A DNA stretch of 4,295 nucleotides from a virus (lineage: Duplodnaviria > Heunggongvirae > Uroviricota > Caudoviricetes), in IMG/VR virus record IMGVR_UViG_2706794688_000008; one strand, 5' to 3'. The notes under the pieces were generated by a model that did no database searches, was not told where the DNA came from, and worked only from the letters and a program-made list of their open reading frames with translations. This document shows, one piece after another, positions 1 through 4,295 of this stretch. How positions within the stretch are numbered: the first letter of the stretch is position 1; every line of letters starts with the position of its first letter. The position numbers and the translations under genes were made by a program.

Positions 1-25
1 GGGAAAAATATCATCAGATGGCTGC

Positions 26-214
26 TTAAAAAAAGAACAAATGGTAGTGTCCGCTATTGCCAGTACACCTCAGGGTATAAGGGGTTATGGCCACCGGACT
101 ACCAAACGGCTGCCAGCCCTCTTTCAGTTTATGTGTCAGCTTTTCCGCAAGATCTGACGGCGGCGCCGCCCTGACAACATCATAGTGTTTAAATGCCATG
201 GTTCTTTCCACCAT
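26..214 (-). CDS. small phage protein, DUF1737-like (62 aa from ATG 214, or 57 aa from ATG 199)
   Basis: Complete minus-strand ORF with TAA stop at 26-28. The motif HYDVV...LKEGWQPFGSPV resembles the short DUF1737-type domain found alone or at the N-terminus of NanS-p esterases next to lysis genes in lambdoid phages (recalled, not searched). The second ATG at 199 has GGAAAG 5-6 nt upstream; the first ATG at 214 has no Shine-Dalgarno. Confidence 0.5.
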   Translation of the reverse strand: MVERTMAFKHYDVVRAAPPSDLAEKLTHKLKEGWQPFGSPVAITPYTLRCTGNSGHYHLFFF

Positions 215-392
215 CTGAAAAATAATTCTTTAAAATACCTGACATGTAATACAGAAAAAACACAAAACCATACCTTAAATAAAAACCTGATTATCAAGCA
301 GATATGCATGGATAAACTACAAGACGAGATATAAACCACCCTGCATTTAAATAAACAATAAACAACATCAGAAAAATAATTCTGCTCTATGG

Positions 393-421
393 TTTACATT
401 CAAAAATATCATTTATACTTT
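393..421 (+). promoter_or_regulatory. candidate sigma70 promoter for the plus-strand ORF at 460
   Basis: -35-like TTTACA at 393-398, then either TATACT at 414-419 (15-nt spacer) or TACTTT at 416-421 (17-nt spacer), in AT-rich DNA about 40 nt upstream of the ORF's RBS. Hexamer matching only. Confidence 0.3.
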
Positions 422-459
422 TCAGAACATCACCAGCAAGGCATAAACAAGGAAACTAA

Positions 460-795
460 ATGAAGTGGATTGTGATTGATACAGTTATCCAGCCATCATG
501 CGGAATATCTTTTTCAGTCATATGGAGTAAAATAAAATTAATAATCTGGTATCAATCGGATGCTTTCTTACCTCCTGAAAGTATATTTACACTGACTCAC
601 ACAGGCATCATGCTCAATAACAAAGTGCTACCTGTAACCATTTACAACGTAGTACCATTCAATAAAACATTCTGGAATTCAATCAAAAATAGCCAGGAAT
701 GCCCTACAAATACAGATAACGTATTGAATGAATGCTTTAATAACCGTTGCACTCTGCAAATATGTCCTTATGGACTAAAACAACAAAGTCCATAA
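460..795 (+). CDS. hypothetical protein (111 aa), AT-rich cargo ORF antisense to the phage late operon
   Basis: ATG at 460 is preceded by AAGGAA at 449-454 (5-nt spacer); TAA stop at 793-795. A 336-nt open frame in visibly AT-rich DNA. The C-terminus has four Cys (C-x10-C-x4-C-x4-C). 6 of 13 Ile codons are AUA. I recognise no homolog. Confidence 0.4.
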
Positions 796-816
796 GGAGT
801 TTACTCACATCTGACA

Positions 817-851
817 AAATCAATATAAACAGCCCCTCCGGAGAGGGGCTG
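817..851 (-). terminator. intrinsic terminator (hairpin plus U-rich tract) for minus-strand transcription
   Basis: Perfect 9-bp stem 830-838 / 843-851 (CAGCCCCTC / GAGGGGCTG) with 4-nt loop. On the minus strand it is followed by TTTATATTGATTTTG; on the plus strand there is no U tract after it. Confidence 0.6.
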
Positions 852-926
852 GAGAGTGGCGCTATGTGCCATTGCATGGTGCCGGGTGCCTCCCGGTGAA
901 TTCAGTACCAGCACCTGAATCCGCGA

Positions 927-1053
927 TTATCCCATATACCTACTCGCTGATTGCCCCTCCGCACAGGGGGATTCACCATGCCAGTTTCTTTTAACAAACT
1001 CCCCGCAAACCAGACAACAGTCAACCGCCTGAATTGTGAAGTATTTAAAAATT
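927..1053 (-). CDS. 3' end of an unresolved minus-strand ORF (start hidden in mask or at 1394/1397)
   Basis: Open frame from the mask edge to a TAA stop at 927-929 (tail ...CCLVCGEFVKRNWHGESPCAEGQSASRYMG), about 75 nt upstream of the minus-strand terminator at 830-851. Competes with the plus-strand ORF starting at 978. Confidence 0.25.
978..1053 (+). CDS. 5' end of an unresolved plus-strand ORF (MPVSFNKLPANQTTVNRLNCEVFKN...), continues into mask
   Basis: ATG at 978 is preceded by AGGGGGA at 965-971 (6-nt spacer), a strong Shine-Dalgarno. The frame is open to the mask edge. Mutually exclusive with the minus-strand model over the same bases. Confidence 0.3.
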
Positions 1054-1327
1054 NNNNNNNNNNNNNNNNNNNNNNNNNNNNNNNNNNNNNNNNNNNNNNN
1101 NNNNNNNNNNNNNNNNNNNNNNNNNNNNNNNNNNNNNNNNNNNNNNNNNNNNNNNNNNNNNNNNNNNNNNNNNNNNNNNNNNNNNNNNNNNNNNNNNNNN
1201 NNNNNNNNNNNNNNNNNNNNNNNNNNNNNNNNNNNNNNNNNNNNNNNNNNNNNNNNNNNNNNNNNNNNNNNNNNNNNNNNNNNNNNNNNNNNNNNNNNNN
1301 NNNNNNNNNNNNNNNNNNNNNNNNNNN

Positions 1328-1593
1328 TCCTGAACAAGAGCAAATAATTCTGAATTAGCAACCATGAACTCATCGCAAACCCTCTGTATAGCATCACTAT
1401 TCAGAATAATAACGTCTCTTCCCGAAAGACGATCAGGAGTACAGAACAAAACTGTCAAACGGCTGAAGGCCTTTGCTCGTGCTGCATTGACTATATCAAT
1501 ACGCTGCCTAAGGATGAAACACCCCGACGCCTCATCAATATTCACTCTACCCACACCATATGAATGATAAATATTTAATGCTGAAAAAACCAT
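1328..1593 (-). CDS. 5' part of a hypothetical minus-strand ORF running into mask 1
   Basis: Frame open across the whole visible block from ATG 1593 (in-frame stop at 1624-1626 upstream). No convincing Shine-Dalgarno. 5 of 8 visible Arg codons are AGA/AGG/CGA and 2 of 8 Ile codons are AUA. No recognisable family. Confidence 0.3.
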
Positions 1594-1960
1594 TAGACCG
1601 TATAACAAACACTCAATCAATACTTAACAGAACTTTTATTTTTGACAAACATAAAATATTTTCAACAATATCCTGAGCCAGGNNNNNNNNNNNNNNNNNN
1701 NNNNNNNNNNNNNNNNNNNNNNNNNNNNNNNNNNNNNNNNNNNNNNNNNNNNNNNNNNNNNNNNNNNNNNNNNNNNNNNNNNNNNNNNNNNNNNNNNNNN
1801 NNNNNNNNNNNNNNNNNNNNNNNNNNNNNNNNNNNNNNNNNNNNNNNNNNNNNNNNNNNNNNNNNNNNNNNNNNNNNNNNNNNNNNNNNNNNNNNNNNNN
1901 NNNNNNNNNNNNNNNNNNNNNNNNNNNNNNNNNNNNNNNNNNNNNNNNNNNNNNNNNNNN

Positions 1961-2037
1961 NNNNNNNNNNNNNNNNNNNNNNNATTGCTTAGAAGGCAAT
2001 TGCTCTGTCCGGCTGAGCTAACAACGCATGATGCAGA
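1961..2037 (-). tRNA. argO: tRNA-Arg (anticodon UCU), 5' half visible, 3' half in mask
   Basis: Minus-strand read from 2037: acceptor GCGTTGT, U8 A9, D stem GCTC/GAGC, anticodon stem ATTGC/GCAAT with loop CTTCTAA (anticodon TCT). The sequence enters the N block at 1983, so the 3' end near 1961 is extrapolated. Symbol assigned only by position in the ileZ-argN-argO cluster recalled from Stx-type phages. Confidence 0.7.
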
Positions 2038-2040
2038 TAA

Positions 2041-2117
2041 TGGACCGCCATCGGGGACTTGAACCCCGCGCAGCCAGCTTCGAAGGCTGGCGCTCTTTCC
2101 TGATGAGCTAATGGCGG
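2041..2117 (-). tRNA. argN: tRNA-Arg (anticodon UCG)
   Basis: Full cloverleaf folded by hand: acceptor CCGCCAT/ATGGCGG, D stem GCTC/GAGC, anticodon stem CCAGC/GCTGG with loop CTTCGAA (anticodon TCG), T stem CGGGG/CCCCG with loop TTCAAGT, encoded CCA. Symbol assigned by cluster position only. Confidence 0.8.
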
Positions 2118-2124
2118 TATGTGA

Positions 2125-2200
2125 TGGTGGCCCTTGCTGGATTTGAACCAGCGACCTGGCGATTATGAGTCGCTCGCTCTCACCACTGAGCTAAAGGGCC
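2125..2200 (-). tRNA. ileZ: tRNA-Ile2 (anticodon CAU, lysidine type; formally could be Met)
   Basis: Full cloverleaf: acceptor GGCCCTT/AAGGGCC, D stem GCTC/GAGC, anticodon loop CTCATAA (anticodon CAT), T stem GCTGG/CCAGC with loop TTCAAAT, discriminator A and encoded CCA. Closely resembles E. coli ileX-type tRNA as I recall it. Confidence 0.85.
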
Positions 2201-2240
2201 GGGAGCCGCATAATAACGACGCGTAATTAATTCTTCAATA

Positions 2241-3348
2241 TCATCCGTTCTGGCTGACTAAATCCTGTACTTCCCGAACCGTCTGCTCAAAACGTTCAGT
2301 CTCCAGCTCAACGCCAATTGCACGACGCCCGAGCGCCAGTGCCGCTTTCACTGTCGAACCCAACCCCATGAAAAAATCTGCAATCAGGTCACCCGGACGA
2401 CTGCTAGCGCTGATTATCTGCTGCAGCATTTCTGCCGGTTTTTCGCACGGATGTTTCCCGGGATAGAACTGCACCGGTTTATGCGTCCACACATCGGTAT
2501 ACGGCACCTGCACCGTCACGCCAAAATACCGCCGCAGATGTTTATATTCACTCAGCAGCTCCGCATACTGCCGGTTCAGTGAGGTATACGTATCCACCAG
2601 CTGGTGGTGGAGCTTTTCCAGTTCACCACGCCGATGCTTCTCTTCTGCCACCCGGGCAAACAGCGCCTGTAATTTCAGATAATCGCTTTCATTCGGCAAC
2701 TGCCACTGACCGGCACTGAACCAGTGCGACACCATGTTTTTCTTTCCTGTGGCATCTGCAATCTGTTTTGCCGTTATCCCCAGGGCAGCTCGCGCATCAC
2801 GAAAGTAAGAAATCAGCGGGGCCATCACATGCTGTTTCAGTGCACTGCCCTTCGCCGCATACCCGGCATCTTTCGGACGATACGGCCCCTGATAATGTTC
2901 CGCGAACAGAATGCGCTCTGTGGCGGGGAAATACGCCCGCAGGCTTTCCTTGTTGCATCCGTTCCAGCGTCCGGACGGCTTCGCCCAGATAATATGGTTC
3001 AGCACACTGAAGCGTTCACGCATCATGATTTCGATATCAGATGCCAGGCGATGACCACAGAACAGGTAAAGACTTCCGGCAGGTTTCAGCNNNNNNNNNN
3101 NNNNNNNNNNNNNNNNNNNNNNNNNNNNNNNNNNNNNNNNNNNNNNNNNNNNNNNNNNNNNNNNNNNNNNNNNNNNNNNNNNNNNNNNNNNNNNNNNNNN
3201 NNNNNNNNNNNNNNNNNNNNNNNNNNNNNNNNNNNNNNNNNNNNNNNNNNNNNNNNNNNNNNNNNNNNNNNNNNNNNNNNNNNNNNNNNNNNNNNNNNNN
3301 NNNNNNNNNNNNNNNNNNNNNNNNNNNNNNNNNNNNNNNNNNNNNNNN
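2241..3348 (-). CDS. DNA methyltransferase, beta-class N6-adenine/N4-cytosine type (PF01555-like); N-terminus and start hidden in mask
   Basis: TGA stop at 2241-2243. Visible 283 aa begins LKPAGSLYLFCGH (the segment that follows the DPPY motif) and ends with an FxGxG-type SAM-binding motif (DFFMGLGSTVKAA); this C-terminal motif order is typical of beta-class enzymes. The DPPY motif itself must lie in the masked block. The six-frame start at TTG 3479 is rejected. Confidence 0.8.
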
Positions 3349-3396
3349 AAAGCAGTGGGCCTGAGGTTTGCTTGTGAACCCAACGCATGAGCAGAT

Positions 3397-3427
3397 GGCT
3401 GGTGGGTGCCCCTAACACCCACCAGCC
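3397..3427. repeat. perfect 12-bp GC-rich inverted repeat with 7-nt spacer (stem-loop or operator candidate)
   Basis: GGCTGGTGGGTG at 3397-3408 and its exact reverse complement CACCCACCAGCC at 3416-3427, with loop CCCCTAA. No U tract on either strand, so it is not a terminator. It lies between the 65-aa ORF terminator and the methyltransferase. Confidence 0.6.
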
Positions 3428-3440
3428 GCCCATTTACCAC

Positions 3441-3468
3441 AAATAAAAAAGCCTTCACTGCGGAAGGC
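3441..3468 (-). terminator. intrinsic terminator after the 65-aa ORF
   Basis: 6-bp stem GCCTTC/GAAGGC (3451-3456 / 3463-3468) with 6-nt loop, followed on the minus strand by TTTTTTATTT (3450-3441). It overlaps the ORF's TGA stop at 3455-3457. Confidence 0.55.
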
Positions 3469-3652
3469 GTCTGTAACAACCGAACTGATAGTCTGCCAGA
3501 CCCGCCATAACCAGCTGGGTCAGTATTAACTGGCAGCGTTCGCGTGAAAGGTAAGTATTCTGCGCTATCTCCCCGACTGTCGCCGGTTCGGTAACGCTTA
3601 ATTCATTAAACACCACTCTGGCGGTTTCTGTCATATCCTGCTGTTTTAGCAT
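3455..3652 (-). CDS. hypothetical small protein (65 aa), putative winged-helix DNA-binding fold
   Basis: ATG at 3652 is preceded by AAGGAAAAG; TGA stop at 3455-3457; own terminator. The segment TVGEIAQNTYLSRERCQLILTQLVMAGLADY resembles the helix-turn-helix plus wing of ArsR/MarR-like regulators (pattern judgement only). Confidence 0.5.
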   Translation of the reverse strand: MLKQQDMTETARVVFNELSVTEPATVGEIAQNTYLSRERCQLILTQLVMAGLADYQFGCYRRLPQ

Positions 3653-3770
3653 GTCTTTTCCTTTTCCGGTTAACGTGACACACCAATAACTCTTGTCGAA
3701 AAAGCCAGCAAGCTGAAAGACAGGTATTCACCGCCACCAGCGCGTTTACTGTACTGACGCGATTTCAGTC

Positions 3771-3796
3771 ATAAAAAACCCGCTCGGCGGCGGGTT
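3771..3796 (-). terminator. tR'-like intrinsic terminator downstream of PR'
   Basis: 7-bp stem AACCCGC/GCGGGTT (3777-3783 / 3790-3796) with 6-nt loop, followed on the minus strand by TTTTTTAT (3778-3771). Confidence 0.7.
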
Positions 3797-3837
3797 GTAG
3801 AAACTCTTCTAACGTCAGGCATAAAACGCCCATCGTT
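3771..3837 (-). ncRNA. short 6S-like terminated PR' leader transcript (about 65 nt), predicted
   Basis: Inferred from the predicted PR' start near 3837 and the tR' terminator ending near 3771, by analogy with the lambda 6S RNA. Not supported by any expression data. Confidence 0.35.
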
Positions 3838-3871
3838 ATAACGAATTTACCACAGATTCCGGAAAAATCAA
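3829..3871 (-). promoter_or_regulatory. late promoter PR' with extended -10 and sigma70-dependent pause element (Q engagement region)
   Basis: Minus strand: -35 TTGATT (3871-3866), 16-nt spacer, TGG upstream of -10 TAAATT (3849-3844), 6 nt, then AACGATGGG (3837-3829). Hexamers and spacing match my recollection of lambda PR' (TAAATT, 6 nt, AACGATGGG). It starts 6 nt after the Q stop codon. Confidence 0.7.
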
Positions 3872-3876
3872 CCTTG

Positions 3877-4295
3877 TTACCTAGTTACCTTTTTTAACTG
3901 CCGCTCAGCCCATGCTTCTTCAATATCAAACCGGGTCACCAGCGCATCATAAAATTTCTTAACTGTTTTTTCCCATGACGCGCGTGTTATCTGGTTTGTC
4001 ACCTCGCATATAGCATTAAATGCCTCCGTTGATGGTAGTCTTTCATAGCCACGACCACCACAACGCTGGCAGTCTCTGATAACAGGCATACCACGTTTTA
4101 CCGACTCTTCACGATGAATGGCGACACCACGCCCACGGCAATCCTTACAGGCGGTGGAAACCTCACCCTTTCCGCCACACTCCGGACAGGCAACTTTTAC
4201 CACCTCCCTGACTTTTTTCCATTCTTCCCAGTAAGACGGATACACACCTTTCGTACACTTTGCCCATACCGGCGGCTTACCATCCGGATACTGGA
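3877..4295 (-). CDS. Q: antitermination protein Q, lambda-type (5' end beyond window)
   Basis: TAA stop at 3877-3879. The frame is open upstream of the six-frame GTG start at 4245 to the window edge. The C-terminus (CQRCGGRGYERLP...WEKTVKKFYDALV...KKVTR) aligns by eye with the lambda Q C-terminus (CGRCKGVGYSRMP...WSRTVKPLYDALV...NAVTR), and it has CxxC zinc-finger motifs. PR' follows immediately. Confidence 0.85.
   Translation of the reverse strand, partial: QYPDGKPPVWAKCTKGVYPSYWEEWKKVREVVKVACPECGGKGEVSTACKDCRGRGVAIHREESVKRGMPVIRDCQRCGGRGYERLPSTEAFNAICEVTNQITRASWEKTVKKFYDALVTRFDIEEAWAERQLKKVTR

Follow-up and report, generated by a model that had tools for sequence, protein, structure and literature searches.

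The question raised by this locus is what occupies the slot in a lambdoid prophage that corresponds to the stxAB region of Stx phages. The sequence analysed here, referred to as the window, is the whole 4,295-nt stretch of the viral record IMGVR_UViG_2706794688_000008, and the original prediction, made from its letters, had regarded the slot (215-1990) as uncharacterised AT-rich cargo and as a candidate for a novel toxin, defence or exclusion function expressed by the lysogen. In fact, the cargo is already known, consisting of the RssB anti-adaptor gene iraL, a known prophage sRNA and two small conserved phage ORFs, and the slot is therefore an ordinary one and does not hold a new toxin or defence gene. 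With a probability of roughly 0.9, a decayed lambdoid prophage has its variable moron (accessory) region at 215-1990, which extends from the tRNA cluster to nanS-p and is made up of already catalogued parts.

Organization of the locus

The order found on the minus strand is Q, tR', methyltransferase, tRNA-Ile2/Arg/Arg, variable slot, nanS-p 5' remnant and IS element, which, as far as the cargo, is the one originally proposed. The C-terminus of a Q-type antiterminator (3877-4245) is followed by a tR'-like hairpin with its T-run (approximately 3770-3796), a 65-aa ORF (3455-3652) and an N6/N4 methyltransferase gene (from 2241), all on the minus strand, as are tRNA-Ile2(CAT) at 2125-2200 and tRNA-Arg(TCG) at 2041-2117, both called by ARAGORN and the Rfam tRNA model and annotated by RefSeq in the relatives as tRNA-Ile and tRNA-Arg, respectively. 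These two tRNA genes (2041-2200) form the upstream border of the slot. A third phage tRNA, tRNA-Arg(TCT), is visible on the same strand through its 5' 44 nt (1984-2027), the reverse complement of which reads GCGTTGTTAGCTCAGCCGGACAGAGCAATTGCCTTCTAAGCAAT, with TCT in the anticodon loop; it was recognized by alignment to the annotated tRNA-Arg of a relative (L001, 4638-4714). Among complete E. coli genomes, the best full-length match to 1984-3090 reaches 97.1%.

At its other end the slot is bounded by a remnant of nanS-p, the sialate esterase gene. This remnant is a 62-codon ORF (26-214, minus strand), with DUF1737 at residues 8-50 (Pfam, E=1.5e-15), which runs into the end of an IS3-family insertion sequence (1-69) truncating the gene; the intact relatives (loci L018, L020, L021 and L025) measure 617-618 aa, with the architecture DUF1737-SASA-DUF6645. 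The similarity to the E. coli relatives ends left of position 70, positions 1-72 are present twice in one S. sonnei locus (L016), and the genes adjoining the IS end in loci L003-L006 carry the Pfam domains HTH_Tnp_1 and rve. Moreover, S. sonnei genomes encode exactly the same 62-aa remnant protein, also adjoining the IS, the cut in nanS-p being the same as in the window. The lysis-proximal genes that had been expected beyond the cargo are thus reduced to this DUF1737 remnant fused to the IS3-family end. The prophage is decayed, with an IS within nanS-p and the lysis genes absent from the window.

As regards base composition, the description of the cargo as AT-rich held for 215-820 (32% GC) and 1328-1682 (38% GC), the value outside the slot being 51%, but not for 821-1010, with 55% GC. 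A promoter consensus scan returned six promoter-like sites versus 5.4 in shuffled sequence, so no conclusions were drawn from consensus promoter sites, and the terminators relied on were those of STnc100 and tR' only.

Identification of iraL

Judged by its sequence, the main gene of the AT-rich part is iraL (c1429, formerly ycgW), which Hryckowian et al. (mBio 2014; PMC4045071) characterised in S. sonnei and in the uropathogenic E. coli strain CFT073. The coding sequence (460-795, plus strand) specifies 111 aa belonging to the IraM/IraL/RssC, PmrD-fold family of RssB anti-adaptors, 110 of which are identical to those of CFT073 IraL (WP_000871291.1), the difference being S74 here and L74 in CFT073. 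The protein is 100% identical to that of S. sonnei Ss046 and 53G, S74 being common to the S. sonnei sequences retrieved. At the DNA level, identity to CFT073 over positions 70-1053 amounts to 99.4%, in line with the definition of iraL, which asks for at least 95% identity to CFT073 iraL along the entire coding sequence and a clear separation from matches to iraM. The ORFs of the slot had been held to lack any assignable family. Nevertheless, the main one matches the NCBIfam IraM model NF007393 along residues 1-110 (162 bits, cutoff 121) and the IraM structure in PDB 8TWD along residues 1-78 (E=6e-31), and RefSeq names its product in the relatives 'anti-adapter protein IraM'. PmrD was not returned for the protein in the Pfam-A scan; PF11183 is listed in the collection's precomputed annotation.

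The original proposal of an antisense ORF with its own expression signals was borne out by this gene, which has a mapped transcription start. The promoter and 5' UTR occupy 215-459 (plus strand, 28.6% GC), with the TSS at 427: the published 5'-RACE sequence corresponds to window positions 427-458 at 31 of 32 bases, 0 matches being expected by chance. Two hexamers were read by eye, a -10 element, TATACT, at 414-419 and a candidate -35 element, TTTACA, at 393-398.

STnc100 and the position of stxAB

The GC-rich block at 821-1010 is assigned, on the basis of its covariance-model match, to the known STnc100 sRNA family. The gene, encoding a PasD-related prophage sRNA of about 190 nt on the minus strand, matches Rfam RF02076 with 132.4 bits, against a gathering threshold of 47, over model positions 1-206 of 206, untruncated. 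A terminator scan placed its intrinsic terminator on the same strand (hairpin 830-851, T-run 829-821). iraL converges on this sRNA gene, which is read on the late strand from 1010 to 821 and ends at this terminator. In the literature, STnc100 has been located 75 nt downstream of stx2, detected in STEC vesicles and described as akin to the Hfq-bound PasD. Within the same block, a plus-strand ORF (866-994), a RefSeq pseudo 'hypothetical protein' which measures 70 aa in some phages, had no family match and is antisense to STnc100, and was therefore regarded as probably spurious.

The STnc100 family keeps its relative position in CFT073, and in the Stx2 phage NC_049917 it stands directly downstream of stx2B. 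The copy of the Stx2 phage scores 186 bits, compared with 132 for that of the window, the DNA identity between both being about 76%. In this phage, stx2AB occupies the same late-operon interval, between tRNA-Ile2/Arg/Arg and STnc100/nanS-p, in agreement with the moron region that had been postulated, which is here the variable interval from the tRNA cluster to the nanS-p/lysis genes. Furthermore, STnc100 is likewise upstream of nanS-p in the Stx2 phage and in CFT073, and in the window iraL is inserted between the two. Since stxAB lies between the tRNAs and STnc100 in the Stx2 phage, the positional equivalent of stx is the orf92/DUF3927 segment and not iraL, which is found in the slot neighbouring the stx position, between STnc100 and nanS-p, on the opposite strand and with its own promoter. 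The location of the cargo at the stxAB site was consequently correct as to the interval, but not as to iraL itself, which is downstream of that site. The stxAB moron and the window share the interval without sequence similarity, orf92 and the predicted DUF3927 ORF being both on the late strand. As originally noted, nothing resembling Stx A or B was detected in the window, nor was it in unmasked relatives: when Stx2A and Stx2B served as tblastn queries, no hit in the window, in S. sonnei L008 or in the prophage of CFT073 surpassed E=0.46.

Small phage ORFs and masked sequence

The segment equivalent to the stx position contains orf108 on the minus strand, whose visible part spans 1328-1593, with an ATG at 1593 and a conserved core of 92 aa from a GTG at 1545, its 3' end entering the first masked stretch. 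It corresponds to phrog_2873 (PHROG 2873, function not annotated; E=2.8e-70), with 23 homologues only, all of them from Escherichia/Shigella where the source names the organism. There is no function name among these 23 homologues, no Pfam or NCBIfam family was found, and the one phage record is annotated 'hypothetical'. The alleles form two groups, about 57% identical to each other, and orf92 is under purifying selection, with a dN/dS of 0.27. The PHROG 2873 ORF was left uncalled by PGAP. Its AF2 model is a helical hairpin (pLDDT 73). The profile-HMM and structure searches of the slot ORFs, which placed iraL in the IraM family, gave no specific fold match in this case, those obtained against PDB and BFVD being generic coiled coils, none with E<=0.001.

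The slot contains 575 N (274 + 301), the approximate amount originally reported as masked. In the relatives, mask 1 (1054-1327, minus strand) corresponds to 250 nt, made up of the final 61 nt of orf92/108 as well as a DUF3927 ORF of 43 aa, and mask 2 (1683-1983, minus strand) corresponds in all of them to 81 nt, that is, the 3' 33 nt of tRNA-Arg(TCT) and a 48-nt spacer. Going by these relatives, a 43-aa DUF3927 small membrane ORF would lie under mask 1. In relatives whose flanking sequence is 100% identical, this ORF, placed between orf92 and STnc100, matches Pfam PF13064 (E=1.7e-27) and phrog_1470 'TciB-like', and the RefSeq annotation of CFT073 and of AREA_499 likewise names a 'DUF3927 family protein'. 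Its likeness to TciB comes from similarity annotation, the tciA/tciB/tciC set of phage P1 comprising TerB-like and DUF3927 small proteins; in some related prophages (L019) a TerB-like gene stands directly upstream of the DUF3927 ORF, whereas the window has no TerB-like gene. No functional study of TciB/DUF3927 was found in the literature, the name deriving from the phage P1 annotation.

The N-runs of the window measure 274/301/258, against 250/81/253 nt in the S. sonnei loci and all the E. coli relatives. This means an excess of 24 nt for mask 1 and of 220 nt for mask 2, and therefore an element absent from the relatives could sit under the masks. The exact source of the masked sequence was not found among the S. 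sonnei loci and E. coli relatives, and pattern scans of viral, metagenome and genome contigs gave no match to the window's own mask spacing, nor, for mask 2, to any spacing near 301 nt, while the 81-nt spacing, scanned for as a control, was recovered from at least 120 viral contigs. It had been suggested that the main gene might be hidden under the masks. This is unlikely, in view of what the relatives hold there, namely the end of orf92, DUF3927, the 3' part of the tRNA-Arg and the spacer.

In a further reading, orf92/108 and DUF3927 would constitute an uncharacterised, selectively maintained module at the stxAB-equivalent site, for example a small membrane peptide with a helical-hairpin partner affecting envelope function, the timing of lysis or the susceptibility to phages or colicins, or else the extra 24/220 nt would hide an insertion absent from all relatives. 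We consider this rather improbable.

Proposed role of IraL

In the preferred reading, that of a known moron region with iraL as its main gene, the cassette at 215-820 would comprise a sigma-70 promoter (TSS 427) driving the synthesis of the 111-aa PmrD-fold protein. Transcription would run opposite to that of the late operon, which makes it independent of Q. IraL would bind the N-terminal receiver domain of RssB, blocking the delivery of sigma-S (RpoS) to ClpXP by RssB. The level and half-life of sigma-S would then increase in exponential growth, and the general stress response of the lysogen would thereby be tuned upward. Both RssB binding and sigma-S stabilisation were demonstrated by others on near-identical alleles, from which they are extended here by analogy. 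In fact, deletion of iraL in CFT073 and S. sonnei lowered log-phase sigma-S, whose half-life was around 2.5 min in the mutants compared with around 5 min when the gene was present; IraL was copurified with RssB, two-hybrid binding being limited to the RssB N-terminal domain; and iraL was expressed in log phase in LB from a sigma-70 promoter (PMC4045071). The present computations establish, for their part, how closely the sequences agree and to which families they belong, that the TSS sequence and the gene order are conserved, and that purifying selection acts on orf92.

The window shares with the CFT073/S. sonnei IraL system the promoter/TSS sequence and the prophage context. The potB prophage of CFT073 has the same order, i.e. 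Q, tRNAs, DUF3927, STnc100, iraL (antisense), DUF1737 and holin. The window differs in a 1.5-kb block between tR' and the tRNAs, with the 65-aa ORF and the DNA methyltransferase gene, where CFT073 has an IS200; in S. sonnei, both of these genes are missing from the stretch that separates Q from the tRNAs.

The closest comparison outside this system is K-12 IraM, which is e14-associated (PDB 8TWD, in complex with RssB), a homologous PmrD-fold anti-adaptor 61% identical to the window IraL over 107 aa, although its promoter and genomic context differ. Among the 14 IraM residues contacting RssB, 10 are identical in the window IraL and three are conservative; by clusters, 5/5 are identical in I, 3/5 in II (T13S, L75I) and 2/4 in III (H63N, I64V). 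With the identity and most of the interface thus preserved, the RefSeq name IraM and the NCBIfam IraM subfamily model passed, the ORF might be taken for plain IraM, controlled by PhoP, induced by Mg2+ starvation and binding both RssB domains as the K-12 gene does; GGTTTA at 391-396 would also resemble what we take to be a PhoP box half-site, as a candidate. This is, nevertheless, quite unlikely. The DNA similarity to K-12 iraM, of about 70%, covers the coding part only (query 244-565 of 215-830) and does not reach into the promoter, and the context is that of a potB-type lambdoid prophage as opposed to e14. Moreover, identities to 215-830 are bimodal, with 1444 records at >=90%, 3329 at 60-80% and almost none between, which fits a split between iraL and iraM; at least 80% of this segment is carried by 1433 of 5426 complete E. 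coli genomes. Finally, starvation for Mg2+ induces IraM, which binds to the two domains of RssB, whereas the log-phase expression, sigma-70 promoter and two-hybrid binding restricted to the RssB N-terminal domain are those reported for IraL (PMC4045071).

In a decayed prophage the cassette could also be an inert remnant, with iraL silent or non-functional. The IS truncating nanS-p, the lack of lysis genes in the window and the substitution L74S relative to CFT073 IraL would point in this direction, but neither the reading frame of iraL nor its mapped TSS region is disrupted, and its promoter does not depend on the late operon. Furthermore, S. sonnei encodes the identical protein beside a nanS-p equally truncated by an IS, and it is a species in which iraL deletion lowered sigma-S. 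We regard such inertness as very improbable. iraL is presumably expressed and active in the present host.

That the slot conceals a new gene for toxicity, defence or exclusion expressed by the lysogen, perhaps under the masks, is scarcely credible: the N-runs do exceed the DNA of the relatives, and orf92 and DUF3927 have no assigned function, but the 220 extra nt give coding room for no more than some 70 aa, the S. sonnei loci, which match the window at 100% over 1-1053 and 1328-1682 and hence up to either edge of mask 1 and the left edge of mask 2, have 250 and 81 nt only at these places, the window spacing is absent from the viral, metagenome and genome collections, no Stx similarity appeared, PADLOC-DB gave no match (E<=0.01) for IraL, orf108, DUF3927 or the 70-aa plus-strand ORF, and the main visible ORF, with which the slot is filled, is an already characterised moron, iraL.

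Implications

As a regulator of RpoS stability, iraL is already characterised and is often present in uropathogenic E. coli and in Shigella, so that the locus adds little new in this respect. Three points are modestly useful. As regards annotation, the RefSeq label 'IraM' on IraL masks a functionally distinct paralogue. With regard to the organization of lambdoid prophages, iraL is a promoter-bearing moron situated between STnc100 and nanS-p, beside but outside the stx position. Within this same iraL region, PHROG 2873 represents a small ORF which PGAP does not call and on which purifying selection acts.

Identity and spread of the AT-rich gene

The AT-rich gene of the variable slot between the phage tRNA cluster and nanS-p (215-1990) is iraL, a 111-aa coding sequence on the plus strand (460-795). 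The gene is already known, and the slot is thus filled by a characterised moron, not by the novel cargo with unassignable ORFs of the original prediction. In fact, the ORF passes the NCBIfam model NF007393 (162 bits against a cutoff of 121), matches the IraM chain of PDB 8TWD (E=6e-31), is 61% identical to K-12-type IraM and is labelled 'anti-adapter protein IraM' in every close RefSeq E. coli match. PF11183 (PmrD) was present in the precomputed annotation of IraL in the collection, and absent from a Pfam-A scan (E<=0.1). IraL of CFT073 (c1429, formerly ycgW) was reported in 2014 to be a fourth RssB anti-adaptor (PMC4045071). The protein encoded by the CFT073 potB prophage is identical to the window ORF at 110 of 111 aa, the DNA being 99.4% identical over window 70-1053, and S. 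sonnei Ss046, 53G and others encode the exact window protein. The promoter is also conserved, since window 427-458 matches the published iraL 5'-RACE sequence at 31 of 32 bases, with a chance expectation of 0 (PMC4045071). As regards the 14 RssB-contact residues of the IraM crystal structure (PMC10844676), 10 are identical and 3 conservatively changed in the window IraL.

At least 80% of window 215-830 was found in 1433 of 5426 complete E. coli genomes, with identities in two groups (>=90% and 60-80%), which reproduces the published iraL/iraM split (PMC4045071); the E. albertii type strain has a 99% identical copy of iraL. The RefSeq/PGAP annotation calls IraL 'anti-adapter protein IraM' both in an annotated E. 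coli relative (L001, 3391-3726) and in CFT073 (L027, 23466-23801). Since the paralogues are reported to differ in regulation and RssB binding mode, this label merges two distinct proteins. A third variant, intermediate between both groups, was observed in E. coli O157:H7 and in E. coli strain 7784 (H93/H94); it matches window 346-785, including part of the upstream region, at about 74% DNA identity, and is annotated as IraM in O157:H7 genomes. Moreover, E. coli ECGI0523 carries a 32% identical IraL/IraM-like ORF (L154, 4001-4318) at roughly the chromosomal coordinate of iraM in another strain (L153), which may be a highly divergent allele.

Other contents of the slot

GC content is uneven along the window. 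The slot had been described as AT-rich, which holds for 215-820 (32% GC) and 1328-1682 (38%) as compared with 51% outside the slot, but not for 821-1010 (55%). Rfam identifies this last block as a full-length STnc100 sRNA (RF02076, minus strand; 132.4 bits, gathering score 47), with model positions 1-206 covered. The family, already known from prophages, is kin to the PasD sRNAs, which are bound by Hfq, and a location 75 nt downstream of stx2 has been reported for it. The 3' end of the sRNA is formed by a hairpin (830-851) and the T-run behind it, and the convergent iraL and STnc100 meet at this hairpin. Because the U-tract is missing on the iraL strand, we only infer that iraL terminates there. 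A plus-strand ORF antisense to the sRNA (866-994), annotated by RefSeq/PGAP as a partial hypothetical protein, gave no match in family searches and is probably spurious. In a related prophage with intact nanS-p (L021), two tandem STnc100 copies (7773-7963 and 8241-8450) and no protein cargo lie between the tRNAs and nanS-p.

The remaining visible ORF, orf92/108, runs on the late strand from an ATG at 1593, with a conserved 92-aa core from a GTG at 1545, and continues into the first mask (1054-1327). An S. sonnei relative has a 108-aa form of it, which matches phrog_2873 (E=2.8e-70), a PHROG without assigned function. Only 23 homologues were found, all in Escherichia/Shigella wherever the source names an organism, and none bears a function name or Pfam domain. 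They form two allele groups, about 57% identical, and the between-group dN/dS of 0.27, at 72% DNA identity, shows that orf92/108 is a real gene. AlphaFold predicts a helical hairpin (pLDDT 73), for which structure searches gave generic matches only. PGAP leaves the ORF uncalled in CFT073 and AREA_499; unannotated gaps of about 500 nt mark the site of the PHROG 2873 ORF in CFT073 (22554-23054) and in L001 (4138-4638). Directly downstream, all relatives have a 43-aa DUF3927 ('TciB-like') ORF with a hydrophobic stretch, whose place in the window lies wholly beneath the first mask. [quoted passage not shown]

Position of the slot and decay of the prophage

Feature annotation of the minus-strand late operon confirmed the predicted gene order: a Q-type antiterminator, of which the C-terminal part is in view (3877-4245, extending beyond the window edge), a tR'-like hairpin with a T-run (about 3770-3796), a 65-aa ORF (3455-3652), a partly masked N6/N4 DNA methyltransferase (from 2241), tRNA-Ile2(CAT) (2125-2200), tRNA-Arg(TCG) (2041-2117) and a third tRNA, tRNA-Arg(TCT), visible over its 5' 44 nt (1984-2027). 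The 65-aa ORF matches phrog_331, with weak winged-helix similarity (TrmB, MarR), and an identical protein occurs extremely widely, with entries in 32001 blocks of the collection.

The late strand of the Stx2 phage NC_049917 carries, in this order, Q, a methyltransferase remnant, tRNA-Ile2/Arg/Arg, stx2A, stx2B, STnc100 and nanS-p, and the window aligns with it at the tRNAs, STnc100 and the nanS-p start. The orf92/DUF3927 segment, standing where NC_049917 has stx2A and stx2B, is therefore the positional equivalent of stxAB, while iraL occupies the gap from STnc100 to nanS-p, a second slot that measures 606 nt in the window and 221 nt in the Stx phage. This synteny, together with iraL being antisense to the late operon, bears out the position and moron character originally assigned to the slot, in which, as had been noted, no similarity to Stx was found. 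The content of the region varies among other prophages. In CFT073, an STnc490 Rfam match (21568-21691) adjoins an IS200C copy inserted after Q and ahead of the tRNAs, where the window has its methyltransferase block.

On its left, the slot is bounded by a DUF1737 ORF of 62 codons (26-214, minus strand). This is what is left of the N-terminal part of nanS-p, an esterase gene that encodes 617-618 aa where relatives have it intact. The end of an IS3-family element (1-69) breaks nanS-p after about 48 DUF1737 codons, giving a 62-aa fusion ORF. This junction is also present in many S. sonnei genomes and therefore indicates a decayed prophage; the window shows no lysis genes.

The window is a mosaic, S. 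sonnei-like only in its left part. Over 1-1053 and 1328-1682 it matches S. sonnei loci at 100% identity, whereas the S. sonnei prophage remnants are only 87% identical over 1984-2240 and lack the 1.5-kb block 2241-3770, with the 65-aa ORF and the methyltransferase. For 1984-3090, the best full-length match in complete E. coli genomes was 97.1%. The 575 masked bases of the slot are real. All three N-runs exceed the corresponding DNA of every relative, even where S. sonnei loci match the flanks at 100%: 274 N against 250 nt (1054-1327) and 301 N against 81 nt (1683-1983) in S. sonnei loci and E. coli relatives, and 258 N against 253 nt (3091-3348) in E. coli relatives. The 81-nt spacing is present in at least 120 viral contigs, and the spacing of the window's own N-runs had no match in the collections of viral, metagenome and genome contigs. 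The excess reflects either N-runs that do not keep the true length or insertions private to the source.

Proposed role of IraL

The biochemistry and phenotype of IraL were established by others with near-identical alleles. RssB and IraL copurify, and the RssB N-terminal domain was the only part bound by IraL in a two-hybrid assay (PMC4045071). Deletion of iraL lowered log-phase sigma-S in CFT073 and S. sonnei, the sigma-S half-life in CFT073 falling from about 5 to about 2.5 min (PMC4045071). The best-supported account of the AT-rich gene is a Q-independent anti-adaptor moron expressed in lysogens. IraL, presumably active in the window's host, would bind the receiver domain of RssB and block delivery of sigma-S to ClpXP; the sigma-S so spared would raise the general stress response during growth.

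Follow-up and report, generated by a model that had tools for sequence, protein, structure and literature searches.

The window, by which we mean the whole stretch of 4,295 nucleotides that was analyzed, is part of the late-regulatory region of a lambdoid prophage in which the minus strand is the late strand. Along this strand lie a Q-type antiterminator (3877–4245, running off the end of the window), a 65-aa ORF, a DNA methyltransferase gene, tRNA-Met(CAT) at 2125–2200, detected with ARAGORN, and a phage-borne tRNA-Arg(TCG) at 2041–2117. RefSeq relatives annotate the equivalent of the minus-strand gene at 2125–2200 as tRNA-Ile, with a lysidine-type reading of CAU. Parts of the window are masked by three runs of N (1054–1327, 1683–1983 and 3091–3348). 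Synteny with strain 300709 places a 43-aa DUF3927 gene under the first run and puts the last inside the methyltransferase gene. Between the tRNAs and DUF3927 there is also a partly masked late-strand ORF of 117 aa (1328–1620 (-); 4174–4527 (-) in locus L003), which matches phrog_2873, a family of unknown function, with E = 3.5e-70. No annotated feature was present under this match in the eight records listed, of the 1185 E. coli genomes with the segment. Further along the late strand come an STnc100-family prophage sRNA gene (821–1010 (-), Rfam RF02076) and, at 26–214 (-), a truncated DUF1737 ORF of 62 aa, which RefSeq relatives flag as a truncated pseudogene; in relatives the holin and lysozyme genes lie next to it, just outside the window. 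At the same position in Stx phages the DUF1737 gene is full length, at about 280 aa (843 nt).

The gene of interest lies on the plus strand at 460–795, where an ORF of 111 codons plus stop begins with ATG. A Shine-Dalgarno sequence, AAGGAA, is present at 449–454, spaced 5 nt from the ATG, as the first-pass annotation had described. With 34.5% GC, the ORF is poorer in G and C than its flanks and the remaining window (about 50%). The length of the frame had been called unexpected for AT-rich DNA, which held in a weaker form: when the local 854 nt (200–1053) were shuffled, 3.75% of the shuffled sequences contained a frame open for 111 codons or more, so the length is only modestly unusual and on its own is weak evidence for a gene. 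Late-strand gene order (Q > methylase > tRNA > ... > holin) confirmed that the ORF is transcribed opposite to Q-driven late transcription, and the layout around it is the same in CFT073, E. coli 042 and strain 300709. In CFT073 the slot has the same occupants as in the window, namely Q, the tRNAs, DUF3927, STnc100, the gene on the opposite strand, the truncated DUF1737 gene and the holin, whereas the upstream module of Q and methylase differs. The gene therefore has what is looked for in a moron, as it sits in a slot between phage modules, with the Q/tRNA region on one side and the lysis genes on the other, has a GC content unlike that of its flanks and, according to the literature, has a promoter and is expressed in a lysogen.

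Although no homolog had been recognized in the first-pass annotation, the protein proved to be IraL, a member of the IraM/IraL/RssC anti-adaptor family. It is identical to IraL of CFT073 at 110 of 111 residues (99.1%), the sole change being L74S, and is 58.6% identical to K-12 IraM. Across window positions 69–1053, DNA of the two loci differs by 6 nucleotides in 985 nt, of which 2 fall in the iraL coding sequence and another 2 upstream of it, within promoter and 5′ UTR. Hryckowian et al. defined the IraL subgroup by at least 95% coding-region identity to CFT073 iraL and at least 96% promoter identity, and the window gene (99.1% protein identity) falls within it. The iraL gene of CFT073 and Shigella shares its promoter, 5′ UTR and flanks with the window gene, and the S74 residue is the common Shigella allele, which corresponds to a “MULTISPECIES [Shigella]” protein named IraM and found as an exact match on at least 999 contigs. 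A prophage of Shigella, or of a Shigella-like host, is the probable source of the window. The RefSeq name of the ORF is “anti-adapter protein IraM”. NCBIfam model NF007393 (IraM) matched residues 1–110 over profile positions 1–113 of 114 with 162 bits, above its cut-off of 121; phmmer matched the protein to PDB entry 8twd (IraM) with E = 6e-31; and PHROG 4407 gave an end-to-end match with E = 3e-72. Taken with the CFT073 identity, these assignments identify the ORF as iraL, a paralog of iraM. The gene at 460–795 is therefore real but not new, being already known, named and experimentally characterized.

Comparison of iraL, K-12 iraM and the paralog of Stx2c phage 2851 gave dN/dS values of 0.10–0.15, with dS saturated or near saturation, and iraL is under purifying selection. 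A chance ORF at 460–795 was ruled out by these ratios, by the breadth of the family and by the published experiments. Of 5426 complete E. coli genomes, 2860 gave a match to the 671-nt stretch at 380–1050, and in 1441 it was covered to at least 80%. Disrupted iraL copies occur occasionally, for example through an IS1 insertion in one ST131 genome. The first-pass annotation had named a missing transcript, or a frame disrupted in related prophages, as findings that would count against a gene; because a transcript has been published and the frame is under purifying selection, neither applies, despite these occasional disruptions.

Upstream of the ORF, a sigma70-like promoter had been proposed, and its hexamers are present at 393–421 on the plus strand. 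They comprise a −35-like TTTACA (393–398) and a −10-like TATACT (414–419) with a 15-nt spacer, or alternatively a −10-like TACTTT (416–421) with a 17-nt spacer. In an alignment with the phage 2851 paralog, the upstream region of which is similar to that of iraL, a perfect TATAAT stands opposite TATACT (414–419). In CFT073, 5′ RACE showed that the iraL mRNA begins ACATCACCAGCAAGGCATAAACAAGGAAACCA (PMC4045071). The initial 30 nt of this product match window positions 427–456 exactly, and over the 32 nt published the sole difference is at 457 (T in the window, C in CFT073). This places the transcription start at A427, 7 nt after the first −10-like hexamer, and gives a 5′ UTR of 33 nt (427–459). 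Since the published start lies just downstream of the proposed promoter, the reading of the gene as a moron with its own promoter, directed against the late operon, is correct. A generic consensus scan did not flag the iraL promoter, reporting 2 promoter-like sites against 3.1 ± 1.8 in shuffles; the sites that it flagged instead (352–380 and 511–538) are no more than expected by chance. Support for the promoter comes from the published CFT073 5′ RACE and not from sequence statistics.

The function of IraL has been established in earlier work. As an RssB anti-adaptor, IraL keeps RpoS stable in log-phase cells (Hryckowian et al., 2014, mBio 5:e01043-14, PMC4045071). Deletion of iraL lowered log-phase sigma-S in CFT073 and in S. 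sonnei and shortened the sigma-S half-life from 5 to 2.5 min, while a native-promoter clone (−100 through the coding region) complemented the deletion and raised sigma-S in K-12 (PMC4045071). IraL co-purified with RssB and, by two-hybrid assay, bound the RssB N-terminal domain, and its effect was seen in log-phase LB cultures that were not limited for Mg (PMC4045071). The CFT073 5′ RACE, deletion and complementation, together with the S. sonnei deletion phenotype, bear out the earlier suggestion of a moron expressed from the prophage by its own promoter. Overall, the first-pass description was largely accurate, and its moron reading was right in outline.

The structure prediction and sensitive homology search that had been recommended for the 111-aa protein yielded the IraM family and the 8twd fold. 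An AF2 run with only 16 close homologs was too weak (pLDDT 58) and was superseded by one with 45 diverse sequences, which gave a model with pLDDT 82.9, showing a beta-barrel and one helix over residues 1–77. The top Foldseek match of this model was 8twd_A (TM 0.90, target-normalized; rmsd 1.2 Å over 78 columns), followed by the PmrD structures 2jso, 4hn7 and 2rqx (TM 0.70–0.73, target-normalized; 14–20% identity). The coding sequence (460–795 (+)) accordingly divides into a PmrD-like beta-barrel, RssB-binding domain (460–693; residues 1–78) and a tail (694–792; residues 79–111) that carries C81, C92, C97 and C102.

At the level of Pfam, the resources disagreed. When the window protein and 15 homologs were run through hmmscan with Pfam-A, PF11183, the PmrD family, was not matched at E ≤ 1, unlike in a precomputed Pfam table in which PF11183.15 is listed for every IraM-family homolog. 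The mismatch looks like a version or model discrepancy between the two resources. Pfam matches to Nairovirus_NSm (E = 0.056, sub-threshold) and STN1_2 (E = 0.1) were treated as noise.

Structure 8twd is a complex of IraM residues 1–78 with RssB, in which three clusters of IraM residues contact RssB; its crystallographers also reported the likeness of IraM to PmrD. All five residues of cluster I, which faces the RssB receiver or N-terminal domain (I4, I6, W22, K26 and I42), are identical in the window protein. Cluster II, facing the RssB C-terminal domain, is identical at 3 of 5 positions, with the conservative changes T13S and L75I, and cluster III, facing the RssB linker, at 2 of 4, with H63N and I64V. 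IraM binds both RssB domains, whereas IraL has been reported on the N-terminal domain only, and judged from the sequence the pattern at the interface seems to fit this reported N-domain-only interaction. The L74S substitution adjoins residue 75, which is an RssB-contacting position in IraM.

We are therefore highly confident that the ORF is iraL, a prophage iraM paralog with its own sigma70-type promoter, antisense to the late genes, the product of which binds RssB and stabilizes RpoS. For the window copy, binding and stabilization are attributed by analogy, from their demonstration with the 99%-identical CFT073 protein and from the S. sonnei deletion, and this copy would be expected to behave as the copies tested in S. 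sonnei and CFT073 do. In a lysogen, iraL would be transcribed from the start at 427, opposite to Q-dependent late transcription. Residues 1–78 of the product would fold as the PmrD-like beta-barrel and bind RssB, an adaptor of the response-regulator type, probably mainly through the RssB N-terminal domain. RssB sequestered by IraL would not hand RpoS (sigma-S) to ClpXP and, as RssB would be kept from delivering it, RpoS would be stabilized in exponential growth. The general stress response of the host (uropathogenic E. coli or Shigella) would then be pre-armed. On induction of the prophage, Q-antiterminated late transcription would presumably pass the STnc100 terminator and run antisense across iraL, opposing its expression. 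Because IraL raises RpoS while uropathogenic E. coli and Shigella are growing, a prophage gene rewires the master stress response of its host, as was published in 2014.

The same protein family could also house a different regulation. If the ORF were functionally IraM proper, it would be induced by PhoP/PhoQ and respond to Mg2+ starvation rather than acting as the constitutive log-phase IraL, and a PhoP-box-like direct repeat at 348–364 (-), TGTTTA-TTGTT-TATTTA, located at −79 to −63 from the iraL start, would suit such control. Scored against the consensus (T/G)GTTTA-N5-(T/G)GTTTA, it matches at 11 of 12 positions, and nowhere else in the window is the consensus matched with one mismatch or none (0.12 matches expected; at least one in 23 of 200 shuffles). 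Its position is kept in the diverged phage 2851 paralog, which has CGTTTA-TTCTT-TGTTTA at an equal offset although the sequence is different. Against this, shuffling of the 250-nt upstream region yielded an 11/12 match in 5% of cases, and the protein is 99.1% identical to IraL but 58.6% to IraM. No meaningful alignment of K-12 iraM upstream or downstream DNA to iraL was found, so no regulatory inference can be transferred from iraM, and IraL works in log phase in LB with no Mg limitation. A literature search for iraL and PhoP returned no relevant link. We consider IraM-type regulation quite unlikely and keep the repeat as a candidate site, a lead only; the IraL and PhoP-induced readings are compatible, since PhoP could act on top of the basal promoter. 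The typical moron position, the AT-rich composition (34.5% GC), the own promoter and the antisense orientation would also suit a gene that benefits the phage as a toxin, superinfection-exclusion or defence factor, and tests for phage exclusion or toxicity had been suggested for it earlier. This is very improbable, however: none of the 5027 PADLOC defence models gave a family at E ≤ 1, homologs are spread across Enterobacteriaceae, and the demonstrated target of the family is RssB, the contact residues for which are conserved, with RssB inhibition and RpoS stabilization as the known function. Nor is the protein at all likely to be a PmrD-type connector that protects another response regulator, such as PmrA, instead of acting on RssB. 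The Foldseek matches to PmrD (TM 0.70–0.73) and the precomputed PF11183 label speak for such a role, and both proteins are small, have an unusual beta-barrel plus helix fold and bind a response-regulator receiver domain. PmrD, however, targets PmrA, as a PhoP-induced connector that protects phospho-PmrA; it is 14–20% identical to IraL and has no Cys4 tail within the aligned ~80 aa, whereas IraL has one. Direct IraL-RssB interaction and an effect on RpoS have been demonstrated, and by Pfam sequence match the protein did not join the PmrD family, the relationship being at fold level only.

A further alternative concerns the hairpin downstream of the preferred gene, iraL, which the first-pass annotation had taken as part of the same self-contained unit. 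A strong hairpin is indeed there, with a perfect 9-bp stem (7 GC) at 830–851, 35 nt after the iraL stop, but it is terminator-like on the minus strand, where it is followed by the U-rich tract UUUAUAUUGAUUUU; the plus strand reads GGAGAGUGGCGC... and has no U-tract. STnc100 (RF02076) matched here with 132.4 bits against a gathering threshold of 47, over model positions 1–206 of 206; the terminal stem of the model corresponds to the hairpin. Published STnc_100 qPCR primers match exactly at 961–980 (-) and 888–907 (+). STnc100 has been reported ~75 nt downstream of stx2, and the hairpin segment is identical downstream of stx2cB in phage 2851. The hairpin is the intrinsic terminator of STnc100; given the position of this sRNA at 821–1010 (-), it is convergent with iraL, and its 3′ end is ~25 nt from the iraL stop codon. 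It is doubtful, if a real possibility, that the hairpin is instead the own terminator of iraL and not part of another gene. Its closeness to the stop, a stem that is symmetrical and strong in both orientations, and the frequent sharing of a bidirectional terminator by convergent genes favor this, but the U-tract on the minus strand only, the full-length STnc100 match and the conservation of hairpin and sRNA together downstream of stx2B in phages tell against it. No canonical plus-strand terminator for iraL was found, and the hairpin may also be where the convergent iraL transcript ends or is held up. Reassigning the hairpin from iraL to a known convergent sRNA is a small refinement. RefSeq relatives also carry, over STnc100, a partial plus-strand “hypothetical protein” pseudo-CDS at ~866–991, which is probably spurious.

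The Cys-rich tail had been described with the spacing C-x10-C-x4-C-x4-C, and this was confirmed as C81-x10-C92-x4-C97-x4-C102, with the family motif C-P-x9-C-x4-C-x4-C-P present. With a cut-off of E ≤ 0.001, an exhaustive profile search returned 97 proteins, including about 45 full-length relatives (105–125 aa) with identities down to ~20%; the relatives looked up came from Salmonella, Citrobacter, Enterobacter, Klebsiella, Cronobacter, Franconibacter and others. In 45-sequence alignments C81 and C97 were conserved in 45/45 sequences and C92 and C102 in 44/45, and these four cysteines rank, alongside W72, P12, W30 and P103, among the most conserved positions of the family. The four tail cysteines are thus essentially invariant from Escherichia to Cronobacter, in contrast to the poorly conserved, flexible tail of the structural paper. 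There, residues 79–107 of IraM were removed as proteolytically unstable, and the tail was called less conserved and flexible (8twd). In the papers checked on IraM biochemistry and structure, the word “zinc” was absent, “cysteine” was mentioned once, in a single paper, and no discussion of the Cys tail was found.

In our AF2 model the tail had pLDDT values of 50–68, and Foldseek aligned the N-terminal domain only; with such values no geometry of a metal site can be claimed. The most economical guess is a structural Zn(Cys)4 site in the tail of the cytoplasmic IraL. More broadly, the Cys4 tail may be a structural metal site or a redox element, which would affect stability rather than RssB binding. 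We hold it rather unlikely that the tail is a zinc or redox sensor that controls how stable or active the anti-adaptor is and thereby makes RpoS stabilization responsive to metal or oxidative status. If this were true, the sensing tail, the PhoP-like site and the convergent STnc100 or late transcript would make iraL a regulated switch and not a constitutive moron. The IraL protein is elevated in a CFT073 fur mutant. phmmer matches to the zinc-binding Kti11/Dph3 (E = 0.24–0.8) were dismissed, since they align to residues 9–47 and not to the Cys tail.

Compared with K-12 IraM (YcgW), which is PhoP/PhoQ-induced, the window protein has the same family, fold, start, Cys4 tail and ICPYGLK end and is 4 residues longer. 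The K-12 gene lies beside the e14 remnant, whereas iraL of the window lies in an intact lambdoid late region. A third sequence lineage is formed by the IraM-family paralog of Stx2a and Stx2c phages, which is 71–73% identical to IraL (72.7% for phage 2851). In phage 2851 this 107-aa paralog (5001–5324 (+) in locus L005) lies between stx2B/STnc100 and the DUF1737 esterase gene. Like iraL, it is oriented against the late operon, adjoins the STnc100 hairpin segment and has a similar promoter and the same position of the PhoP-like repeat; it follows directly after stx2AB, whereas iraL of the window follows DUF3927. Identity clusters within the family are graded (97, 88, 75, 70, 65 and 62%), and rather than falling into two discrete types the prophage alleles of the IraM family form a continuum, to which a mostly unannotated one beside stx2 belongs. 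The Stx2-phage paralog was seen in phage 2851 and in 41 other Stx2 phage records, in most of which it is unannotated.

Follow-up and report, generated by a model that had tools for sequence, protein, structure and literature searches.

Among the small regulatory RNAs already known from E. coli prophages is STnc100 (Rfam RF02076). The copy located downstream of stx2B is known as EcOnc27 in strain Sakai and as sRNA103 in EDL933; it is bound by Hfq and was confirmed by Northern blotting, and its overexpression raised fimZ and espA transcripts (PMC7873438; PMC12711010). In EDL933, 11 transcribed copies of STnc100 were reported, one of which was Northern-confirmed (PMC5331693), and the RNA is also present in outer-membrane vesicles (PMC12370729). 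RpoD binding was reported at the STnc100 copies of Salmonella LT2 (PMC10794520), and copies beside stx2 were statistically linked to clinical outcome (PMC12711010). AsxR/EcOnc27 and AgvB/EcOnc06 are sRNA dyads of EHEC prophages; these RNAs bind Hfq and are encoded in the interval from the late promoter to the lysis genes (PMC7873438). PasD1 and PasD2 of enteropathogenic E. coli are reported structural homologs of STnc100 with a similar setting in the prophage, near Q, esterase and holin genes; they are reportedly too diverged for a BLAST link to STnc100 and have another seed (bioRxiv 10.64898/2026.05.13.724894).

The DNA analyzed here is a stretch of 4,295 nucleotides from an IMG/VR record of a tailed phage (IMGVR_UViG_2706794688_000008), called the window below, in which several runs of bases are masked as N. 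The best complete-genome matches reached 96% identity to its unmasked parts, and between positions 800 and 1700 the unmasked flanks were 99.8% identical to those of near-identical relatives. The annotation of two relatives (L002 and L003) places every phage late gene on the strand equivalent to the minus strand of the window, in the order antiterminator Q, a 65-aa ORF, a DNA methyltransferase, tRNAs and a DUF3927 protein, with holin and lysozyme later. By this comparison the window belongs to a lambdoid prophage of E. coli and covers its late region, with phage late transcription on the minus strand. With the masked bases supplied from the relatives, the minus-strand order in the window is probably Q, methylase, tRNAs, a small gene referred to here as ORF92, DUF3927 and STnc100 with its terminator, and the convergent gene iraM lies opposite. 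The block 953-1053 is found directly downstream of stx2B in Stx2a phages, and window positions 1054-1680 therefore correspond to the cargo slot that is held by stx in Stx phages.

The window has two intact tRNA genes, tRNA-Arg(TCG) and one with the anticodon CAT, at 2041-2117 and 2125-2200 (minus), and a third tRNA-Arg at about 1984-2030 is partly hidden by the second masked run (mask 2); the middle tRNA is degraded in L002 and L003. The trio is the one found upstream of stx in Stx phages. Just downstream of Q, a hairpin resembling a strong terminator (AACCCGCCGCCGAGCGGGTT, then TTTTAT) was found at about 3776-3797 on the minus strand of the window (L002 4704-4723), where tR', the source site of the StxS sRNA in Stx phages, is expected. 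No Rfam family matched this hairpin.

The minus strand of 821-1010 was matched by the STnc100 model over its full length (model positions 1-206 of 206) with 132.4 bits, a gathering score of 47 and an E-value of 1.3e-29 in cmscan, and the match was reproduced in a repeat scan of a smaller stretch. The published STnc100 qPCR primers (PMC12370729) match window positions 960-979 and 889-908 exactly. The minimum free energy fold of the 190 nt (-74.6 kcal/mol, z -2.26 against shuffles) showed the family architecture together with the terminator, which is paired at 831-850. In this fold, an outer helix (874-981, minus; 974-981 pairs with 874-881) encloses hairpin 1 (954-969), whose CCCCU/AGGGG stem is also given by the Rfam alignment, hairpin 3 (898-922), in which the pairs covary strongly, and hairpin 4 (882-896). 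On these grounds 821-1010 is identified as STnc100, and the hairpin at 830-851 as its terminator. The context agreed as well, as STnc100 lies in the prophage late region, 3' of Q and the cargo genes and on the late-transcript strand, in both annotated relatives, in a Stx2a phage (L124) and in PhiR5_1 (L125).

For the analysis of covariation, family members were gathered from viral contigs by a two-motif pattern, reduced to 76 diverse representatives and aligned. The hairpins of the two search motifs are invariant by construction and thus uninformative. RNAalifold returned 23 consensus pairs for the 76 members, and compensatory changes were present in eight of these, located in the outer helix and hairpin 3. 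At columns 136/159 the pair was G-C in 31 members, A-U in 17, U-G in 13, C-G in 8 and U-A in 4, and at columns 38/186 of the outer helix G-C (35 members) and A-U (30 members) were found. Some IMG/VR contigs carry two or three STnc100 copies (L133, L141, L161, L171, L130, L197, L207 and L208), in several cases in tandem and only about 160-260 nt apart. In the copy of phage mEp460 (mEp460_ev081, L001 2499-2570), homology is lost at window-equivalent position 873; this copy has another 3' end instead of the CCCCUC terminator hairpin and still scores 114 bits.

The hairpin at 830-851 has a stem of 9 bp, seven of them G-C pairs, and a loop CGGA; it was recovered in a terminator scan of the identical sequence of L002 and corresponds to about positions 178-200 of the Rfam model. 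A preliminary description of the region, made from the letters of the window, had assigned this hairpin a U tract on the minus strand only, and this is what is present: the U-rich tail, read on the minus strand from 829 to about 811, consists of the T-rich letters TTTATATTGATTTTG. On the minus strand the 9-bp stem is followed by TTTATATTGA, as expected for a Rho-independent terminator; in the plus-strand direction GGAGAGTGG comes after the stem, which does not qualify as such. The hairpin is not a chance feature, as the full-length Rfam match of 132 bits has its 3' end there. It does end a minus-strand unit, as had been proposed; that unit is the non-coding STnc100 and not the reading frame ending at 927. 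In the window copy the U tract is interrupted (UUUAUAUUG) because the iraM module joins straight after the stem, so that this copy may terminate transcription less efficiently than others do.

The gene iraM (anti-adapter protein IraM, 460-795, plus) was identified by NCBIfam NF007393 with 162 bits (cut-off 121) and is annotated by RefSeq in L002 and L003. It is the only plus-strand gene nearby, and it converges on the hairpin, its stop lying 35 nt short of 830-851. The hairpin was considered as the terminator of iraM and rejected, since the K-12 iraM locus (L242) has a different hairpin at the equivalent place (ACGGGCG...CGCCCGT, then TTTC), and the hairpin of the window travels with STnc100 where iraM is absent. 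STnc100 with the same hairpin was found in the iraM-less Stx2a phage, where it starts 75 nt past the stx2B stop, in PhiR5_1, where it lies upstream of an esterase gene, and in two diverged loci (L240 and L237), where it follows a diverged ORF92. Homology of the window to the iraM-less phages ends right after the stem, at the start of the iraM module. Because the hairpin accompanies STnc100 in phages that have no iraM, it belongs to the minus-strand RNA; the preliminary description had considered that homologs might show it to be simply the terminator of the upstream plus-strand gene, and the opposite was found. iraM is an independent convergent plus-strand gene, and the module junction is located at the 3' edge of the hairpin stem. 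As the hairpin is not followed by a U tract on the plus strand, read-through from iraM would run antisense to STnc100. By comparison of window 460-829 (plus) with L242, the prophage iraM is a diverged paralog of that of K-12.

Compared with EcOnc27/sRNA103, the window copy has the same helices, the same terminator hairpin AGCCCCUCUCCGGAGGGGCU and a full-length match to the model, and it likewise lies on the strand of late transcription, with the Q-proximal cargo slot on one side and the lysis genes on the other. It differs in that it follows ORF92-DUF3927 and not stx2AB, in that its central variable loop is shorter, and in that the U tract is altered, with the iraM module rather than the esterase gene nanS-p adjoining the stem. 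With respect to the AsxR and AgvB dyads, the window has iraM in place of the DNA that follows the terminator there, and neither AsxR (RF02703) nor AgvB (RF02702) gave a match on either strand of window 400-1053 at E-values up to 10. IpeX of prophage DLP12, considered as a possible identity of the RNA, was dropped: nmpC of K-12 lies on the opposite strand, ipeX is unannotated in the record, and the locus gave no STnc100 match.

Upstream of STnc100 the window is masked between 1054 and 1327 (mask 1). Two long reading frames span this mask, one on the minus strand (927-1397, 156 aa) and one on the plus strand (951-1358, 135 aa), and both are open only because 274 masked N are read as X. The conflict of reading frames is therefore mostly an artefact. 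Between identical flanks, the stretch equivalent to mask 1 comprised 250 nt in 122 of 123 loci and 247 nt in the remaining one, and with 274 nt the mask is thus longer than in every one of these relatives, by 24 nt in nearly all. Beneath it, the relatives carry the 20 C-terminal codons of the gene that begins at 1593 and a 43-aa ORF, so that mask 1 of the window probably covers the C-terminus of ORF92 and the DUF3927 gene, both on the minus strand, a content taken from the relatives rather than read. The difference of 24 nt amounts to 8 codons, and the frames on both sides of the mask hence keep register. Other runs of N are also longer than in every relative (1683-1983, 301 nt versus 81; 3091-3348, 258 nt versus 253), and gapped-pattern scans between the flanks found no version of mask 1 of 251-280 nt in three large collections (viral, genome and metagenome). 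The masks may not be faithful in length; otherwise the source has rare indels beneath them.

The mask could hide a long minus-strand gene of about 156 aa that runs from GTG 1397 to the stop at 927, shortly before the terminator, and overlaps the gene starting at 1593, given that this frame appears open in the masked window and that the 8 additional codons might mean a different content. The overlap of the two minus frames in 1328-1397, which had been pointed out before, does exist in the masked sequence. However, in the 123 relatives with identical flanks the frame from GTG 1397 stops after 27 codons, as an out-of-frame ORF inside the gene starting at 1593, and the frame ending at 927 contains several stops and no start that would give an ORF of at least 25 aa. 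Moreover, the last 28 codons of such a gene would fall inside the covarying structured RNA, and third-position polymorphism under the mask follows another frame in the relatives, that of DUF3927. A gene of this kind is barely conceivable. On the plus strand, a small protein gene at ATG 978, overlapping the minus-strand unit in antisense, had been suggested by the motif AGGGGGA at 965-971. The motif is present and well spaced, 6 nt before the ATG. The ORF also has a weak database echo, as phrog_27294 matches its 28 aa (E 1.5e-14) and PGAP places a partial 'hypothetical protein' pseudogene at window-equivalent positions 866-991 (L002 3567-3692). Against a gene stands that the ORF (978-1064, plus; MPVSFNKLPANQTTVNRLNCEVFKNFSR) has just 28 codons in the relatives, with its stop at window-equivalent 1062-1064 in L002, that it lies antisense to the 5' part of STnc100 and that it has no Pfam match. 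AGGGGGA is the complement of the 5' arm of STnc100 hairpin 1, and ATG 978-980 that of CAU in the 5' arm of the outer helix. Any start codon at this position was found in only 28 of the 76 family members, and half of these ORFs stop within 2-10 codons. The varying base covaries with its RNA partner (the G-C and A-U pairs of columns 38/186), as in an RNA helix and unlike a start codon. The PHROG and PGAP entries are most simply explained as ORF calls on the antisense of a repeated sRNA. The plus-strand motif resembling a ribosome binding site and the ATG are by-products of G+C-rich RNA helices, and a protein gene at 978 is highly improbable.

Two PHROG families (phrog_27294 and phrog_24488) match ORFs antisense to STnc100 (window 866-1064, plus) and look like over-annotation. 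A minus-strand ORF of 37 aa within the sRNA (914 to 801) was considered as a possible peptide and rejected, as the terminator precedes its stop codon (801-803) and the terminated sRNA would carry no stop. While the preliminary description allowed for overlapping or antisense genes, no conserved one was found, and a partner of the AsxR/AgvB type was not detected either. It had left the organisation of the region open; comparison with the relatives closes the competing frames and probably leaves two minus-strand coding genes, ORF92 and DUF3927.

The frame starting at 1593, which had been named as a possible member of the minus-strand unit, is a real gene. It occupies 1267-1593 (minus), its stop being located inside mask 1 at 1267-1269 if the spacing of the relatives to the right flank holds, and it encodes 108 aa from ATG 1593 or 92 aa from GTG 1545-1543, where the conserved core begins (ORF92/108). 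The product matched phrog_2873 over the whole profile (1-108 of 108, E 3.5e-70). Among 23 homologs, which include a clade at 57-60% identity, comparison with that clade gave a dN/dS of 0.26 and differences of 24/22/43 at the three codon positions, and the other frames contained 2-11 stops. Within-clade polymorphism, with 10 non-synonymous and 6 synonymous sites, indicates no clear constraint. Remote homologs from an exhaustive profile search (91-95 aa, 22-39% identity) all start at the position of V17, and the 16 codons upstream of the core are not conserved and are out of frame in the diverged locus L240. For these reasons GTG 1545-1543 is probably the start, which would give a protein of 92 aa. 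Only a weak GGUG element resembling a Shine-Dalgarno sequence precedes this codon, in agreement with the earlier remark that the minus frames have no good Shine-Dalgarno sequence. In the second diverged locus (L237, 2762-3990), an IS3-family element directly precedes the ORF92 homolog, which thereby has a foreign N-terminus (P0017).

The AlphaFold model of ORF92 is a two-helix hairpin with a pLDDT of 74. Foldseek against the PDB returned generic coiled-coil hairpins and no match with an E-value of 0.001 or better, and ORF92 had no match in Pfam, NCBIfam or PADLOC, nor with a PDB sequence profile. One remote homolog is also encoded downstream of Q and a tRNA, at a locus that has no STnc100. The ORF92 DNA segment (window 1328-1682) was found in 1,185 of 5,426 complete E. 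coli genomes, and the sampled RefSeq records had no feature under it (L002 3944-4270). Among 50,697 deposited phage genomes, ORF92 occurs in one (mEp460_ev081), where it is unannotated.

The DUF3927 gene encodes a 43-aa TciB-like small membrane protein (132 nt, minus) and lies wholly inside mask 1, so that its bases were read in the relatives only. Its predicted position in the window falls within 1076-1231, being 1076-1207 when anchored on the left flank and 1100-1231 when anchored on the right. In L002 the ORF occupies 3777-3908 (WP_000562553.1). The 43-aa product of the relatives resembles both described families: it matched Pfam PF13064 with 95.6 bits (cut-off 25) and phrog_1470 ('TciB-like') with an E-value of 7.8e-13. 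Across the 123 loci, 12 of 18 polymorphic sites are at codon position 3, and 11 are synonymous. In the diverged clade of L240 (4280-4510) the DUF3927 frame is broken and split across frames. A literature search on DUF3927 and TciB returned nothing relevant.

STnc100 starts only about 65 nt past the DUF3927 stop. Rather than being a trans-acting sRNA with a transcript of its own, the element at 821-1010 might act mainly in cis: it would give the ORF92-DUF3927 mRNA a structured 3' UTR with a terminator and serve as an insulator ahead of the lysis genes. A hexamer resembling a -10 element (TANNNT) was found at a fixed distance in 48 of the 76 family members, mostly 8 nt upstream of GGUGAAUCC (22 ± 4 in shuffles), and the subfamily of the window has TGTTAAAAG (TAAAAG) where most members have TANNNT. 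The deviation from the canonical hexamer speaks for a cis role, as does the closeness to the DUF3927 stop. Many enterobacterial sRNAs are derived from 3' UTRs, which also counts in its favour. On the other hand, the copy that was detected as a discrete Hfq-bound RNA 3' of stx2B belongs to the same subfamily (with TAAAAA at this place), and RpoD binding was reported at the STnc100 copies of Salmonella LT2 (PMC10794520). Roles in cis and in trans are, moreover, not mutually exclusive. We therefore regard a mainly cis-acting element as unlikely, though deserving of some weight. The RNA of the window copy may come from a promoter of its own or from processing of a longer transcript.

Taken together, it is very likely that the region consists of a late-operon ORF92-DUF3927 cassette followed by STnc100, which ends at the terminator 830-851. 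The cassette, located in the slot of the Shiga toxin genes, would provide a helical protein of about 92 aa and a DUF3927 membrane protein of 43 aa, with STnc100 following. In the lysogen, STnc100 would accumulate as a discrete Hfq-bound RNA that ends at the terminator, at 821-829, and the same terminator may also keep transcription of the cassette and the sRNA out of the lysis genes. Upon induction, Q-modified polymerase would be expected to read through it. Conservation of the helical protein of about 92 aa reaches from E. coli prophages to homologs as remote as 30-40% identity. That the ORF92-DUF3927 pair in the Shiga-toxin slot represents an uncharacterised module of lysogenic conversion or phage exclusion is a speculative proposal, to which we give little probability.

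The region is thus ordinary: a known sRNA that ends in its terminator is accompanied by two small cargo genes, and the remaining frames are artefacts that span a mask. All three components belong to described families. ORF callers and some family libraries carry ORFs that are antisense to STnc100, namely phrog_27294, phrog_24488 and the partial 'hypothetical protein' of PGAP. Correct annotation of STnc100 is of some applied interest because of the link of copies beside stx2 to clinical outcome (PMC12711010), to which the window itself adds nothing. About a fifth of complete E. coli genomes contain the DNA of the conserved cargo gene of about 92 aa, which RefSeq appears to leave without annotation. 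The value of the analysis lies mainly in the clean-up, as a prophage sRNA that had been described before, together with two small cargo genes, accounts for what appeared to be overlapping or antisense genes.

Follow-up and report, generated by a model that had tools for sequence, protein, structure and literature searches.

A conserved structured RNA leader precedes an M.EcoGII-type methyltransferase gene in a phage late operon and very probably includes the palindrome upstream of the gene

The window analyzed here, a 4,295-nt stretch of phage DNA, carries a perfect inverted repeat in the gap between a 65-aa ORF and a methyltransferase gene, and we assign this repeat with high confidence to a conserved sense-strand structured RNA. 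The RNA is a leader of about 137 nt that constitutes the 5′ UTR of the methyltransferase gene and is conserved as a folded molecule through compensatory substitutions. It was previously unannotated: neither Rfam nor the genome records that we inspected contain it. The best overall explanation, which we consider somewhat better than an even bet, is that the leader acts as a switch in cis on the methyltransferase.

The inverted repeat, the 65-aa ORF with its ribosome-binding site and terminator, and the methyltransferase gene were all confirmed in the 4.3-kb window (Table 1). The arms of the repeat, GGCTGGTGGGTG and CACCCACCAGCC at 3397–3408 and 3416–3427, are 12 nt long, 100% complementary and separated by a 7-nt spacer. 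By our own arithmetic, chance would supply about 0.002 perfect 12-bp hairpins with a short loop in 4.3 kb, in keeping with the original prediction that the element is too perfect to be chance. The same prediction described the 65-aa protein as HTH-like, with its own ribosome-binding site and terminator. This description holds: a Shine-Dalgarno sequence, AGGA at 3662–3659, lies 6 nt before the ATG, the protein is a predicted winged helix, and a terminator-like hairpin followed by TTTTTTATTT overlaps the stop codon.

The leader is transcribed from the minus strand within the Q-dependent late transcript. The site that we take to be the late promoter was picked out visually, as one resembling lambda pR′, and lies below the threshold of the promoter scan. 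The gap between the intrinsic terminator and the leader start is 5 nt, and in most of the related loci examined a terminator is found directly 5′ of the leader, whatever gene precedes it. In Stx phages the tRNA and stx genes follow shortly after the leader and share its late transcript. Positions 3091–3348 of the window are masked, leaving 3435–3349 of the leader visible. Because half of the element is masked, its 3′ part was taken from homologues that are 92–97% identical.

Table 1. Features of the window in the order of late transcription (all on the minus strand)
Feature	Position	Strand	Details
Q gene	4245..3877	-	PF03589
Late promoter-like site (presumed)	within 3770..3871	-	TTGATT 3871-3866, TAAATT 3849-3844, then AACGAT
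tR′ terminator	3796-3777 plus U-run	-	directly after Q gene, in the 3770..3871 region
65-aa winged-helix gene	3455..3652	-	PHROG 331; predicted protein
Intrinsic terminator	3441..3468	-	stem 3468-3451, U-run 3450-3441
Structured RNA leader, ~137 nt	3299..3435	-	from AAAUGGGC (3435) to the methyltransferase AUG (~3299-3304)
P0 5′ strand, AUGGGC	3428..3433	-	part of the nearly invariant AAAUGGGC
Hairpin P1	3397..3427	-	perfect inverted repeat, the palindrome of the original prediction
P0 3′ strand, GCUCAU	3387..3392	-	overlaps P2 5′ strand (UCUGCUCAU, 3395-3387)
Segment GUUCACAAGCAAACC	3365..3379	-	5′ strands of P4 (GGUCA-type) and P5 (AAGC)
P6 (GGCCCAC) and P7 (UGCUUU) 5′ strands	3349..3361	-	3′ strands masked
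Beta-class N6-adenine methyltransferase, M.EcoGII/M.EcoGI clade, 352-aa form	2241..3304	-	PF01555, 2e-44

Based on its sequence, the methyltransferase belongs to the M.EcoGII clade, and a non-specific activity is putative. The assignment is made via phage 1720a-02, whose enzyme is 94–95% identical to the one encoded here and was named by Murray et al. as very similar to M.EcoGII (PMC5778455). The features used for clade membership were an N-terminal DPPY, a central TRD with an HTH, a C-terminal FxGxG and a length of about 349 aa. The motifs follow the beta-class order, with DPPY at residues 35–38 (in the L003 protein) and FMGLG or FMGSG near the C-terminus, and a weak HTH match was found at 167–195. 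PADLOC reports the protein as MTase_II (552 bits). The masked ATG, at about 3299–3304, was placed using unmasked homologues and the CDS length; because of the masking, and because the length differs by 4 nt from that in phiP27, its position is fixed to about 5 nt only. It is located on the minus strand about 95 nt downstream of the repeat, and the coding sequence does not run through the palindrome; it was the opposite outcome that the original prediction had named as speaking against it. In none of the homologous records is a restriction endonuclease gene annotated beside the methyltransferase, the neighbours being tRNAs, stx, iraM or lysis genes; the gene therefore keeps the label of orphan that it had been given. 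Gong et al. (PMC10810198) described a prophage ‘rRNA methyltransferase’, which is another enzyme (MT-A70, DPPW, early region), and the methyltransferase disrupted by IS629 in PMC4587872 is a different gene. The anti-sRNAs of Tree et al. map to the STnc100 position, which is downstream of the moron, and not to the leader, and the text and supplements of that study do not mention the methylase (PMC4104026).

A covariance model of the leader, R1, matched the window on the minus strand from 3435 to 3345 with 51 bits (E 5e-11), masking notwithstanding. Full-length matches in unmasked homologues scored 109–159 bits, and matches on the opposite strand 21 bits at most. The leader is nearly constant in length (130–141 nt), and across 34 species the spacer of about 150 nt surpasses the adjacent 65-aa protein (41–98% identity) in conservation. 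Compensatory changes were found in six helices, P0, P1, P4, P5, P6 and P7. When 35 leaders are aligned with MAFFT alone, 91% of the cells pair, compared with 30–46% when the partners are slid, and 14 pairs are changed on both sides, a number reached by none of 500 shuffles. Based on model-fitted alignments, 94% are paired and 15 pairs show changes on both sides. The leaders of divergent phages are 85% paired, versus 31–39% for slid partners, with 32 of 41 pairs compensatory. RNAalifold independently finds P0, P1, P4, P5 and P6. G·U pairs are frequent (for example 6–48 GU, 16–34 UG and 62–138 GU), and they fix the strand of the RNA because the opposite strand would have A·C mismatches in their place.

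Searches against Rfam 15, which included a permissive search of 201 nt, gave no match at the gathering score or at E<=10 for the window or for five unmasked homologues (L003, L089, L094, L104 and L119). The best overlap on the element was a spurious P26 hit of 16–24 bits on the wrong strand. Full-text literature searches retrieved no described RNA motif upstream of prophage methyltransferases.

In the RNA, the palindrome forms hairpin P1, with GGCUGGUGGGUG (3427–3416) as 5′ arm, UUAGGGG (3415–3409) as loop and CACCCACCAGCC (3408–3397) as 3′ arm. The perfect repeat is one allele only. Most E. coli relatives have CACCTGCCAGCC or CACTCACCAGCC in the 3′ arm, and these alleles are imperfect palindromes as DNA, yet the sense-strand RNA still pairs through G·U. 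Throughout the relatives the sequence of P1 changes while its base pairing is kept, with a bulge in one arm; in most of them one arm has an extra base and G·T mismatches, and the dyad symmetry is broken. Changes on both sides affect 7 of 12 pairs in the enteric set and 11 of 12 in the divergent set. In a check of P1 that needed no alignment, every one of 86 distinct leaders, which between them have 34 different 5′ arms, forms a hairpin of 9–15 bp at this place. RNAalifold drops P1 when given raw MAFFT alignments of very divergent leaders; this loss is due to indels, so that the model-based alignment and the alignment-free check were required. The succession of P0, internal loop (AUCU/AUUC) and P1 keeps a conserved geometry. 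Considered as an intrinsic terminator, the P1/P0 stem is followed by GCGUUGGG, without a U-run; the terminator proper is the other hairpin, at 3468–3451. The proposed comparison of compensatory change with conservation of an operator sequence thus clearly favoured RNA, since the pairing is kept and the sequence varies. The suggestion of an RNA stem-loop in the late transcript was right as to kind and too narrow as to scope, the hairpin being one helix of a much longer leader.

P0 is 96–99% paired, with G·U to G-C, A-U and G-C changes. P5 changes from AAGC/GCUU to GGGC/GCCC and GGAC/GUUC, and P4 from GGUCA/UGAUC to GUCAUA/UAUGAC. The 3′ partners of P4 and P5 fall in the masked part of the window, and their covariation comes from few lineages in the enteric set and from a model-fitted alignment, 67–72% paired, in the divergent set. 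For P7 in the divergent set, pair 95–117 is CG in 15 leaders and UA in 15, and pair 101–113 is GC in 16 and UA in 15. In the 56 enteric-type loci, and in 42 of the 51 divergent-set leaders, the last position of the element is AUG+3 of the methyltransferase. The other nine end further upstream of the methyltransferase match, in some cases with a Com-like ORF following them. P4 and P5, both of which covary, are predicted to pair the bases at about −2 to −16 from the methyltransferase AUG with a segment further upstream. No canonical Shine-Dalgarno sequence precedes this AUG in the homologue sequences inspected.

A putative second set of pairings, Px, P2 and in enterics also Py, would exclude the first because the same segments are given new partners. 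Px joins UGGGC (3432–3428) to GCCCA (3360–3356) as an alternative to P0 and is compatible with 46 of 46 diverse leaders, with one double change, in Mixta. Covariation is otherwise missing from Px because both strands are invariant, and this invariance could instead reflect a protein or tertiary contact. P2 joins UCUGCUCAU to ACAAGCAAA (3375–3367), an alternative use of segment GUUCACAAGCAAACC, and is 75% paired compared with 21–46% for slid partners. Three Watson-Crick types are seen at its pair 45–71 (CG 13, AU 6, UA 6, with UG 3), and pair 48–68 is UA in 24 leaders and CG in 8. Py is not kept in Proteus and Providencia. Under constrained folding the two folds, A and B, differ by about 2–11 kcal/mol, and which of the two is the minimum varies between lineages. 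The predicted pairing probability of the start region is 0.58, versus 0.50 for a control with shuffled upstream sequence, and is higher than the control in 57 of 81 cases and below it in the Klebsiella-type group; given this modest margin and the Klebsiella-type result, a start region that is off by default is a tentative reading at best. The existence of an alternative pairing set, which in the folding models leaves the start region of the methyltransferase free, is shown less firmly than that of the helices described above, the number of independent events behind it being small.

The leader sequence occurs in 1538 of 5426 complete E. coli genomes (28%), often in several copies, as well as in Stx phages, SfV and Klebsiella phages. 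R1 places it directly 5′ of the methyltransferase in 51 of the 69 loci retrieved with a Plesiomonas methyltransferase, and likewise in SfV and Klebsiella phage Kpn74. Four loci (L150, L161, L188 and L193) have the leader and methyltransferase without an intact 65-aa gene, which is deleted or frameshifted. Two others (L014 and L085) have the 65-aa gene and hairpin in front of an AraC-like gene, the methyltransferase being missing there; in these the downstream gene has been replaced, and domain 1 of the leader has remained with the upstream one. Mosaic junctions are found at or next to the hairpin. In some relatives a Com-like zinc-ribbon ORF precedes the methyltransferase, and its AUG lies inside the last helix of the leader.

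The AlphaFold (AF2) model of the 65-aa protein is a winged helix, consisting of three helices (H-H-H) and a beta-hairpin wing, with a mean pLDDT of 91. Pfam gives only weak winged-helix matches (TrmB, MarR_2, HTH_24) and no HTH_3, the Foldseek neighbours of the model are MarR/IclR/OhrR-type winged-helix domains, and PADLOC has no C-protein match for it. The family is conserved over Enterobacterales and Plesiomonas, and its putative recognition helix, helix 3 (RCQLILTQL), is invariant among the relatives. In the divergent loci tblastn detected no 65-aa gene, and profile comparison recovered remote homologues upstream of the leader (hhalign probability 94.8%, E 5e-8). We conclude that the 65-aa gene is a real, anciently linked neighbour of the leader and methyltransferase, and that its product is neither a C protein nor a sequence-specific DNA reader of the palindrome.

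Other explanations for the element are possible at the level of RNA. P0 and P1 together form a stem of about 19 bp with a 4-nt internal loop on the 3′ side, of conserved geometry and like the RNase III sites of T7 and lambda, and a processing or stability signal is an unlikely candidate. Cleavage would split the winged-helix message from the methyltransferase message, with protective hairpins remaining or with the downstream fold remodelled so that the start site opens. Such an element would be expected to behave as a 3′-end element, as domain 1 does in moving with the upstream gene in L014 and L085, and the leader is found nearly always just after a terminator. RNase III has no sequence motif that could be scored, however, and a processing hairpin leaves unexplained the invariant AAAUGGGC and GGCCCA and the conservation of domain 2 up to the AUG. 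Processing is compatible with a cis switch and could be its trigger. We think it rather improbable that the leader is instead a translational operator whose fold is shifted on binding the winged-helix protein, the methyltransferase or a Com-like protein. Even remote relatives keep the winged-helix gene in synteny with leader and methyltransferase, one subgroup has Com-like ORFs, and RNA is also a substrate of M.EcoGII (PMC5778455, PMC11551740), but deletion or frameshift of the winged-helix gene leaves the other two in place, and the sequence and loop of P1 vary freely while helix 3 of the protein is invariant. A riboswitch, responding for example to SAM or SAH and gating translation of a SAM-consuming enzyme, would account for the invariant unpaired junction bases, the two predicted exclusive folds and the SAM-dependent enzyme downstream. 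This is very doubtful, as the leader has no likeness to any Rfam riboswitch and a phage late gene has no obvious need of metabolite sensing.

Each arm contains the Chi octamer GCTGGTGG, at 3398–3405 on the plus strand and 3426–3419 on the minus strand, and the window holds five such octamers where 0.10 are expected, so that the palindrome could be a two-way RecBCD site selected for protection or recombination of phage DNA. The sense-strand Chi is retained in nearly all enteric relatives, its orientation here corresponds, by analogy with lambda, to the one that is active when RecBCD enters at the cos end, and the mosaic junctions noted above fit as well. The plus-strand Chi, however, is restricted to the perfect-palindrome allele, and no Chi accompanies the hairpin in Plesiomonas, in Proteus, in part of Providencia or in any of the divergent leaders, those of Klebsiella type included; RNA wobble rules by themselves predict that the G/U-rich 5′ arm should be the better conserved of the two. 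Because the hairpin is kept where Chi is lost, we rejected Chi as the primary selected feature, a role that is highly improbable, and regard it as at most a lineage-specific secondary one. The original prediction compared the locus with controller-protein systems, in which the palindrome would be a DNA operator for the 65-aa protein. A small protein with a DNA-binding fold does lie beside a palindrome and a methyltransferase gene, but this reading has hardly any credibility left, given the fold of the protein, the position of the repeat, the missing restriction gene, a mode of conservation that breaks dyad symmetry in most relatives, and parts that are separable. Finally, the AUG in AAAUGGGC is nearly invariant and the annotators of Kpn74 extended the CDS over the leader, as if AUGGGC began a leader peptide or an N-terminal extension of the methyltransferase. 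None of the 86 distinct leaders is open in frame from this AUG to that of the methyltransferase, the frame closing after 3 to 43 codons. In addition, length differences among leaders are not multiples of three, and no Shine-Dalgarno sequence precedes the AAAUGGGC AUG. We rejected a coding role, which is next to inconceivable.

We return to the cis-acting switch. P1 is very probably the top hairpin of a leader that ends at the Shine-Dalgarno-less AUG of an M.EcoGII-type gene, and the leader would be a conformational switch setting methyltransferase translation, and possibly mRNA processing or stability, such that a non-specific, toxic methylase is made only during lytic late transcription and in limited amount. 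Judged from sequence comparisons, the leader probably regulates expression of the methyltransferase in cis. That it does so through exchange between folds A and B, as the folding models suggest, is a tentative proposal with somewhat less than even chances. A bolder version, in which the leader represents a novel type of RNA sensor switch confined to genes for hypermethylases, is improbable. In one form of it, the enzyme would bind or m6A-modify conserved unpaired adenines of the leader and so flip the folds, which, if true, would amount to self-limiting feedback on a toxic enzyme; in the other, the leader would be a metabolite (SAM/SAH) riboswitch. In either form the winged-helix protein may be a co-factor.

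Enzymes of the M.EcoGII type modify nearly all adenines; they protect phage DNA against many restriction systems, damage the host if freely expressed and have come into wide use as tools for chromatin footprinting. M.EcoGII is non-specific, deleterious when expressed constitutively and silent in lysogens, and the silencing of such enzymes has so far been ascribed to the transcriptional silence of the prophage alone (PMC5778455). Our results point to a dedicated post-transcriptional layer on these genes, in the form of an apparently bistable leader. They also link the small winged-helix family PHROG 331 to the leader/methyltransferase module, correct annotations that stretch the methyltransferase CDS over the leader, and provide the covariance model R1 with a set of defined helices.

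Several known systems resemble parts of this arrangement. The exact Chi octamer is present in both arms of this allele, but it is not conserved where the hairpin is, and is probably an incidental or secondarily exploited consequence of the G/U-rich arm. As with a C protein and its C-box, a gene for a small protein with a DNA-binding fold and a palindrome lie beside a modification gene. The differences are that the protein here is a winged helix and not of the Xre type (HTH_3-like), that a C-box is upstream of the C gene whereas this repeat is 28 nt downstream of a stop codon, that the repeat is conserved as RNA pairing with arms often unequal in length, and that the setting is a Q-antiterminated late operon with no endonuclease gene. 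Like riboswitches and other cis-regulatory leaders in Rfam, the element is a 5′ UTR reaching the AUG, with covarying helices, conserved unpaired bases and putative competing helices, but it matches no Rfam 15 family at the thresholds tried. The lambda cIII mRNA is a phage leader with two exclusive folds, only one of which exposes the start site, as is proposed for the present one, and the RNase III sites of the lambda N leader and T7 early mRNAs are likewise long stems with an internal loop. In contrast to these, the present leader has no sequence relation to them, has RNase III as a candidate only, and is maintained across many genera, its length fixed and its junction bases invariant. In com–mom of phage Mu, as is proposed here, a DNA-modification gene on a late phage transcript has its start region in an RNA stem that needs opening, and a subgroup of the relatives even has a Com-like CxxC...CxxC ORF between leader and methyltransferase, although its Com match is below the Pfam cut-off. 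Unlike in Mu, there is no com gene in the window or in the E. coli, SfV and Stx-phage versions, the enzyme is a beta-class methyltransferase and not Mom, and the leader RNA is far larger, with 137 nt, six helices and two predicted alternative folds.

The genes discussed, from Q to the tRNA genes, all lie on the minus strand and are arranged as where a lambdoid late operon begins. Gene order is identical in the annotated relatives (phiP27, Stx2 phages, phage 1720a-02, SfV and one E. coli chromosome), where the methyltransferase starts ~95 nt past the inverted repeat, equivalent to approximately window 3299-3304. The arrangement of palindrome, small winged-helix ORF and methyltransferase in the original prediction is confirmed, and the methyltransferase coding sequence does not run through the repeat.

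Features of the late-operon region and Chi octamers in the window
Feature	Coordinates	Strand	Basis
Q antiterminator gene, 3′ part	4245..3877	−	PF03589 in full-length homologue
Lambda-pR′-like promoter	TTGATT 3871-3866, TAAATT 3849-3844, then AACGAT	−	Read by eye; below the scan threshold
tR′ terminator	3796-3777	−	
65-aa ORF	3652..3455	−	
Second terminator, overlapping 65-aa ORF stop codon	3468-3451	−	
Perfect 12-bp inverted repeat	3397-3408/3416-3427		
Methyltransferase gene	ends 2241; start within masked 3091-3348	−	PF01555
tRNA genes	2200-2125 and 2117-2041	−	
Chi octamers	2594-2607 (overlapping pair), 3398-3405, 3419-3426, 3734-3741		

The surroundings hold other candidate RNAs and cargo. 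At window 3770-3871 (minus strand), the pR′-like site with its −10-like AACGAT pause element and tR′ would yield a terminated RNA of ~70 nt, the would-be counterpart of lambda 6S RNA and StxS (PMC7547250); isrK and Trp_leader are weak, sub-threshold Rfam matches there. STnc100 has a full-length Rfam match at 821-1010 (minus strand; 132 bits, gathering score 47), downstream of the tRNA/moron position and probably at the site of the convergent prophage anti-sRNAs of Tree et al. (PMC4104026). The ORF at 460-795 (plus strand) matches in position the gene that the homologous E. coli locus has annotated for the anti-adapter IraM, and the small ORF at 26-214 (minus strand) comes before the position that an esterase gene occupies in that same locus. 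Both are typical Stx-phage-like moron cargo; no stx is visible in the window (1683-1983 masked). The tRNA at 2125-2200 (minus strand) has a CAU anticodon and is called Met by ARAGORN, while homologous records disagree between tRNA-Ile (ileZ-type, presumably lysidine-modified) and tRNA-Met.

The repeat is conserved as base pairing, not as sequence. In most of 80 viral contigs encoding an identical 65-aa protein, the 3′ arm is CACCTGCCAGCC or CACTCACCAGCC, which pairs through G·U in sense-strand RNA but is mismatched as DNA or on the opposite strand. Searching the protein-family alignment over one genome per species yielded 34 loci in Escherichia, Salmonella, Kluyvera, Klebsiella, Citrobacter, Buttiauxella, Mangrovibacter, Mixta, Proteus, Providencia and Plesiomonas. 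In 33 of them the ~150-nt spacer to the methyltransferase ATG is better conserved than the protein (41-98% identity). The exception, L102 from a gut Enterobacteriaceae genome, has a truncated leader with no methyltransferase after it. At 3176-3305 it retains the 65-aa ORF (match N-terminally truncated) and much the greater part of the leader, with a shortened 3′ junction and an ATG-TAG in the methyltransferase's place, and it looks like a decayed copy. Compensatory changes in the hairpin (P1) are seen in Proteus (GACUGUAAAAGUG/CACCUUUACAGUC), Proteus sp. FME41 (GACAGUGAGGAUG/CAUCCCCGCUGUC) and Plesiomonas (GGCUGGUAAGUG/CAUUUACCAGCC), and divergent viral loci have unrelated P1 sequences, such as GCUGCAGCAUG/CAUGCUGCAGC and GGCGGAGAGGGUG/CACCCCAUCCGCC. 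An alignment-free check found 34 different 5′ arms among 86 distinct leaders, each forming a 9-15 bp hairpin directly after AAAUGGGC.

Single-sequence folds of the leader share one architecture. P0 (AUGGGC/GCUCAU) closes P1, with a 4-nt loop on the 3′ side, and in a second domain P4 (GGUCA/UGAUC) and P5 (AAGC/GCUU) enclose the P6/P7 hairpin, P4 ending 1-3 nt before the methyltransferase AUG. In a plain MAFFT alignment of 35 leaders, 91% of cells are paired, versus 30-46% with slid partners, and 14 pairs changed on both sides, a number equalled by none of 500 shuffles. Re-alignment of 36 and 56 leaders with R1, a covariance model of the leader, gave 94% versus 30-44%, with 15 such pairs. RNAalifold, run independently, recovered P0, P1, P4, P5 and P6. 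With the Plesiomonas methyltransferase as query we retrieved 69 further divergent viral loci; R1 detects the leader in 51. In most of these it immediately precedes the methyltransferase, and in a few it lies 130-170 nt upstream. In the model-fitted alignment of this divergent set, 85% of cells are paired (31-39% when slid), with both-side changes in 32 of 41 pairs, including 11 of 12 in P1. Because G·U occurs at many leader positions on the sense strand and R1 matches on the opposite strand reach at most 21 bits, the structure is a property of the sense strand, that is, of RNA.

The palindrome is therefore the apical hairpin of a previously undescribed RNA leader, supported by covariation, that belongs to M.EcoGII-type methyltransferase genes; the original prediction was right that the repeat is real and non-random but mis-assigned it. 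The leader matches no Rfam family. It is present as a 137-nt element in 1538 of 5426 complete E. coli genomes, in up to five copies, and has no annotation of its own in the records listed or inspected; it also occurs in SfV (145 bits) and Klebsiella phage Kpn74 (55 bits). An intrinsic terminator, either tR′ itself or that of the small ORF, nearly always lies 5-50 nt upstream, so the leader is reached only by antiterminated polymerase.

The leader is very unlikely to be coding. Frames that start at the conserved AUG in AAAUGGGC run for 3 to 43 codons. An N-terminal extension of the methyltransferase over the leader is ruled out, since none of 86 leaders is open and in phase with the methyltransferase AUG and leaders do not differ in length by multiples of three. 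In the Kpn74 record (L309 2363-3562) the methyltransferase coding sequence begins 138 nt early, at the conserved AUGGGC, and covers the leader; on the same two grounds this is likely a start-site mis-annotation. The original prediction compared the arrangement loosely with the controller-protein type of restriction-modification system and gave an RNA processing or stability element as the alternative. Helix 3 of the 65-aa protein (RCQLILTQL) is invariant while P1 varies at most positions, which argues against the protein reading the palindrome by sequence. A role as Chi would be incidental or secondary. GCTGGTGG is present in each arm of the window allele, the 4.3-kb window holds five Chi octamers against 0.10 expected, and the sense-strand copy, in the orientation active in lambda, is retained in nearly all enteric relatives. 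However, the second copy is found only in the perfect-palindrome allele, several lineages retain the hairpin while lacking Chi, and RNA wobble rules alone would make the G/U-rich 5′ arm the better-conserved one. Elsewhere, the overlapping pair CCACCAGCTGGTGG falls within the methyltransferase coding sequence, encoding HQLV, and the 65-aa ORF has another Chi in its 5′ UTR; the three sense-strand copies share one orientation, in which they would meet RecBCD coming in from the cos side.

The 65-aa ORF is a real gene, conserved across genera. Its product belongs to PHROG 331, a family of unknown function, and the AF2 model is a winged helix (pLDDT 91) whose structural neighbours are generic MarR/IclR/OhrR-type domains, none with an E-value below 1e-3. 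Divergent phages have remote homologues of it ahead of the leader, as small ORFs of 66-90 aa (hhalign 94.8%, E 5e-8) with a promoter and terminator in between, so the linkage of small gene and leader is old. It is not obligatory: leader and methyltransferase persist where the small gene is deleted or frameshifted, and the small gene and P0/P1 precede an AraC-like gene in L014 and phiSTEC1575-Stx2k (L085). In Klebsiella-phage-like loci (L249, L255, L262, L277, L284 and similar) the homologue lies directly upstream of a pR′-like promoter and terminator, in the place of Q in lambdoid phages, with no Q-like gene evident within the 1.5 kb examined. The positions of mosaic junctions coincide exactly with the element: homology stops right after the P1 5′ arm in PhiR5_1 (L084, ~2868-2885, minus strand) and ~15 nt after P0 in L014 (3221-3290) and L085, where the AraC-like gene replaces the methyltransferase.

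The leader may also adopt a second fold that excludes the first. The P0 3′ strand can alternatively pair with the 5′ strands of P4/P5 as helix P2 (UUCGCUCAU/ACAAGCGAA), which is 75% paired versus 21-46% with slid partners; pair 45-71 is CG in 13 leaders, AU in 6, UA in 6 and UG in 3, and pair 48-68 is UA in 24 and CG in 8. Column 68 covaries with two partners, 48 (P2) and 130 (P5), as expected of a shared strand. Helix Px can form between two invariant stretches, UGGGC and the GCCCA of P6 (compatible in 46 of 46 diverse leaders, with one A-U double change, in Mixta); this pairing also accounts for the conserved C·A 'mismatch' within P6. Support is weaker for Py, a pairing of the freed strands in enterics. 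By constrained folding, fold A (P0+P4+P5+P6) and fold B (Px+P2+Py) differ by a few kcal/mol, and either is the minimum depending on lineage, the divergent group splitting likewise. No canonical Shine-Dalgarno precedes the methyltransferase AUG. Bases −2 to −16 are predicted to be paired in fold A, and the AUG and preceding 8-9 nt to be free in fold B. In the ensemble, the start region is paired little more than in a shuffled control (0.58 versus 0.50), and we therefore infer, rather than conclude, that the leader most probably serves as a cis-regulatory conformational switch controlling translation.

Control of this gene is plausible from its context. The methyltransferase of phage 1720a-02, which has the same small ORF and leader in front, shares 94% identity with the visible part of the window enzyme and 95% with the unmasked homologue. 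According to Murray et al. (PMC5778455), the 1720a-02 enzyme is very similar to M.EcoGII, a beta-class protein of 349 aa that methylates adenines of DNA and RNA whatever their context; M.EcoGII is deleterious if made constitutively, and the lysogen does not express it. The Pfam matches of the window enzyme fit the M.EcoGII domain layout (PMC11551740). One divergent subgroup (L283, L285, L287, L294 and L303) has an additional conserved hairpin region between tR′ and leader. In these loci the last leader helix includes the AUG of a 38-41-aa CxxC...CxxC ORF preceding the methyltransferase (e.g. L285 1362-1487), with Zn_ribbon_Com as its top Pfam match (14-19 bits, under the cut-off), and this Com-like ORF echoes the com-mom arrangement of phage Mu.
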